DNA of 64,000 bases from NCBI GenBank assembly GCA_965219455.1, contig OZ244744.1:32001-96000 (forward strand), given 5' to 3'. Every line of letters starts with the position of its first letter. Within the stretch, counting starts at the first letter, position 1. Shown piece by piece: positions 1-64,000 of this stretch. The notes beneath the pieces were generated by a model. It saw only the letters and a list, made by a program, of their open reading frames with translations. It searched no databases and was not told where the DNA came from. A program made the position numbers and the translations under genes. This stretch comes from Candidatus Latescibacterota bacterium. GTDB taxonomy: Bacteria; Latescibacterota; UBA2968; GCA-2709665.

Positions 1-1
1 G

Positions 2-433
2 GTTGTCTGCGAAAAACACCGCGGCAGCAGCAGGCCCTACTATAAGCTGCCGGGCGGCGCACTACACCCGGGCGAACATCTGGCCGAGGCCGTGGTCCGG
101 GAAATCAGGGAAGAAACGGGAGTCCATACTTCGTTCGAAGCGACGGTGTGTTTCCGCCACTGGCACGGCTACCGCCACGACAAATCCGACATTTACTTTG
201 TCTGCCGCCTGAAACCGCTCACGTACGAAATCATACTTCAACCCGAAGAAATCGAAGAATGCCTCTGGATGCCCGTTGACGAATACCTGACGTCAGACGA
301 CGTACATACCTTCAATCGCCAGATCGTCAGGGCGGCGCTTGCCAGCCCCGGCGTGGTGCTTTCCGACGTAGAAGGCTACAGCGACGGCAGGCGTCGGGAA
401 ATCTTCATGCCGCCGGGTATGGACGGGACCTGA
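2..433 (+). CDS. Nudix hydrolase (5'-truncated by window edge)
   Basis: Frame open from base 2; Nudix box GGALHPGEHLAEAVVREIREETG. Confidence 0.9.
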   Translation, partial: VVCEKHRGSSRPYYKLPGGALHPGEHLAEAVVREIREETGVHTSFEATVCFRHWHGYRHDKSDIYFVCRLKPLTYEIILQPEEIEECLWMPVDEYLTSDDVHTFNRQIVRAALASPGVVLSDVEGYSDGRRREIFMPPGMDGT

Positions 434-547
434 TCCCGCGTCAACCGGTCCTCCGACAAAACAGCCGAACGAAATCACATCGGATCGACAACGCCCCGAA
501 CCCGGCCGCCGGCAGCGTGACGATCCAGTATCAGGAAAAAATCACCG

Positions 548-2581
548 ATGAAATTACAGGAATCTCTCTATCGCCACATTCTCGAGAACCGCAGGGTTGA
601 CGACAACCCTATTGTGGGCTCGCTGAAACAAAACCTCCGCCAGGCCTGCGAAGATCATCTCAACCCCGAATCGCCGGCATATATAGACTATACCGAACGC
701 AGAGCGGACTTCTGGTTCACCCGGAGCGGCGGCCGTTTGCTTCCCAAATCGATTGAAACCCTTGCCGTCGGCGGCATTCTCCTTGACGGAAGGTACGCGG
801 CGGAGGCCTGCAACATCCTCCGGACGATCGTGAAATATCGCATCGTGGAAAACTGCGGCGGCACGAACTATGGGCGCCCGTACCGGACATGGCGGGACAA
901 TTGCCTGGACGCCGGCGCCAGTTCAACGGTGCTCGCCATTGGTCTGGACCTGCTCCGGCAAGAGCTGTCGGATGCCGAACGCCGGGAAATTGGAACCTAT
1001 TGCCTGCCGTTTATCGACTACACGCTGGAGAATCCGCCCGACCCCGAAGAGACCCGCCCCGACTGGAATATGGGCGCCATCGGGTGCATCGGCCTCGGCC
1101 TGCTCGGGCTGGTGTTACGCAACTACGGCGTATTGGACGAGTCCCGATTCAACCGGGCGCTGGCGTCGGCCAAAAGGCGGTGCCTGCTCTTCCTCGACAG
1201 GGGTCACGACGGCGAGGGCGCCTTTTACGAAGGCCCGGCTTACGGCGGCGCCACACTGCACTACCTCGCCCCGTTCGCCCTGGCGCTGGCCGTCTGCGGG
1301 GATCGGGAACTCACAGACCATGCGGGTTGGGAACGCATCGCGGAAGGTCTGGTGTATGAACTCATACCCGCTACGGGGCGGCCGAATCCGCTTAACGACT
1401 GCGGCGACCAGTTTCACATCGAATGGCTTTCCCTGCTGGCTTCTCAACAGAAGAACGGCCTCGCCCAGTGGCTCTGGCAGCGTATCGATAAACTCCCGGC
1501 CCACGGTGAATTCTGGCAGGCCCCGGACGGGGGCTGGGTCGACACCGTCACCCGTTACCTGCTGTACTTCGATCCGTCGGTAGAACCCGTGTCGCCGGAC
1601 GGCCAGGATCTCCGGGGTGTCAGGCACTTTCGCAACCGGGGGCTGGTGGACGTCCGTTCCGGATGGCAGCCCGGCGATTTCTTTCTCTCGTTTCTATGCG
1701 ACGTTTTCCCAGCGGGCGGCCACCGGCAGGCCGATCGCAACCACTTCGCGCTGCACGCCCTCGGAGAGAGCTTTGCCTGCGATTCCGGATACGCCCTCGA
1801 GAGGCTTCCCGGCACCACCGAAGTCCTTCGCCTGGGCGCGCTGGGTGAAGCCCACAATCTGCCTCTGGTGATGGGTGAAATGCAACGTCGCGGCCCCACG
1901 CGCAACGACGGCATCGTCCGTGCGGACATCCAGGGGTCCTTCCCCTATATCGAGGCGGAAGCGGGCGATAGCTACGCCTGCGCGCAACGGTTCGTCCGAC
2001 GGGTGCTCTGCCTGCCGGATGATCGCGGCGCGCCTGCCGCCGTGATCATCGTCGATCGCCTGGACTTTGAGATGCACGACCGTCCGATGCTGTCCTGGCT
2101 GTTGCACACCGCCGCCGGCAATCGCCTGGATTGCGGTCGGGATCGGGTCTCCATCGTCGGCGGCACGCGGGAAAACCGGTGCGACGTCCAGATCGCGACC
2201 CCGTGGCCGGGCCGCTGGCGCGAGGAAACTTTCTTTGACCATCCCCGGTTGCGCTACGACTGGTTCTGGAGCCCGCTGTTCTGTATTGTGGCGCTGGTCC
2301 CGTACCACAAGAACGCCTCCCCACCCGAGATTGACGCCAGCGGGAACGCCGAGGGCTGCGCCATTCGCATTCGCCAGGGCGACGTGGCCGACACCGTCCT
2401 GACCGCGGGGCCCGACAGTACGTTCGCTTTCGACGGCATCCGGACGGATGCCGAGTTCACGCACGTCCGAACCGCGGGTGATGAAATCGACGCCGGCCTC
2501 GTCGCCGCCGGTTCACTGCTCGACGTTCGAGGGAATCTCGTCGTTTCCGAATCACGATCCGTCGACTGTCACAGATTCTGA
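548..2581 (+). CDS. Heparinase II/III-like polysaccharide/oligosaccharide lyase
   Basis: 677 aa; helical N-half with WN...EGPAY; C-half RSGW...GHRQADRNHFALHALGESFACDSGY...AHN, typical of the Hepar_II_III domain. Confidence 0.75.
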   Translation: MKLQESLYRHILENRRVDDNPIVGSLKQNLRQACEDHLNPESPAYIDYTERRADFWFTRSGGRLLPKSIETLAVGGILLDGRYAAEACNILRTIVKYRIVENCGGTNYGRPYRTWRDNCLDAGASSTVLAIGLDLLRQELSDAERREIGTYCLPFIDYTLENPPDPEETRPDWNMGAIGCIGLGLLGLVLRNYGVLDESRFNRALASAKRRCLLFLDRGHDGEGAFYEGPAYGGATLHYLAPFALALAVCGDRELTDHAGWERIAEGLVYELIPATGRPNPLNDCGDQFHIEWLSLLASQQKNGLAQWLWQRIDKLPAHGEFWQAPDGGWVDTVTRYLLYFDPSVEPVSPDGQDLRGVRHFRNRGLVDVRSGWQPGDFFLSFLCDVFPAGGHRQADRNHFALHALGESFACDSGYALERLPGTTEVLRLGALGEAHNLPLVMGEMQRRGPTRNDGIVRADIQGSFPYIEAEAGDSYACAQRFVRRVLCLPDDRGAPAAVIIVDRLDFEMHDRPMLSWLLHTAAGNRLDCGRDRVSIVGGTRENRCDVQIATPWPGRWREETFFDHPRLRYDWFWSPLFCIVALVPYHKNASPPEIDASGNAEGCAIRIRQGDVADTVLTAGPDSTFAFDGIRTDAEFTHVRTAGDEIDAGLVAAGSLLDVRGNLVVSESRSVDCHRF

Positions 2582-2657
2582 CGACGGCAGGAAATCCCCT
2601 TCTGAACCGCTAACCAATCGTGTCTTGAGGGTCGGGTTTCGATTCCAGCACTCGCCA

Positions 2658-3503
2658 TTATCCTTCCGGCAATCGACCGAGGGCGTCCATCACCGGATCG
2701 ACGTCAAACACGTAACCGAACATCAAGGCAACCCTCCAAAGCGCGATCTCCTTGGCCAGTTCATCCGTGCAGCTTTCCCCGTTCTCCACCGCCGTTGTCG
2801 CCTGCCGGATGGTCGAACACACGTACCCCATCCGTCCCATATCGATCATACCTCCCGGGCTGGCGAGAAGGCACCAGTTGATGGCGAACCCGATATAGAT
2901 CAGGTGCCAGATTTCCCGTTCCCGGCAGACCGCGTTGAGCTGGTGGGAATTGATTACGACGGCCTCATCGGCATCCGGAATCGCCTGCGGCGCAAAATCG
3001 ACATGCTTGAACCCCGCCGCGATGTCCGTCTGGTTGTGGGCGCCGGTCATCTGCCTGCCCCGATCCGCCTGCCACTGTTTCTTCAACACATCGTCCACCG
3101 AGCCCGGCGCCGCTTTGGGCTCCTCCCCCGCCATCGCCCTGATTCGCTGATATTCGTCGTAAGACGCCGTATAACTCTCGCTCGATCCGACGTGAATTAC
3201 AGACAGTCCGGCCTCCCTTGCCGCCCGTAGAAGCGGCGGAAACACGCCTTTCGAAATCCTCATCGCTCTCGGCAGATACTCCACCATGCGGAACCAGCCG
3301 TCGTAAGGCGACCCCGGCCCGGGTGGAATTTCGTCCACCAGTCCGGGATTCCACGCGTGCATGCTGACCAGCGCCGTCCTTTCAAGCGGCACTTCCAGCA
3401 TCCGCGTGGTCCAGCCGGCGTAACCGCGCCCTGGAATATCCGCACCCAGATCCGCATCGTGCTGCCGGTAGTAGTGCGCGGGCAGCGTTAACATTTCGCC
3501 CAT
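2658..3503 (-). CDS. Isochorismatase-like cysteine hydrolase
   Basis: TALVSMHAW, LLRAAREAGLSVIH and LIYIGFAINWC motifs; GGAGG RBS upstream. Confidence 0.7.
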   Translation of the reverse strand: MGEMLTLPAHYYRQHDADLGADIPGRGYAGWTTRMLEVPLERTALVSMHAWNPGLVDEIPPGPGSPYDGWFRMVEYLPRAMRISKGVFPPLLRAAREAGLSVIHVGSSESYTASYDEYQRIRAMAGEEPKAAPGSVDDVLKKQWQADRGRQMTGAHNQTDIAAGFKHVDFAPQAIPDADEAVVINSHQLNAVCREREIWHLIYIGFAINWCLLASPGGMIDMGRMGYVCSTIRQATTAVENGESCTDELAKEIALWRVALMFGYVFDVDPVMDALGRLPEG

Positions 3504-3576
3504 TGGGCCTCCTTTTTCATGGCGGCAGCGTGGTCAGTTCGCCAGACCGCCCCTGTGATCACCCTGATGCGATCGT

Positions 3577-4782
3577 TCAAATGGCGCCGTCATTGCGGAG
3601 TTTTTCAATCTCCAGGGTTGAATATCCGAGATACTCCGCCAGAATCGGCTCGTTGTGTTCTCCTAGCGAGGGGCCCCGCCGAGGTTCAACCGATGCGCCG
3701 CCGACCTTTATGGGACTCGCCACCACCCGGGCGACTCCGAACTCCGGGTGCGGCAACTGCAGTATCATATTGTTCTCGGCCACGTGAGGGTCGGCAAAGG
3801 CCTGCGCCACCGTATTCACCGGGGCGCAGGGCACCTTTCCCTTAAGCAGCGCCAGCCAGTCGGCGGTTGTTTTCCTGCGAAAGAGATCCTTCAGGATCGG
3901 AACCAGAATATCCCGATTCTCCAGGCGATCCTCAAATGAGGAAAACCTCCTGTCTTCCGCCAGTTCCGGCGCCCCCAGAATGCGTACCAGATTTCGAAAG
4001 AACTTCTCTTTTGCACACATCACCACGAGCCATCCGTCCTCTGTCGGCACCACCTGCGACGGGATCTGCGACGGATGGGATGAGTCGGGCGTCCGATGCG
4101 CCTGATATCCCTTGGTGAGGTACCACGCCGCCACATATCCCAGGTGCGCCAGCGCCGTATCGAACAGATTCACGTCCACGTCGCACCCCAGGCCCGTCTG
4201 TCTGGCGCGGAAAATCGCGCTGGCGATGCCCAGAGACGCCATTGCGCCCGCCCCGAGGTCCACGAGGGAGAGCCCTGCTTTCGTCGGCGGCCCGTCCGGT
4301 TCGCCCGTAAGATTCATCCAGCCGGCGTATCCCTGCATCAGATAGTCGTATCCCGGCTCACCGGCTCGAGACCCTTCCCGCCCGAACGCGGAAAGCGAGC
4401 AGCATACAATTGATGACTTGACCTCACTCAGAGCCGGATAGTCGAGCCCCAGCCGGGCCGGAAGGTCTCCGCGCAGGTTGTTGAATACCCCGTCCGAAAT
4501 CCTCACCAGCCGATGCAGCACCTCCGTGGCTTCCGGATGCTGCAAATTCAGCGTCACACTCTTTTTGTTTCGGTTGAAGCTCTGGAAATACACGCTATCC
4601 TGTTCAGCGGTATACGGCGGCACGTAACGCGCAACGTCGCCGCCGGTCTCGGGGTTCTCGACCTTGATGATTTCCGCCCCGAGGTCCGCCAGCATCATCG
4701 TTGCCCACGGACCCGCCCCGAACTGCTCCACGGAGACAATCCTTATTCCACTCAATGGCGGATGTTGGTGTCCATCGTACAA
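3577..4782 (-). CDS. Family III (CaiB/BaiF) CoA-transferase
   Basis: PLSGIRI...AGPWATMMLADLGAEIIKVE, NRNKKS, GYD motifs; TTG start with GAGGA RBS. Confidence 0.95.
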   Translation of the reverse strand: MYDGHQHPPLSGIRIVSVEQFGAGPWATMMLADLGAEIIKVENPETGGDVARYVPPYTAEQDSVYFQSFNRNKKSVTLNLQHPEATEVLHRLVRISDGVFNNLRGDLPARLGLDYPALSEVKSSIVCCSLSAFGREGSRAGEPGYDYLMQGYAGWMNLTGEPDGPPTKAGLSLVDLGAGAMASLGIASAIFRARQTGLGCDVDVNLFDTALAHLGYVAAWYLTKGYQAHRTPDSSHPSQIPSQVVPTEDGWLVVMCAKEKFFRNLVRILGAPELAEDRRFSSFEDRLENRDILVPILKDLFRRKTTADWLALLKGKVPCAPVNTVAQAFADPHVAENNMILQLPHPEFGVARVVASPIKVGGASVEPRRGPSLGEHNEPILAEYLGYSTLEIEKLRNDGAI

Positions 4783-4900
4783 TTGTTCCTCTCGTTCTTC
4801 GAAATGAACGCCGGAGGAGTCGCCCGAAGAACCGTTCGTGGCGCCGACCCCGGTCGTTCCGTTTCATCCGGCTTCGCGACCAGACGCAGAAACCAGGTTC

Positions 4901-5782
4901 TCAGCGACCGGTCTGACGGCCGTTGCGTTCTTCCTCCTTGAGGCGATCCAGGAGTTCCCGAGCCCGTTCCAGAACAGGCCTGTCCACCATCCGGCCGTCC
5001 ACGGTCGCCGCGCCCTCGTCCGCCCGCCGTTCCAAAGCCGTAACGATCCGCCGGGCCCGCGCCACCTCGGCTTCCGAGGGGCTGAAAATTTCATTCACCG
5101 CGCCAATCTGACCCGGATGGATCACGGCTTTTCCGGCAAGCCCGAGGTCCCGGGCCTGCCGCGCCTCCAGGACCAGTCCGTCAGAATTGCGGATGTCGGT
5201 AAATACCTTGTCTATGGCCAGGATCTGTCCGCTTGCCGCAGCCACCGCCAGCGCCGACCGGGCGTAGTCGAGCAATCCCGTTCCCGGGTGCGAAAAGAGG
5301 CCCAGATCCAGCGCGAAATCCTCGGCGCCGAACATAAGCCCCAACAGCCTGGGTGTGGCGGAAGCGATCGCAGGGGCCTGTACCAGGCCCCTGGCGCTCT
5401 CGATGATTGCCAGAAGCTTCACGCCGCCGGATGGAATCCCCGCCTGCGTCTCGTGCCGGTCCAGCCACCGGTGCATCTGAAGCACGTCTTCCGGACCATG
5501 CACTTTGGGCAGCACGAGACCCTGCAGCCCTGCCCGCGCAATCGCCCGCAGATCGGCGTCTTGTTCGGAGGATCCGGCCGCATGAACTCTCACGAATCGC
5601 GGTGGGCCGCCAGGCGCGCTGTCCAGTGCGGCGGCCACCCGCTGGCGCGCAACGTCCTTCCCGGCCTCCGCGACGCCGTCCTCCAGATCGAATATCAGGA
5701 CATCCGCCGGCAGTCCCAAAGCCCTGTCGATCATCCGCTGCCGGTGCCCGGGCACAAATAGCCAGGACCGCATCGCCTTCAC
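4901..5782 (-). CDS. CitE-like CoA-ester lyase (HpcH/HpaI aldolase/citrate lyase family)
   Basis: RSWLFVPG, DLEDGV, IESARG, FGAEDF, GKAVIHPGQ motifs. Confidence 0.93.
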   Translation of the reverse strand: MKAMRSWLFVPGHRQRMIDRALGLPADVLIFDLEDGVAEAGKDVARQRVAAALDSAPGGPPRFVRVHAAGSSEQDADLRAIARAGLQGLVLPKVHGPEDVLQMHRWLDRHETQAGIPSGGVKLLAIIESARGLVQAPAIASATPRLLGLMFGAEDFALDLGLFSHPGTGLLDYARSALAVAAASGQILAIDKVFTDIRNSDGLVLEARQARDLGLAGKAVIHPGQIGAVNEIFSPSEAEVARARRIVTALERRADEGAATVDGRMVDRPVLERARELLDRLKEEERNGRQTGR

Positions 5783-6309
5783 CCGTCTTTCTCCTCGAGA
5801 ATCTCGGGAAAGGCATCTCCCGACGGCGCGTGCGCCCTCTTATAGATCATCACGCTGCGAGTCAAATCGATGACGACACGACCGTCCTGATTCACTCCCC
5901 GCGACCGCACGTTCACGATACCCGCTTCCGGGAACGACTTCGACTCCCGCCTGGCGAGCACCTCCGTCTCGCAATAGAGCGTATCTCCCAAAAATACCGG
6001 GTTGGGAAGCCGGATCTCGCTCCAACCCAGGTTCGCCATCGCCTGCTCGCTCACGTCCGGGACACTCATTCCTACGACCAGCGCGAGCGTAAAGGTGCTG
6101 TTCACCAGGATCTTTCCCCACCGCGTCCGACGGGCATACTCCTCGTCAAAGTGGAGCGGATTGGTATTCATGGTCAGGTGCGTAAACAGCTGATTGTCCG
6201 CCGCCGTCACCGTCCGCCCGAAACGGCTTCGGTAGACCTCGCCCACCTCGAAATCCTCGTAGCACCTCCCGGTCCATCCCGGTACCACCTTTTTCTTTGT
6301 TTTCCCCAT
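5779..6309 (-). CDS. MaoC-family (hot-dog) acyl-CoA dehydratase
   Basis: YEDFEVG...GRTVT..DN..F...TMNTNPLHFD; overlaps the lyase gene by 4 bp. Confidence 0.92.
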   Translation of the reverse strand: MGKTKKKVVPGWTGRCYEDFEVGEVYRSRFGRTVTAADNQLFTHLTMNTNPLHFDEEYARRTRWGKILVNSTFTLALVVGMSVPDVSEQAMANLGWSEIRLPNPVFLGDTLYCETEVLARRESKSFPEAGIVNVRSRGVNQDGRVVIDLTRSVMIYKRAHAPSGDAFPEILEEKDG

Positions 6310-6352
6310 ACCAGACCCCTATGCATCGTCATCGGCCGAAAACCCTTTTCAA

Positions 6353-6381
6353 TTGACATAGCGGCTGCTTTCATCCATAAT
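6353..6381 (+). promoter_or_regulatory. sigma70-type promoter for the MFS gene
   Basis: TTGACA-N17-CATAAT. Confidence 0.7.
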
Positions 6382-6428
6382 AGGCCCGGACCACAAATGA
6401 CACACCAATATGTTTTCGCCGCAATCCG

Positions 6429-7700
6429 ATGTCCAGCGCTTTCGAACGCGAATCGCCAAAACCCGGTTCAACAATGCCCGACCCTTCCTCCGCAGGCCTC
6501 AAGGAGTTGCTGAACCGCCGCTTCGCCGCCCTTCTCGTTGTATCCTTCCTTGCCAGTTTTATTTCCGCCCCCCTTTATTCCTCTCTCCTTCCCGCCTACG
6601 TCGAAGCGGGGCTTTCCCGGTCCCCCCTATTTACCGCCGGCCTGCGAGGGCTCTTCTTTATGCTGGGGGGTCTGTGTTCCGTGCCCGCCGGCATGCTTTG
6701 CGATGCCTTCGGCATCAAGCGTGTGTTGATTCTGGGCCAATTCGGTCCACTGCTGGCGGGCGCCATATTTCTCACGGGCGACCCCTATCTATTGTCGGCG
6801 CTCTCGATCGGCCTTGGAATGACGTTCGGATTCAGCAGCACGGGCGGGCAGAGCTACCTGCTCGGCGCCGCTCCAGCGGGCGTCATGGGCATGGCCTCGG
6901 CGGGATATTTTCTGAGCAGTACGCTGGGCAGCGCCGCGGGCAACCTGCTGGCCGGACCCGTAGCCGACAACCTCGGATACGAGCGCCTCGGACATCTGGC
7001 CTGCGCCACCGCCGCGGGTATCGTCGTTTTGACCCTCGTTATGCTGCCCAGCCTTCCACGCCACGCAAACTCCGATAGGTCGGCCACCCGTTCTCTCGCC
7101 GGTTATATCGACCTGTGCCGTCGCCGGGAAGTCCGCCTGCTGCTGGCGATTCGGTACCTGCCCACCAGCTATTGGGGCGCGGTGAGCCTGCTTATCCCGC
7201 TGCTCATCTTTCGTATCTCCGGAACCAACACGTCCGTCACCACGTACAGCGCCATCAGCCTGGTTGCCGCCTGTGGCTCGCAGTTACTGACAGGCCGGCT
7301 GGTTGATCGTATCGGCCGGTGGAGACCCGTCTTTATCTCATCCTCGCTTGTCGCCGTCAGCGCCGTGGGGCTGACGCTTTCGGCCCACACACTTGCCGGC
7401 CTGTACACCTTTGGGATTATGGCTTCGGTTTTCGCCTGGTCGCTTTCCACCACCATGCCCGGCATTCTCCAGTTAACCGCACGCGAGGGCGAAGAGGGGC
7501 GAGTGGTCGGCAGCGCGCACGTCGCATGGAGCGCCGGCATGCTCTCCGGCAGCCTGGGAGGCGGCAAACTCATCGACTGGGGCCCCGCGTTACCCTTCGC
7601 TATCGGCGCCGTCTTCGCACTCGGGGCGGTAGCCTGCGGTATCGGCCTTTACTACGTTCATCGAGCCACGGATCCAGGGCCCGCAAAACGCGTCGATTAG
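6429..7700 (+). CDS. MFS transporter
   Basis: About 12 hydrophobic segments; motif A copies GMLCDAFGIKR and GRLVDRIGRWR. Confidence 0.92.
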   Translation: MSSAFERESPKPGSTMPDPSSAGLKELLNRRFAALLVVSFLASFISAPLYSSLLPAYVEAGLSRSPLFTAGLRGLFFMLGGLCSVPAGMLCDAFGIKRVLILGQFGPLLAGAIFLTGDPYLLSALSIGLGMTFGFSSTGGQSYLLGAAPAGVMGMASAGYFLSSTLGSAAGNLLAGPVADNLGYERLGHLACATAAGIVVLTLVMLPSLPRHANSDRSATRSLAGYIDLCRRREVRLLLAIRYLPTSYWGAVSLLIPLLIFRISGTNTSVTTYSAISLVAACGSQLLTGRLVDRIGRWRPVFISSSLVAVSAVGLTLSAHTLAGLYTFGIMASVFAWSLSTTMPGILQLTAREGEEGRVVGSAHVAWSAGMLSGSLGGGKLIDWGPALPFAIGAVFALGAVACGIGLYYVHRATDPGPAKRVD

Positions 7701-7874
7701 GTTCGTCCAGCGCAGGTTCGCCCGTGAATGGGCGCTGGTGCCGTGGCGTCCCGGACGATCCGACACTTGCGCGTCGCATGTAGAACCGTATATTCGGAGG
7801 GGTTCCGAAACCACCGTCTAAGCGAAAGCGGATCTCGAGGTTGCGGTCCGCCTGTCAAGTTCAAGAGGTTCTCC

Positions 7875-9035
7875 ATGGATGACATACGCATCGGCCTCGT
7901 CGGCCTCGGACACCGGGGCTTGCACTGGCTGCGTCTCTTGCAACGTCTCAGCGGTTACCGCATCACCGCCGTATGCGACCCCATCGCCGCGTTACACGAC
8001 CGGGCGCTCGCCGCGGTTGACAATCCGGCCATTGCCTATACGGCGTACGATGACATCCTGGCGGACGGAAACGTGGACGCCATCGCCCTGTGCGTCCGTT
8101 GCAGGGAACAGGGCGCGCTGGCAGCCAGGGCCCTGGAAGCCGGCAAACACGTGAACTCCGAGGTGCCCGCCGCCCACACCATGGAAGACTGCTGGCGGAT
8201 CGTTACCCAGGTAGAACGCACCGGCCTGGTCTACCAGTTGGCCGAGCAGACCCGGTACTGGGGTTTCGTGGAAACCTGGCGAGACCTTGTGGCGCGGGGC
8301 CGGTTGGGCAGGATCACCTTCTGCGAAGGCCAGTATATCGGCTACTACGGCACCCGCCAGTTCTTTCAAGATCCGAACAAGGGCGAATTCTTTACGGTAG
8401 AGCAAATAAGCGAGCACCCCGAGGCCAGACCGACCTGGCTTCACGAAATGCCGCCTATCCACTACCTTCCTCACGAACTCAGTCCGATGCTCAAGGTACT
8501 GGACGACCGGGTGGTGGAGGTAACGGCCATGAGCACCGGCAGGCCCAGTTACTCCCATCCGGAAATCGGCCAGCCCGACATCCAGGTGGCCCTGATGAAA
8601 ACCGAAAAAGATGCGATTTTGAGGATGGCCACGGGATTCACGCAGAAAATTCCAAGCAGGCGGGGCCACCACTGGTACCAGGTGCTCGGTACACGGGGCA
8701 GTGTCGAATGGAAACGTTCACAGAGAGGACGCCCGCTCATGTGGCTGGCCGACGACCAGATGCACGACATGGCCGAGGTCGACTGGCGCTTTGAGCGTAC
8801 CGACGCGCCGCCCGAAGCGGTGTCAAGCGGCCACGGCGATGCCGACTATTACGTGCACGCCACGTTCCGTGATGCCGTCCGCGAGGGGAAGGCGATGGAA
8901 TTCGACGTCTACCGGGCCATCGAGACCGCCGCGCCGGCCATCCTCGCGGCGGATTCCATCAACCGTGGGACCCAGGCCATGAAGGTGCCGGATTTCCGCC
9001 CCACGGACGCCAGGCCCAATGGCGTTATGCCCTAA
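7875..9035 (+). CDS. Gfo/Idh/MocA-family oxidoreductase
   Basis: IRIGLVGLGHRG Rossmann motif; AGKHVNSEVP; ATG at 7875 with AAGAGG RBS (ORF-track start is too far upstream). Confidence 0.92.
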   Translation: MDDIRIGLVGLGHRGLHWLRLLQRLSGYRITAVCDPIAALHDRALAAVDNPAIAYTAYDDILADGNVDAIALCVRCREQGALAARALEAGKHVNSEVPAAHTMEDCWRIVTQVERTGLVYQLAEQTRYWGFVETWRDLVARGRLGRITFCEGQYIGYYGTRQFFQDPNKGEFFTVEQISEHPEARPTWLHEMPPIHYLPHELSPMLKVLDDRVVEVTAMSTGRPSYSHPEIGQPDIQVALMKTEKDAILRMATGFTQKIPSRRGHHWYQVLGTRGSVEWKRSQRGRPLMWLADDQMHDMAEVDWRFERTDAPPEAVSSGHGDADYYVHATFRDAVREGKAMEFDVYRAIETAAPAILAADSINRGTQAMKVPDFRPTDARPNGVMP

Positions 9036-9079
9036 CAGCCCGTTGAAAAAGTCCATCCGGGCTGAGAAGGGAACGGATA

Positions 9080-10792
9080 ATGCAGATTGGTATTCTGACA
9101 GACCCGTCCAACCTTTCGGCGTACATTGCCGAGATTTTCAAGACCTGGGGTTTGCCGCTCTTTCGGGCCATTTCCCACGACCGGGTTCCCACCCTGGAAC
9201 CGGCCGATATCCCGGTGCTCGTCTGTCCGGCATATCATGACGAAGCCCCGCTCGTGGACTACGCCCGCCGGGGTGGCACCGTCCTCTGCTTCCTTCCAGG
9301 AAAGACGCTTGCCGGCGCGGCCGGATTGACGGTCCTGGGCGCGAAAAAACCGCCGCTACGTCTGCGCAACACCGCGTATCCCACCGGCGGCCTGGCAGGC
9401 GAACGCGTTCCCGTCGTGGGGGACGTCCAGGCGTGGGAACACTCGGAGACCGCGAAACCGCTGGCCTTTCTGTCCCACCCGGGGCGCTATGAAGGCGAAA
9501 CCGTGGGCATTTCGGAAACCCGCCTCGAAGGTGGGAGAATCGTTGCCTTCGCCTTTGACCTGCCCCGCTGCGTCCTGGTGCTTCGCCAGGGCGACCCCGA
9601 CCTTGCCGAAAGCATCCCCGACGGCGACGGCTGCGCCCGGCCATCGCACATGGCCGCCCGCGTGGGCCCGCACGACGCCGGCTGGATCCCTCACGCCGAC
9701 TTGCTCTCCCGGCTGTTGGTGGACCTGGCCCGCCGTTACCTGCCCGCGCCGACGCCCTTTCTGTCCCACCTGCCCCACACCGCCCGGGGCATCCTGCTCT
9801 ACTCCGGAGACGAGGATTATGCCGACGTGGCGTCGAACGAGGATGAGTTCGACGGCGTCGCCGGCGCGGGCGGACGCATGAGTCTGTACATCATCCCCAC
9901 CCACACCAGATCCACGGCCGACGACGTGGCGAGATATGCCGAAACCCATGATATCGGACCGCACCCGAACCTTCGACCGCTGGATGGCCGTCCGGTACAG
10001 GAACGCGTCGCCGAATTTGAACGTCAGATCCGCCTGTTCGAAGAGATGTTCCGAATTCCCGCACGTACCTTGCGCAATCACTGCACCGCGTGGGCCGGCT
10101 ACCTGGATCTCGTGGATATCATGGAAAAACTGGGTGTGCTGATGGACGGCAACTACTTTTCGGGAACTTATATGAGGGACAGGGAGGGCGCGCCCTACGC
10201 TTCGTTCGGCGCGGCGCTTCCCATGCGCTTCTGCCACCCGGATGGCCGCCTTGTCAACGTCTACCAGCAGCACACCCACGCCATCGACGACGGCATGTTC
10301 GGCCCGCAGGATTACTCCTACAAGCTGTCACCACCAGTATTCTCGGTTATGCTCGAACGCATCTTCACCGATATTGCGACCCGATTCCACACGCCCTACG
10401 GCGTCTGTATCCACCCGGGAAACTGGGTGAAATTTTCGGAAGCACAGGGCAGGGAACTGCTCCGTCAGGCAAACGAAAAAGGCCTGCCAATCTGGTCCTT
10501 CGACCAGTGGGCGGCCTTCTGGAGTGCACGCGATACGTGGTTTTTCACCGACCTGGACTGGAACGGTTCAGTTCTGAGCTTCAACCTTCAAGGCCATTCG
10601 CCTCACCCCGATCTCCGCATCCTGATTCCACAACAATTCGCCGGCGCGCCAATCAATGAGATCCTCGTGGATGGCAACGCGGCGCGTCCGGATGTGGATG
10701 TCCGATACCGTGAAAATGTCAGCCTCGTGTCCATTCCCGGGGACCGGACGGACATTTCGATCCAGGCCATATACCCCCCGAATCCGAACTGA
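9080..10792 (+). CDS. Hypothetical protein with C-terminal polysaccharide-deacetylase-like (NodB/GH57-type) barrel
   Basis: 570 aa; SGDED, IGPHP, LRNHC and CIHP motifs resemble a carbohydrate esterase barrel. Confidence 0.6.
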   Translation: MQIGILTDPSNLSAYIAEIFKTWGLPLFRAISHDRVPTLEPADIPVLVCPAYHDEAPLVDYARRGGTVLCFLPGKTLAGAAGLTVLGAKKPPLRLRNTAYPTGGLAGERVPVVGDVQAWEHSETAKPLAFLSHPGRYEGETVGISETRLEGGRIVAFAFDLPRCVLVLRQGDPDLAESIPDGDGCARPSHMAARVGPHDAGWIPHADLLSRLLVDLARRYLPAPTPFLSHLPHTARGILLYSGDEDYADVASNEDEFDGVAGAGGRMSLYIIPTHTRSTADDVARYAETHDIGPHPNLRPLDGRPVQERVAEFERQIRLFEEMFRIPARTLRNHCTAWAGYLDLVDIMEKLGVLMDGNYFSGTYMRDREGAPYASFGAALPMRFCHPDGRLVNVYQQHTHAIDDGMFGPQDYSYKLSPPVFSVMLERIFTDIATRFHTPYGVCIHPGNWVKFSEAQGRELLRQANEKGLPIWSFDQWAAFWSARDTWFFTDLDWNGSVLSFNLQGHSPHPDLRILIPQQFAGAPINEILVDGNAARPDVDVRYRENVSLVSIPGDRTDISIQAIYPPNPN

Positions 10793-10799
10793 GCACACC

Positions 10800-11615
10800 G
10801 TGTCGAAACGACCCCTCAGAATCATCGTCTTCGGGGCGCATCCCGACGACTGCGATATCAAAGCCGGCGGACTTGCAATCAACTACGCGGCTCTCGGCCA
10901 CGAGGTGCGTTTCGTTTCCGTGACAAACGGAGACGCCGGCCATCATGAGATAGGGGGCATCGCGCTCGCGCGCAAACGACGTGCGGAAGCCGAAGCCGCG
11001 GGCGCAGTGGCCGGTATCGAATATCACGTGATGGACAACCACGACGGAGAGCTGGAGCCCACGCTGGAGAATCGCAAAAACGTCATCCGTATGATCCGCT
11101 CCTACACGCCGGACCTTATCCTCACCCATCGGCCCAACGACTACCATCCGGACCATCGGTACACGGCCATCCTCGTGCAGGACGCCGCCTACATGGTCAC
11201 GGTCCCCAACGTCTGTACGGACGTGCCCGCGCTATCTTACAACCCCGTGATCGCCTATATGAGCGATAACTTCACGTCTCCCGCGCCCTTTGCGCCCGAA
11301 GTGGCAATCGACATCGACGCCGTCGTCGATAAGAAACTAGACATGCTGCATTGCCACACCTCCCAGATGTACGAGTGGCTGCCCTACAATGCCGGCATAC
11401 TCGACGAAGTACCGGAATCATCCCGCGAACGCAGAATGTGGCTGGAACACAGGCTGGAGCAGTTCAAGGCCGTTGCAAACCGCCACCGCGGCCTTCTCGT
11501 GAAACGCTATGGCGAAAGCCGTGGACGCAGCATCCGCTATGCGGAGGCCTTTCAGGTCTGCGAATACGGCGCTGCCCTCACCCCGGAGAATATCCCCGTC
11601 TTATTCCCCCTTTGA
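10800..11615 (+). CDS. PIG-L/LmbE family N-acetyl deacetylase
   Basis: GAHPDD, RRAEA, HPDH motifs; GTG start at 10800. Confidence 0.93.
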   Translation: MSKRPLRIIVFGAHPDDCDIKAGGLAINYAALGHEVRFVSVTNGDAGHHEIGGIALARKRRAEAEAAGAVAGIEYHVMDNHDGELEPTLENRKNVIRMIRSYTPDLILTHRPNDYHPDHRYTAILVQDAAYMVTVPNVCTDVPALSYNPVIAYMSDNFTSPAPFAPEVAIDIDAVVDKKLDMLHCHTSQMYEWLPYNAGILDEVPESSRERRMWLEHRLEQFKAVANRHRGLLVKRYGESRGRSIRYAEAFQVCEYGAALTPENIPVLFPL

Positions 11616-11656
11616 CAGGGAAACATTGTCTGGTTGCCTGTCAATACAAAGGGTAC

Positions 11657-12841
11657 TAGTGTTTTGTCCCTAAAGTAACTTGACTATTTATTGAGCCTGT
11701 CCTATGTTCTCTCTACACGCTTCTTACACCCATCGGGAAAGGAGAGAACCATGGGACGCGGTCGTCCTCGGAAGCCCATTGTGTTGTCTGGCCAGGTCCG
11801 TGAGGAACTCAACTCACTTTCAACCTCTCGTACGTTGTCGCATGGTCTCGTGCGACGTGCCAAGATCGTCTTGATGAGCGTCGAAGGTCTCAGTAACCGG
11901 GTGATTGCCCAAAAAGTCGGGCTGAGCCAGCAGAGCGTCATCACCTGGCGTAACCGCTTTCTCCAGCAAGGATTAATGGGTCTGTATGATGAACGCCGTT
12001 CGGGCAGACCACGCACGGTTGAGGCCGAAGACATCACCGCACTGATCCGCAAGACGCTGACCACAAAACCCGAAGACGGCAGCACCCATTGGACGTGTCG
12101 TTCCATCGCTGCCGAAACGAAGATATCCAAATCCGAGGTGCAACGTATCTGGTCCACATTGGGGATTGCGCCACACCGTCAGAAGCACTTCAAGCTATCT
12201 AACGATCCCTTCTTCACAGAAAAAGTCCACGACATCGTCGGTCTGTATCTGGACCCACCGGATTCTGCGATAGTGCTTTGTGTCGACGAGAAAAGCCAGA
12301 CGCAGGCGTTGGAGCGTACCCAGCCGCTTTTGCCGATGGGGCTGGGATATGTGGAGGGCGTGACGCACGATTACCGCCGCCACGGCACCACGACGTTGTT
12401 CGCTGCCCTGGACATTGCCTCGGGCGAGGTGTTGACGCAATGCAAGCGCAGGCACCGCCACCAGGAGTTTTTGCAGTTTCTCAACCACATCGACCAAAAC
12501 GTCCCTGATGATCTCGATGTGCATTTGATCGTCGACAACTATTGTACGCACAAACACACCAAAGTGAAACGATGGCTTTCACAAAGACCCAGATACCACG
12601 TTCACTTTACACCGACCTACGCATCCTGGCTCAACCAGGTCGAGATCTGGTTCAATATCATCACTCAGAAGGCCATCAGGCGCGGCTCCTTCAGATCTGT
12701 CAATGAACTTATCGACAGAATACAAACCTTCACCGACAACTACAACGACACGTCGAAGCCTTTCGTCTGGACCGCCACCGCACAATCGATCATCCAAAAA
12801 GTCGAACGATTTTGTAAAGCTATTTCTGGGACGGGACACTA
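11657..12841 (+). mobile_element. Complete IS630-family insertion sequence
   Basis: CTAG at both ends (11656-11659, 12839-12842); imperfect TIRs TGTTTTGTCCCTAAAGTA / TGTCCCGTCCCAGAAATA. Confidence 0.9.
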
Positions 12842-12842
12842 G
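11751..12842 (+). CDS. IS630 family transposase
   Basis: N-terminal HTH; DDE residues in [21 protein letters not shown]. Confidence 0.96.
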
Positions 12843-14551
12843 AACGCATTCACCATACGTACGTGCACCTTTCCCCGACCCGGATTGTCGGTTCTTGTCA
12901 AACCGTAATCCAGTCCGATGGTCCCCAGCCGGGATACGGTACGCATCCCCAGACCGAAGCCAACCGGGAAGAGCAACCCGTTCTTTTTACCCATGGCGGC
13001 ATCCCCGAGAACACCGGCATCGACGAACAGAAACGCCCGTGATCGACGCGCCAGTATAAGCCGCCACTCCAGATTCATCCAGATTGCCCGATTCACCAGA
13101 AACGCCTCCTCGCGGTAACCTCGAATTGACGTCGCTCCCCCCAATCGCAAGGGCCCGTCCGGAAGCGCGACCCCGTTTTCCGCCACTCCTGCGCCGTGCA
13201 GGGACCCGGCGAGCGCCGTACGGCGTCCCAGCGCCAGAAATCGATGCAGATCCATCACAACTCGAAACCTGTGGCCGGTGCCTCCGTCCTGTGTGACGCG
13301 GCTCCAGACCAGTCCGACACGATACAATGAACCCGACATCGGATTCCACCGATTGTCACGACGGTCGAATTCAAGCGCACCATCCAGAGACCATATTCGA
13401 CCCTTCACAAAACCGCTCGCCCCGCTTGAATCCGGCCGAACGCCGCCTTTGGAAACGCCGACACGAACGTCAGCGCCCCTGACCGTGGACAGACTGACTC
13501 CGAGACCCAGGCGGTTTTCGGCAAACCCGGGCCGTTGCCGCATCAGAAGCGTCGCCTCAAGACCCAATGGCCGCCTCAAAATCCACGGTTCAACATAGAG
13601 CAGATCCAGATCGGACGCCGCGTTCCCCCTGCGCGACCAGGAGGCGTCCGCGCGCCGTCCGGTTCCCAGCAGATTGTTGAAAGCGATGGCAAACGATCCG
13701 GTCAGGCCTCTCGCACCATCTCCCGACGCCGGCGCGACGCCCACGATGCCTTCGGCCCGGCCCGGCGGCGCCTCGTAGACGGAAACCACCAGTGCCGTGC
13801 GTCCGTCAGGCCCGGTCTTCAACACCGCGTCATCCACATCCAGCAGAAACGGGAGACGCCTGAGCGCAAGCAGCGCCCGGTCCACCCGGCGCTGATCGTA
13901 GGGGTCGCCCTGCGATATCCGCATCTCGCGCCGCAGCGTCTCGACACGCGTGATCCGGTTGCCCACGAAGCGAATCGTATCCACCCGCACCAGGGGGCCC
14001 TCATCGACCTCGATCCGAAACCTCGCGGTGTCGCTTCCGGGCGACACGCTCACCTCGGGCGCCAGGGTACAATAAGGGTACCCGCGGTTTTCGTAAAACC
14101 GAACCAGCGCCTCCAGATCCATCTCAAGGGTTTTCCTGATCAGCGGCGCCCCTCCGCGTGAGAACATCGCGTTCATCAGGGAGTCCGATGCCGCGTGTTC
14201 GTTTCCTGAAATTTCAACCGTGTCGATGAGCGTCCGCCTCCCCTCCTCGATTCGAAAACGCACGCGCCCCCGATTCACCTCCACCTCTGGAAACGCAACG
14301 GAAACCTGCCAGTATCCCTCGTCTCGATATCCATCCAGAATTCGCACCATGTCCTTCTGAAGAAGCAGGCTGTCCACCGGCAGACCGGTGCGCGTTATCA
14401 GCCAGCTTCGAACACGATCTTCGGATATCCGGCGCGCTCCGTCTACCCGCACTTTTCGCACGAGAACACGATCGGCCGCTGGCGCTTCCACCGATACACC
14501 CGCCAGAAGGTGAATAACGAGGCAATAGAGCCATACACGTCCATTCCCCAT
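12839..14551 (-). CDS. Omp85 (BamA/TamA-like) outer-membrane protein with 3 POTRA domains
   Basis: Signal-like N-terminus; three POTRA starts ([26 protein letters not shown]); IRGY loop-6 motif; terminal Phe. Confidence 0.88.
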
Positions 14552-14657
14552 GATGGGGAGCGGCCGTGTCGAAGTCGACCCTGAGCATCGGCCTGTTACC
14601 CTGAACAAGCGTCCGCGGGTGATTTGACGTCCATACCGGAACACGCCGCGCCTTTCA

Positions 14658-14819
14658 GAAGCTGTCTTAAAACCCCCAGCGGTCTTCGCGCGGCTGCAAA
14701 AGCATCGGTCGTCGTTGGTCGAACCCACCCGTATCTTCAGATATTGGAGGATCCGCCCGCCTGGACCGACACCTTTTCGCTCGCGCTCGGGAACTCACCG
14801 GGAATTTCAAGACAGCCTT
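14658..14819. mobile_element. MITE-like element (~160 bp) with IS5-like ends
   Basis: Imperfect TIR GAAGCTGTCTTAAAA / AAGGCTGTCTTGAAA; TCA on both flanks. Confidence 0.6.
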
Positions 14820-17800
14820 TCAAAATAAAGCCCGCATCTCCATACGCCCCAGATGCAGGACCGGTTTGCCGGAACGTTTACGTCCGTCGTACAAGATCAT
14901 CGCCGTCAGATACCGACCCAGCCGGTAGTCCACACCCAGACGCCAGCCCATGTTGTTTCCCGCTCGGTTTCCATCTGCCATTCCAAGGAACAGCGGCAGG
15001 GATCCCGATGCGAAAACACGGGTCCAATCCCCTGATGTTCGCAACCGCCCCCGGCCCGGCAGCGTGCGTCGAATTTCCGGGCGAACGGACACAAAACGGG
15101 CAAGCAGCGCCCTGTTTTCCTCCCTGTCCCGGCCAAACGCCAGTTCCAACCGCGTCTGCCATGCCCGTGGCGTGTGCCGATACCCGCTCGTGGATAACCT
15201 TCGGGACCGAATCCGATAAAAAAACGGCCCGTCGCCGGGTCGGTCACGTTGTTCGCCGTGCATTTCCAGTTCAACAGACGACGCCCGCCCGAAGGAAAAA
15301 CGTCCCTGCGCGGACACCTGCGACGTCGTCTCCAGCCCTCCGTCGGTAAATGTCCGGTCCATGCGGGAGCCCCGGCGAGCGGAAAGACGGAACGTTGCCG
15401 GACGCCGGTATCGAAACAGGTAAAGCCGCGTTCGCAACTCGCGCCGTCCGTGGAGAATCCCCTCGCCGGAACCAAATCCATACATGTCCCAGGGCGCCAC
15501 GCCGGTCTGGCCCGGCGGTACCTGCCGGTCGGCCTCCAGCGAGATATCCAGCGACACGCCGGCCAGCATACGCAGCCACCTACCCGCGGGAGATCGCAGC
15601 AACCGCTTCAGCACGAACTCCGTACGGGCAGCAAGAGCCCCGTCACGCACCGGGCGGAATCCGACGGCTGGACTGAAATAACGCACGTACTCGCCATCCA
15701 CGTCTGCCACGAACTCCTCGGGATCCCGGAGCCCGTCGCCATCCACGTCCTCCCAGACATGCGTACCTCGACCCGGCCCGAGGGCGACATACACCGGCTG
15801 TCTGTCTGGCGCCCCGGTGCTGGAAATCCGATAGGAAAATCTGTGAGAAACCGCGCCGTTGAAAGCGGCGTACCCCCATCTTATCCTGGCCAGGTCCGTC
15901 AATCGTCCCTTTGCCGGATACAGGGGGGATTTCGTTCTGCTCCTGCTATACTCCCCTGAAAACGACAGCCCGCGCCAGCCGGACATGGAGGCGCGGTGCG
16001 TTGTCGACCATGCCCGCACGCTATCTCGCCAGGCGCGCTCCAGCAGGTGTATCCGCCGAATCGATATTTCCGACGTCCACGCCAGCGCATCCAACACGCG
16101 TGTGGATAGATCCACGGCGCCCGCCCGGATGCGTATTCCACGGTGCGCGGGATCGACTAACGATGCGTAGAATAGAGACGAATGGGAAACAGACGACCCC
16201 GTCGCCGTTTCCGACTCAAAACGGAATCCCGGCGTGACCCCTCGCATCTGAGCCCTTATACGACCCCGATGCCTTGCGAACAACCCTGAGCCGTGGGACA
16301 CTTCGTCGAACCGATAGGACACCTGCGGGACCCGTGAGTCGGAAATCTGCAGGCCGACGTCGCGCCGGATTGCCGTTTCTTTTCCGTGACGCCGTCCGTA
16401 ACCGGCATCGAACCGGATGCCGGGCCTGAGGGCGTATTGCAACGCGACTTCGCCCATGCGGTCTCCCGACTCCGTCGCGTCGGCCCGCCAGCCCCACCGC
16501 CCCTCATGCGTTACTCGCACGATGCGTTCAATCCCCCTGAACCCGGCGCCGACCTGGCGGTATGCACCCGTTACTCGAAGCCGCCCGAGAGCGTAACCGC
16601 CCAATCGCATCGGGTCCGGCCACAGGTCCAATCCGAGCCTGAAAGCCCGCCCTCGTCTTTGCTTACGGGCGTCCGCCTCCGAGGGCAACGCGCTCATCGC
16701 AAGTTCGCCGTCCAGCCGCACGCCCCCAATAGGCTCATATGCGGCATCCAGTACGGCCAGTTGCCGCTGCAACGGTCGAAAGGGTGGTGCAGAAACGCCG
16801 ACGCCCAGGATCCCGCCATCCCGGTCCGCCTCGCGGATAAACGTGCCCCCGACCTTCAGCCGGTCGTCCGAGAGCGCCAGCGTGCCACGCGCACCCATCA
16901 GGCGTCGGCGGGCACCGGGCGCCTCGAACTGGTACTCCACTGTAATGCGGCTCTGTCCGTAGATCGGCGTGACGGGGGTAAATGTAATCACGGACAACTC
17001 ATAGTCCACGACGTAGTCCTGGCCCTCGCCCCGGCGCAGCAGACGTCCGTCCTGATAGACCCGTTCCGAACCCGCGACAATTCGCCCTCCCCGAGCCGCG
17101 GCATCACCGGGCAATCGGTATGGACCCTGGTAACCCTCGATGGGAAGAATGCGGTGGCTGATCCAACGTCCATCCGCAACGGCACCGAAGACCCTGACGT
17201 CTGCGCCGGAAGACGAGAACGCGAGATGCGCGCCGTGGAGCCTCCGGCGATACCTCCCGAACGTGGTGCCGTCAAACGCGACGTCCAGATCGCCAAGTGA
17301 AGCCGAAACCTTCCGGGAACGAACCTGAAACATCACGCGATCCAGCTCCTGCAGGTTACGGGTGCTGCCTTCGAGTCCCAGCGGGAGGTTCCGATCGGAC
17401 AGCATCGCGGCCACCTCGACGCCGTCCGCCATCTGTCCTGTAATATGCACGTGAAGCGCCTGGCTGAGTTCGAGATCACGATTACCACCCACGGTGACCT
17501 GAATGCGCTTGGCACCCCCCACGTCGAGACGTGACGGGGCGTCGTCGTACGCTTCAGGCGTATCCGCCGTCGCGCGACGCCTTCGGCGTTGGGCCGGGGG
17601 TGGCCGTATCGGCGCCCCCTGGGGGTTTCGTTCACGGCGTCTATAGACCTGAGCCAGAACCTGAGGCAACTGCCGAAACCGCACGAGAACCTCGGCGCCG
17701 CGGGGGCGTTCCTGCGCCAGCAACAGCAACCCGTCGGCGTCGTCCAGTTCGTAGTCCAGGTCCCTGACGAGCAGACTGTCGCCCACCCAGACGCTTTCGC

Positions 17801-17975
17801 TGCCCTTCAGAACGGGCCGGTCCGTAATTCGGTAAGGACCCCGGCTGCCGTCCGTCCTGAAGGACCGCTCCAGATCGAAGACGGTCAACTGTTCAGGCGG
17901 CGGCGCCGCGCCCACCGTGGTGCAGAAGCCGGCGCAGATCACGAAGACCTGCCGTATGAGATTGCGCTTGAACAT
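14820..17975 (-). CDS. Large (~1050 aa) predicted outer-membrane beta-barrel protein with SprA-like modules
   Basis: Signal peptide after MFKRN; two SE.V...G.LL.R..DY..DY modules; alternating beta-strand pattern; DVDGDG loop; terminal Phe. Confidence 0.75.
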   Translation of the reverse strand: MFKRNLIRQVFVICAGFCTTVGAAPPPEQLTVFDLERSFRTDGSRGPYRITDRPVLKGSESVWVGDSLLVRDLDYELDDADGLLLLAQERPRGAEVLVRFRQLPQVLAQVYRRRERNPQGAPIRPPPAQRRRRRATADTPEAYDDAPSRLDVGGAKRIQVTVGGNRDLELSQALHVHITGQMADGVEVAAMLSDRNLPLGLEGSTRNLQELDRVMFQVRSRKVSASLGDLDVAFDGTTFGRYRRRLHGAHLAFSSSGADVRVFGAVADGRWISHRILPIEGYQGPYRLPGDAAARGGRIVAGSERVYQDGRLLRRGEGQDYVVDYELSVITFTPVTPIYGQSRITVEYQFEAPGARRRLMGARGTLALSDDRLKVGGTFIREADRDGGILGVGVSAPPFRPLQRQLAVLDAAYEPIGGVRLDGELAMSALPSEADARKQRRGRAFRLGLDLWPDPMRLGGYALGRLRVTGAYRQVGAGFRGIERIVRVTHEGRWGWRADATESGDRMGEVALQYALRPGIRFDAGYGRRHGKETAIRRDVGLQISDSRVPQVSYRFDEVSHGSGLFARHRGRIRAQMRGVTPGFRFESETATGSSVSHSSLFYASLVDPAHRGIRIRAGAVDLSTRVLDALAWTSEISIRRIHLLERAWRDSVRAWSTTHRASMSGWRGLSFSGEYSRSRTKSPLYPAKGRLTDLARIRWGYAAFNGAVSHRFSYRISSTGAPDRQPVYVALGPGRGTHVWEDVDGDGLRDPEEFVADVDGEYVRYFSPAVGFRPVRDGALAARTEFVLKRLLRSPAGRWLRMLAGVSLDISLEADRQVPPGQTGVAPWDMYGFGSGEGILHGRRELRTRLYLFRYRRPATFRLSARRGSRMDRTFTDGGLETTSQVSAQGRFSFGRASSVELEMHGEQRDRPGDGPFFYRIRSRRLSTSGYRHTPRAWQTRLELAFGRDREENRALLARFVSVRPEIRRTLPGRGRLRTSGDWTRVFASGSLPLFLGMADGNRAGNNMGWRLGVDYRLGRYLTAMILYDGRKRSGKPVLHLGRMEMRALF

Positions 17976-18086
17976 ATAAAAACGGAGTCGGTAGTCAGAG
18001 AAACCGGGTACCGCCTCGGTCATCCAAGACCCCGCGGACCGCCCCGCCTGACTCCCGACCCCTGGAATTGACGCGGGGACCGTGCT

Positions 18087-19043
18087 CTACCTCCTGCTGA
18101 TCATCAGTTCGAACTTCTGAATACGATGGTTGCCTCCGTCCAGCACATAGAGGATATTGCCCGGGCCGATGACAACGTCATTCGGCGCCTTGAACGCGCC
18201 CGGCCGATGTCCCGCGTCGGGGCCGCCGATCAGCGCGGCCACGTCCCCGGTCCGCAGATCCAGGACCACGACGCGGTTATTCCCTGTGTCCGCAACAAAC
18301 AGCACATCGTCCGGCCCCGTACACACGCCGGCCGGTTCGGAGAGCGACCCTTCCGCCAGGCTCTTCTTGAAACTACCGTATCGGTCAAATACCGCGACCC
18401 GATCGTTTTCGCTGTCACAGACATAGACTTCATCCTTGTGTCCAATGGCGAGTCCCAAAGGACGCCGGATCCGGCCGGCGCCGTATCCGTACCCCCCGAA
18501 TTGGTTTTCCAGCGGGCTGTAGTTGCTGATTTGAACCACCTGGTCGGCGTCCGTATCGGACACATAGAGCTCGCCGCCTTCGGAAACAGCGATCCCGCCA
18601 AGGTTCCCCAGCCGAACCGGGCCCTCAACGTCCCGTCCGCCAACCACGCCCAACAGGCGGAAGTGCGGGCTGAAGATCTGAATACGGTTGTTTCTCCCGT
18701 CCGCGACGTATACCTCGAGCCCGCCCTTCCCTACCGCGACCCCAGCCGGCTGACTGAATTGACCTGGGTCCCAGCCAAACGTGCCCACCTCCGACAGATA
18801 CGCCCCCCCGGCATCGAATTTCTGGATGCGGTCGTTGCCCGTATCGGCCACGTAGAGATTGCCGAACGTATCGAGGGCGATGGCGGACGGTTCGTGAAAG
18901 TGCCCCACCCCGCCTCCCTTCTGTCCGAAAGCGGATGCGAACCGGAAAGCCACCGTAAGTTTCGGCGACGGCTTCTCCTGCCCGGAAACCCCTGCCGTGG
19001 CAATCACAATAGAGATACAGAAAACACAAACCCGCAATCGCAT
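18087..19043 (-). CDS. Exported NHL-repeat (six-bladed beta-propeller) protein
   Basis: Repeated P.giav....lYVaDtgN.RIQ.F units; signal peptide from ATG 19043. Confidence 0.92.
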   Translation of the reverse strand: MRLRVCVFCISIVIATAGVSGQEKPSPKLTVAFRFASAFGQKGGGVGHFHEPSAIALDTFGNLYVADTGNDRIQKFDAGGAYLSEVGTFGWDPGQFSQPAGVAVGKGGLEVYVADGRNNRIQIFSPHFRLLGVVGGRDVEGPVRLGNLGGIAVSEGGELYVSDTDADQVVQISNYSPLENQFGGYGYGAGRIRRPLGLAIGHKDEVYVCDSENDRVAVFDRYGSFKKSLAEGSLSEPAGVCTGPDDVLFVADTGNNRVVVLDLRTGDVAALIGGPDAGHRPGAFKAPNDVVIGPGNILYVLDGGNHRIQKFELMISRR

Positions 19044-19122
19044 CTCAAACCTTCCAATCACTAACGCATGCAGCAAGCCGGCAGCGCTCTGCACTCGCAA
19101 GGCGCCTGAGCCCTGAGCCGCT

Positions 19123-19185
19123 CCCTGAGCTTGTCGAAGGGTAACGAAACACGGGCATTTCAACGAGCGCGTTTCGACAAGCTCA
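19123..19185. repeat. REP-like inverted doublet, family B (CCCTGAGCTTGTCGAAGGG...TTCGACAAGCTCA)
   Basis: Related copies at 21801-21840, 28649-28667 and 52845-52863. Confidence 0.75.
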
Positions 19186-19290
19186 ACGGACATAAACGCA
19201 GCGAGACGGGATGAACCGGCGCCTGCCTGTGCGTGCTGCCTCACGCACGCAGACAGGGGTGAATGACGTCATATTTCCGGGGACGGGACA

Positions 19291-20517
19291 CTATAGTTTC
19301 AGGTTTTTTTCGATGCTATCCACAGCCAACTCGATGTCCTCACGGTGTCCGAACGCGCTCAACCTGAAGAATCCTTCGCCGCTGGGCCCGAATCCCGCCC
19401 CCGGCGTCCCGACGACGTGCGCCTCCGAAAGCAGCTTGTCGAAAAAATCCCACGAACCCATATCCGCGGGCGTCTTCATCCAGAGATACGGCGCGTGGAC
19501 GCCGCCGTAGACCGTCAGACCCAGGCCTTCGAGCCCCGAACGGATGCAGGCGGCATTGGACATATAATAGGCCACCATATCGCCGCATTCCGCCTTCCCT
19601 GCTTCCGTGAACACCGCCAGAGCGCCGCCCTGCACAATATTGGAGGCACCGTTGAACATCGTGTTCTGCCGTCTGCGCCAGAGCCCGTTCACCGCGCCCG
19701 GCCCGGCGTCTTCCAGGACCAGCTCTCGGGGAACCACCGACCAGCCCAGCCGCACGCCGGTAAATCCGGTATCCTTGGAAAAGCTGTTGATCTCGATCGC
19801 GCATGTCCTGGCGCCGTCGATCTCATAAATGCTGTGCGGCAGTTCAGGATCCGAAATGTACGCGCAGTAGGCCGCGTCGAAGATGATCACCGCCCGATTA
19901 TCGCGGGCATAATTTACAAACGTCTGCAGCTGGCTTCCGGTTGCAACGGACCCGATCGGATTATTCGGGCTGCAGATGTAGATCAAATCCACTTTTTCAG
20001 CCGGCAATTCGGGAAAAAATCCGTTTGCCTCGGTGCAGGGCATGTAAACAATTCCTTCGTAGTGACCCGCTGCCATCTGCCCGGTACGTCCGGCGATCAC
20101 GTTGCTATCCACGTAGACGGGATAGGCCGGGTCCTGCACGGCCACCACATTGTCGAGGCCGAAAATGGACTGAATATTCGCGGAATCCGGCTTTCCTCCA
20201 TCGCTGACGAATATCTCGACCGGATCGAGCGCGACGCCGCGCTCCGCGTAACGGCCCGCAATCGCCTCCCTCAGATCAAGATTTCCCTCGCTTCCGTCGG
20301 CGTAACCCGAATAGGTCTCGACCGCCGCGAGTTTTTCCACGGCGTGATGCAAACGACCAATCACACTTGGAGGCAATGGCTCGGTGGTGTTTCCGATACC
20401 CAGACGCATCACCTTTACATCGGGATGATTTTCCAGATATGCCCCTGTCCGGCTCGCGATTTCAGGGAACAGATAGCCGGCTGAAAGCTTGTTGAAATTG
20501 GGATTTATCGTCGCCAT
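19291..20517 (-). CDS. dapL: LL-diaminopimelate aminotransferase
   Basis: GYLFPEI, LGIGNTTEPL, VSDGGK, CSPNNP, SFSK..GFTGVRLGW, GTPGAGFG..GEGFFRLSAFG. Confidence 0.96.
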   Translation of the reverse strand: MATINPNFNKLSAGYLFPEIASRTGAYLENHPDVKVMRLGIGNTTEPLPPSVIGRLHHAVEKLAAVETYSGYADGSEGNLDLREAIAGRYAERGVALDPVEIFVSDGGKPDSANIQSIFGLDNVVAVQDPAYPVYVDSNVIAGRTGQMAAGHYEGIVYMPCTEANGFFPELPAEKVDLIYICSPNNPIGSVATGSQLQTFVNYARDNRAVIIFDAAYCAYISDPELPHSIYEIDGARTCAIEINSFSKDTGFTGVRLGWSVVPRELVLEDAGPGAVNGLWRRRQNTMFNGASNIVQGGALAVFTEAGKAECGDMVAYYMSNAACIRSGLEGLGLTVYGGVHAPYLWMKTPADMGSWDFFDKLLSEAHVVGTPGAGFGPSGEGFFRLSAFGHREDIELAVDSIEKNLKL

Positions 20518-20663
20518 CGTATTTGTCTGCCCCTTCTTTAATTGTTTACGGCCGATATACGTCCGATTCCAAACTTCACCGACTGAAGCGCGTGGATTGC
20601 ACGCTGACGGCGCCGGTGCCGGCGCATGGAGATTTCACTCAATATACACAGGCGCCACGGACA

Positions 20664-20984
20664 TCACAGGCCTAACTGAACTCTTAACGCGCGTTCTACA
20701 CGTTCCATATCCGTAACAGAAACACGTCCTTGCAGCGCATTCAATCGGCGCTTGCTCACCGTTGCCAACTGATCGGCCATCGCCTTCCGTCTTTGATCCT
20801 TTACAGTCACATAGGCTTCGCTGGGGTAGAGACGATCGAGATTGCTCGTGAGCGGTACAACCTGAACACGGTTCAAATGCCGGTTGGATGCGTCGTTACT
20901 GACGATAATCGCGGGACGTCTCTTACGGATTTCAACAGCTGTGGATGGGTTGAAATTGACCCACCACACTTCACCTCGGACCAT
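20664..20984 (-). CDS. mazF: PemK/MazF family toxin
   Basis: [11 protein letters not shown]...[14 protein letters not shown]...VVPLTS. Confidence 0.93.
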
Positions 20985-21201
20985 CGAATGCGTCCCCCAC
21001 AGTATTTTCCGCCCATTCTAAAGCTTCGGCTTCCCGTTTTTCATCGTGCGCCATATCCTCGTAAGCCTGTTCCAGGTCGGGTTGAAGCACATGGGGCCGG
21101 ACCAGCGTTTCGACAAAGCGGCTGATGCGGCGGCGGCCTATAATCTGATGCAGGCCTGCATACACTTCCTCGTCAATAGTGATGGTCAGCTTCTTGCGCA
21201 T
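20971..21201 (-). CDS. Ribbon-helix-helix antitoxin
   Basis: [15 protein letters not shown]-terminus; acidic C-terminus; overlaps the toxin gene. Confidence 0.85.
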
Positions 21202-21234
21202 ATGCGATTCTCCAATTCAGACAACATTGAACAC

Positions 21235-21281
21235 AATAACACGTGTATTATACGTATAAGAAAATATCACGACGATGTCAA
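21235..21281 (-). promoter_or_regulatory. TA operon promoter with palindromic operators
   Basis: TTGACA -35 (21276-21281 on the minus strand); palindromes TTATACGTATAA and ACACGTGT over the -10/TSS region. Confidence 0.65.
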
Positions 21282-21362
21282 GGCCGGAACCGGGTAGGAG
21301 GGGCGCGTCAAAATCCGATGCCGTCATTTGCGTTCCCATAAACCCAATATGCTCGGCCCGCG

Positions 21363-21746
21363 TTATTTCGTCTCCACAAATGCAAGAATGTAACCGTCGG
21401 GATCCGATATGTAGAATTCCCGACCGTAGGGCATTTCCCGGAGGGGCTGAGTTACCGGGACGGTCCGGTTTTGTACGCCCTTGTACACCGCGTCGATATC
21501 CTCCACCGTAAACGTGACGTCCAGGTGCTCGTTCTCCCTTCGAAAACGCCTCTCGTCACCCGGCGCGTCGGCGAGCTTCAGATGGATGGAGTGCCGATCC
21601 CGCACGATTCCCGCGTAAAAATGCTCATACCGGAAGTCAAGGTCGAACCCAAGCTGCTCAGTATAGAAGCGGATGGACCGGTCCAGATCGGCCACGAGGA
21701 ATTGTGGGCTCATCCCCGTCAGTCTTGCGGAGGGTGTCTGGCTCAT
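21363..21746 (-). CDS. VOC/glyoxalase family protein
   Basis: LVADLDRSIRFYTEQLGF...PYGREFYISDPDGY; AGGAAGAGGAG RBS before ATG 21746. Confidence 0.9.
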   Translation of the reverse strand: MSQTPSARLTGMSPQFLVADLDRSIRFYTEQLGFDLDFRYEHFYAGIVRDRHSIHLKLADAPGDERRFRRENEHLDVTFTVEDIDAVYKGVQNRTVPVTQPLREMPYGREFYISDPDGYILAFVETK

Positions 21747-21800
21747 TGGTCTCCTCTTCCTGGAGTCGGACAACCCCGGTCTCCGTGGGTTCGGCCATAC

Positions 21801-21840
21801 GGTCGAAGGGTAGCGAAGCGCGGGCATTTCGACAAGCTCA
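21801..21840. repeat. REP-like doublet, family B
   Basis: GTCGAAGGGTAGCGAAGCGCGGGCATTTCGACAAGCTCA, closely similar to 19133-19185. Confidence 0.7.
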
Positions 21841-22093
21841 ATGACCACGCTTCGGTACGCGTTCTTCCCTCCCCTCCCCGTGCCGGGGAGGGGTCGCCGA
21901 CCGCGGCGCGAAAGCGTGCGGTCCGGAGGGAATACGCGTTTGCGTGGAGCCGCGGGATTGGGTACAATAAAGAACCGGAATTGATCTGCGTCAAGCGGGA
22001 GATTTCATTAGAATACAAGCATGGTGCGCGCTTACGACGCTTTCGTGACGCGCGCGATATGGGGACGATGAACCCCGTCAGGCTGGAGGCCCG

Positions 22094-23098
22094 ATGACCT
22101 GGGGACGAATCTATCTGTGGATTGCCGTGCTGATTTTCGCCGCCGCCGCCTCGGTGGTGGCTCGCCTGGTCGAAATCGGCCAGGTGCATCTGATCGACGG
22201 CCGAAATCCCATTTCCTTCTGCAACCTGCTCTTTGCCGGCAATCTCGTGGCTGCGTTGACCCTGTTGGCCCTCAATCAACGGGAATGGCGCCCTTCCCGT
22301 CTGCGCAAGCTGTCGGGCCGTCAGTGGCTGGTTCAGACGGCCCTCGCCCTCACGTCCGGCGCCATCGCGCCGGCCATGATGTTTACGGCCATCTCGCGCA
22401 CGTCTGTCACCAATATCGTCCTGATCGAGACCATAGAAATCCCGCTTGGACTGTTATTGGCCTGGATGTTTTACCGGGAGAAGTCGAGCGGAACCGCGGT
22501 CCTGGGTGCGTTGTGCGCCGTTGGCGGCGTGGTGACAACGCTCGTCCTGCAGATGGGCGCGTCGCCCGGGAGCATGGCGGCGGCGCGAATGCGGAGCGGG
22601 GTGGGCAGCGGTGAAGTCTTCGCGGCGGTCGCGACCGTACTCCTGGTGTGCGGCGCCGAAGTCGGGCGCAAGCAGCTTCAGACGATCCCCCTGGGCATCT
22701 TCAGTGTCTATCGCAACCTGTTAGGCGCGCTTTTCTTCCTCGGAATCGGCCTCTACCTTTTTGGCATCGACCACTTCGCCGACATTTTCTCCCCGGTGCT
22801 GTGGGGCTGGATGATCCTGTACGGCGGGATCGTGGTGGCGTGCGGGCAACTGGCGTGGTTTGCCGGCATCAAGCGGGTACGCCCCGCCGACATCGCCACG
22901 GCGTCTTGCTTTTCGCCGGTGGCCGGCGTGCTCTTTGCCGCTCTCATCCTGGGCGAGGTGCCCATGCCCGCGCAACTCATCGGGGGAGGCATTATCCTTT
23001 CGGGCATCGCTATCGCCCTTTGGGGCGAGTTGCGGGGGCCGCGCCCGACGCGTCCATCCAGAACAAAGGACAAAGCCAAAGCGTTCACCGGCGTCTGA
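22094..23098 (+). CDS. DMT/EamA family transporter
   Basis: About 10 TM segments in two repeats; ALILGE...QLIGGGIIL end motif. Confidence 0.88.
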   Translation: MTWGRIYLWIAVLIFAAAASVVARLVEIGQVHLIDGRNPISFCNLLFAGNLVAALTLLALNQREWRPSRLRKLSGRQWLVQTALALTSGAIAPAMMFTAISRTSVTNIVLIETIEIPLGLLLAWMFYREKSSGTAVLGALCAVGGVVTTLVLQMGASPGSMAAARMRSGVGSGEVFAAVATVLLVCGAEVGRKQLQTIPLGIFSVYRNLLGALFFLGIGLYLFGIDHFADIFSPVLWGWMILYGGIVVACGQLAWFAGIKRVRPADIATASCFSPVAGVLFAALILGEVPMPAQLIGGGIILSGIAIALWGELRGPRPTRPSRTKDKAKAFTGV

Positions 23099-23135
23099 AC
23101 GGATACAGGAGACCGGTGCGCGGCATGGCCTGACC

Positions 23136-24911
23136 TCACCTGTCGAAGTAGGGATGCGGAGAAACCGGCGCTTTGGGGATCTCGCCGGTGGGCGGTTTCA
23201 GCGTGATATCTTCGAACAGGACCATTCGGGGGGCGGCGATACTTGTGAGAACCTGACGTCCCCGAAGTGTGCCCGAAAAGGGTGAGGAATCGTCCTGCGA
23301 ACGAAAGGGAAGGGTGTTTGACGCTTGCGCCCTGGACACCTGCACGATGTCCTTGAAGGTATGGGCGCCGATCCCCGCGAATTGCGCGTTGCGCACGAGT
23401 TCCTTTCGACCGTCCAGAAAGACCCTGTACACGTAGATCGGGTTTTCCACTTTAATTTCTTCGTTTGACGGTCCGGACAGATAGTAAGCATCGCGTGTCT
23501 CGCCTATCGTATATAAAGGGTTGGCGACGTGGGTGACGATGTAGCCGTATTCTTTTTTCTGCCTTCTGATCAGTTTGAAGAATTCCTTCCGTATCAGTTC
23601 TTCGCTCAAACCCATCTCCGGCTCAACCAGGATATTGCTCGGCGCGACCCCGGGGCCGCGGCGGCTCCCCGTGCTGCGATCAATGCCTCGAACCGGCGTT
23701 CGGGTCGTTAAGAGCGTCTCCAGCACACCCTTGCTCACCAGCCGGGTCGGACGCGCCGGGACCCCTTCGTCGTCGATCCTGTAGCCGCCCAGCAGCGGGC
23801 GCTTCTTATAGAAGTCGGTAAGCGGCGCGGCGCGCACGCTGAGGAAATCGGGAAGCACGCGCACGCCGATCCTGTCCATGAACGGGTTTTCCTTCTTCTG
23901 GGGGTAGAAACGTTCATAATCGGGATTGTCGGTCAACGCCCTGCGCGTGGACAGCAAGTAGGGGACAAACCCCTGGTTGAACAGTTCCGTGGCCGCCTGA
24001 CCCGAAAAGATCACCGGGCCGGTGAAGCGTTCGACGACGGGTGCGAGACGCAGCTTCCGCAGGCGCTCGCCGAGGGCCCCGATGCGGGCGGCCAGATCCC
24101 TGTCGTCGGGAAGGCCGTCCGTTGAGCGGGCGTACACGGCCACGAAATCCTGAAGTGCCATGCCGTCGGGAGCCTGCGTGGCGGCAACGGCGGTGAAGGC
24201 CAGCAAGGAACTCGTTCGGGTGAAGGAAGAGCCCTCGCTGTTGAGGTAGTGGACGGTGGTGTTGGATCCGCTGCATCGGACGCGCGAGGTGTGTATATCG
24301 GGCATCTCGTGGAACAGGGCGGAAAGCTGGCGAGCCCGCCGCTCCATGGCGGCGAGATCCAATACGGCCGGCGCCATTTCGTCCACTTCGGTTGCAGGCG
24401 CCTCCCTGCTGAAATCGGGTATCTCTTCCGTGCGCGTCTTGTTCTGCAGGGCGGCGCGTTTCTTTGCCAGATCCTCGAGGGCTTTCTTATACGCCCCGTC
24501 GGTGGCCAGCCAGATTTTTCGGCGCAGTTCACCATAGTTGTCTTCCAGGGTCAGTCCCACGCTACTCCCTCTCATGCGCACCACCCCGGTTCCGCCGAAA
24601 GCGAACGCGCGGAAGTTGGTGTTGTCGAGGGCGTAGTCACCTACCCGCACTTCCACAGTGAGGGTGCGGGAGCGGCTCTTCTGGCTTCTCAGCAGACTGC
24701 CGAACGTTGCCGAACTGCTCCTGGACCTCATTTCGTGCACATGGTAGGAAATGAAGTAGGGGCGTTCCAGGTCTTCAAGCTGAAGTTCCTTCATCGAGCG
24801 CGCCAGTTCGTCTCGCAGGGCGCGCTGCAGAGTCGTGTTTTCCGCGTGGATTGCCGAAGCCATCAGGATGCTGGCGGCCGTTAGGACGTGGAAGAGCAAC
24901 TTTCTGCGCAT
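23136..24911 (-). CDS. PmbA/TldE-like protein (no HExxxH) with signal peptide
   Basis: Paralogous to the neighbouring TldD (ALRDELARS, RVGDYALDNT, DDEGV); lacks the metal motif; N-terminus ends ASAIHA. Confidence 0.85.
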   Translation of the reverse strand: MRRKLLFHVLTAASILMASAIHAENTTLQRALRDELARSMKELQLEDLERPYFISYHVHEMRSRSSSATFGSLLRSQKSRSRTLTVEVRVGDYALDNTNFRAFAFGGTGVVRMRGSSVGLTLEDNYGELRRKIWLATDGAYKKALEDLAKKRAALQNKTRTEEIPDFSREAPATEVDEMAPAVLDLAAMERRARQLSALFHEMPDIHTSRVRCSGSNTTVHYLNSEGSSFTRTSSLLAFTAVAATQAPDGMALQDFVAVYARSTDGLPDDRDLAARIGALGERLRKLRLAPVVERFTGPVIFSGQAATELFNQGFVPYLLSTRRALTDNPDYERFYPQKKENPFMDRIGVRVLPDFLSVRAAPLTDFYKKRPLLGGYRIDDEGVPARPTRLVSKGVLETLLTTRTPVRGIDRSTGSRRGPGVAPSNILVEPEMGLSEELIRKEFFKLIRRQKKEYGYIVTHVANPLYTIGETRDAYYLSGPSNEEIKVENPIYVYRVFLDGRKELVRNAQFAGIGAHTFKDIVQVSRAQASNTLPFRSQDDSSPFSGTLRGRQVLTSIAAPRMVLFEDITLKPPTGEIPKAPVSPHPYFDR

Positions 24912-24929
24912 TGGATTTCTCCTGCAGGG

Positions 24930-26648
24930 TTAAAGGAGATCGCCTTCCGTTTTTTCGTGATCCGGTTCGGAGGAGGGAGCGTCGAGGATGGGGCGGCGTT
25001 CCTGGGACTTCGGTTTCTTCTGTACTTCGATCTGAGAGATGTAAATGCCGGGAGACACAGCAGCCACGGGTACCCAACCCGACTCCGCACCGCAATTGCC
25101 GTTGAATACGCCGATGCGGTCGTCGGCGGCGGCGATCCGGCTGAACGCTGTCAGCGGCGTTCCAATCAGATCCACGCCACGCACCAGTTCTTCACGCCCG
25201 TCGGTGTAAATTCGGTAGACCATAATCGGAAGCACGTTGAAGGCGTTCGGGAAAAAACGTCCGGTTATGGTGAATCCCCCTTGAATATCCTCGAAGTAGA
25301 GCCCGAACACCTTGCCCTCATTGCGGCACTGATCGATGAGCATTACCTTGAGTCGGTCGCGGCTCAGCGGCTCGGAGGTCTCCACGATCAGGTTGGACTG
25401 CCGTGCGACCGGGGCGTAGCCCGGCTGTTTGCGTCCGTGACCGTTGGAATTGGGGAAATTCTCGATAGGCGAACGGGACATAAGGAAGCGACGGAAAATC
25501 CCGTTCTCCACAACCGCCACACGCCGCGCCTTGACGCCCTGATTGTCGTGCTTGTAGGCGCCCACCAGGTCCCTTCCGGCGATGCTCTTTGTGGTGGGGT
25601 CGAAGAACACGGAAAACGTCTCGGGCAGAACCCTCTCCCCGATCTTCCTTTTGAAGGTCTGACCCTCTTCCTCGCGCTTCTGGCGGTGGCCCTCGATGCG
25701 GTGACCGAAGATCTCGTGAAACAGGACGCCGCTGGCGCGTCCCGACAAAATTGCAGGACCGGCGTATGGCGCCACGACAGGGGCATCGCGCAGTGCCTGG
25801 AGGTCGGCGATCATGCGGTCCACCAAGGCGAGGACCTCGTCGTCGCCTGGCAGGCCCTCCGGGGTGAAAGCGGAAAAGGATTCGTAGCGCGGCAACTCCA
25901 TGCCGTCGTCAGCTTTCGTGAAGGCGTAGATGTACAGTCGGTAGAGCACCTGTGACGTCTGGATCTCGCTGCCCTCGCTGTTGACGTACTGGCGAGTCGA
26001 AACGGTTGCCAGGAGACTCGCGCTGGCTTCGTATATGTTTCCATCTTTGGCGAACGGGGCCGTGTACTTTTTCACCCGGGCTGCCCATTCGTCGCGGGCG
26101 ACATCGAGGACAACGGGTTCTTCCACGTAACTTTCGACCGGCTCCCTGGAGAAATCGTCAGACCGGTCCTCCTCTTCCACCTTGACCTGGACGTTGGTCT
26201 TCACGGTGGTGAGCTGTTCAATGGCACGCTTGTATTTTTTATCCGTGTGGTACCAGAGCACCGCGCGTACCGCGTCGACGTCATCCTGGATCGGGATGGC
26301 GATCCGCGAATAGCGATCGGACCTGCTGGTTATGCTGCCGCGAACCTGGTGGGTATTGTCGAAGGCGTAGTCCCCCACCCTAAGATCGATGTCGAGCAGG
26401 CGGCTGCGTCTCTCGTTGTTGTAGGACAGCGCGCCGAAGGAAGCTCCGATACGGATCAGATGCGTTTCCGTGATTTCATAACTCAGATAATAGGGCGGGA
26501 CCGGCTGTCGTTTGAGCAGGTCGACGGATCGGGTCAATTCCTCTCGCATGGCCTGCAGCAGAGGGGAGGCGGTCTCCGCCCTAGTTCCGGCCGCTGTAAA
26601 TGCGGTCAATAAAAGCCAGAGGCATGTGATCCTGGGAATTGTTCTCAT
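24930..26648 (-). CDS. tldD: TldD-family metalloprotease with signal peptide
   Basis: HEIFGHRIEG metal motif, SNGHGR, CGAESG C-terminal Cys; signal peptide from ATG 26648. Confidence 0.88.
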   Translation of the reverse strand: MRTIPRITCLWLLLTAFTAAGTRAETASPLLQAMREELTRSVDLLKRQPVPPYYLSYEITETHLIRIGASFGALSYNNERRSRLLDIDLRVGDYAFDNTHQVRGSITSRSDRYSRIAIPIQDDVDAVRAVLWYHTDKKYKRAIEQLTTVKTNVQVKVEEEDRSDDFSREPVESYVEEPVVLDVARDEWAARVKKYTAPFAKDGNIYEASASLLATVSTRQYVNSEGSEIQTSQVLYRLYIYAFTKADDGMELPRYESFSAFTPEGLPGDDEVLALVDRMIADLQALRDAPVVAPYAGPAILSGRASGVLFHEIFGHRIEGHRQKREEEGQTFKRKIGERVLPETFSVFFDPTTKSIAGRDLVGAYKHDNQGVKARRVAVVENGIFRRFLMSRSPIENFPNSNGHGRKQPGYAPVARQSNLIVETSEPLSRDRLKVMLIDQCRNEGKVFGLYFEDIQGGFTITGRFFPNAFNVLPIMVYRIYTDGREELVRGVDLIGTPLTAFSRIAAADDRIGVFNGNCGAESGWVPVAAVSPGIYISQIEVQKKPKSQERRPILDAPSSEPDHEKTEGDLL

Positions 26649-26963
26649 TGGCGCGCCTTTCTGGAATAGTTTCCGTAAACACCCTGAGTGTCGCAAAATG
26701 CGACAGTTAATACGCGCTGCTACAATGCGCCCTGTTATTGACCCGCTTTGAACGGGCGGCGGGCGCATCGGCCGGTTGGCGACCGGACATTTTACAAATC
26801 AGTCCACACAAAATTAAACGCCTCCAGGGAAAATCGGTTCCCCTCCAAGGCGTTACGTTACGGAGAAACCCGCAAGGGTTGGACTGCGTGACCACGAATA
26901 TTGGCCCTAAAGAGCCGGTGAAAACCTCTCATCTATCTGCATTCCGGAAAAAGGATAAAAAGA

Positions 26964-26996
26964 CGGGCAGACAGGAATGTCTGCCCCACCTTCACG
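26964..26996 (-). repeat. REP family A (GTGG + palindrome GGCAGACATTCCTGTCTGCC)
   Basis: Inverted near-identical copy (32/33 nt) at 28798-28830. Confidence 0.8.
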
Positions 26997-27063
26997 CACG
27001 CTTCCTCGACGGCTCGACAATCGGCTGATGTATGAAGTGACAGTGCGTCAAGAATAACCCAGG

Positions 27064-28614
27064 CTACCTGGGCATGGTCGAAAGCCCGTTCAGGCTATCC
27101 ACAACCGCCTTGAGTTTCCGGTAGGCATTGTCGGGATCGAATCCGACCATCCGGTATCGAACAATCCCTTCTTTGTCCGCGACGAACGTAACCGGGATGT
27201 TTCGAATCCCGGATCGCACAGAGAAGTTCTGTTCCTTGCTGTCCCAGACGGTTTCGAACGAGCCCTCGTACTTGCTCACAGCCTTTTGAACGGCCACCGG
27301 AAACTCCTTTTTTGTGATGCCAGGAATGTGCTCCGGGGGCGTGTGAACGGCGATCATCCTCACCCCACTACCGGAAGTCTCCTTCGAAAGTCGGGCAATA
27401 ACGGGCAATTCCGCCATGCAGGGCCCGCACCAGAATGCCCAGAAGTTCAGGACGCTCACGTTTCCCTTAATATCGTCGAGCGATAACGTGCCCCCGCCCA
27501 ACCGCTGCAACGCAAACACCGGAAGGGGCTTGCCCACGAGGTCGTCATCTTTCTTGTGCCCTTCCCCACGAATCTCGGCCTCGAGTTTCCGGCTATATGC
27601 CACATAACCCGTATTGGACCCATGCGTAAGGTTGAAGTTACGCTGTAAGGCCATCCAGAGATCTGGATCCCTGGGAGCATCCATTATGGCCTTTTGGTAA
27701 AATTCGATCGCCTCCGCGTGCATGCCTCGCTGTTCATAAAGCGAGGCCTGACCCCGGTACGCCCAATCGCCGTCCCGGAAATCTGAGAAAGTGCCGGCAT
27801 CCCCTAGCGATTCAAGAATCTTGACGGCCTCGGTATAAGCATTCTCCGCCTCTGCGAATCTACCCAGGAGATGCAGGCAGTGGCCCCTGAGAGACTGGTA
27901 TCGATATAGCGCCTCGTTGCGGTAGGGTTCTGGTACATCGCCAATGTGCTTTACGGCCATATCGGCAAATACCAATGCAGTCCGAGGGTACATTGTCTCC
28001 ACGCCAGGAGGACCATCCAATCCGCTCAGAATACGACCGATTGTGCGATAGGTTCCGGAATGCGGGATTATCGCTGCCGCGCTGTCGGCGGCCGCGTGGA
28101 CGTCGACGCTGTCGGTCGCTGGAATCCTGGCCATGATGGAATAGAGAAAAGCGACGCCCCTTTCCACGTAGTCCGGATAACGGATGAGGAGTTCATTCCA
28201 GAGTTCGACGGCCTGTTTCTGGTCGAATCCGGTGACGGCATAGCATCGATTATACAGATCCCGTTCTTCACTGGTCCGGGTAACCGGCCTTCCCGAAGTA
28301 CTGTGGAAGAAGCTCCGCCGGGTGACCTTGTCCCGATCATGATCCAGTATCAGCCTTACAGAGTAATCCTCCCTGGGAAATCCGGATTTGTCCAATACGA
28401 TCGTATAGTTCCCGGGCGGCTGGACTCCGTACTGCGGCGCGGCGTGTACCCCCACGGTCGACGAAATCCTCACCTGTACGTGCGAGGACTCCGGAACGTC
28501 ATAGTTGATGGTGATCGTACTGTCCGTGGATGCGCCGTCCAACGTTAGCGTCGCCTTCGCCGACAGCGTTTCAGGCAGGAACAACGCGAGGAGTAAGAGG
28601 CTGGTGGTTTTCAT
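27064..28614 (-). CDS. Exported TPR-containing TlpA-family thioredoxin
   Basis: Signal peptide; TPR-like helices; LNFWAFWCGPC thioredoxin motif; AAGGAGG RBS before ATG 28614. Confidence 0.88.
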   Translation of the reverse strand: MKTTSLLLLALFLPETLSAKATLTLDGASTDSTITINYDVPESSHVQVRISSTVGVHAAPQYGVQPPGNYTIVLDKSGFPREDYSVRLILDHDRDKVTRRSFFHSTSGRPVTRTSEERDLYNRCYAVTGFDQKQAVELWNELLIRYPDYVERGVAFLYSIMARIPATDSVDVHAAADSAAAIIPHSGTYRTIGRILSGLDGPPGVETMYPRTALVFADMAVKHIGDVPEPYRNEALYRYQSLRGHCLHLLGRFAEAENAYTEAVKILESLGDAGTFSDFRDGDWAYRGQASLYEQRGMHAEAIEFYQKAIMDAPRDPDLWMALQRNFNLTHGSNTGYVAYSRKLEAEIRGEGHKKDDDLVGKPLPVFALQRLGGGTLSLDDIKGNVSVLNFWAFWCGPCMAELPVIARLSKETSGSGVRMIAVHTPPEHIPGITKKEFPVAVQKAVSKYEGSFETVWDSKEQNFSVRSGIRNIPVTFVADKEGIVRYRMVGFDPDNAYRKLKAVVDSLNGLSTMPR

Positions 28615-28648
28615 CGTTGACCTCCTTACGTGTGTGTACTGTGCCGCT

Positions 28649-28894
28649 CCCTGAGCCTGTCGAAGGGTCGGCACAGGACTGCAAGACGGAGTTGGCGGAA
28701 GATTCTTCGACTGCGCTCAGAATGACATGCTTTGCAAAAACCATTGCACGATGTGTCGGTCATATGTCGGCACAAACTATCGTGCTCAGGAAACGGACGT
28801 GAAGGTGGGGCGGACATTCCTGTCTGCCCGCATCATCGATCTTCTGTCGGAATGAAGATTGAAGGAGCACCGGGCAGGTTTGAAACCTGCCCCC
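28649..28894. repeat. Cluster of REP-like palindromes (families B, C, A and GGGCAGGTTTGAAACCTGCCC)
   Basis: 28649-28667, 28701-28727, 28798-28830, ~28872-28892. Confidence 0.7.
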
Positions 28895-28947
28895 AAACTT
28901 ATCATAACGCGGAAGCATGCAGGCTGGCGAAGTGTCCGCGCACTAGT

Positions 28948-30829
28948 CCTTAAACAAGCGTGACCAGTGAAATTTTTCTGGTCCAAGAGACCGGAAAGGC
29001 CTACCGTTGTTGGAGATAGATGGATTGTGCTAGAAATCATCACTCCAACGCAGGAGACCTTTCCGGTGAAAAGAATATCGGTTGATGACAGCCGCAGGAA
29101 CCGTGCTCGTCGCAAACGCAAAGTGGCCGCCCGCCACGGTCGAGCGGGGCATTGGCAGGCCCAGCGCCGGCCCATGTTCAGTCCTGGCAAAGTGCACTAC
29201 GAGGTAGGCGCCTACACCGACGCGATGAGTTACGGAGGCATCGGCGCCGTGCATCGCCTGGTCACCAAGCTGGGTCTGCCCAAGCGCATCGACGCGTCAC
29301 TGTCCTTGTTGAAGGTGCATCTGCCCTATCATGAGTCGGACCACGTACTAAACATCACATACAACGTGTTATGCGGCGGCACGCGCCTGGAGGATATCGA
29401 GCGTTTGCGAAGTGACGGGGCCTACATGAATGCCCTGGGCGCCAAGTTGATTCCCGATCCGACCACGGCGGGTGACTTTTGCCGACGCTTCTCGGAACGG
29501 GACATCGTCGAACTGATGGCGTGCATCAACGCGGTGCGATCCTCCTTGTGGGCATCGCGTGGCCGCAAATTGCTTGGTGACATCACCTATATCGATGTGG
29601 ACGGCACAAACGTGCCCACGTATGGCAAGCGCAAGAGGGGTATGGACATCTCTTACCAGGGCATCTGGGGCTACCATCCGCTGGTGATCTCACTTTCCAA
29701 CACGAAGGAAGTGCTCTTCCTGGTCAACCGACCGGGGAATGTGCCCAGCCACACCGGTGCGGCACAGTGGATCGACGCGGCCATCGACCTGGTGCAGCCC
29801 CACGCCAAGCGCATCTGTGTGCGTGGCGACACCGACTTTTTCTTGACTCGACATCTTGATCGCTGGGCCAAAAGCGTCGACTTCATCTTCGGGATGGACG
29901 CCAACGCGGCGATGCGTTCCCGTGCCGAGGCCCTCGACGAGGCACAATGGCAGCCCCTGCAACGCAAACCCCGTTATCACACCGTGACCGACCAGAAGCG
30001 GAAGCGCAATCAGCCCCACGAGAAACAGCGCATCGTCCACAAGCGGGCCTACGCCAACCTGGTGCTGAACCACGAACACGTGGCCGAGTTCAACTACCAA
30101 CCCACGCGCTGTAAACGTGGGTATCGCGTCGTGGTCCTGCGCAAGAACATCAGCAAAATGAAGGGCGACCTTGTCCTGTTCGACGAATGCCGTTATTTCT
30201 TCTATATCACGACACGCACGGACGTGACCCCCCAAGAGATCGTCGCCTGCGCCAACCAACGCTGCGATCAGGAGAACGTCATCGAGCAACTCAAAAACGG
30301 CGTCAACGCCTTGCGCGTGCCCCTGTATGACCTGGTCAGCAACTGGGCCTATATGGTCATCGCCGCCCTGGCCTGGAACCTCAAATCCTGGTTTGCCATG
30401 ATGATGCACAGACACCGTGATCGACAGCAGTACGTCTGCATGGAATTCCGGCGCTTCATCCACAGCATTATCTTGATTCCCTGCCACGTCATCCAACGCG
30501 CGCGCACCACCACGTTACGGCTCATCGGCTATCAACCCACCCTCGATCGCCTCTTCAGCACCTGGCGTATCATTGAACGCACCGGATTTGGATAACACCA
30601 ATGCAGCACCACCGATGACACACAAACGCGGCGCCATCCCCACACCCCTCAACGGACCGGTGTGTCCACCACGCGTCTCAACGCCACTTCGGATACTCAA
30701 TTTACCATAGCGACCACGACAAACACGGCCCTAAAAACCATCCAAAACGCCAATTCCATATAAATCGACACCAACGCCTCAACACAAACACAAATCACTG
30801 TGGCGCACACGATACTCGCTTATTTTAGG
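28948..30829 (+). mobile_element. Complete IS1380-family insertion sequence
   Basis: TIRs CCTTAAACAAGCG / CCTAAAATAAGCG; ACTAGT on both flanks (28942-28947, 30830-30835). Confidence 0.88.
28967..30595 (+). CDS. IS1380 family transposase (true start may be GTG ~29067)
   Basis: IPDPTTAGDF, YIDVDGT, GYHPL, VRGDTDF, RCDQENVIEQLKNG. Confidence 0.93.
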   Translation: MKFFWSKRPERPTVVGDRWIVLEIITPTQETFPVKRISVDDSRRNRARRKRKVAARHGRAGHWQAQRRPMFSPGKVHYEVGAYTDAMSYGGIGAVHRLVTKLGLPKRIDASLSLLKVHLPYHESDHVLNITYNVLCGGTRLEDIERLRSDGAYMNALGAKLIPDPTTAGDFCRRFSERDIVELMACINAVRSSLWASRGRKLLGDITYIDVDGTNVPTYGKRKRGMDISYQGIWGYHPLVISLSNTKEVLFLVNRPGNVPSHTGAAQWIDAAIDLVQPHAKRICVRGDTDFFLTRHLDRWAKSVDFIFGMDANAAMRSRAEALDEAQWQPLQRKPRYHTVTDQKRKRNQPHEKQRIVHKRAYANLVLNHEHVAEFNYQPTRCKRGYRVVVLRKNISKMKGDLVLFDECRYFFYITTRTDVTPQEIVACANQRCDQENVIEQLKNGVNALRVPLYDLVSNWAYMVIAALAWNLKSWFAMMMHRHRDRQQYVCMEFRRFIHSIILIPCHVIQRARTTTLRLIGYQPTLDRLFSTWRIIERTGFG

Positions 30830-30873
30830 ACTAGTTCGTCCTCGAAGGGCATGTGCTAAACGTACCATCGCAC

Positions 30874-31483
30874 AGACGGGAGATTCTTCGCTGCGCTCAG
30901 AATGACATGCTTTGCGACAACCGTTGTCGAAATGTATCCGTCACACGTTGGCTCATACTGTCATCCGGAGGAGGCCCTGTCTGCCGTGCCCGGCACAGGC
31001 AGGCGCCAGGCCGACGAAGGATCTACTGCGGCATGGGATCATCCCCGTGCGTCTGACATTCGGTCCGAACTGAAATGCGGCACAACTGCTCCCGCTTCGA
31101 CTGCGATGAGAGTGATATCAATGCCAATAGCCACTGCCGAAATGCATTGGTCACTGTTTGGCCCATCCTGTCCTGCTAACGAAGCCAAAGGGCCGACGAT
31201 GTCTCCGCGCAAATGTGTTTACCGCGTTTTTGCGTTAAGGACAATCGAATAGACGGGGGATTCTTCGACTACGCTCAGAATGACATGTTTAGCATTCGAC
31301 ACCCGCGAAACACGTCGATCATCCCTGCGCCTGAACTGTCATCCTGAGGAAGCCCTGTCTGCCGTGCCCGGCACAGGCAGGCGCCAGGCTGACGAAGGAT
31401 CTCCTGCGGCATGAGATTATGACCGAGCGTCGGCATTCGGTCAGAATTGAAATGCAGCACAACCACTCCCGCTTCGGCTTCGC
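30874..31483. repeat. Two diverged ~230-bp direct-repeat units built from family C REP palindromes
   Basis: GATTCTTCG..CGCTCAGAATGACA...TGTCATCC.GAGGA.GCCCTGTCTGCCGTGCCCGGCACAGGCAGGCGCCAGG..GACGAAGGATCT at 30882-31024 and 31259-31402. Confidence 0.85.
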
Positions 31484-31689
31484 ATTGTATCTATTAATAA
31501 TTTAATATACAGAATCTTCATTGCCTGTTCAATTAAAAAATTAATATTTCATCAAGCGATTGCGAATTGGCGATACACAAGAGGGTTCGCAACCGACTTG
31601 TGGATCAGCTAATCTGAAATGACACTGACCAAAAAAGGGGTGCGCTCAGCTGTCCGGCCGGAGGCGTTCGTCGACGCAGGCCAGTCGAT

Positions 31690-32433
31690 TTATTTTTCAG
31701 GCCTGAAAACCGTTTTCATGGCCGTTGCAGGGGTCGTATGGTAGTTCCACCCGCGCAACACCAGATTTTCACTGTACTGGTAGACGTCCTCCTTTTCGTC
31801 TCTTCCGGAAAACATCCGCGCAATCACCACCTTCCGTGGCGATTCGGAGCGGTTGGACGGCGACCCATGCACGATGAAGGTATCGAAGAAGGTAACGTCG
31901 CCCGGCCGGGCTTCAATCGCTGTGGAACCTTCAAACGGGAACTGCTCGTAGAACGCGGCATTAGTGGCGGTCGAGCCTTCCACCCGACCTTTTCTGTGCG
32001 AGCCGGGATAGACTCTGAGGCAGCCCATTTCCTCCGTGGCTTCGCTGACGTGGATCATTCCTGCAATCATGGTGTTCATCCGGGTTGGCAGATAGCTCCA
32101 GTCCTGGTGCATGTGGAAGGGTGTCGGCGCCGTTGTCATCCGCTTCTCGAAGAGCGTGGAATGGTTGAGCACGACGTCGGGGCCGATGAGCTGTTCGACA
32201 ATGTCGAGGAACCTATTGTGAAGCAGGGCCGCCATCCACAACCCCGAATACTGCTGCACATTGCGCGTATTGATGACACCTTTATTGTTCGAGGCGCCGC
32301 TGTCGTCGTGTCCGTTGAGTTGATGTACAATTCGATCGAATTCGCCTTCAAGCCGGCCCACTTCGTCCGGCGAAAAGACGCATTTGGCCAGGTAGTAGCC
32401 GTTTTCCTCGAAAAATGTGCGCATTTTGTTCAT
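31690..32433 (-). CDS. Phytanoyl-CoA dioxygenase (PhyH) family Fe(II)/2OG enzyme
   Basis: HQD, GCLRVYPGSH, PGDV.FF...VHGS..NRS...R. Confidence 0.92.
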   Translation of the reverse strand: MNKMRTFFEENGYYLAKCVFSPDEVGRLEGEFDRIVHQLNGHDDSGASNNKGVINTRNVQQYSGLWMAALLHNRFLDIVEQLIGPDVVLNHSTLFEKRMTTAPTPFHMHQDWSYLPTRMNTMIAGMIHVSEATEEMGCLRVYPGSHRKGRVEGSTATNAAFYEQFPFEGSTAIEARPGDVTFFDTFIVHGSPSNRSESPRKVVIARMFSGRDEKEDVYQYSENLVLRGWNYHTTPATAMKTVFRPEK

Positions 32434-32448
32434 TTTACCCTCCCATCT

Positions 32449-33477
32449 TTATTCCAGATCCAAAACCACTTCCAGCCCGGTACGCGCGGATTCTTCAGTT
32501 GCTTCCAGCACTTTGAGGACGTTCAGGCCGTGAACCTGGGGTATCGGCGTATCCTCGTCGCCTCGTTCAAGCGATTCGATAAACTCGGTGAATTCGTCCA
32601 GCAGGCTGTCGCGAACCGGCACGGTCTCGCGTCGCCAGGTCCCGTCGCCGGTGTCGGCGATGAACAACGCCGGCGGACCTCCCCCGCCGTATGGCAGCCG
32701 GAAGCGCGCCATTCCCCCCGTGAAGAACCAATCGCCGCCGTATTCCGTGGCCCCGCGCTCCCAGGCGATTCGGCTCACCGTCGCGACGATACCGCTCTTC
32801 CATCGGATAAAGTACATGCCGGTATCGTCGCAGTCGATGGCGGGATGTTCGGATTTCGGGTAGGTGAACTGCCCCTGCCGCGCCGAAACGGTGGCGACGT
32901 CGTTCCCGATGATCCAGAGCAGCCGGTCGATCTGGTGGGCGCCGTCCATCTGGCCCATCCCGCCGCCCCGTTCGCGGTCCAGCATCCACTCCGGGCGTTT
33001 GTAGGGAACGTAAGGCTTGTGCCACATGTCATAAGCCATGATCACCGAACCCAGGTCACGGCTGTCGACGACGCCCTTCATCGCCTGTACCGCCGGGAAG
33101 TAACGCTGGGTGTGCGCGGTCATGAGCTTGACGCCATTCTCCCGGGCCGCGGCCAGCATCTCCTCGGCCTGCCACGCCCATGCCGCGGTCGGTTTCTCCA
33201 TGTAGATGTGTTTCCCGGCGGCCGCGGCATCCAGCGCGGCCTGGTAATGGAGCCAGTGCGGCAACGTCCCGATGACGACGTCAACGTCGTCGCGTTCCAG
33301 GGTTTCCCGATAGTTGGAAACGAAATCGACGCTGGGATGCATGCTGCGCCAGCGAGCGGCGGCATCTTCCCTGGGCTCGGCGACCACCCTGATTTCCGCG
33401 CCGGGCGTCTTTTTCACAACGTCGATGTACCCGCCGCCGATGCGGCCGGTTCCCAGAACTGCGACACCATAAGCCAT
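32449..33477 (-). CDS. Gfo/Idh/MocA-family oxidoreductase
   Basis: VAVLGTGRIG, AGKHIYMEKP, GGGMGQMDGAHQID; ATG at 33477. Confidence 0.92.
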   Translation of the reverse strand: MAYGVAVLGTGRIGGGYIDVVKKTPGAEIRVVAEPREDAAARWRSMHPSVDFVSNYRETLERDDVDVVIGTLPHWLHYQAALDAAAAGKHIYMEKPTAAWAWQAEEMLAAARENGVKLMTAHTQRYFPAVQAMKGVVDSRDLGSVIMAYDMWHKPYVPYKRPEWMLDRERGGGMGQMDGAHQIDRLLWIIGNDVATVSARQGQFTYPKSEHPAIDCDDTGMYFIRWKSGIVATVSRIAWERGATEYGGDWFFTGGMARFRLPYGGGGPPALFIADTGDGTWRRETVPVRDSLLDEFTEFIESLERGDEDTPIPQVHGLNVLKVLEATEESARTGLEVVLDLE

Positions 33478-33580
33478 AAGGCACAAACCTGCTTTCCAGA
33501 CGATTAACAACACATCGCTTCTTGCAGGAAAAGGCGACCGCCGCTCAGCCTTGTCAACATCCTTCTTTTGCCTGCAGCGC

Positions 33581-33700
33581 TCAGGACAGCCACGCGCTGG
33601 CAAACACGAGCGCTGCCGGAATGAAGAAAAATGCGCAGATAATGTATACGATGGCCAACCATTTCGGTTCACTTCCGAGCCTTGCAAGCCACTCGGCTCC
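33581..33700 (-). pseudogene. Probable C-terminal remnant of a Na+/phosphate cotransporter (NptA-like)
   Basis: Reads GAEWLARLGSEPKWLAIVYIICAFFFIPAALVFASAWLS*; no matching N-terminal part upstream. Confidence 0.5.
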
Positions 33701-33998
33701 CGTGAATCGACGCGGGCCCGTTGCGAGACGAGAAGATGCGAGGAGCCAAAGGGTCCTTAACGGTGATTATTCTACGAACGCCGCCGCGGACTCTGCTTGT
33801 GTCCGTACCATCAATGTAGCTCTTGACGTTTCGATGCACAATACCGATATAAAACGATATGAAACTCCGAAAGATGAGAGCGGTTTCAATGGCAATATCG
33901 TGCGAAGGTCGAGCAAACGTGCGATGCGAGTCAGCGTAGCAATCCATTTCAATTCTGGGGAAATCCATTAACGGACGAACTAACGGGAGGATATCGAT

Positions 33999-34736
33999 AT
34001 GTCGGATGAAATCGCAACGGCCACTCCAGCGGCGGAAAATCCCCCCGACCGCGCAGCTCGGTGCGCCGGCGTCCTCTTGCTGCTAACCGCGCTCTTTACA
34101 GTCGCGATGGTTTACACAAGAGTGACTGCCGACGCCGACCAGGCACCGCTGTTGAAGTCTCTTCAAGCTGTCGCAGAACACCCCATGATGTACATCGTCT
34201 CGGGAATTGCCCGCGCGATTTCCGGATTGACGATGCTCGTGGCAGGCTGGTTGTTGCTGCATACCTGGATCATCCGTGGGCGCTGGGCAACGCCGTTCGT
34301 CCCGTATCTGTTCGTTCTCTCGGGTAGCTTCACCGTCGCTTCAGGAGCCTTTGCCATCCTTATAGCGTCTCAGCTGGTGCCGGAGGCCATTTCAGCCGGC
34401 GGCCTTACTGCCGCGACCGAAGCCACTGCATTGAACCTGTCGGATAACCTTCGGTGGATAACCGGCAAGCTGGGTTTTTCCGCGGCCGGGATCGCGCTGG
34501 CAGTCGCCGCACGATATCAGTGGCGGGTAGGTGGAACCCTTAGAAGAATAGCGCCGGTATCGGCGACATTGGGCGTCGCGATGCAATTCATCTGGCTCAG
34601 CGCGCCAACAGGGATTCATCCGGTGATCGGAACTGCGTTTCTCCTCTGGCTGATCACTATCGGGACCCTGCTGGCCAGCGGCCGGGTCGAACGGCAATAT
34701 TCGGCGGCTTATGGACGTAGAACCCGATCAGTGTGA
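33999..34736 (+). CDS. Hypothetical integral membrane protein (~6 TM)
   Basis: GGGAGG RBS; multiple hydrophobic helices. Confidence 0.75.
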   Translation: MSDEIATATPAAENPPDRAARCAGVLLLLTALFTVAMVYTRVTADADQAPLLKSLQAVAEHPMMYIVSGIARAISGLTMLVAGWLLLHTWIIRGRWATPFVPYLFVLSGSFTVASGAFAILIASQLVPEAISAGGLTAATEATALNLSDNLRWITGKLGFSAAGIALAVAARYQWRVGGTLRRIAPVSATLGVAMQFIWLSAPTGIHPVIGTAFLLWLITIGTLLASGRVERQYSAAYGRRTRSV

Positions 34737-34950
34737 CGATCGAATGACTCGTCTGCCGGCGGTATGGCTCATCCTGTCAGGCGTGGCACGAAAAGAGTCC
34801 GATCGGCCGTTTGTAACACCTCGGTGGGGTTCTGTGAAAACCTCGAAGACACCTGAAGTTGAGAAACAACGAGCGTTCTGCAATCCTGGTGCTCCGGGTC
34901 CGGACCGCCACGACATCGGTAGCCGCATGCATGGGGGTGATCGTCAAGCC

Positions 34951-35769
34951 TCAGAATTGCCCCCGGCGGAACGCGTATCGGAGTTCGCCCGTCAGGAGCC
35001 GCCGCTGTTCCGGCGTCACCCGTTCCAGCAGATCAGCCGGCGGGTCATAGCGACTCCACGTCTGCATGAACGGCGCCGTGTATCCATAGACCAGCGAATA
35101 GCGTGGCGGCGCGCCGGGTGTCAGTCTGGGCCCGGCGTGTATCAGCGTTTCGCTCAGGATGAGCACGTCCCCGGCACGGGATTGTAGTTGCCGCGCCAGG
35201 GCCTCGTCCATGAATTCGCGCAACGTTCCCGTGGGCATATTCATTCGATGGCTTCCCGGCACCACCCAGGTGCCGTCCCCCGGACTGTTGTCGGTCAGGT
35301 AGATGAACGCTTTGCTGAACATACAGTGAAAGTGCCCATTGGCTTCAAAGCTGCCGACGTTCGGGGCGATGCCCCGGTGCCAGCCTTCATCGGCGACATT
35401 GGACGCGCAGGGCACGATTTCGTCTTCCGCCTCATTCGGATAGTTGATGAGGTATTGGTGCTCCTCAAGGCGCACGTCACCGCCGACCACGTCCTGAATG
35501 ACGGGTAACAGAACCGGGTGCATCGTCGTTTCCAGCAGATGGGGATGATACCAGGCGCATCGGGAGAGAACCGTGAGCGTCGGTGTCTTCGGATACCCGT
35601 CGTGCTTGTATGCGCACGCGTCATCGGCGTCCATCGTGTCTGCGAGGTCGATGAAACGGCGGCACTCCGCCGGACTGAAAACACCTTGAAGCAGGACATA
35701 TCCGTTGACGTCGAAGAAATAACGTTCCGCGGGCGCCAATTTGGTTCTCGCTTCCGTGTCGGTTTCCAA
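34951..35769 (-). CDS. PhyH-family dioxygenase
   Basis: YFFDVNGYVLL, WHRG, GTWVVPGSHR, AGDVLILSETLIH. Confidence 0.88.
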   Translation of the reverse strand: METDTEARTKLAPAERYFFDVNGYVLLQGVFSPAECRRFIDLADTMDADDACAYKHDGYPKTPTLTVLSRCAWYHPHLLETTMHPVLLPVIQDVVGGDVRLEEHQYLINYPNEAEDEIVPCASNVADEGWHRGIAPNVGSFEANGHFHCMFSKAFIYLTDNSPGDGTWVVPGSHRMNMPTGTLREFMDEALARQLQSRAGDVLILSETLIHAGPRLTPGAPPRYSLVYGYTAPFMQTWSRYDPPADLLERVTPEQRRLLTGELRYAFRRGQF

Positions 35770-36014
35770 CGTGATTCGCCTCCGTCAAGGTCTTGAAAGT
35801 GCGTTACCGTCCTATTTGGGTTGGATGGGAACGGTCGCATTTTAGTTCAATTAAGGCGGTACCTATAATTGTAACGAAAAAACTCAGTTTGCGACAGGTG
35901 CGGCGCGGTCATAAATTTCTTATGATGAGCGGGAATCCGAACTATCTTCCTGGGTACCGGATGGTTCTTTCAGGATTCACGAATCTGCCCATCCACACGA
36001 CAAGGGATTGAATC

Positions 36015-37271
36015 ATGGCCATAAAGCGGGGCAAACAGCGGATACGGGTCGGCGTGGTCGGTGTCGGCCGGGGCCGCTCCTTTACGCGGGCGGCCGGAGC
36101 GACCGGCATGGAACTGGTCGCAATTTGCGACACCTGGGAAGAGCGGCTGATTGCGGAAGGCAAGACGCTGAACGTACGGACCCACGTCGATTACGACGAA
36201 TTTCTCGGCTGCGACATGGATGCGGTCGTGCTGGCCAACTATTTCCACCAGCACGCGCCGTTCGCCGTTAAGGCGCTCGACGCCGGAAAACACGTCATGA
36301 GCGAAACCGCAGCCTGCCATACGCTGGGCGAAGGCGTGGCCCTGGCGCGGGCCGTCGAAACAAGCGGCAAGATCTACATGTTTGCCGAGAACTACCCCTA
36401 CATGGTCTTTAACCAGGAGATGAAGCGGCTCTATCAAAAAGGCCGCGTGGGTGAGTTCAAGTACGGCGAGGGCGAATACGTCCACCCGGACCCGCCCGAG
36501 GTGAAACTGGCGCGAAGCTGCGGGCGAGACCACTGGCGCAACTGGATCCCCGCCACGTACTACTGCACCCACTCCATTGCCCCGGTGATGTACATCACCG
36601 ACACCAGGCCCACCAGGGTAAACGGCTTTGTCATCCCCTTTGATTTTACCGACCCCGCCCAGACGCTGCACATGAGGCGCTCGGACACCGCCGCGGTGAT
36701 CATCTGCCGCATGGACAACGACGCGGTGATGAAATCCCTGCACGGCGGGCTGCGCGGTCACGGAAACTACGTCCGCATCCACGGCAACAAGGGGGTGATG
36801 GAGAACTGCCGTCACGGCGACAAACAGCGGCTGCGCGTCTGGTACGAACCGTGGGAAAAGCGCAGGGGCGAGCCGGTCGAAACGGTCTACAAGCCCGACT
36901 TCCCCGTCCACCATAACCGGGCAACCCGCGCCGGACACGGTGGCGGTGACTTTTTTACCACCTACCACTTTGCCGAGGCGATCCGCACAGGCGAGCCCCC
37001 CTATCTCAATGTATATCGCGGCCTGGACATGAGCATCGCCGGTATCCAGGCGTGGCGTTCCGCGCTGAACGACTCGGCCCCCATGGAAGTGCCCGACTTC
37101 CGCAGCGAATCGGTGCGCAAAAGATACGAAGACGACCACTGGTCGCCCGATCCCGCCCGCAGGAAGCCGGGACAGCCGCCCTCCAGCATCCTTGGCGAAA
37201 TCGAACCGTCAGACGAGGCCAAAAAGCTGGCCAGAAAGGTCTGGGCGGCACAGGGGTATACGGGGGAGTGA
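36015..37271 (+). CDS. Gfo/Idh/MocA-family oxidoreductase
   Basis: IRVGVVGVGRG, AGKHVMSE, AENY, GEGEYVH, YCTH, GHGGGDF. Confidence 0.93.
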   Translation: MAIKRGKQRIRVGVVGVGRGRSFTRAAGATGMELVAICDTWEERLIAEGKTLNVRTHVDYDEFLGCDMDAVVLANYFHQHAPFAVKALDAGKHVMSETAACHTLGEGVALARAVETSGKIYMFAENYPYMVFNQEMKRLYQKGRVGEFKYGEGEYVHPDPPEVKLARSCGRDHWRNWIPATYYCTHSIAPVMYITDTRPTRVNGFVIPFDFTDPAQTLHMRRSDTAAVIICRMDNDAVMKSLHGGLRGHGNYVRIHGNKGVMENCRHGDKQRLRVWYEPWEKRRGEPVETVYKPDFPVHHNRATRAGHGGGDFFTTYHFAEAIRTGEPPYLNVYRGLDMSIAGIQAWRSALNDSAPMEVPDFRSESVRKRYEDDHWSPDPARRKPGQPPSSILGEIEPSDEAKKLARKVWAAQGYTGE

Positions 37272-37390
37272 CGTCAATCTGAGACCACGGGGTGACACTC
37301 CCGGCACTGAATCTATGGGTATGCCGTTCCCGTTTCAATGTGCGCCGTCATGGCACAGGACCTGCGTCTTCCGGAGTTACCGGTGAATGG

Positions 37391-38167
37391 TTAGTTCTGT
37401 GTATGGAGATGATTCCCGGGCGGCTTGAAGAGGGAAATTCGGTTGCCCGCGATGTCGTTGAAGATCGCGAGCGAGCCGAAGCCACCGGGAATCTCTTTGG
37501 GTTGCATCAGGGCCGTTGCGCCAAGGCTGACCGCCTTGTCGAGATAGGCTTGCAAATCGTCAACCATAACGGCAACCGAAGGGGCGTTGGGCGGCATACC
37601 ATCCATGTGCTGGAAGATGCCGCCGCCGATGCCTGCCGGCTCTTGCTTCACGAGGCGGTAGTTCATCTCTTGCATAAGGGTGGTCTGCCAACCGAACATT
37701 TCGGTGTAGAAATCGTTAAGCGCTTCTGCGTCGCTTCCGCCGACCTCAAAATGCACGACCGGCGGGGCGTTGCCCTCTGGCGGCATCTCGCCGTCCCATT
37801 CGGCAGGCATGGAGTACAGACCAACGGTGTTGTGGGCGGGGTCTGTGAACGTGGCAATGGAACCCATGCCGGGCGCAATCTCCATCGGCGGCATCACCGC
37901 AGCTCCGCCCATCCCTGACAGCTTATCCAGGGCTGTCCGTAGATCATCAACCTGAATGTAGAAGGTCACATAGTTGCTGACAGGCATGTCCTCGGTGGTT
38001 TCCATGATACCGCCGCCGATGCCGCCTTCGTTGGTCTGCACCAAACCGTAGTTGCCCATCTCCTCGCCCTGCGTCTGCACGTTCCAGCCGAAGAGGTCTC
38101 TGTAGAACTGCTGCAAAGCGGGGCCATTGGGGCCCGCGATTTCAAAGTGGACTACCGGGTTTCCCAT
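37391..38167 (-). CDS. Two-domain VOC/glyoxalase family protein
   Basis: Duplicated PVVHFE...FY..(L/M)FGW...GIGGGI modules. Confidence 0.92.
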   Translation of the reverse strand: MGNPVVHFEIAGPNGPALQQFYRDLFGWNVQTQGEEMGNYGLVQTNEGGIGGGIMETTEDMPVSNYVTFYIQVDDLRTALDKLSGMGGAAVMPPMEIAPGMGSIATFTDPAHNTVGLYSMPAEWDGEMPPEGNAPPVVHFEVGGSDAEALNDFYTEMFGWQTTLMQEMNYRLVKQEPAGIGGGIFQHMDGMPPNAPSVAVMVDDLQAYLDKAVSLGATALMQPKEIPGGFGSLAIFNDIAGNRISLFKPPGNHLHTQN

Positions 38168-38323
38168 TATTCCTCCTGACGTTTATGGAAGTTAATTGCT
38201 TGCCTGAACACTGGTATTTAGAACAAATCCCTTTTCGTTTCAAGCGCCTCTTGGGCCAGATTCACCAAAGGACACACCCGCTGGCCGAATACGTTGTAGA
38301 TCACCAAAACTGCATGACGTTCC

Positions 38324-39781
38324 CTACATCGGTCCAATGCGTTCCGGTCCCCTGTCCATGGCGAGCATGGACGCATCGAAACTGCGCTGCATGAGGTCGA
38401 TTTTCAAGTCTGCATGATCGGCGCTGTCCCAGAGATTCTCAAACTCCCCCGGATCTTCGTCCAGGTCGTAGAGTTCGCCCAGGCCGTGCCCGTGATAGAC
38501 CACGAGTTTGTATCGCCGGTTGCGATACATCGTGGCAAACGTCCCGTCGGCCTGGTCAAGCGCGTCGTAAAATTCACAGCGCACGAATTCTCGATGTTCG
38601 TCCGCTGGCTTCTCGCCGCCGAGTATGGGCAACAAAGAACACGCCTGCATGCGCTCGGGCACCGGTAATCCGGCCAGATCCAAAAGGAGCGGGGCGATGT
38701 CGCGCAATTCGACGAGTGCGTCGCTTTTTTTCCCCGATTTCACCCGACCCGGCCACGAAAAAATAAGCGGCACCCGCACCAGGCCTTCGTAAAAACGGCA
38801 TCCCTTCTGAATCAGCCCGTGGTCTCCCAATGTTTCGCCATGATCGCTGGTGAATATTACAAGTGTATTGTCGCGCTGTCCGGTGTCCTCCAGCGCTGAA
38901 ATGATCCGCCCGAGTTGATCGTCGATCAATTTGATCATGGCATAATACCCGGCGATCAGCGTTTTGGCGCCCCGTTTTCCCGCTGTCTCCGGCTCCCGCA
39001 ACCCGTGGGTCTGCGTCCAGGGTATCACGGGGCTCTTGATGTCCAGGGCATCGGGACGGCGCCCTTTGGATTGAAAGTCGATGGCTTCCAGCTTCTCCTG
39101 CTGCGCCAGATCGCTTTCTCTGAACAGCGGCCCGTTCACCTGTTCCGGATCGAACAGATCGCGGTACGTCCTGGGCGGGTTGAATGGCGGATGCGGGTCG
39201 TAGATGTTCACGGAGGCCAGCCAGGGGCCGTCATAGGCTTCGCTCAGGAATTCGATGGTTTTCTCCGCGCACCACGTGGTCTGATGCAATTCCGCGGGCA
39301 CGCCATCGGAACTGTTGATTAATTCCCCAAGTACCTCCCCCTTCGATCGTACCCAGTCGGCGTAGTCGTGCCCGGTCTCCCAATCGTCCCGGGGCGCGTG
39401 GCTGTATTGCCAGTACCGGTACCCGTCATCAACCCGCGCCTCGACGCGCCCGAATGCGCTGGACAGGTGCAACTTTCCAATCAACCCGCAATCGTAGCCA
39501 CCGTCGGCCAGCATCTTCGTGACCAACGGCGTCGTATCCGGAAAGTGCGAATTCCCGTTTCCGTTCACATGGACGGCGCTCGCGTATTGTCCGGTCAAAA
39601 AACTCGCCCGGCTGGGTGTGCAGATCGGACTCTGACAAAACGCGTGCGTAAATGCGAATCCCTCGGCCACGAGGCGATCGATATTGGGCGTGTCGACGTG
39701 GGGGTTCCCCAGAGCGCCAATGGTATCGTAGCGCTGCTGGTCCGTACAAATCCACAGGATGTTCGGCCGGGATCCTCTCAT
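38324..39781 (-). CDS. Sulfatase (formylglycine-dependent, Cys-type)
   Basis: RPNILWICTDQQR, CTPSRASF, GKLH, FTSDHG; AAGGAG RBS before ATG 39781. Confidence 0.95.
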   Translation of the reverse strand: MRGSRPNILWICTDQQRYDTIGALGNPHVDTPNIDRLVAEGFAFTHAFCQSPICTPSRASFLTGQYASAVHVNGNGNSHFPDTTPLVTKMLADGGYDCGLIGKLHLSSAFGRVEARVDDGYRYWQYSHAPRDDWETGHDYADWVRSKGEVLGELINSSDGVPAELHQTTWCAEKTIEFLSEAYDGPWLASVNIYDPHPPFNPPRTYRDLFDPEQVNGPLFRESDLAQQEKLEAIDFQSKGRRPDALDIKSPVIPWTQTHGLREPETAGKRGAKTLIAGYYAMIKLIDDQLGRIISALEDTGQRDNTLVIFTSDHGETLGDHGLIQKGCRFYEGLVRVPLIFSWPGRVKSGKKSDALVELRDIAPLLLDLAGLPVPERMQACSLLPILGGEKPADEHREFVRCEFYDALDQADGTFATMYRNRRYKLVVYHGHGLGELYDLDEDPGEFENLWDSADHADLKIDLMQRSFDASMLAMDRGPERIGPM

Positions 39782-39812
39782 GTACTCTCCTTCTGCGGAC
39801 TGAAGATGCAAG

Positions 39813-40658
39813 TCACGCGATTCCTCGGTCTACAAGCCTCATACCGTCCTTCATCCAATCGCTGATGCAGGTGACGTCATTGACGGCCCGCATTGCGATA
39901 TTTCGCGATGCCTGACGAAGGTCCAGCCTTCGAACGACAATCTCGTCGGAAAACATACCGGCTTCCGCCATCACATTGCCATCCGGGTGAATGATCTTCG
40001 ATTCACCATGCGATGACCCTGCGCGGTCGATATTGGACGGATCGGCGGGTGCATTCGCCATCACCACGTAAATCCCATTCTCGGTCGCACGGCTGATGGG
40101 CATGGCCCGATAGGCCGACAATTTGTGCTCCGACGTGACCGAACTCTCACAACTGGAGAAAAAGCAAAGCATCGCGCCGGCCGCCGCAGGCAGCCGCACG
40201 AGTTCGGGGTAACGAATATCGTGACAGATCAGGAAACAGGAAGGTACGCCGCACAGCCTGTAAATGGGCAGATGCTGTGCGGGCTCATACCAGCGCTCAC
40301 CCGCAAGATGGATCTTGCCGTAGCGCCCCGGCACCGTGCCGTCCCGGTCTACAATGAGCAGACTATTGTAGCGCCGGACGCCGTCCAGATGGGTCGAGCC
40401 GACGACAGCCGCGATGCTTTTTTCACGGCAGGCCCGGATAATCTGCCGCTCCGCTTCTTCGATGCGGGTTTGATCCAGGCTCGACCAGAATTCGGAGCGG
40501 TCGGAATAGCCGTGCAGGACCCCTTCGTGAAACGCGGCCACGTCCACGTCCTCACGGGCACAGGTGTTCAGCCGGTCGACAACCCTGCACGCATTCCCTT
40601 CGATGTCCTCACCGGCATGCATTTGAACTGCGGCAACGCGCAACCACCTGCGGGGCAT
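39813..40658 (-). CDS. Carbon-nitrogen hydrolase (nitrilase superfamily)
   Basis: Glu-Lys-Cys triad in FHEG, YGKIHL, ICHDIRYPE; CAGGAGG RBS before ATG 40658. Confidence 0.92.
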   Translation of the reverse strand: MPRRWLRVAAVQMHAGEDIEGNACRVVDRLNTCAREDVDVAAFHEGVLHGYSDRSEFWSSLDQTRIEEAERQIIRACREKSIAAVVGSTHLDGVRRYNSLLIVDRDGTVPGRYGKIHLAGERWYEPAQHLPIYRLCGVPSCFLICHDIRYPELVRLPAAAGAMLCFFSSCESSVTSEHKLSAYRAMPISRATENGIYVVMANAPADPSNIDRAGSSHGESKIIHPDGNVMAEAGMFSDEIVVRRLDLRQASRNIAMRAVNDVTCISDWMKDGMRLVDRGIA

Positions 40659-40785
40659 ATCGACCTCCTGAGAGATTGGCAATTTGCGGAGCGCTCGCAA
40701 TATAACACGCGTCAGGGAACCGCGCGAGAGGCAACAAAGGAGGGGCGGAAAGGTAACTACACGTAACGCCGGAGGGCGCGCCGGT

Positions 40786-42108
40786 TCAGTCGCACGCTTC
40801 GGATGTTGGCGGCGTCTGATAGAAGGCCATGCTGGCGTAGCTGACCAGCGAACCGGAATCCTCCTGGCGATTCTGCCCGTAGCTGAGCAGGTCGCCGTGG
40901 CGTTCGGCGCCGGCCAGTAGCGCGTGGAGCGAGAACAGGCCGGAGACGGCGTCCACGTTTCGGCCGTTTTTGTCGGCTTGCAACGCACGGCAAAAGCCGG
41001 TCGCATCGAATCGTTGCGCGTAACCCAGCAGGTCGCGGTCGGCCAACTCGCAGGCGTCCGCCTCGGAATCTTCGACGCGTTCAGGGTGGCCGAACTTAGG
41101 ACCGATATGTGCCAGGTCCACGCTGAGCACGTAGAGGGCACGCTTCCCGCTGGCAGATACCGCCGCCCGCAACGCCGCAAGTTCGGTGGCGATCTCGGGG
41201 GCCTGCAAGGGATCCCGTCCTTCGCTCAGGCAGTGATCGACGCTACCAAGAAGGACAGGTACCACCTCGAACGGCGGCAGTCCCGCCCGCGCATTGATGT
41301 ACTGAAGAAACAGCAGAGCGAACTCAACCGAGTGCTCGGTGCGATGCAGCCACTGCTGCTGCGTGATATCCCGCCCCGCGCAGCGTGACCAATCCTGGAT
41401 TACCCGGGCGTTCGTAGGCACCTGCCCGAATGGGGTTTCGTAATGTTTGCCGGTCGCGACGGCAAAGCTCGTTCCCGGTTCGGTGCCGCCGTTGTGCGCC
41501 ACGCCGAGGATGACATAAAGCTCGAAGGGCGTTGCGCAATCGGCGGCCGAGGCCAGCGCCGTGAAGGCGGGCGGGTAGGTTTCACCGCCCGCGCGCAGAT
41601 CGATGTGCGGACACATGATTGCGGCAAGCCGCGCCGTCGGGTCCCGCTGCACACCTTCATCCTCTGCCTTCCCGGACGAAGCGGCGGCGAAGAAGCTGTC
41701 GAGCATCGCCGCAAGCTCCCCAGGATCCTGAGGGTAGGCGTTGCCGACGTGCCATGCCGGTCGCACGTCCGCGTTCTCATATTCCTCGCGTACCCTGGCG
41801 ATCCGCGCCGCAGCCACGTGGTCATCCAGGTAGCAACCCTCGCTCAATCTGCTCAGCACGCGGCGGATCTCACCGACTCCCAAGTCACCGCCTGGAAGCC
41901 ACTTTCGCAGGGCTTCGTGTATCTGATCGATGGTGTGCCGGCCATCCAGATGCGACAGAACGAGCATCCCGGCCGGTCCGAGCAACAGCGGCTGCGGCGC
42001 GATCTCCAATGGATCGCGCATGTAGAACGCCCGCTCGCCTTCCTGGTCGATCGGGATCACTTCCACCCGGCGCGCGCGGGGCAATGGAGAATTTGTCGCG
42101 AAAGGCAT
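40786..42108 (-). CDS. amrB: MEMO1-family (AmmeMemoRadiSam protein B) with N-terminal extension
   Basis: RPAWHVG..YP, PHID, GVAH, EHSVE, SVDLAH.G..FG, VSYAS. Confidence 0.88.
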   Translation of the reverse strand: MPFATNSPLPRARRVEVIPIDQEGERAFYMRDPLEIAPQPLLLGPAGMLVLSHLDGRHTIDQIHEALRKWLPGGDLGVGEIRRVLSRLSEGCYLDDHVAAARIARVREEYENADVRPAWHVGNAYPQDPGELAAMLDSFFAAASSGKAEDEGVQRDPTARLAAIMCPHIDLRAGGETYPPAFTALASAADCATPFELYVILGVAHNGGTEPGTSFAVATGKHYETPFGQVPTNARVIQDWSRCAGRDITQQQWLHRTEHSVEFALLFLQYINARAGLPPFEVVPVLLGSVDHCLSEGRDPLQAPEIATELAALRAAVSASGKRALYVLSVDLAHIGPKFGHPERVEDSEADACELADRDLLGYAQRFDATGFCRALQADKNGRNVDAVSGLFSLHALLAGAERHGDLLSYGQNRQEDSGSLVSYASMAFYQTPPTSEACD

Positions 42109-42245
42109 GGCCGCTTTGCAATCTATTTTGCCGAAGAGACGGAAACGACTCGTTTGTACGCCGCAAATAACATAGGTTGTTGTGAAACGTCTGTCAAGAC
42201 GATGAACTTCAACAATCATGGCGGCGGTTTTTTTTTAAAATTTCT

Positions 42246-42270
42246 GGAACGCGCGATTTGATGCGTCGTT
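42246..42270 (+). promoter_or_regulatory. ECF-sigma-type promoter
   Basis: GGAAC-N16-CGTT. Confidence 0.5.
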
Positions 42271-42307
42271 AAATAGGGTAGCTTATCGCTAACTAAAGGA
42301 GAACTTA

Positions 42308-42331
42308 ATGCTTATGCATCTACGGCACTAA
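42308..42331 (+). CDS. Putative 7-aa leader/small peptide MLMHLRH
   Basis: AAAGGAG RBS 6 nt before ATG; followed by a long hairpin at 42333-42393. Confidence 0.4.
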   Translation: MLMHLRH

Positions 42332-42437
42332 CCCGCCCCCGCCACCTCGGGCAGGATAGAATCGGCCGACTATCCCCTGACGGCGCGGGACGGAATCGAA
42401 TCGTTCAGACATGAAACAACCATACGGAGGGTGCGCC

Positions 42438-44540
42438 ATGTCGATTCGTCCAGCAATACTCGCGCTCAGCATTGGCCTTTGGGGCTGTGCTGGAAGCAAC
42501 ACCCCGCTTCCCACCGCACCGGCAGAAACGTCACCTGGATCAACCGGAAAGTTACAGTCCATGGATATTTCCACCGGTGCCCGGTTCAAAGGAGCACTTT
42601 CCAAGCCTGCGGTCTTCAGTACAACTTCCGAAACGACAGCCAGAAACCACGGAACCAACCACGCGCCAACTTTCAATGGTTCCGTCGGAAACCAGGAACT
42701 GACCCTGCTACTTCCAAGGGGCCCGTCGGCTCTGCTACGGTTCGAAGGTGAACCGGCGACAGACCCGGACGGAGACGACGTCTCCTATCGTTTCGCGTTT
42801 GCCGTGCCCGGCCTCACCGGGATTCAGACACTTTCGGAGACCCTGTTGCACGTCACGCGGGAAGGTAACAGCTTCGCGTTCCACGGAAACGGGGAAGTAA
42901 CGCCAGGTCAGTTTACCCCTGTTTACGGGGAGGTCGCCAAGATCCCTACCCTGCTGTCGGCAATCTACGCGAGCGATGGAAATGCTGAGAGCGATCCTCA
43001 GGTTTTCAATCTGCACATGGTTTACGACGGCTCAGCTCAGTTTTCCACTCCTGCAAGATACGTCGCGGACCAGCGTTGGGAGATACCCACCCCGATCGAG
43101 TTGTACGAAGGGACAACGTCCCCTGTGAGCGACGACTTGCCCACGTGGACGGCCGTTACCGACGACTATCGGGAGTGGGGATCCGACTGGCGGCCGCCCC
43201 TTATCCGATGTGAGATTGGCTCTGCCTACTTTTCGTACACGCTTCCCGATGGCGGTGATGACAACGCCCTCGTCTCAATGTCCTCACAACAGAGGGCGAC
43301 ATCGGGAACCGTGTCGCTGGCGCTTAAGGACATACCTGATTTTGAGACTCCCGGTGACAGTAACGGGGACAATCAGTACCGGATACGCGTCGTCAACAGG
43401 CACAACATCCACCATCTCGGTGGAGAAGGATCCCCTACGGGGTGCTCCGGATCGGTGCTCGATCTGACCATCCGGGTCAAGGACGTGGGGGCCCCAGCCC
43501 CGCCGGAAGTCGTCTCCGCACGGTTCCGCGACGAGGACGACACGACGGTTGACCTGGAGTGGGCGACGCCCGGCGGTTTCATCGAAAACGGGGCTCCTGT
43601 TGCATTTCCCGCAGGTTTCGAGGTGACCGACTACGACTATCGCTACCGCGCTGCGGGATCGGTCGCGTGGACCGAGGTTACGGATTCGGATCTGACGGAA
43701 ACTGCCGTCACGCTGGAGAACTTGACCGAAAATGCCTACGAAATCCAGGTTCGGGCCACCAACGGGGAAGGTACCGGAGCATGGTCGTCGACCGTGGGGG
43801 CCGAGAGGATTAAGCGCACCGTTTCCTTTGGCGCATCGCGTTACGCCACGGTCGAGGGCGACCCCTCGGGGGTCGAGGTTGCGGTTTATCTGGATCCGGC
43901 GGCAGGCGCGCTACCGATCACGGTGCCCATTTCCGTGGAAGAGGAAGGCGGCGCAGGACCCGAGGACTACTCCGGAGTCCCTTCCAATCTCACCTTTGAC
44001 CCCAACGAGGACATGCGGACCTTCAAGCTGATGGCCATGCAAGATGAAGACCAGAACGAAGGCACGGAAGAGACCATCCGGCTGAACTTCGGGGACCTTC
44101 CATCGAACGTGACTGAGGCAACCCCGGCTTCAGCGCAGGTAGTCCTGGAGGAACCGATACCAGAAATCGAACGGCTACGGATAATTTCCACCCCCGCGAG
44201 CGGTTCTACCTATGGCCGATGTGAGATCATTAGGATCGAGTTGGTCTTCGACATGCCCGTCGAGGTAACGGGAAGACCATTTGTGAATTTCAGACTTGAC
44301 AATCCGATATGGGAGAATGCCGGCTACAAGTCCGGATCAGGCACGGAAAGGCTCGTCTTTGATTACCCGGTCAACAGGCGCGATCTGGACAGAAACGGAA
44401 TATCGTTCAGGCCAAATCAGGTCTATCGGCACAAGGGGACTATCAAGTCGCTTTCCGGCGGCGGCGATGCAAATCTCGACCACGCGGGTTTGCATGACGA
44501 TCCGAATCACAAAGTAAACGGGTGCCTCCGTGACGAGTAG
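42438..44540 (+). CDS. Lipoprotein with cadherin-like, fibronectin III, Calx-beta-like and Ig-like domains
   Basis: Lipobox LWGC; DFETPGDSNGDNQY; YEIQVRATNGEGTGAWS; VSFGASRY; SGSGTERLVF. Confidence 0.85.
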   Translation: MSIRPAILALSIGLWGCAGSNTPLPTAPAETSPGSTGKLQSMDISTGARFKGALSKPAVFSTTSETTARNHGTNHAPTFNGSVGNQELTLLLPRGPSALLRFEGEPATDPDGDDVSYRFAFAVPGLTGIQTLSETLLHVTREGNSFAFHGNGEVTPGQFTPVYGEVAKIPTLLSAIYASDGNAESDPQVFNLHMVYDGSAQFSTPARYVADQRWEIPTPIELYEGTTSPVSDDLPTWTAVTDDYREWGSDWRPPLIRCEIGSAYFSYTLPDGGDDNALVSMSSQQRATSGTVSLALKDIPDFETPGDSNGDNQYRIRVVNRHNIHHLGGEGSPTGCSGSVLDLTIRVKDVGAPAPPEVVSARFRDEDDTTVDLEWATPGGFIENGAPVAFPAGFEVTDYDYRYRAAGSVAWTEVTDSDLTETAVTLENLTENAYEIQVRATNGEGTGAWSSTVGAERIKRTVSFGASRYATVEGDPSGVEVAVYLDPAAGALPITVPISVEEEGGAGPEDYSGVPSNLTFDPNEDMRTFKLMAMQDEDQNEGTEETIRLNFGDLPSNVTEATPASAQVVLEEPIPEIERLRIISTPASGSTYGRCEIIRIELVFDMPVEVTGRPFVNFRLDNPIWENAGYKSGSGTERLVFDYPVNRRDLDRNGISFRPNQVYRHKGTIKSLSGGGDANLDHAGLHDDPNHKVNGCLRDE

Positions 44541-44567
44541 GGAAGTTAAACGAAGGGGGATATAGAG

Positions 44568-45119
44568 ATGCAACGCGAATTCATGGCCCGAGCAATAGAG
44601 CTCTCGGGAATCCAGATGCGGACACGGCGCGGCGGCCCTTTCGGCGCGGTCATCGTCAAGGGCGGTGAGATCATCTCGGAGGGATACAACGAGGTGATCG
44701 CAGGCAACGACCCGACGGCCCATGCGGAGGTCATGGCAATAAGGAAAGCGGGATCACGGCTCCGCGCATTCCACCTGGCCGGATGTGAAATCTATGCCAG
44801 TTGCGAGCCCTGCCCAATGTGCCTTGCCGCCATCTACCAAGCAAGGATCGAGAAGATCTATTTCGCCAACACGGCTGCAGACGCGAGGGACATCGGTTTC
44901 GATGACGACTTGGTCTACGGTGAGTTACAGTTGCCGCGGTCCGAGCGTCGGATACCCTACCGTCAACTGCTGCGAGACGAGGCGCTGGCGGTCTTTCGGG
45001 AATGGCGCAATACAGCGGACCGACCTGAGAACCAGGACACCCGCGGACATGGGCGATCAGAGGTAGCGAACGTTGCACCCCAGGTTGGATCCCAACGGGA
45101 GCGGCGCGTCTGGCTGTAG
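44568..45119 (+). CDS. Zn-dependent nucleoside/guanine deaminase
   Basis: GGPFGAVIV, DPTAHAE, CEPCPMC. Confidence 0.93.
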   Translation: MQREFMARAIELSGIQMRTRRGGPFGAVIVKGGEIISEGYNEVIAGNDPTAHAEVMAIRKAGSRLRAFHLAGCEIYASCEPCPMCLAAIYQARIEKIYFANTAADARDIGFDDDLVYGELQLPRSERRIPYRQLLRDEALAVFREWRNTADRPENQDTRGHGRSEVANVAPQVGSQRERRVWL

Positions 45120-45231
45120 ACGCGCCGCTCCTCCTGTTCGCGTTGATTTTACGGGCCATCGACCGTAGCCCCGTGGATCGGGCGGAGATGAATGCACGGA
45201 CGACTCGCTCGAGGCGTTAATCGCTCCGGGG

Positions 45232-45678
45232 TTATCCAGGGTCCAGTGCAGGGTGACGGTGCGTGTAGAGATAGCCGATAAGACCGAGTTGGATAAGCGC
45301 GCCGGGCGCCAGCACGGGCAGGGCGCCGCGCGCCGTCCTGGACACCAGGTCCCATCCGCTCAACCTTGAATACATTTCCAATTCGAAATCCATGTTCGCG
45401 CCGGTATGAAACCAGAATCCCGCGATCCCTCCCAGCACGTAAGCCAGCATCGTGAGGCGGAACAGGCGCAGGACGACCACTCCCCTGTAACGCGCCCGCG
45501 CGGCCACCAGGACGATCCCCAGAGCCAGCAACACCAGGGGCACCTGTTGCCGCCACTCCTCGAAATGGTCCAACAGCAGCAATTCAGCGCCCAGCCCGAC
45601 GCTTCCGAGGACAAAGATCAAGAGGAGACCCAGGCGGAGAGAGATGGTTCCTCGCTTCCTTCCTGCATCTGACATCAT
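45232..45678 (-). CDS. Hypothetical 4-TM membrane protein
   Basis: Four hydrophobic segments; coherent ORF. Confidence 0.75.
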   Translation of the reverse strand: MMSDAGRKRGTISLRLGLLLIFVLGSVGLGAELLLLDHFEEWRQQVPLVLLALGIVLVAARARYRGVVVLRLFRLTMLAYVLGGIAGFWFHTGANMDFELEMYSRLSGWDLVSRTARGALPVLAPGALIQLGLIGYLYTHRHPALDPG

Positions 45679-45728
45679 CTGGCCTTTTCAGTTTAAGGAC
45701 CCAGATTTTCCAACAGCCAACCGCGGCA

Positions 45729-47042
45729 TCAATGCTCAGCAATACTCAATCCCAGTCTCAGCGTAAATCCCTTACCCAATGCCTCCCCTTCCGCGAAGCC
45801 GTCCGTCTTGGCGCCGATTTCGAGACCAATTCTCGGCTTGTAACCGCTTGCGCCGACCTGATAGTCGATCCTGGCCCATACCCCGCCGCCCAGTCCCGAT
45901 CGTCCTGCCCTCAGCCGTTCCCCACCGAGGAGAAGCGAGGGCTGATGCCAGAACTCGGCTCTCGGACTGACAGTGATTCCATTCACTGCGGCGAGATTGT
46001 CGACGGCGACACCGAATCCGCCAAATCTATGAAACGAAGGAATCCCGTAACGAAAGAAAACATTCGAGACGCGCCCGGAGTGTACAATGACATTTTCAAA
46101 GGTCACCTCCGAGCCGAACGGGGTCAACCCGAGGCGGAAGGAAGGCAGGTACCCGACCGCGCGAAGCCTGAGCATGGGCAGTTCGGACCCGGCCGATCCG
46201 TGATAGAGATAAGAAACGGCATACGCGTACATCGCCCAGAGTGCGGTGGGATTGAGCAGGCCCACCAGCGTCTGCGCACTCAGGTCTTCCAGAGTCAATC
46301 GGTCGTCTGTTTCGGAATAGCCTTCAAGAAGGTTGAGGTCCCGGAGATAATTGGCCACGTCGTTGCCCGGTCTCGGCCGGGAACCGAAACGGGTGCGCAG
46401 GATGTACCAGGTCAGATCCAGCGACGAAGGCAGGTACACCATGATTTCTCGCGATTTGACGCCGCCGCGCTGAAGCCATCTGGATCGAATGGACTCTGCA
46501 AGAATCGTATTGGCTTCAGATCCCCCTATCGAAATAACGATTCGCTCGTGTCGTGTCGTTCTTCTTTCGGGATCACGTGAGCCGTAGGCAGTGCCGCGAC
46601 TGCTGCCGTAAGGAGGAAACAGACTGAGGTTGTATGAAATATCCCGGTATCCGAACTCCCTGAACCGGGCGCCATGTCCAAAGACCTCGTGTTGGATCAG
46701 GACCAGAAGGTGATCGACAATGTTGTCGACAAGAACCGTCTTGCCCAGCCGGTAAAGAATCCCGGCCGTCTTTCGGCGTTTTGTGCTTTCGTCGAACAGG
46801 CGAGGGCTGAGAATGCGATTCTCAAGGGCGTACACCACACGATGGATCGCGGCAAGGTTCTCCGCCCCTATCTGAGACGACCGCGTCGCGTCGATCCCCA
46901 CCTGATACCGGGCTTGCGGCATCGCCTTGGCAGTCGGAAAGAGAATCAGGATCAACAGCAGCCGGTAAACACAACGAGAGTGTGGCTTCGGCAGGAAACG
47001 CACGTTCCGGGCCTTCACGACTTCAATTTGTTCCAGGGACAC
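45729..47042 (-). CDS. Hypothetical exported protein with HEVFGH motif (start uncertain)
   Basis: Hydrophobic signal-like stretch LLLILILFPTAKA; beta-strand-rich C-terminus. Confidence 0.65.
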   Translation of the reverse strand: MSLEQIEVVKARNVRFLPKPHSRCVYRLLLILILFPTAKAMPQARYQVGIDATRSSQIGAENLAAIHRVVYALENRILSPRLFDESTKRRKTAGILYRLGKTVLVDNIVDHLLVLIQHEVFGHGARFREFGYRDISYNLSLFPPYGSSRGTAYGSRDPERRTTRHERIVISIGGSEANTILAESIRSRWLQRGGVKSREIMVYLPSSLDLTWYILRTRFGSRPRPGNDVANYLRDLNLLEGYSETDDRLTLEDLSAQTLVGLLNPTALWAMYAYAVSYLYHGSAGSELPMLRLRAVGYLPSFRLGLTPFGSEVTFENVIVHSGRVSNVFFRYGIPSFHRFGGFGVAVDNLAAVNGITVSPRAEFWHQPSLLLGGERLRAGRSGLGGGVWARIDYQVGASGYKPRIGLEIGAKTDGFAEGEALGKGFTLRLGLSIAEH

Positions 47043-47073
47043 AGTGTGACCTTCACGTCGTCACAACCAAAGG

Positions 47074-47973
47074 TCAAGTCACGCCATACAACGCGAAGGA
47101 AAAATTCGGCGCCGGATCGACCAGGCCGGATCTCTCGTTCAGGTAAAGGCGTTTTTGTGCGCCGGCCGGGAAATTCTCCATTTCGGCAAAGCCGAATCCG
47201 GACATCACGCCTTTCAGTTCCTCCGGCGTGAACGTGGATATCATCGGCTCTCCCCGGCGAGCCACGAAGCGGTCCAGTTTGTCGGCGAATTGCCGACTCT
47301 CCTCCGGAACGAGATGCCCGGCAAGCTTATAGTCGAAAACAATACGGCTGCCCGGTGCTGCGATGCCCGCAATACGACCAAGAGTCTCGCGTATCGCGTC
47401 TTTCGTGAGATAGTAGGTCGTTCCCAGCCACGAAAAAAAAGACGGTGTGAGAGGATCGAAACCGGTCCGGGCAAGCGCCTCGTCGAGATTGTCGGTTTCA
47501 AAATCAATGGGTGCGAAGATCAGATTGGATGGAATCACGCCATTGACTCTCAGCACCTTTTCACGTTTCATTTCCTGGGTTGCCGGATGATCTAGCTCAA
47601 ATATCCGCAACCTGTCCGAAAGCGCATTCTGGCGCATGGAAAAGGTATCGAGACCGGCGCCGAGGATGACATACTGCCCAACGCCCGCCCGCACGGCTTC
47701 CATAAGACGGTCTTCGGCGTACCGTGCCCGCAGGATGATTTCCGTATGTATGGGACGAAATGCCCGGAATACCGTGTGAACGACGATCCAGCTGAACATT
47801 CTGTTCCTGGCAATCACACGCCAGAAATTCGATATCATGTCAATTGCATAGGTGTCGGCGAAGATCGGCGCCTTGTACCATTGACAATGATACGCGCGTA
47901 CGCAAGCCGCCAGATTCGCCGTTCTGCTCGTCCTGTGCGCCTGCGAAGACAGTCCGGACTGCTGCAAAGCCAT
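47074..47973 (-). CDS. SAM-dependent methyltransferase (LCM family)
   Basis: SRTA...A..RA, QYVILGAGLDT, FELDHP, WLG.TYYL. Confidence 0.92.
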   Translation of the reverse strand: MALQQSGLSSQAHRTSRTANLAACVRAYHCQWYKAPIFADTYAIDMISNFWRVIARNRMFSWIVVHTVFRAFRPIHTEIILRARYAEDRLMEAVRAGVGQYVILGAGLDTFSMRQNALSDRLRIFELDHPATQEMKREKVLRVNGVIPSNLIFAPIDFETDNLDEALARTGFDPLTPSFFSWLGTTYYLTKDAIRETLGRIAGIAAPGSRIVFDYKLAGHLVPEESRQFADKLDRFVARRGEPMISTFTPEELKGVMSGFGFAEMENFPAGAQKRLYLNERSGLVDPAPNFSFALYGVT

Positions 47974-48217
47974 TCGACCCCTCAACTGGTATCAATACCT
48001 TTACTTGAACCCTGTTCACTAGTGCGGCGGAAACTCCGGAGTGTGCAGGCGAGACGCCCCACATAGGAAAATAAGACCCATTCGGCAATAAATCAAGGTG
48101 CCGAACGTGGGCCGGCGCGGCGCGCTCAACGGAGTTTTCAAAGGCCGTGGTGGATAGCAGAACCCGGCACCGATCAATCAACAACCTCGGTCCCCAGGAA
48201 AAAGACAAGAAAGCGAC

Positions 48218-48277
48218 TTGACATTCACCTCCAATTTCGTTACTATCGTATTTAACTCTATAAAATAGAGAACTCTA
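48218..48277 (+). promoter_or_regulatory. sigma70 promoter plus palindromic operator
   Basis: TTGACA-N17-TACTAT; CTCTAT-AAA-ATAGAG inverted repeat at 48256-48270. Confidence 0.7.
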
Positions 48278-48301
48278 ATTTAATGACAAAGGAGATGTTC
48301 C

Positions 48302-48871
48302 ATGCATCCCGAACGAAGACTTGAAGAGGACATTGCTTTTGTTCGCGAGGCCGTCGAAAAACGCGATCGGATGCACTATAGATCCATCGCCATAGCCGTG
48401 CTTTGGGCGGTCATCCTCGCCACCGGTCATGCGCTAAGCGACTTTTATCCCCACTTCAGTCCCCTCTTCTGGTGCACCGCGACCCCCGTCGGATACCTGC
48501 TCAGCTTCCGGATCGCCGCGCGAGAAGCACGGACGAAGGGAGTCGCCAACCGAGGGCTCAGAGCCAGGTTCGGTTTGCACTGGGGCAGTCTGTTTGTCGT
48601 CATTTTCTTTGTCATATTCATCGCTTTGTCTCACCGTCTCGAACATTCGGTAATGAGCCAATTCATCACGCTGACTGCCGGTGTCACCTGCTTTCTGGCA
48701 GGCCTGCACCTGGACCGGCGCCTTCTTGTGCCGGGCATTGTTACCATCCTGGGCGCACCTGCCGTTGACTTTCTCGCCCCCTACCCGTGGACCATTGTCG
48801 GCCTGGCCATTGCCGCCAGTCTGGTCGTCAGCGCGATATGGATGAAGCCTCGTGACGATAACGCAATCTGA
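48302..48871 (+). CDS. Hypothetical 6-TM membrane protein
   Basis: AAGGAG RBS; hydrophobic helices; overlaps the regulator gene. Confidence 0.8.
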   Translation: MHPERRLEEDIAFVREAVEKRDRMHYRSIAIAVLWAVILATGHALSDFYPHFSPLFWCTATPVGYLLSFRIAAREARTKGVANRGLRARFGLHWGSLFVVIFFVIFIALSHRLEHSVMSQFITLTAGVTCFLAGLHLDRRLLVPGIVTILGAPAVDFLAPYPWTIVGLAIAASLVVSAIWMKPRDDNAI

Positions 48872-49181
48872 GACCACCGCCAACGGCATTGCCCAACTGG
48901 ACAAACTGCTCGAACACCGGTCCCGGTTTGGCGCATGCGTGCTCCTCGCCGACGTTGACGCCCTCAACTTCAGCCGCTTGAAGCAACTGTTGAAAGAAAC
49001 CGACGGCAACATGGGCGCGCACCTGCGAAAACTGGAAGACGCGGGCTATTTGCGGGTCAATAAGCGGTTCGAACACCGGAAACCGGTTTCGTGGTACAGT
49101 CTCAAAACAGAAGGACGTCTGGCACTAACTTCACATATCAAAGCACTGCAAACCGTCATCGTCGGTGCGGGAATAGAGTGA
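48852..49181 (+). CDS. Winged-helix transcriptional regulator (HTH_34/MarR-like)
   Basis: LDKLLEHRSR...FSRLKQLL.ETDGN.GAHLRKLEDAGY. Confidence 0.92.
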   Translation: MTITQSETTANGIAQLDKLLEHRSRFGACVLLADVDALNFSRLKQLLKETDGNMGAHLRKLEDAGYLRVNKRFEHRKPVSWYSLKTEGRLALTSHIKALQTVIVGAGIE

Positions 49182-49328
49182 TTGAATTCAGTATACAATG
49201 ATCGCGAAACGACCGGTTAATGAGGCGGCAGTAGATTTACGCCGTGTCTGTGCTTCGAGAGATCACCAGACTATTTATGCCTGCGATCTGTCGCCTTTGA
49301 ACACGACCCTACACGATGGAGAACTACC

Positions 49329-50189
49329 ATGCGATGCGGAATATATGGTTTGATTGTCACCATCCTGGTCGCCACTCGGCCGGGATGGGCAATCGCACAG
49401 CAACCTCAGGAATCGCAGTATTCAAGACCTGCGATTACACCGTTCGAATCCGCCGATACGGCAGGCTCGGATCGTAATACCCTTATCGAGGGAAGATTCA
49501 CACTGAGAAAGGGTGTAAGTGAGAACAATCTCGACTCAATGTACGCCGCTCGTGGGACATTCGAGCGCGCCCTGACCGACACCGTACTTTCAACATGGGG
49601 CCACTATTACGTTGGCCTCGCCGACTATCGGATCGCCAATGTTCTATTGGCACAGGATAAAAAACGTGAAGCCGACGCGTCGGTGCACCTCAAGAGAGCA
49701 GTCGAGCATCTACAGATCGCCAAACGGGCTGTTGACGACCGGGAAGAAACCAATGAAACCGCCGCGGAAGTTTGCGCATTGCTCTCAAACGTGTACGGAC
49801 GACAGATTTCATTGAGTCCAATAAAGGGAATATTCCTGGGACCTAAAGCGAAAAGCGTCTTAAGGAAAGCCGAGCAACTCGCACCAGGCAATCCCCGCGT
49901 TGTTCTAAGCAGCGCAATCAGTTACCTCATGACGCCGCGGTTGGTGGGTGGGAACAAGACGAAGGCGATGGCAGGCTTCCGGCGTGCGACGAAACTCTTC
50001 GCCCGCGAGAAGCCGGCCGATCCCAACCATCCCGTCTGGGGTCATAGTGATACCTACATATGGATGGGTATCGCACATTTGGAAAGGAACGAACGGGAAG
50101 CCGCGCGGGAGGCTTTCGCAAGAACGCTCGAAATTGATCCGGACAATCGCTGGGCCAGGAAAAAGCTGTCGGGAGATCTGGCGAGGTAG
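49329..50189 (+). CDS. Exported TPR protein
   Basis: Signal peptide; A..LAPGNPR and A...FARTLEIDPDN TPR ends. Confidence 0.82.
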   Translation: MRCGIYGLIVTILVATRPGWAIAQQPQESQYSRPAITPFESADTAGSDRNTLIEGRFTLRKGVSENNLDSMYAARGTFERALTDTVLSTWGHYYVGLADYRIANVLLAQDKKREADASVHLKRAVEHLQIAKRAVDDREETNETAAEVCALLSNVYGRQISLSPIKGIFLGPKAKSVLRKAEQLAPGNPRVVLSSAISYLMTPRLVGGNKTKAMAGFRRATKLFAREKPADPNHPVWGHSDTYIWMGIAHLERNEREAAREAFARTLEIDPDNRWARKKLSGDLAR

Positions 50190-50297
50190 AGAAGAGAGAA
50201 CCAGCGCACGGGGGTCGTTTGTGGCATCTCGTACGAGCTCTCAATCCACGCACGATATCATCCTGAAGTTGTGCAAGCCAATCAATACATCGAGAAG

Positions 50298-52709
50298 ATG
50301 ATGTTGAAATTTCACTTTACGATGGCCACAAGGAAATTGTTAAGGTCCAAGATTCACACTTGTATCAATATCGTTGGTCTCGCGTTGGGTATAACCTGTT
50401 GTCTGTTAATTGCGTTTTATGTTGAGGACGAATTAAACTTCGACGGTTTCCACAGACAAGCGCACAGGATTTATCGTGTCACCAGCGAAGTGGCTCGCAC
50501 GGGGATGGGGGTCACCCAATCCGCTACCACGCCCGCGCGACTCGCCCCGACCCTCCTGGCAACCTATCCCGAGATACAGACGGCTGTTCGTCTGTATCGC
50601 AAAACCTCTGTTGTCGTGCGTGACGTACGGGCGCAATTCCAGGAGGAACGCTTTTTCTACACCGATCCTGCTTTTTTTGAAGTCTTTTCATTCCAGCTCA
50701 TTGATGGAAATCCGGCCGAGGTCCTGGAGGCGCCATTCTCTGTAGTCCTTACCCAATCGACAGCCAGACGGTATTTCGGAGATGAACGCCCAATAGGCGA
50801 AGTACTCAATATTGACCGAAAATTCGATTGCAAAATTACTGGCATCGTCCAGGATCCACCCAATGACTCACATATCCAGTTTGATTTCCTGGCGTCGTTC
50901 ACAACTGCTGAAACGTTGGAACCGTGGATTGTTAACTGGGAGTGGCCCCCGATGTACACATATCTCCTGCTTCATCAGGGGCGTGACATAACAAAGATTC
51001 GAAACCATATGTCGGGATTTGTCGCCCGCCATCTACCTTCGCGTTTGCAAGGGCGGGTGAGTTTTGACATGCAGTCCTTGCGGCGTATACATCTGCATTC
51101 CCATCTTGAAAAAGAACTGACGCCTAACAGTGATATAACCTATGTGTATGTTTTTTCTATAATTGCCCTTTCCGTGCTGCTCATAGCCTCTACCAATTTC
51201 ATTAACATGGCGACAGCCCGGTCAGCGCCACGCGCATTGGAAGTTGGCATCCACAAGGCATTTGGCGCACGCCGCAGCCAGCTTGCGAGGCAATTCTTGT
51301 GCGAATCGATACTAGTCGTGGCACTTCCAACGGCGCTTGCACTTGCACTTGTAGAATGTCTGTTGCCGACGTTTAATTCTGTTTCACAAAAGGATCTCGG
51401 ATGGCGGGATCTAGGATATCTAACCGTCTTCCTCCTGTCAGCTGGTGTCACAATCGGATTGGGCGTGCTTGCAGGTATCTATCCGGCGTTGTACCTTTCC
51501 AGATTTGACCCGGCCAGGGCTGCAAGAGGCAATTCATTTTCGCTTCAACGCGGCTCTGCCCGGCTACGAAAGGGGCTGGTGATCCTGCAGTTCGCCATCT
51601 CAAGCATACTGATCATCAGTACAATGATTGTCCATAATCAGGTTGATTTCATGCGGTACGCACGACTTGGATTTGAAAGGGAAGCGTTGGCGATTGTACC
51701 CTTACGGGAGATTGACGATCAGAGGAATCACACGGTACTCAAACAAAAATGGGCTGACGTAGCCGGCGTGATTGGCGTGACAGGTTCTTCCGGGGTACCA
51801 ATTAATATCGGGATTGACAGGTTCTTTATCTATCCAGACAACGTTCGAGATGATAGTCTGGAGATCGCCACTTTAACTGTGGACAGGGATTTCGTGAAGA
51901 CCTACGAGATGGTTATTCGCGATGGTCGCGACTTTTCGGAACATCATTCCAGTGACGCGAACGAGGCATTCCTCGTAAATGAAGCTGCGGCCAGGAGGAT
52001 AGGTTGGCCGCATCCCATCGAGGCGGAAATGACACTTCGGTACTGGAGAGATGAATGGGTTAGAAAAAAAGGTCGAGTCATTGGACTCGTGAAGGATTTC
52101 CATTACCATTCTTTGCATCGATCCATTGAGCCCATCATTTTTCACATCGATGCCATAGATGAATCTTACTATTATACCTTTTTGTCAGTACGCATTTCCA
52201 GTTCGGATGTTCGCAATGTATTGCGCTTCATGGAACAGAAATGGAAGGAATTCAACCCCAATCGCCCGTTCGAATTCTTCTTTCTGGACGAACGAATTGA
52301 TCAGATGTATCGTGCCGAAGAAAGGCAGGCTGGTATCTTGACTGCGTTCGCGATGATCGCCATCTCCATCGCCTGCCTTGGGTTATTAAGCCTCGCGACG
52401 TTCGCTACTGAACAAAGGACGAAGGAAGTTGGTGTAAGAAGAGTCCTCGGTGCTTCAACTGTAGACATCGCGCTTATGCTCACAAAGGATTTCTCAATAT
52501 TGGTAATCTTTGCAAATTTGCTTGCATTTCCCTTTGTTTATTTCATCGTCAAGCCGTGGCTTGAGGGTTTTCCATATCGAATCGACCTTGGAATAAACCC
52601 CTTCCTCATCGGTGGCCTGCTGAGTATTGCAATTGCTGTTGCGACTGTAACCTATCACGCCCTAAAGACCGCAACGACCAATCCAATCCAAGCGCTGCGG
52701 TACGAATAG
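50298..52709 (+). CDS. Duplicated MacB/FtsX-type ABC permease
   Basis: INIVGLALG, NFINMATARS..R..EVG, QFAIS, EQRTKEVGVRRVLGAS, NPIQALRYE. Confidence 0.93.
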   Translation: MMLKFHFTMATRKLLRSKIHTCINIVGLALGITCCLLIAFYVEDELNFDGFHRQAHRIYRVTSEVARTGMGVTQSATTPARLAPTLLATYPEIQTAVRLYRKTSVVVRDVRAQFQEERFFYTDPAFFEVFSFQLIDGNPAEVLEAPFSVVLTQSTARRYFGDERPIGEVLNIDRKFDCKITGIVQDPPNDSHIQFDFLASFTTAETLEPWIVNWEWPPMYTYLLLHQGRDITKIRNHMSGFVARHLPSRLQGRVSFDMQSLRRIHLHSHLEKELTPNSDITYVYVFSIIALSVLLIASTNFINMATARSAPRALEVGIHKAFGARRSQLARQFLCESILVVALPTALALALVECLLPTFNSVSQKDLGWRDLGYLTVFLLSAGVTIGLGVLAGIYPALYLSRFDPARAARGNSFSLQRGSARLRKGLVILQFAISSILIISTMIVHNQVDFMRYARLGFEREALAIVPLREIDDQRNHTVLKQKWADVAGVIGVTGSSGVPINIGIDRFFIYPDNVRDDSLEIATLTVDRDFVKTYEMVIRDGRDFSEHHSSDANEAFLVNEAAARRIGWPHPIEAEMTLRYWRDEWVRKKGRVIGLVKDFHYHSLHRSIEPIIFHIDAIDESYYYTFLSVRISSSDVRNVLRFMEQKWKEFNPNRPFEFFFLDERIDQMYRAEERQAGILTAFAMIAISIACLGLLSLATFATEQRTKEVGVRRVLGASTVDIALMLTKDFSILVIFANLLAFPFVYFIVKPWLEGFPYRIDLGINPFLIGGLLSIAIAVATVTYHALKTATTNPIQALRYE

Positions 52710-52740
52710 GTAAGAGCCAGGCTTTGCAGCAAGTTGCACA

Positions 52741-52785
52741 AACGACAAAGACCGCGAACCGGCAATTCTCGCGGTCTTTGTCGTT
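52741..52785. terminator. Hairpin terminator between convergent genes
   Basis: 17-bp perfect stem AACGACAAAGACCGCGA / TCGCGGTCTTTGTCGTT. Confidence 0.75.
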
Positions 52786-52953
52786 ATGGACCAGGAATCG
52801 GAAACACGGTTGAGGCGTCGTGGCGCTCTGACACCCCTCTACGGCCCTTTGACAAGCTCGGGGGCACTTAACCCCGGGGAGGAGGGGCTGGGTGCAGCAG
52901 GATCCGTCTGTCGTATACGATTGCGAGGCTTCCCGATAAACGTGAACCGATCC

Positions 52954-53481
52954 CTACGTGGATTCCCCTTCGACGAATTTGGCGATGACAAGCCCCGCCA
53001 GAAGCCATGCGATCAACGAGTCAAGGATGATTACAAGCGTATACGACGTCGAGAAGCCAAACCAGTTCCAGTAGGGGAAGTGGCTCACAAAGCCGATGGC
53101 CACACCTGCAAGCGCCACGAAGCGAACCCGTTCCCAGTAACCGAGATTCGACGTGTTGCCCAGCAGAAGAAGAACGAGCAAGGCGGAGACCGCTTGACCC
53201 ACAAGGCCGACACCCATCATACGGCCCATGTTCGTATCGGCGCCGTCGGGCAATACGTTCGCGAGGGCGAATACTGCTCCTGGCTTGAGGTCTTCCTGGG
53301 CAAATGGTAAATAGTAAATTCCGGCAGTCGTCGCGTTTTCCTTGAGGACCGTTGAAACAGCCGATTCGTCTTCGAATTTGTTCGCAACCGCATTATGCCA
53401 CGGCAATATCGTCCAGGAGATAAACCCCCAGGCGAACAGGACAACGGCAGACAAAACCACGGCGAGTACACAGTTCTTCAC
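52954..53481 (-). CDS. Hypothetical membrane protein
   Basis: AAGGAGG RBS; four hydrophobic segments; YWNWFGF motif. Confidence 0.8.
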   Translation of the reverse strand: MKNCVLAVVLSAVVLFAWGFISWTILPWHNAVANKFEDESAVSTVLKENATTAGIYYLPFAQEDLKPGAVFALANVLPDGADTNMGRMMGVGLVGQAVSALLVLLLLGNTSNLGYWERVRFVALAGVAIGFVSHFPYWNWFGFSTSYTLVIILDSLIAWLLAGLVIAKFVEGEST

Positions 53482-53653
53482 AAAGAGACCTCCTTCTGGT
53501 GGTTATCCAGGGATAAAGCACAGACGGACGCGTCGAAACCGTCCGTTTCGGGTACCTTAAGAATTCGAGATCGCGGCCGACAACAACTGCCGCCGGCGAT
53601 CGCTGGCGACTTGCCACCGGATTCCGATTTTTCGCCCACTCCAACATATTGAA

Positions 53654-54016
53654 TCAGTCGCCAACGAACTGGCGCAGTTCGAAGACGTTGCCTTCCGTGT
53701 CGCTGATGACGGCGATACGCACCGGTATGCCGCCGCCGGCCTCCCGGACGTTTCTGACTTCGCCCCCGCCAGCCACGACTTCCTTCACCGCGGCGTCGAG
53801 ATCATCCACGTGGAGATTCAGCCCGGCGTGGGCGACGGCGCCCTCGCTCATCCCGGTAGACAGGATATGGAGCGCCACGATGCACCCTCCGCATTGAAGC
53901 GTACTCCACCCCGGCGATTCGAACACGGCGTCCAGTCCGATGACGTCCCGGTAAAAAGGCAGCGCCCTGTCCATATCTTTGACGTAATGGACGACCATGG
54001 GTTCTGTAGCGTTCAC
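53654..54016 (-). CDS. VOC/glyoxalase family protein
   Basis: YVKDMDRA..FYRDVIGL...DTEGNVFEL; AAAGGAG RBS. Confidence 0.9.
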   Translation of the reverse strand: MNATEPMVVHYVKDMDRALPFYRDVIGLDAVFESPGWSTLQCGGCIVALHILSTGMSEGAVAHAGLNLHVDDLDAAVKEVVAGGGEVRNVREAGGGIPVRIAVISDTEGNVFELRQFVGD

Positions 54017-54115
54017 GCTTCTCTCCTTTCCGAAATGGTTGCCAAACCGCGTTATCGAAACACGTCTCGGCTATTCTAATCTCGCAATGCTTCAATCCCG
54101 ATCTGCCTGTAACGG

Positions 54116-54850
54116 CTAGACGAGCAGAAGAACCCCGAATGCCAGCAGCGCCGCGTAGAGAACGCGTTGAAATCGGGCGGGAGGGATGCGCGCGCCGATG
54201 ACCTGGCCCAGAACAACTGCGAGAATGATGGCCGGCACGGCCGGCAGATAGAATCCGAATACGTCCCCCGTCCACAGTCCAGCCAATCCGTGGCTCGCCA
54301 CAATGAGCAGGGTCGAGGGAAAGAAGTACCCCTGCAGCGTCGCCCTGAAGTGTTCGGGCGGCCACCGCCGCAGAATCCCGTAAACAGCCACCGGCGCCGC
54401 GTTGACGTTATATGCGCCGCCGAGAATGCCGGACGTGAAACCGAACGCGTGCGCCCATCCGATATGTTCAAGCCTCGGCAGGACAGAGGTTCTCAGGTTA
54501 TATAGACCGACAGCAATGAGCAGGATTCCGAGCCCGGCCTTGAAGACATCCTGGGGTGCGAATCGAAGAATCAGCAGACCGAGAGGAATTCCAAAAACCG
54601 AAGCGGCGAGCAAATGTAGCGCGGCCCTGACGTCCAGGTCCCGCCAGGATCGAACCAGAAGCAGGGCGATTGTCGTCAGCATTGTCAGGCCGACCAGGGG
54701 CGTCGCCACTTCGACATCGAGAACCGTCACGAGCATCGGCATCGCCACCAGGGCGGTTCCGAATCCGAGCGTCGAATGGACCAACGCCGCCACAAACACG
54801 ATCGCGACTACCGTGAACAAGAGCATATTGATTCGCTTGGAATCGTGCAA
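54116..54850 (-). CDS. TauE/SafE (TSUP) family exporter
   Basis: GFGTALVAMP, GFTSGILGG...AP, FRATLQGYF. Confidence 0.88.
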   Translation of the reverse strand: MHDSKRINMLLFTVVAIVFVAALVHSTLGFGTALVAMPMLVTVLDVEVATPLVGLTMLTTIALLLVRSWRDLDVRAALHLLAASVFGIPLGLLILRFAPQDVFKAGLGILLIAVGLYNLRTSVLPRLEHIGWAHAFGFTSGILGGAYNVNAAPVAVYGILRRWPPEHFRATLQGYFFPSTLLIVASHGLAGLWTGDVFGFYLPAVPAIILAVVLGQVIGARIPPARFQRVLYAALLAFGVLLLV

Positions 54851-55007
54851 ACAACAGCAGAATTCAACGCCGATTCCTCACCTCTGGAAAATCATCTGAG
54901 GCGACGTTACGTCTCGCTGTAACTCGGGTCAGGGCTAAACTTCACCTTCACGATGAAATTTCAATTAGAATCCTTATCTTAGCTTGTTTTTTTATGCTCC
55001 AACGATC

Positions 55008-56351
55008 TTATCTTGACCCGTACATTCTAATTGCATTCTTGAAAGCATAACTACAAAGGGCAATCCAAACCAAACGGACAATTCCTATAGCATTTAGCCA
55101 CGCCGTATTGATCCCAGACAAAACCTCCCCATATCTCTCCGCCCCAAGAGCGGCCATTAAGCCATCTGCATAAAAGAGAATCCTGATCGGACTATAAAAA
55201 CAAAATTCCCAATACCCATCAAAAGAAACTCCCTCTCCCCAGAGAAAAAGAAATGGAACAGCATTGAGAACCAAATACCCCCCAACGAGCCAGATAATAG
55301 GACGAAGCCAAGACGTGTAAAATTCCGACGATACACCCCGCCATCCCAACAAGAGCCAGTCTTGCCACCCCTGCCAACTCTTGTACCACTTATCGTTTTT
55401 CACGTGTGCATAGTCAACCAAAGATATATAACTGGCAATCGTGTTTTCTTGACCTATATCTCCCCTTACATGTGCCAAATTTTTAAACTTGACGAACAAA
55501 TCTCTCATATCATGAAATCTCCCAACATATCTCTTGACATAACGAGTATTCAACAACCTCTTTCCGATCTTTTCATTGCGTCCAAAAAACATCCTAAGCA
55601 AATTATATTCCTGTGCAACATCATATTTGACAAAATTACCATGTGGATCGAATTCTCTACGATTAACTACCTGATCCCACGTCAAAATATCTACCTCATT
55701 ACCACCATCAAAATAGCAGCTTATTGGATACCTACATGGAAAGTGAAAATCTAAATCCAATCTTCTAATTCTATTCTCATTGAAAATCAAAGACAGCCCT
55801 TTCTTCTTATTGTTATCATTATCACCGCTTCTCTTTACAAGAACATGTGTGAAATCATTTTTATCGAAAACTACACTACTGTGATCCGGAAAAGAAAACT
55901 CACAATCCCCTGTATTCCTTACAAAACACAATGATTCTCCAAGATCGGAATCGTGAAATTCAGGTACAAACTCTATGCCAGTTTCCCAAATATTATCCAT
56001 TGAAAACTGACAGTTCTCAAAACGCAAACTTGCTGCCATATCCGAAAGCCCATACCTTATCTCAGCATCATGATCCCTATGATGTTTTTCACGACCATCG
56101 GTAATGAGAATATCAAGATTCTTTACACAAAGTAACAAAACATCCCAACCTCTTTCATTATCGCTACCACTTGCCAAACTCCACTGAACGTACCCCTCTA
56201 ATGTACTCCCACCGCCGTGCCTAGTCACATCTTCTGATTGTACACCCTGAAAACACAAGACACGAGACAACTCTTCGCACGACACATCCTTACGTTCCCC
56301 AACCGGTTTCTTATTAATAGGTAAAACCCGGCCAATCAGACGTTTCAACAT
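55008..56351 (-). CDS. AT-rich hypothetical protein with beta-rich N-domain and C-terminal TM-loop-TM region
   Basis: 447-aa ORF; RDLF..FK.....GD...SSEFYTSWLRP followed by two hydrophobic helices. Confidence 0.75.
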   Translation of the reverse strand: MLKRLIGRVLPINKKPVGERKDVSCEELSRVLCFQGVQSEDVTRHGGGSTLEGYVQWSLASGSDNERGWDVLLLCVKNLDILITDGREKHHRDHDAEIRYGLSDMAASLRFENCQFSMDNIWETGIEFVPEFHDSDLGESLCFVRNTGDCEFSFPDHSSVVFDKNDFTHVLVKRSGDNDNNKKKGLSLIFNENRIRRLDLDFHFPCRYPISCYFDGGNEVDILTWDQVVNRREFDPHGNFVKYDVAQEYNLLRMFFGRNEKIGKRLLNTRYVKRYVGRFHDMRDLFVKFKNLAHVRGDIGQENTIASYISLVDYAHVKNDKWYKSWQGWQDWLLLGWRGVSSEFYTSWLRPIIWLVGGYLVLNAVPFLFLWGEGVSFDGYWEFCFYSPIRILFYADGLMAALGAERYGEVLSGINTAWLNAIGIVRLVWIALCSYAFKNAIRMYGSR

Positions 56352-56665
56352 CTCACAACACCCCGAAAAGGAATCCCGGCGAACGACCCCTTTATGATGA
56401 TTCGCCGAACCAAAATCCCTATCCCGTAGCTGGACTTCGCGCTGTTTAGCGACAACAAAACAAGTGGCAATGAATGTCCGAGCCTGTTGTTTTCCGCCAT
56501 AAGAGGTTTTTGTTTGAAGAGTACCTGCCGCGGGGATTTGGAGATGCGATGGAGCGAATCATTGGCAGTCAGGGTTCGACCTACCTCGAGAACCCGTGGG
56601 ACACGGTTTGTGCTGTTGGCCTGGACGCAGAATACATCTGGCTTTGCCATGTCTTCACGTAACTA

Positions 56666-57703
56666 TCACTTTGACTTGCTCCGGTACTCGCGAAGTCGTG
56701 TACAGTCAACCAGCCGGTCAATTGTATTCGCTGTAAATACCTTCCCCCTCGTCGCAAGGATCATCTTCTTCATGTCTTCCCTGCGGACCCCGAAGCCGCG
56801 ACCGCCAATACAGGCGACAACCTGGAATCTCGGGTTTTTTCTCGTACGACCGGAAAGACTCAATTCACCCAGATGTTGAATCCTCGTAACTTTATCGCGT
56901 GCTGTCCCGTCATCTTCCGTTATTTTCGCCTCGATGATAATCTGAGGGTTGAATTCGCTCGGTACCATAAAGTCCGGTGTCTGGTCAAATCCCTCGATTC
57001 GTTCAGCGCGTTTCGTCTTACGGTAGCTGACCCCGGTCCTTACGAGCTCATCTTCAATCGCTGACTCCAGACTATCTCCTATAAGTTCACTCACCGAGTC
57101 ACGATGACCGGCAAATGGCCTTCCCAGGAATCGTTCGTACAGCAACATAGCATAAGGGACACCAATCCTCGCAAGGTTCTGGATGCTATCGACGCCGCGA
57201 CTCGTGTCGGCCTTGTCCAAGCGATGCAATTGGTCGCTCGGCACGTCCGGGACACCATGTACCAATAGCTGACAAGCTGCATTGACCATTGCTTGGAGCC
57301 GTACTAAGCTCTTTTGACCTGGGTTCAGTTCGTTCTCTGGTGCCATTCTGACCTTACGGTCAATCGAACGAGCGAATCCCTGGCTTACCGTGACACCGGT
57401 TCTCTGTGTGGTGACATAACCCCATTCAGGTGGGGTAAATCCAAGCATCGAACGCAAAACAACAATTGAAATCGGTTTGGAAAACACAACCGGAAGCAAC
57501 TCCTCAGGTTCAAAACTAGAGAAACTTTCGGTCGCAGCTTTCAAAGATTCGTACCCTCGCTCGAACACCGAATATTCAACAAAACCGACCCCTTTGGGAA
57601 GAACGATGAATTCTGACTCGAGGCTTGCAAATACGGCATCAACATAGCTGTCTGGGTCTGCGACAACCACATCAAAGGGGACTTCAAAAGGGAACTTCGG
57701 CAT
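56666..57703 (-). CDS. Putative type II restriction endonuclease (PD-(D/E)xK)
   Basis: TPDFMVP...IIIEAK catalytic motif; overlaps the MTase 3' end. Confidence 0.75.
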   Translation of the reverse strand: MPKFPFEVPFDVVVADPDSYVDAVFASLESEFIVLPKGVGFVEYSVFERGYESLKAATESFSSFEPEELLPVVFSKPISIVVLRSMLGFTPPEWGYVTTQRTGVTVSQGFARSIDRKVRMAPENELNPGQKSLVRLQAMVNAACQLLVHGVPDVPSDQLHRLDKADTSRGVDSIQNLARIGVPYAMLLYERFLGRPFAGHRDSVSELIGDSLESAIEDELVRTGVSYRKTKRAERIEGFDQTPDFMVPSEFNPQIIIEAKITEDDGTARDKVTRIQHLGELSLSGRTRKNPRFQVVACIGGRGFGVRREDMKKMILATRGKVFTANTIDRLVDCTRLREYRSKSK

Positions 57704-59888
57704 ACTCAACTCCATACTCCACATTTTTCTCGCGCGTGGCGAACAAGGGGAGGTTCTCTGCAGGCCCGCCGTGCTGCAAGCAGGCTTCTACATCCGTCCA
57801 TCCACCAAAGTCATGGATCCAATCGGCGACTCGGAGGATGCGTCTATTCGTTGGTTCGTCTTTCTGCCATCCTTGACGCAAAGACCAGATAGCCAGTCGG
57901 ATGAGATGTCCATATGCTACACATCTGATGTCACCGTCAGTTGGTCTTACGTTTCCGTTCCGTAAATGCTCCAAGTCTTTGGCAACGATGCGAGCTACTT
58001 CATCCGGGTTCCCGGCAAGCCATTTTCTTTGCATTGAACCAGTTTTTCGACAGACAAATATGGTGTCGACAATTGAGGAACCGGTCCCTCCTATATGTAT
58101 TGATGCACCCATTTCCGCCGGACAGGGAAGAGACGCCGAACATGTCAATCCTGAATCTAGGATAGCAACAGCTATAGGATAATAGGCTTCTACTTTGTTG
58201 TGGTGGTAGGTAAATGCCAACGGCGAACCCAGCTTTAGTGCCTTCGACATACATTGAAAAACGGAGGAAAGTCCGTCCGTAAAATGACTAATGCCCCGTC
58301 CCATGTCGACATTGCAGGTCAATTCATTTGGTGTGCGAGTCGACGAGACTTTGAATGCTTCTAGATCTCTGCCGATGAGCTTTCGCAACCAAACATAACA
58401 GAAATCCATGAGTTCTGCGTATTGCACATTGCCATAATAGGGCGGATCTGTAAAAACTGCGTCAAGTGAACCTTCAGGCAGCCTGGTAGATGCTGCGTCT
58501 CGACAAGAGATATCAATGAAGCGTGTTGATTCGGATCCGTCGTTCAGACGGCCGCCGATCCTTTCTCCTTCGACAGGTACGATTTTTTTTGATCGTCCCT
58601 GATGGATTACTTCAAACGGATGATCACAATATAATTTTGCTTTCTTAAACTTCTCGATGATGTTTGCCCATCCACCGCTACCCACACACACGTTCCGGCC
58701 TGACTCAATCATCCCAATTAAATTCGACTCGCAATGGATCAATCCGACTGGAAAACCGTGAATAGAGAATATATCCAAGGACTTCAATGCCCTTGTGTCG
58801 TAACGACACAGCATGTTTTGGTATCGGAGTAGATCAGACAGATTTGTAGCGAGAGCGTCACGGATGCGGACATCTTTGATTTTGCTGATCATTGCGGCCG
58901 ATAGTTCCAGGCCAAGTAACTGCCGACTGTTGAAGAGTTCTCGATAGCGAGTGTAACCCCAACGATGCAGGCGATTAGTCTCGTCGCCACTCGGGATCTC
59001 ATCGTCTGGAACATGATCATGGCGAGTCTCAGCCCAACGACGTTCAACCTCCGTAAGGCGCTCCTCATCCTGTCTATCCGGTCTCTTGAAGAATCTTCCG
59101 TTGTGGGATTTTTTGCACGCAGGACAATGATATTCCAATGCAAAAAGACGGTGCCGTGGAGGTCCAGCGTTCGGGTCAGGATACTTATTTTCGGCCCCAC
59201 AAGCCGAACATGAGCACCGGTTTCGCCTCGCAGGTCCATTCAATGTCAGTTTCGTATCGCAATAAATGCAATGTCCAGGGGTTTTACGATCGCTGCATTC
59301 GATCAATTCCCGGCAGTTCGGGCAAATAAACACGTTTTTTGGATGCCTGGAATCGGTGGAGAGGAGGTAGCCGGGAAAGAGATCTATATCGCTCTGACAT
59401 TGATGACACGACTTAACTTTGACCCATAGGAAGTATTTGGTATGGGCAGTGTTCGAGCCACAAAGTGTGCATTGTGTTCGATATAGATGTCCGATTTCCT
59501 TGTCTAATTTCCCTCGAAGGGATTCTGCGGCCTGAGTATATTCACGGAGATCGAGAGACTCGATTTCCTGTGTAACAATCCAGTATGACATAGGGTTTAT
59601 ATCGAATCCGGTGACATCACAGCCGACGCGGTTTGCCTCCAGAATTGGAATACCTCCGCCCATAAACGGATCGGCAACATGGCGGCCAGAAAGGTCGTTT
59701 GACATATAAAAGGTCTCTCGAATTGGTCTATCCAAGAACTCGGAGAGCAGTAGTCCGCGAAACAGTGTGCCCGGACGTCGAGCAAACCACTTGTGAACGG
59801 CAATAATTGGCCGGTAATTCTGCTGGATCTGCTTTTCCCTTAACGCCAGGTTCGCAATAAACGAAATATCGTAGTGCTTTTCTATCAT
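57684..59888 (-). CDS. Zn-ribbon amino-DNA methyltransferase (DUF1156-like N-terminus)
   Basis: HKWFARRPG, motif I ADPFMGGG, six CxxC pairs, motif IV FTDPPY. Confidence 0.9.
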   Translation of the reverse strand: MIEKHYDISFIANLALREKQIQQNYRPIIAVHKWFARRPGTLFRGLLLSEFLDRPIRETFYMSNDLSGRHVADPFMGGGIPILEANRVGCDVTGFDINPMSYWIVTQEIESLDLREYTQAAESLRGKLDKEIGHLYRTQCTLCGSNTAHTKYFLWVKVKSCHQCQSDIDLFPGYLLSTDSRHPKNVFICPNCRELIECSDRKTPGHCIYCDTKLTLNGPARRNRCSCSACGAENKYPDPNAGPPRHRLFALEYHCPACKKSHNGRFFKRPDRQDEERLTEVERRWAETRHDHVPDDEIPSGDETNRLHRWGYTRYRELFNSRQLLGLELSAAMISKIKDVRIRDALATNLSDLLRYQNMLCRYDTRALKSLDIFSIHGFPVGLIHCESNLIGMIESGRNVCVGSGGWANIIEKFKKAKLYCDHPFEVIHQGRSKKIVPVEGERIGGRLNDGSESTRFIDISCRDAASTRLPEGSLDAVFTDPPYYGNVQYAELMDFCYVWLRKLIGRDLEAFKVSSTRTPNELTCNVDMGRGISHFTDGLSSVFQCMSKALKLGSPLAFTYHHNKVEAYYPIAVAILDSGLTCSASLPCPAEMGASIHIGGTGSSIVDTIFVCRKTGSMQRKWLAGNPDEVARIVAKDLEHLRNGNVRPTDGDIRCVAYGHLIRLAIWSLRQGWQKDEPTNRRILRVADWIHDFGGWTDVEACLQHGGPAENLPLFATREKNVEYGVEYAEVPF

Positions 59889-60046
59889 CAGACGGCTACC
59901 CATCCTTATATTGCGAACCACCCATTTATTCTAAGGATATTCTTAGCATCTCACATTGCACTGGGCAGATAATTGAGCAGGCAAACAAAAACCGCCACCC
60001 TCGGACGACCTGAAAGCAGCGATTGCTGGAGGACGATCAGGAGAAG

Positions 60047-60604
60047 TCAGACCTCCATAATTTCCTCTTCCTTCCGCGCCAGCAGCTTGTCGATTTCCGC
60101 CACGAAATCGTCGGTCAGCTTCTGCACCTGTTCCTGCCCCTTCCTGGAATCGTCTTCGGGTATCTCGCCCTCTTTCTGACCGTCCTTGAACATCTCGTTG
60201 GCGTCCCGCCGGGCGTTGCGCACCGAGACCTTGCACTCTTCCGACATCTGGCGAACCACGCGTACGAGCTCCGTACGGCGCTCTTCCGTCAGATGTGGGA
60301 TCGGCAGACGAATAACCGTTCCATCGCTGGATGGCGCCAGACCCAGATTCGACGCCTGTATGGCCTTTTCAATAGCCGGGATTGCGCTCTTGTCCCACGG
60401 CTGAAGAACAATCAGCCTCGGCTCCGGCACGCCAATGGTGGCCACCTGGTTCAGCGGCACTTTGGTACCGTAATACTCAGCGCGAATATTGTCCAGTAAT
60501 GCGGTGTTTGCACGTCCCGTGCGAACCGTGGCTATTTCGTGTTGAAATGCTTCCACGGTTTTTTCCATCGCCTGCCTGGTCTCTGAAAGAATCTCGTCAA
60601 CCAT
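60047..60604 (-). CDS. frr: Ribosome recycling factor
   Basis: RTGRAN, LTEERR.ELV, VRNARRDAN, KEEEIMEV. Confidence 0.98.
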   Translation of the reverse strand: MVDEILSETRQAMEKTVEAFQHEIATVRTGRANTALLDNIRAEYYGTKVPLNQVATIGVPEPRLIVLQPWDKSAIPAIEKAIQASNLGLAPSSDGTVIRLPIPHLTEERRTELVRVVRQMSEECKVSVRNARRDANEMFKDGQKEGEIPEDDSRKGQEQVQKLTDDFVAEIDKLLARKEEEIMEV

Positions 60605-60725
60605 CTGATGCGTCCCTTCGTGAAGAAAGCGGACTCCTTATGATAAGGATATTCCGGACCTCAACTCCCGTGGGCCGCCCAACGGGCCAACGGGCCTGAT
60701 TCGCTGCCCGGAGAACCGGACGCAC

Positions 60726-61325
60726 TCAGCTCTCCTCCCCGAGAACAAACCGCACAAACCGTCTGATGGTTACATTTTCGCCGCACTGGGCGATCAGTTC
60801 CATTAGCATGTCCCTGACTGTCTTGTCCGGATCTTTCACAAAGGGCTGTTCCATGAGGCAAACCTCCTGGAAATACTTCTCCACTCGCCCGTCTACAATC
60901 CGGTCGAGAACCCGCTCGGGTTTGCCCTCATCCAGCGCCTGTTGCCTGAAGATCCGGCGTTCACGCTCGATGCTTGACTCATCCAGCTCGTCCCGGCTCA
61001 CGGCCACGGGCGCGCTGGCGGCGATGTGCATAGCAAGATCCCGGGCAAAAGTCTGGAACTGATCCGTCCGGGCAACAAAATCGGTCTCGCTGTTGACCTC
61101 CAGCATCACGCCAAGCTTGCTACCCGTGTGGATGTACGACGTGATCAGCCCTTCTTTCGCCGCGCGGTGCGCGCGGTCTTCCGCCTTGGCAATACCGCGG
61201 GTCCGGAGAAGCTCGATGGCTTTTTCCATATCCCCGTCACTCTCGACGAGAGCCCGTTTGCAGTCCATCATCCCCACATTGGTCTTGGCCCGTAGTTCCT
61301 GAACCATCTTCGCAGAAATAGCCAT
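60726..61325 (-). CDS. tsf: Elongation factor Ts (short form)
   Basis: ELRAKTNVGMMDCKRAL, NSETDFVA. Confidence 0.98.
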   Translation of the reverse strand: MAISAKMVQELRAKTNVGMMDCKRALVESDGDMEKAIELLRTRGIAKAEDRAHRAAKEGLITSYIHTGSKLGVMLEVNSETDFVARTDQFQTFARDLAMHIAASAPVAVSRDELDESSIERERRIFRQQALDEGKPERVLDRIVDGRVEKYFQEVCLMEQPFVKDPDKTVRDMLMELIAQCGENVTIRRFVRFVLGEES

Positions 61326-61375
61326 TTGTTCCCCGCAGGCGTTACGCCTCTCCGTTCTTTCCTGGCTGTTATTCG

Positions 61376-62134
61376 TTAGACTTCGGTAATTTCGGTAATT
61401 TCCGGGCCAAGCAACTGGGGTTCGTCATCCGCCCGGTCGGGACCCTCTCGTCGTATCTTCTCACCCTCCAGTACCGCATCGGAAACCAGGCGGGTAATAA
61501 GTCCGATGGACCGGATGGCGTCGTCGTTGCCGGGAATCGGATAGTCGACGTCGTCCGGATTGCAGTTGGTGTCGACGATGGCCACAACCGGTATGTTGAG
61601 ACGCCTCGCTTCGTGGACGGCGATCTTTTCCTTTTTTATATCAACCACGAAAACCAACCCCGGCAAGCGGCCCATATCCCGGATACCGCTCAAGGATCTT
61701 TCCAGTTTCTCTCGCTCACGCTCCAGCCGCAACACCTCTTTTTTGGTCAACTTCTCGTGGGTCCCGTCCGCTCCCATCTTATCGAGCGTTTCAAGGCGCC
61801 GAATGCTCTGGCGAATAGTCTGGTAATTCGTCAACATCCCGCCAAGCCAACGTTCGGTTACGTGAAACATCTCACAGCGCTTCGCTTCCTCTAAAATTAC
61901 GTCTTTTGCCTGTTTCTTCGTTCCCACGAAGAGCACCGAATCGCCTCGTTGGACGGCCTGGCTGATAACCTGATAGGCTTCTTCGATCTGCTTCAGTGTT
62001 TTTTGCAGATCAATAATGTATATACCGTTGCGTTCGATAAAGATGAACTTCCTCATCTTGGGATTCCAACGGCGGGTCTGATGCCCGAAGTGGACCCCGG
62101 CCTCCAGCAACGCTTTCATTTCAACGACAGCCAT
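61376..62134 (-). CDS. rpsB: 30S ribosomal protein S2
   Basis: [30 protein letters not shown]. Confidence 0.99.
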
Positions 62135-62139
62135 ACAAT

Positions 62140-62232
62140 CCTCCTGAAACTCCGGGTTGATCCTCTGTGACCGTCAACCCGCAAACCAGTCGGAAACCGA
62201 CACCCGGCCTGCGGTCGGGACACATGTGAAAT
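62140..62232 (-). promoter_or_regulatory. rpsB 5' leader (S2-binding autoregulatory RNA)
   Basis: Position directly upstream of rpsB; GGGT and GAGG...AACCC pseudoknot-type motifs with stems. Confidence 0.6.
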
Positions 62233-62279
62233 AGGCGCGTCGCCAGGTGCGCAACACGCCGATAGGAAAAGACAACCGA

Positions 62280-62672
62280 CTAACGTTTCGAAAACTGGAA
62301 CCGCTTACGTGCCCCCGGGCGGCCCGGCTTTTTGCGCTCCACCTCTCGCGCGTCGCGGGTCAACAGCCCGGCCTCGCGCAGCGGCTTCTTGAGATCTTCG
62401 TTCAGGGCAAGCAGGCTGCGGGCGATACCCAGCCGTACCGCGCCGGCCTGGCCGCTCAGACCACCACCCTTGGCGCTGGCGACGATATTGTATTGCCCGA
62501 TCGTCTCCGTAACCGCCAACGGCTGTTCCACGATCATCACAAGCGTCTCACGCTTCAGATAATCCAGGATCGGCCTGTCATTGATTACAATCTCTCCGGA
62601 ACCCGGAAAGAGCTTCACGTTTGCCGTTGCCGACTTGCGCCGGCCTCTGGCAGAAGCAAGGATCTCTGCCAA
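62280..62672 (-). CDS. rpsI: 30S ribosomal protein S9
   Basis: GRRKSATA, GGGLSGQAGA, LTRDAREVERKK, QFSKR; TTG start with GGAGG. Confidence 0.99.
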   Translation of the reverse strand: MAEILASARGRRKSATANVKLFPGSGEIVINDRPILDYLKRETLVMIVEQPLAVTETIGQYNIVASAKGGGLSGQAGAVRLGIARSLLALNEDLKKPLREAGLLTRDAREVERKKPGRPGARKRFQFSKR

Positions 62673-62711
62673 GATCCCACCTCCTCTCGGTCAACGATTC
62701 TCCAACGATGC

Positions 62712-62932
62712 CTGGTGTCCCGTCCCAGAAATATGTCACCGTTCATGCGCCGATTCATCCCGTCTCGCTACGTTCCCTTCACTCGCTGCGCCCGTTCTGG
62801 TCCCGTCTCTTCAGGGCGCTGACGTCAACTGATTGGGTTTTTGATTCAAGCTGACGGCTGAGAGCTGATAGCTGTTTTTACTGCTTCTGGTCGGCCGAAT
62901 TTTGGCAATCTATTTCAGGGACAGAACACTGG
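62712..62932. mobile_element. MITE with the ends of the IS630 element at 11657-12841
   Basis: Left end TGTCCCGTCCCAGAAATA is 18/18 identical to the IS right end; right end is 15/18 to the IS left end; CTGG on both flanks. Confidence 0.85.
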
Positions 62933-62944
62933 ATACGGCGGATT

Positions 62945-63379
62945 TCACATCAGTTCAATCGCTTCGGGGACCTGACTCTGATGGGGATGATCGGGACCCG
63001 CGTAGATCCGGACCTTTTTCATCATTCGGCGCCCCAGTTTCGTACGCGGCAACATCCCTCGAATGGCGTGCTCCAGCACAAACTCCGGTTGCGTTTCGAG
63101 CGCCCGCCTGAGGGTTTTGGTTTTCAGGCCGCCTGGATATCCGCTATAGCGCTTATAAACCTTCTGTTCGGGTTTATTGGCGCCCTTGACAACGAGCTTG
63201 TCGGTGTTTACCACAACGACGTGATCGCCGGTATCCAGGTGCGGCGTATAAATTGGTTTGTGTTTGCCCATGAGAATCCGGGCCACCTCGCTTGCAAAGC
63301 GACCCAGTACTTTACCCTCCGCATCAGCCAGAAGCCATCTGCGTTCAACGTCGCACGCTTTAGCGCTTGGCGTATTCAT
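62945..63379 (-). CDS. rplM: 50S ribosomal protein L13
   Basis: W...[11 protein letters not shown]...[26 protein letters not shown]. Confidence 0.98.
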
Positions 63380-63460
63380 AAATCCACACGGCGTCCGCTT
63401 AGACGCCGCGTTCGAACTCACCTCCTCTCCAAGCCGGTTCCACGAAATGTTAAGCCTCAA

Positions 63461-63489
63461 AAGATATAGAGCGCGTGTGACTTTGTCAA
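63461..63489 (-). promoter_or_regulatory. sigma70 promoter of the rplM operon
   Basis: TTGACA-N17-TATCTT on the minus strand. Confidence 0.7.
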
Positions 63490-63508
63490 GCACAAACCCT
63501 TATGGGAC

Positions 63509-63565
63509 AGAAAAATGCGCCGCGATTCGGGAGCCGGTTGTCCGACCACATCCCATCACGGCGCA
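63509..63565 (-). terminator. Rho-independent terminator
   Basis: TGCGCCGTGAT / ATCGCGGCGCA stem followed by TTTTT. Confidence 0.7.
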
Positions 63566-63768
63566 ATTCTCGAGACGGCCTCCATCTCACGGCGCCCCGA
63601 ACACATAGCCGGGGCCCGTCGGAAAGACGGATCGCCTGTCTTTCGATGGCTGTTTAGATTCGCCAGGCGCGTTACCAGACGAGATGTTCTCCCGCACCCG
63701 GCAGCGCACCTAACTACAGCCACCTCCACTGGTCATTTCGCTCATTTGACCACCTCCTTTCTGTGTAA
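63509..63768 (-). ncRNA. Candidate structured small RNA containing an 11-codon ORF (63710-63745, MSEMTSGGGCS)
   Basis: Own promoter and terminator; about six hairpins; G-U pairs work only on the minus strand. Confidence 0.55.
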
Positions 63769-63773
63769 GCAAA

Positions 63774-63802
63774 AATATACGCCACCGGATCGCGGAAGTC
63801 AA
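63774..63802 (-). promoter_or_regulatory. sigma70 promoter for the candidate small RNA
   Basis: TTGACT-N17-TATATT. Confidence 0.7.
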
Positions 63803-63820
63803 AGGCTTTCTCCAGCCGGG

Positions 63821-64000
63821 TCAGGTCCGTGGATCCAGCGCATCCCGCAGTCCATCTCCGAGCAGGTTAAACGCCATTACGGACGAAAATATCGCCAGGC
63901 CCGGAAAGGTTAATACCCACGGCGCCCGCAGTACCAGTTCCCGTCCACCGGTCAACATCGCACCCCACTCAGGCGTCGGCGGCTGCGCGCCCAATCCCAG
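63821..64000 (-). CDS. DppC/OppC-type peptide ABC permease, C-terminal part (not in the ORF track)
   Basis: [16 protein letters not shown]...FPGLAI...[16 protein letters not shown]. Confidence 0.93.

Follow-up and report, generated by a model that had tools for sequence, protein, structure and literature searches.

The original description of the RNA family Ms_IGR-5 (Rfam RF02471) is reportedly that of Li et al. 2013 and lay outside the scope of our literature search, in which motif strings, peptide fragments and the terms ribosome sponge and decoy yielded nothing relevant. Homologues of Ms_IGR-5 have been reported to be validated by RNA-seq in S. lividans (PMC8079986), to form an sRNA unit of S. 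avermitilis (PMC8780764), and to carry ribosome footprints in two mycobacteria (PMC4974804). The sections of these three papers that deal with the RNA give no function for it. Here, we relate to this family a locus on the minus strand of a 64,000-nt stretch of a Candidatus Latescibacterota genome (contig OZ244744.1, positions 32,001 to 96,000; hereafter the window), for which an initial annotation had proposed a novel structured RNA.

At the gathering score no Rfam match was obtained in the whole window, and at E<=10 none to 6S RNA, SRP RNA, tmRNA or RNase P in 63300-64000, in agreement with the initial annotation. Its expectation that Rfam would give no hit holds at the gathering score, but not in E-value mode, where RF02471 matches 63627-63766 along its entire model (positions 1-184) with 26.8 bits at E 4e-4, as the only match in the genome at E<=1. 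Since this score lies under the cut-off of 45, the locus is filed as a distant relative or variant of Ms_IGR-5 and not as a member. The novelty claimed initially is not supported as stated: the Rfam hit named there as a refutation is half present, and intermediates link the locus with genuine Ms_IGR-5 members, which score 58-176 bits.

These intermediates, recovered by pattern and covariance-model searches, come from Actinomycetota, Acidobacteriota, Planctomycetota, and other lineages. Twenty loci found by pattern, 11 above the Rfam cut-off (49.6-176.5 bits) and nine from other lineages below it, look like a continuum. Judged by its sequence, the locus is a divergent Latescibacterota member of a multi-phylum family, the actinobacterial branch of which is Rfam Ms_IGR-5. 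With a covariance model (R1) built from the same sequences as the cores considered below, matches, mostly single copies, were observed in 72 of 151 genomes of its own phylum, and in 73, 18, and 12 of 151 genomes each in the phyla of an actinobacterial, an acidobacterial, and a planctomycete member, respectively. Rfam lists Ms_IGR-5 as an actinobacterial sRNA. The family is, however, also represented in Latescibacterota, Acidobacteriota, and Planctomycetota, and the Rfam model misses its distant members. According to record titles, which are weak evidence of phylum, it also occurs in Zixibacteria, Sumerlaeota, Eisenbacteria, Ignavibacteria, and Spirochaetia. A placement in the Firmicutes via G157, a record titled Heliobacteriaceae, is not supported, as the phylum search centred on it re-sampled the same genomes as that for G155.

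The locus shares with Ms_IGR-5 the 5' leader ACAC...AAGGAGGUGGUC, the start-codon hairpin, the GAGGUGGCUG block, the variable hairpin with the stop codon at its foot, the junction CUGGCGAAUC, a closing helix that contains CAGYCAYC, and the organization as a stand-alone transcription unit, which is predicted here. In detail, the leader ACAC-N-GAAAGGAGGUG(G/A)UC is present at 63766-63748, and the same block is found in all 41 rows of alignment A1, including 36 members from other lineages. The closing helix GGUGRCUGN / N'CAGYCAYC around the variable hairpin is present as well, with CCTGGCGAATCT at 63667-63656, and so is a mini-ORF starting in a loop and ending with a stop codon 14 nt past the G at 63726, a feature derived in this analysis. 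Unlike Ms_IGR-5, the locus belongs to a different phylum, has its ORF offset by one base from the conserved block, so that SGGGCS takes the place of EVAxx, and possesses an extra P4/P5 domain, a U-tract terminator, and rplM as neighbour. The features are compiled in Table 1.

Table 1. Features of the RNA locus and its surroundings (window positions).
Feature	Position	Strand	Description
Promoter	-35 TTGACT 63802-63797, 17-nt spacer, -10 TATATT 63779-63774	minus	sigma-70-type; 10/12 consensus matches
Inferred 5' end (A of ACAC)	63766	minus	8 nt past the -10; from promoter geometry
SD1 AGAAAGGAGGTGGTC	63762-63748	minus	15-nt complement, with one G-U, of the 16S 3' tail
P1 hairpin TGGTCA/TGACCA	63752-63747 / 63735-63730	minus	AUG 63745-63743 in 11-nt loop
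Mini-ORF ATG AGC GAA ATG ACC AGT GGA GGT GGC TGT AGT TAG	63745-63710	minus	11 codons and stop; MSEMTSGGGCS
SD2 GGAGGTGG	63727-63720	minus	SD-like block inside the ORF
P2	GGTGGCTGT 63724-63716 with ACAGCCATC 63653-63645	minus	closes the P3 domain, sequesters most of SD2
P3 long hairpin	63714-63662	minus	foot GTTAGG/CCTGGC pairs stop UAG (63712-63710) with CUG of conserved CUGGCGAAUC
Unpaired junction GAATCTAA	63661-63654	minus	between 3' strands of P3 and P2; family consensus GAAUCC-N3
P4 long-range helix	63641-63626 with 63586-63573	minus	RNAalifold; encloses P5
P5 hairpin	63619-63616 / 63592-63589	minus	RNAalifold
Intrinsic terminator	63564-63509; stem 63564-63517 with inner hairpin, then ATTTTTCT 63516-63509	minus	covarying stem and U-tract
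rplM promoter TTGACA-N17-TATCTT	63489-63461	minus	separate; not part of the RNA
rplM	63379-62945	minus	L13 by Pfam PF00572, E 4.4e-44

We interpret the locus as a probable independent sRNA gene of about 257 nt on the minus strand, with both ends predicted, at 63766 and about 63510. Both hexamers of the promoter, proposed in the initial annotation and borne out here, are kept in relatives at fixed spacing, and two promoter-like sites were found in 62800-64000 compared to 0.5 +/- 0.8 in shuffled sequences. The distance from ACAC to the SD block is identical in all phyla seen. At the opposite end, the terminator is supported by its U-tract and by a covarying stem, with 8 pairs of helices 8-10 altered on both sides among 22 relatives; a simple terminator scan left it unflagged because the scan rule demands a loop of 3-8. 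Both signals are distinct from the rplM promoter, the -35 region of which (CTTGACA) is kept downstream of the terminator in both families, as had been claimed. The RNA occurs in one copy in the genome, and the locus is kept in 40 of 41 relatives. The minus strand folds at -129.8 kcal/mol (z -5.98), compared to -100.4 kcal/mol (z -4.07) for the plus strand, consistent with the proposed strand-specific structure. Metatranscriptomic contigs cover the locus, among them an exact contig of 233 nt (X16, 63628-63860), and overrun both predicted ends, X16 on the promoter side and X8 (63226-63734) across the terminator into rplM; they are uninformative on ends, strand, and level, and stretches that they leave uncovered are no evidence.

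The extended anti-16S leader postulated initially was verified with the 16S tail of the same genome (...GGATCACCTCCTTTCTA), with which SD1 pairs over 15 nt including one G-U. The length of G-U-tolerant complementarity does not discriminate, as five other sites reach 15, and duplex energies were used instead. With a predicted -26.7 kcal/mol, SD1 ranks third among 95,771 SD-like windows of the 5.84-Mb genome, where the first rank falls to the antisense strand of the 16S gene. AAGGAGGTGGTC is invariant in alignments A1 and A2, and a GATC variant of SD1, which is also able to pair, occurs in other lineages. In the RNA of the window, SD1 and SD2 are predicted to be unpaired with 0.79 and 0.31, respectively. 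Family-wide, the difference in predicted accessibility is weak and equivocal (median 0.41 vs 0.29; SD1 above SD2 in 115 of 158).

The second SD-like block, likewise noticed in the initial annotation, belongs to a family-wide block GAGGTGGCTG, which begins at 63726, 14 nt ahead of the stop codon, and is invariant in A1 and A2. P2 is paired to 99.5% within the order and to 97% across phyla (A1), with a ninth pair occurring as CG24/UG7/UA5/GC3 across phyla and a G-C to A-U compensation in L036 and L037. P1 is paired in 93.9% of cells among 22 relatives, with no compensatory change within the order. In the same relatives the lower stem of P3 is paired to 97.7% and its upper part, which differs between phyla in both length and sequence, to 78.4%. 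RNAalifold and the minimum free energy (MFE) fold disagreed on the register of P3; the MFE register is the one with 97.7% pairing and fits the P3 foot of the whole family. The MFE fold of 63724-63645 contains 31 pairs and a paired UAG, which substantiates the 80-nt hairpin thought to bury the stop codon, with 8 G-U pairs in place of about nine. The junction GAATCTAA is kept in A1, A2, and cmsearch alignments from other phyla. Instead of the three further hairpins guessed from the single sequence, the comparison gives one long-range helix around a small hairpin, followed by the terminator. P4 is 100% paired with 5 pairs altered on both sides, and P5 has 3 such pairs; this 3' domain is lineage-specific and absent from the compact planctomycete form.

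Considering all helices, 94.0% of cells are paired in the 22 relatives compared to 35-45% with slid partners, and double changes affect 17 pairs and 97 cells vs 35.9 +/- 5.7, a value matched by none of 500 shuffles. Due to the fact that most compensatory changes separate just two families, these represent few independent events, and P1 and most of P2 are invariant within the order. The objection that homologues might lack covariation, raised in the initial annotation, does not apply because covariation was found.

The 11-codon ORF ending in amber and its AUG within the TGGTCA/TGACCA loop, both seen initially, turned out to be conserved. The ORF starts 5 nt past the SD1 block and 7 nt past its GGAGG core. 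Of 160 distinct cores among the matches listed, 159 have an NTG start in the loop of the first hairpin, in frame with a stop codon, compared to 227 of 3200 (7%) shuffled controls, whereby the cores were gathered by patterns fixing SD1 and SD2, are dominated by Actinomycetota, and include kin that are not independent. Except for one of the 159 cores, the first G of the SD2 block lies 14-16 nt from the stop codon among these matches. The length of the spacer between SD1 and SD2 falls into all three residue classes mod 3 (81/27/51), and all three frames occur in the reading of the conserved block (134/22/3), both for the cores among the matches listed. The stop codon of the 159 listed cores is TAG in 116, TGA in 24, and TAA in 19 cases, and none of them carries an in-frame sense codon at this place; records titled Streptomyces use all three stop codons at one and the same position. 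As one stretch of nucleotides is read in any of three frames and the stop codons vary, it is translation and not the peptide that is conserved. Since the frame is kept open without conservation of the peptide, the act of translation appears to be selected, and it is for this act alone that the mini-ORF seems to be translated.

We consider it fairly probable that the RNA is a dedicated mini-mRNA related to Ms_IGR-5, in which SD1 loads ribosomes, translation unfolds the RNA, and the role is to engage ribosomes or to sense translation. The idea of a ribosome-binding sRNA, contained in the initial annotation, is still the best family of explanations. By sequence, the extended SD1 at the 5' end can pair with the whole 16S 3' tail, and the start codon follows in the P1 loop. 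The comparison of members, in nearly all of which the 11-codon frame is open to the stop, suggests that ribosomes then translate it. Structure and covariation indicate that the free RNA has SD2 locked in P2 and the stop codon paired at the P3 foot, so that a translating ribosome would have to open P2 and the P3 foot. When the stop codon occupies the A site, the GAGGUG of SD2 would lie about 6 nt from the P-site codon, a geometry equal to initiation spacing, at which the anti-SD of the terminating ribosome could pair again with SD2. The terminating ribosome is, by this model, probably held on SD2. The RNA may then act in trans as a ribosome-engaging element, either as a decoy or reservoir that occupies 30S/70S particles, or as a sensor that exposes its 3' part solely while being translated.

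An alternative reading takes the RNA as a purely non-coding structured sRNA, in which SD1 contacts the 16S tail or some C-rich RNA partner but no productive translation follows, and the start and stop codons are by-products of RNA constraints. It would account for the 3' two-thirds of the ORF being nucleotide-invariant with zero synonymous changes within the order, for the stop codon and SD2 being parts of the P3 foot and P2, respectively, and possibly, by pairing with CUGG, for the prevalence of UAG (116/159 among the matches listed). We regard it as unlikely, since the frame is kept despite the variable spacers and the three frames of the block, the start is always NTG, any of the three stop codons but never a sense codon occupies the stop position in the 159 listed cores, and ribosome footprints exist on homologues (PMC4974804).

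The initial annotation had noted the position of the RNA upstream of the ribosomal operon. In the order, rplM indeed follows it immediately in all 20 f1 loci and in 17 of 20 others. In Latescibacterota the RNA might thus act in cis on the rplM-rpsI operon, as a leader or attenuator with a conditional terminator and read-through feeding the expression of ribosomal proteins, which would suit the theme of ribosome loading and the RNA-library contig X8 that bridges the terminator into rplM. However, a contig spanning two genes does not prove one transcript, the terminator and the separate, conserved rplM promoter past it interrupt the continuity, and four relatives contain extra sequence between the two. 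A gene for L13 is nearby in only 2 of the 80 first-scan loci among the matches listed, both titled Latescibacterota. No ribosomal-protein leader, including that of L13 (RF00555), is among the four Rfam matches at E<=10 in 63300-64000. In the actinobacteria the next gene is convergent, with FUR-family, THAP4_heme-bd, GCV_T, and DsrE genes as neighbours, and in other phyla DAHP synthase, peptidase S9, amidohydrolase, aminotransferase IV, NrtR/NUDIX, Usp, dehydrogenase, and OPT transporter genes are found; across the actinobacterial and other-phyla loci these neighbourhoods have no common theme and give no functional hint. A leader function is therefore improbable, even more so than a non-coding RNA, and the linkage to rplM is, as judged from this distribution, an inherited synteny specific to Latescibacterota and outside the mechanism.

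That MSEMTSGGGCS itself is the functional molecule of a small-peptide gene is in line with the strong SD, the conserved ORF, and TSGGGC(S/R), which is kept within the order. Residues 2-4 vary freely, though, other phyla translate the same nucleotides as ...EVAxx or ...QRWLLQ, and the conservation without synonymous change is at the nucleotide level, so that this earlier proposal is very unlikely to hold. Type I toxin-antitoxin mRNAs encode a hydrophobic toxin peptide of roughly 20-60 aa and are accompanied by an overlapping or nearby antisense RNA. A relationship to such mRNAs, or a read-through protein, both considered initially, would suit the highly folded mRNA with its buried stop codon and the 52 aa that amber read-through does yield in the window. 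Both can practically be dismissed, as the peptide is 11 aa long, hydrophilic, free of any hydrophobic stretch, and not conserved in sequence, the RNA is single copy, the read-through products of 22 relatives are non-homologous (20-95 aa) with frames shifted by indels, and Pfam gave no match for any of the overlapping frames of 131 aa (plus strand), 57 aa, and 40 aa.

Returning to the favoured mini-mRNA, it is tempting to speculate on a multi-phylum class of "ribosome-docking" mini-mRNAs, a tentative and as yet doubtful extension. Each genome would possess one copy with SD1 on the entire 16S tail, an ORF of about one footprint (11-12 codons), and a terminating ribosome parked on SD2 at initiation-like spacing, so that at most two ribosomes are held, as a reservoir, a protector of the anti-SD, or a read-out of translational capacity. 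If true, such a class would be a ribosome-associated regulatory RNA without a described counterpart. The invariants of the family are ribosome signals, namely the extended SD, the start codon, the second SD at fixed distance from the stop codon, and the stop codon itself. A single-copy, widespread RNA seemingly built to load, and perhaps to hold, ribosomes could offer an entry to the monitoring or buffering of translation in bacteria without well-studied sRNA systems, and with Streptomyces and Mycolicibacterium smegmatis the family has tractable carriers.

Several known systems combine similar elements. In Sinorhizobium meliloti, rnTrpL is an sRNA released from a leader-peptide attenuator (PMC6614838). 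Similar to such attenuators, the RNA described here comprises a short, presumably translated ORF in a small terminated RNA, the fold of which would be set by the position of the ribosome; unlike them, it has no family-wide regulatory codons, its SD is far stronger than that of typical leaders, and most lineages lack a regulated gene downstream, a co-oriented downstream gene being found in some lineages only. The dual-function sRNAs SgrS/SgrT and SR1/SR1P are translated into conserved, functional peptides; the RNA resembles them as an sRNA-sized transcript with predicted translation and differs in that its peptide is not conserved. At the frameshift site of prfB (RF2), an internal SD-like sequence precedes an in-frame stop codon by a few nucleotides and is paired by the anti-SD as the stop codon is reached. 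SD2 is likewise situated a few nucleotides ahead of an in-frame stop codon, but the RNA is without a conserved longer +1 frame, the spacing is initiation-like, and the arrangement is found in a separate sRNA and not within a protein gene.

The features of the RNA locus are compiled in the table. In the region 62800-64000, two promoter-like sites were found (0.5 ± 0.8 in shuffled sequences), the second belonging to rplM, the L13 gene, and ACACAGAAAGGAGGTGGTC begins approximately 8 nt past the -10 element of the first on the minus strand. The 15-nt anti-16S pairing with one G-U pair, which the initial annotation proposed for the leader block SD1 from a typical 16S tail, was borne out with the single 16S gene of the own genome (3' end ...GGATCACCTCCTTTCTA). 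For SD1, the length of a G-U-tolerant run is non-discriminating, since five other sites in the genome also reach 15, whereas by duplex energy (-26.7 kcal/mol) it ranks third among 95,771 SD-like windows of the 5.84-Mb genome, with the 16S gene's own antisense in first place. The ORF MSEMTSGGGCS, the TGGTCA/TGACCA hairpin enclosing its AUG (P1), and the second SD-like block inside the ORF (SD2) were all found in the sequence as annotated. The RNA strand folds with -129.8 kcal/mol (z -5.98; equalled by none of 200 shuffles) and the opposite strand with -100.4 kcal/mol (z -4.07). In the MFE fold, the long hairpin 63724-63645 comprises 31 pairs and buries the UAG as described, but contains eight instead of about nine G-U pairs.

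Features of the RNA locus and of the adjacent rplM promoter
Feature	Position	Strand	Basis
Sigma-70-type promoter TTGACT-N17-TATATT	63802-63774	minus	promoter-like site scan
SD1 AGAAAGGAGGTGGTC	63762-63748	minus	15-nt pairing with own 16S 3' end, one G-U
Mini-ORF ATG...TAG, MSEMTSGGGCS	63745-63710	minus	sequence reading
SD2 GGAGGTGG	63727-63720	minus	sequence reading
Long-range helix	63641-63626 with 63586-63573	minus	five compensated pairs; encloses small hairpin
Terminator	stem 63564-63517, U-tract to 63509	minus	comparative structure
rplM promoter	63489-63461	minus	other promoter-like site in 62800-64000

Except for one genome, which is 92% complete, all genomes of the order match a 441-nt query (40 out of 41, own genome counted). 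Promoter hexamers, 5' block, ORF, hairpins, and the terminator with its stem and U-tract are kept in the order alignments, as is the CTTGACA -35 element of rplM 3' of the terminator. In 22 distinct relatives, P1, the closing helix P2, and the long hairpin P3 in the MFE register were scored together with the 3' domain and terminator from RNAalifold, and 94.0% of cells are paired, compared to 35-45% with slid partners. Compensatory changes are present in the homologues, with double-sided changes at 17 pairs and 97 cells (35.9 ± 5.7 in shuffles; reached by none of 500). Independent events are few, because most double changes separate two families, and P1 and most of P2 are invariant within the order. 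In place of three more hairpins 3' of the long hairpin, the comparison yields a long-range helix with an enclosed small hairpin, followed by the terminator. In upper P3, CAUCUC (63686-63681) is complementary to GGAGAUG in the inner 5' strand of the terminator (GGGAUG in the window; 63554-63549); both segments are invariant in the order without covariation, and their complementarity makes a kissing or pseudoknot contact possible.

The locus is present in four metatranscriptomic runs. An exact 233-nt contig of run X16 corresponds to 63628-63860 and a 509-nt contig of run X8 to 63226-63734, while long contigs of an approximately 90%-identical relative in runs X17 and X18 span everything. These RNA-library contigs overrun both predicted ends and attest presence only, not ends, strand or level; the boundaries of the transcript are those predicted from promoter and terminator.

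As anticipated, Rfam gave no matches at gathering scores across the whole window, but in E-value mode the full model of RF02471 (Actinobacteria sRNA Ms_IGR-5) matches 63627-63766 below its cut-off (26.8 bits, cut-off 45, E 4e-4), which is its only match in the own genome at E<=1. A scan of species-representative genomes with an exact pattern of two SD blocks 10-40 nt apart gave at least 120 matches. Among the matches listed, most are titled Actinomycetota, the other titles being Blastocatellia, Terriglobales, Planctomycetia, Latescibacterota, Zixibacteria, Sumerlaeota, Eisenbacteria, and more; L071 and L099, two loci titled Candidatus Latescibacterota, are near-identical to relatives of the window. 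A second scan with a perfectly complementary GGAGGTGATC variant (at least 120 matches) added, among the matches listed, Streptomyces, Kitasatospora, Pyrinomonadaceae, Pirellulaceae, Ignavibacteria, and Spirochaetia titles. The RF02471 cut-off is passed by 11 out of 20 pattern-found loci (ten Actinomycetota-titled with 58-176 bits, one Blastocatellia with 49.6) and missed by nine of other lineages, including a Latescibacterota relative, and therefore the window RNA lies on a continuum that the Rfam model covers in part.

The covariance model R1 was built from 41 diverse members of the same pattern-collected set, gathered among the matches listed with SD1 and SD2 fixed in the search patterns and containing non-independent kin. 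All 25 further loci supplied, from seven title-lineages, gave full-length alignments with R1, which matches mostly one copy per genome. In the own phylum, 72 of 151 genomes are matched (17 of 18 in group f1, 30 of 30 in group f2, weaker matches elsewhere); in the phyla of an actinobacterial, an acidobacterial, and a planctomycete member, the counts are 73 (67 of 145 without six genomes flagged unpublished), 18, and 12 of 151, respectively. A MAG titled "uncultured Heliobacteriaceae" (L056/G157; 8.4 Mb) carries an acidobacterial-type element; since it groups with the phylum sample of a Blastocatellia MAG, no Firmicutes member is claimed, and its title is probably wrong. Near the actinobacterial member L046, Rfam matches to a Guanidine-II riboswitch (36.8 bits) and Sernc389 (95.9 bits) are probably unrelated neighbours (L046:93-145, L046:2059-2653).

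Common to the family are a promoter followed by 5'-ACAC-N-GAAAGGAGGUG(G/A)UC, in which either G or A pairs with the U of 16S GAUCACC, P1, which has the start codon in its loop or close to it, then GAGGUGGCUG (SD2), and P3, a hairpin of very variable length with the stop codon at its foot. The CUGGCGAAUCC block, whose CUG pairs with the stop codon, is kept in all phyla seen. In the window this block occupies 63667-63654, with CUGG pairing to the stop-codon region; GAAUC(C/U) stays unpaired family-wide. CAGYCAYC and SD2 form P2, which is 97% paired across phyla and covaries at its ninth pair (CG 24, UG 7, UA 5, GC 3).

All pattern-collected loci from among the matches listed, non-independent kin included, were pooled into 160 distinct cores. 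Except for a Roseovarius-titled chance match, all of them (159) possess an NTG start in frame with a stop (ATG 99, TTG 34, GTG 18, CTG 8); upon shuffling of spacer and post-SD2 bases, a frame occurs in 227 of 3200 trials. In 158 of 159 cores, the stop comes 14-16 nt after SD2's first G, 135 of 159 ORFs comprise 11-12 codons, and spacer lengths fall into all three classes modulo 3 (81/27/51). The SD2 nucleotides are read as ...EVAxx in 134 cores; another frame, ...SGGGC(S/R), is used by 22 (from Latescibacterota and one Eisenbacteria-titled record), and the third, ...QRWLLQ, by three planctomycete cores. TAG (116), TGA (24), and TAA (19) serve as stop codons; in records titled Streptomyces, all three are found at one and the same position. 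Towards its 3' end, the ORF has zero synonymous variation within the order, and residues 2-4 in the P1 loop are freely variable. Due to the kept frame, the spacer classes, the three reading frames, the stop variety, and the lack of synonymous change, we say that translation appears to be selected, but not the peptide.

The strongest rival is a purely non-coding RNA whose SD1 binds 16S or C-rich RNA without translation, a reading that leaves the frame-keeping unexplained. It is unlikely that the element is a leader or attenuator of rplM: L13/S9 come next in all 20 f1 loci and in 17 of 20 further loci of the order, but a separate promoter lies between element and rplM, L13 is nearby in just two Latescibacterota records among the 80 first-scan loci listed, and the neighbouring genes outside Latescibacterota are unrelated. 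Amber read-through indeed gives 52 aa in the window; in 22 relatives, its products are 20-95 aa long with frame changes. Pfam had no matches in the overlapping reading frames at the locus. The 11-residue hydrophilic, non-conserved peptide argues against the small-peptide gene and excludes the type I toxin-antitoxin-like mRNA of the initial annotation.

Downstream of the RNA, the spacer between rplM and the S9 gene rpsI carries an insertion of approximately 226 nt (62706-62931) lacking in most relatives, so that S9 starts approximately 220 nt later than theirs; RNA contigs of relatives jump from 62705 to 62932. Aligned to the own genome by BLAST, 62690-62945 gave 213 rows, 212 besides itself, with 80-93% identity, and the insertion looks like a dispersed short MITE/REP-type repeat within the ribosomal-protein operon. 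In the rplM 5' UTR, GGAGAGGAGGTGAG (63430-63417) is complementary to the 16S tail over 14 nt if G-U pairs are allowed (-24.7 kcal/mol); it is located approximately 38 nt upstream of the ATG (63379), whose own SD is weak. A GC-rich hairpin (63411-63388) lies 3' of it, and a GTG at 63421 is in frame. Candidate roles for this region are a standby site, an alternative start, and an L13 operator. Elsewhere in the genome, e.g., at C1:4391007-4417066 on the minus strand, at least six clustered sites share the near-identical context GCGT...GGAAGGAGGTGATAT(C/T)GGAA(T/A)CCAC and are complementary to the 16S tail over 12-15 nt; they resemble a multicopy gene or a repeat family whose SD-like sequences are very strong.

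SD1, at the 5' end, is among the strongest anti-SD partners of the genome, and the start codon follows at normal distance. Since the free RNA has SD2 paired in P2 and the stop codon in the foot of P3, a ribosome crossing the 11 codons must open both. With the stop codon in the A site, the end of GAGGUG and the P-site codon would by geometry be approximately 6 nt apart, as in initiation, so that the anti-SD of the terminating ribosome could pair with SD2. Because the ORF spans about one footprint, SD1 would be free again just when the first ribosome arrives at the stop codon. The RNA may act as a trans-acting ribosome-engaging element, either as a decoy or reservoir for ribosomes or as a sensor whose 3' strand CUGGCGAAUCC...CAGYCAYC would be exposed only during translation. 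Predicted unpaired fractions clearly support an open SD1 and a closed SD2 in the window RNA (0.79 vs 0.31) and do so weakly family-wide (medians 0.41 vs 0.29). We are confident that this is a real sRNA of the Ms_IGR-5 family with a translated mini-ORF, and put forward its ribosome-holding or sensing function as a tentative proposal.

The literature searched, with the original family description and supplements outside its scope, contained no description of Ms_IGR-5 function, and within the same scope the mini-ORF architecture was not found in print. According to passages of the respective papers, MS_IGR-5 homologues in M. abscessus and M. smegmatis carry ribosome footprints (PMC4974804), and the RNA is validated by RNA-seq in S. 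lividans (PMC8079986) and is an sRNA transcription unit in S. avermitilis (PMC8780764). The feature is genuine and well observed, and the window RNA is a new sub-threshold variant of this known orphan sRNA family, whose family-wide architecture leads to a specific, testable prediction on ribosome loading and holding.
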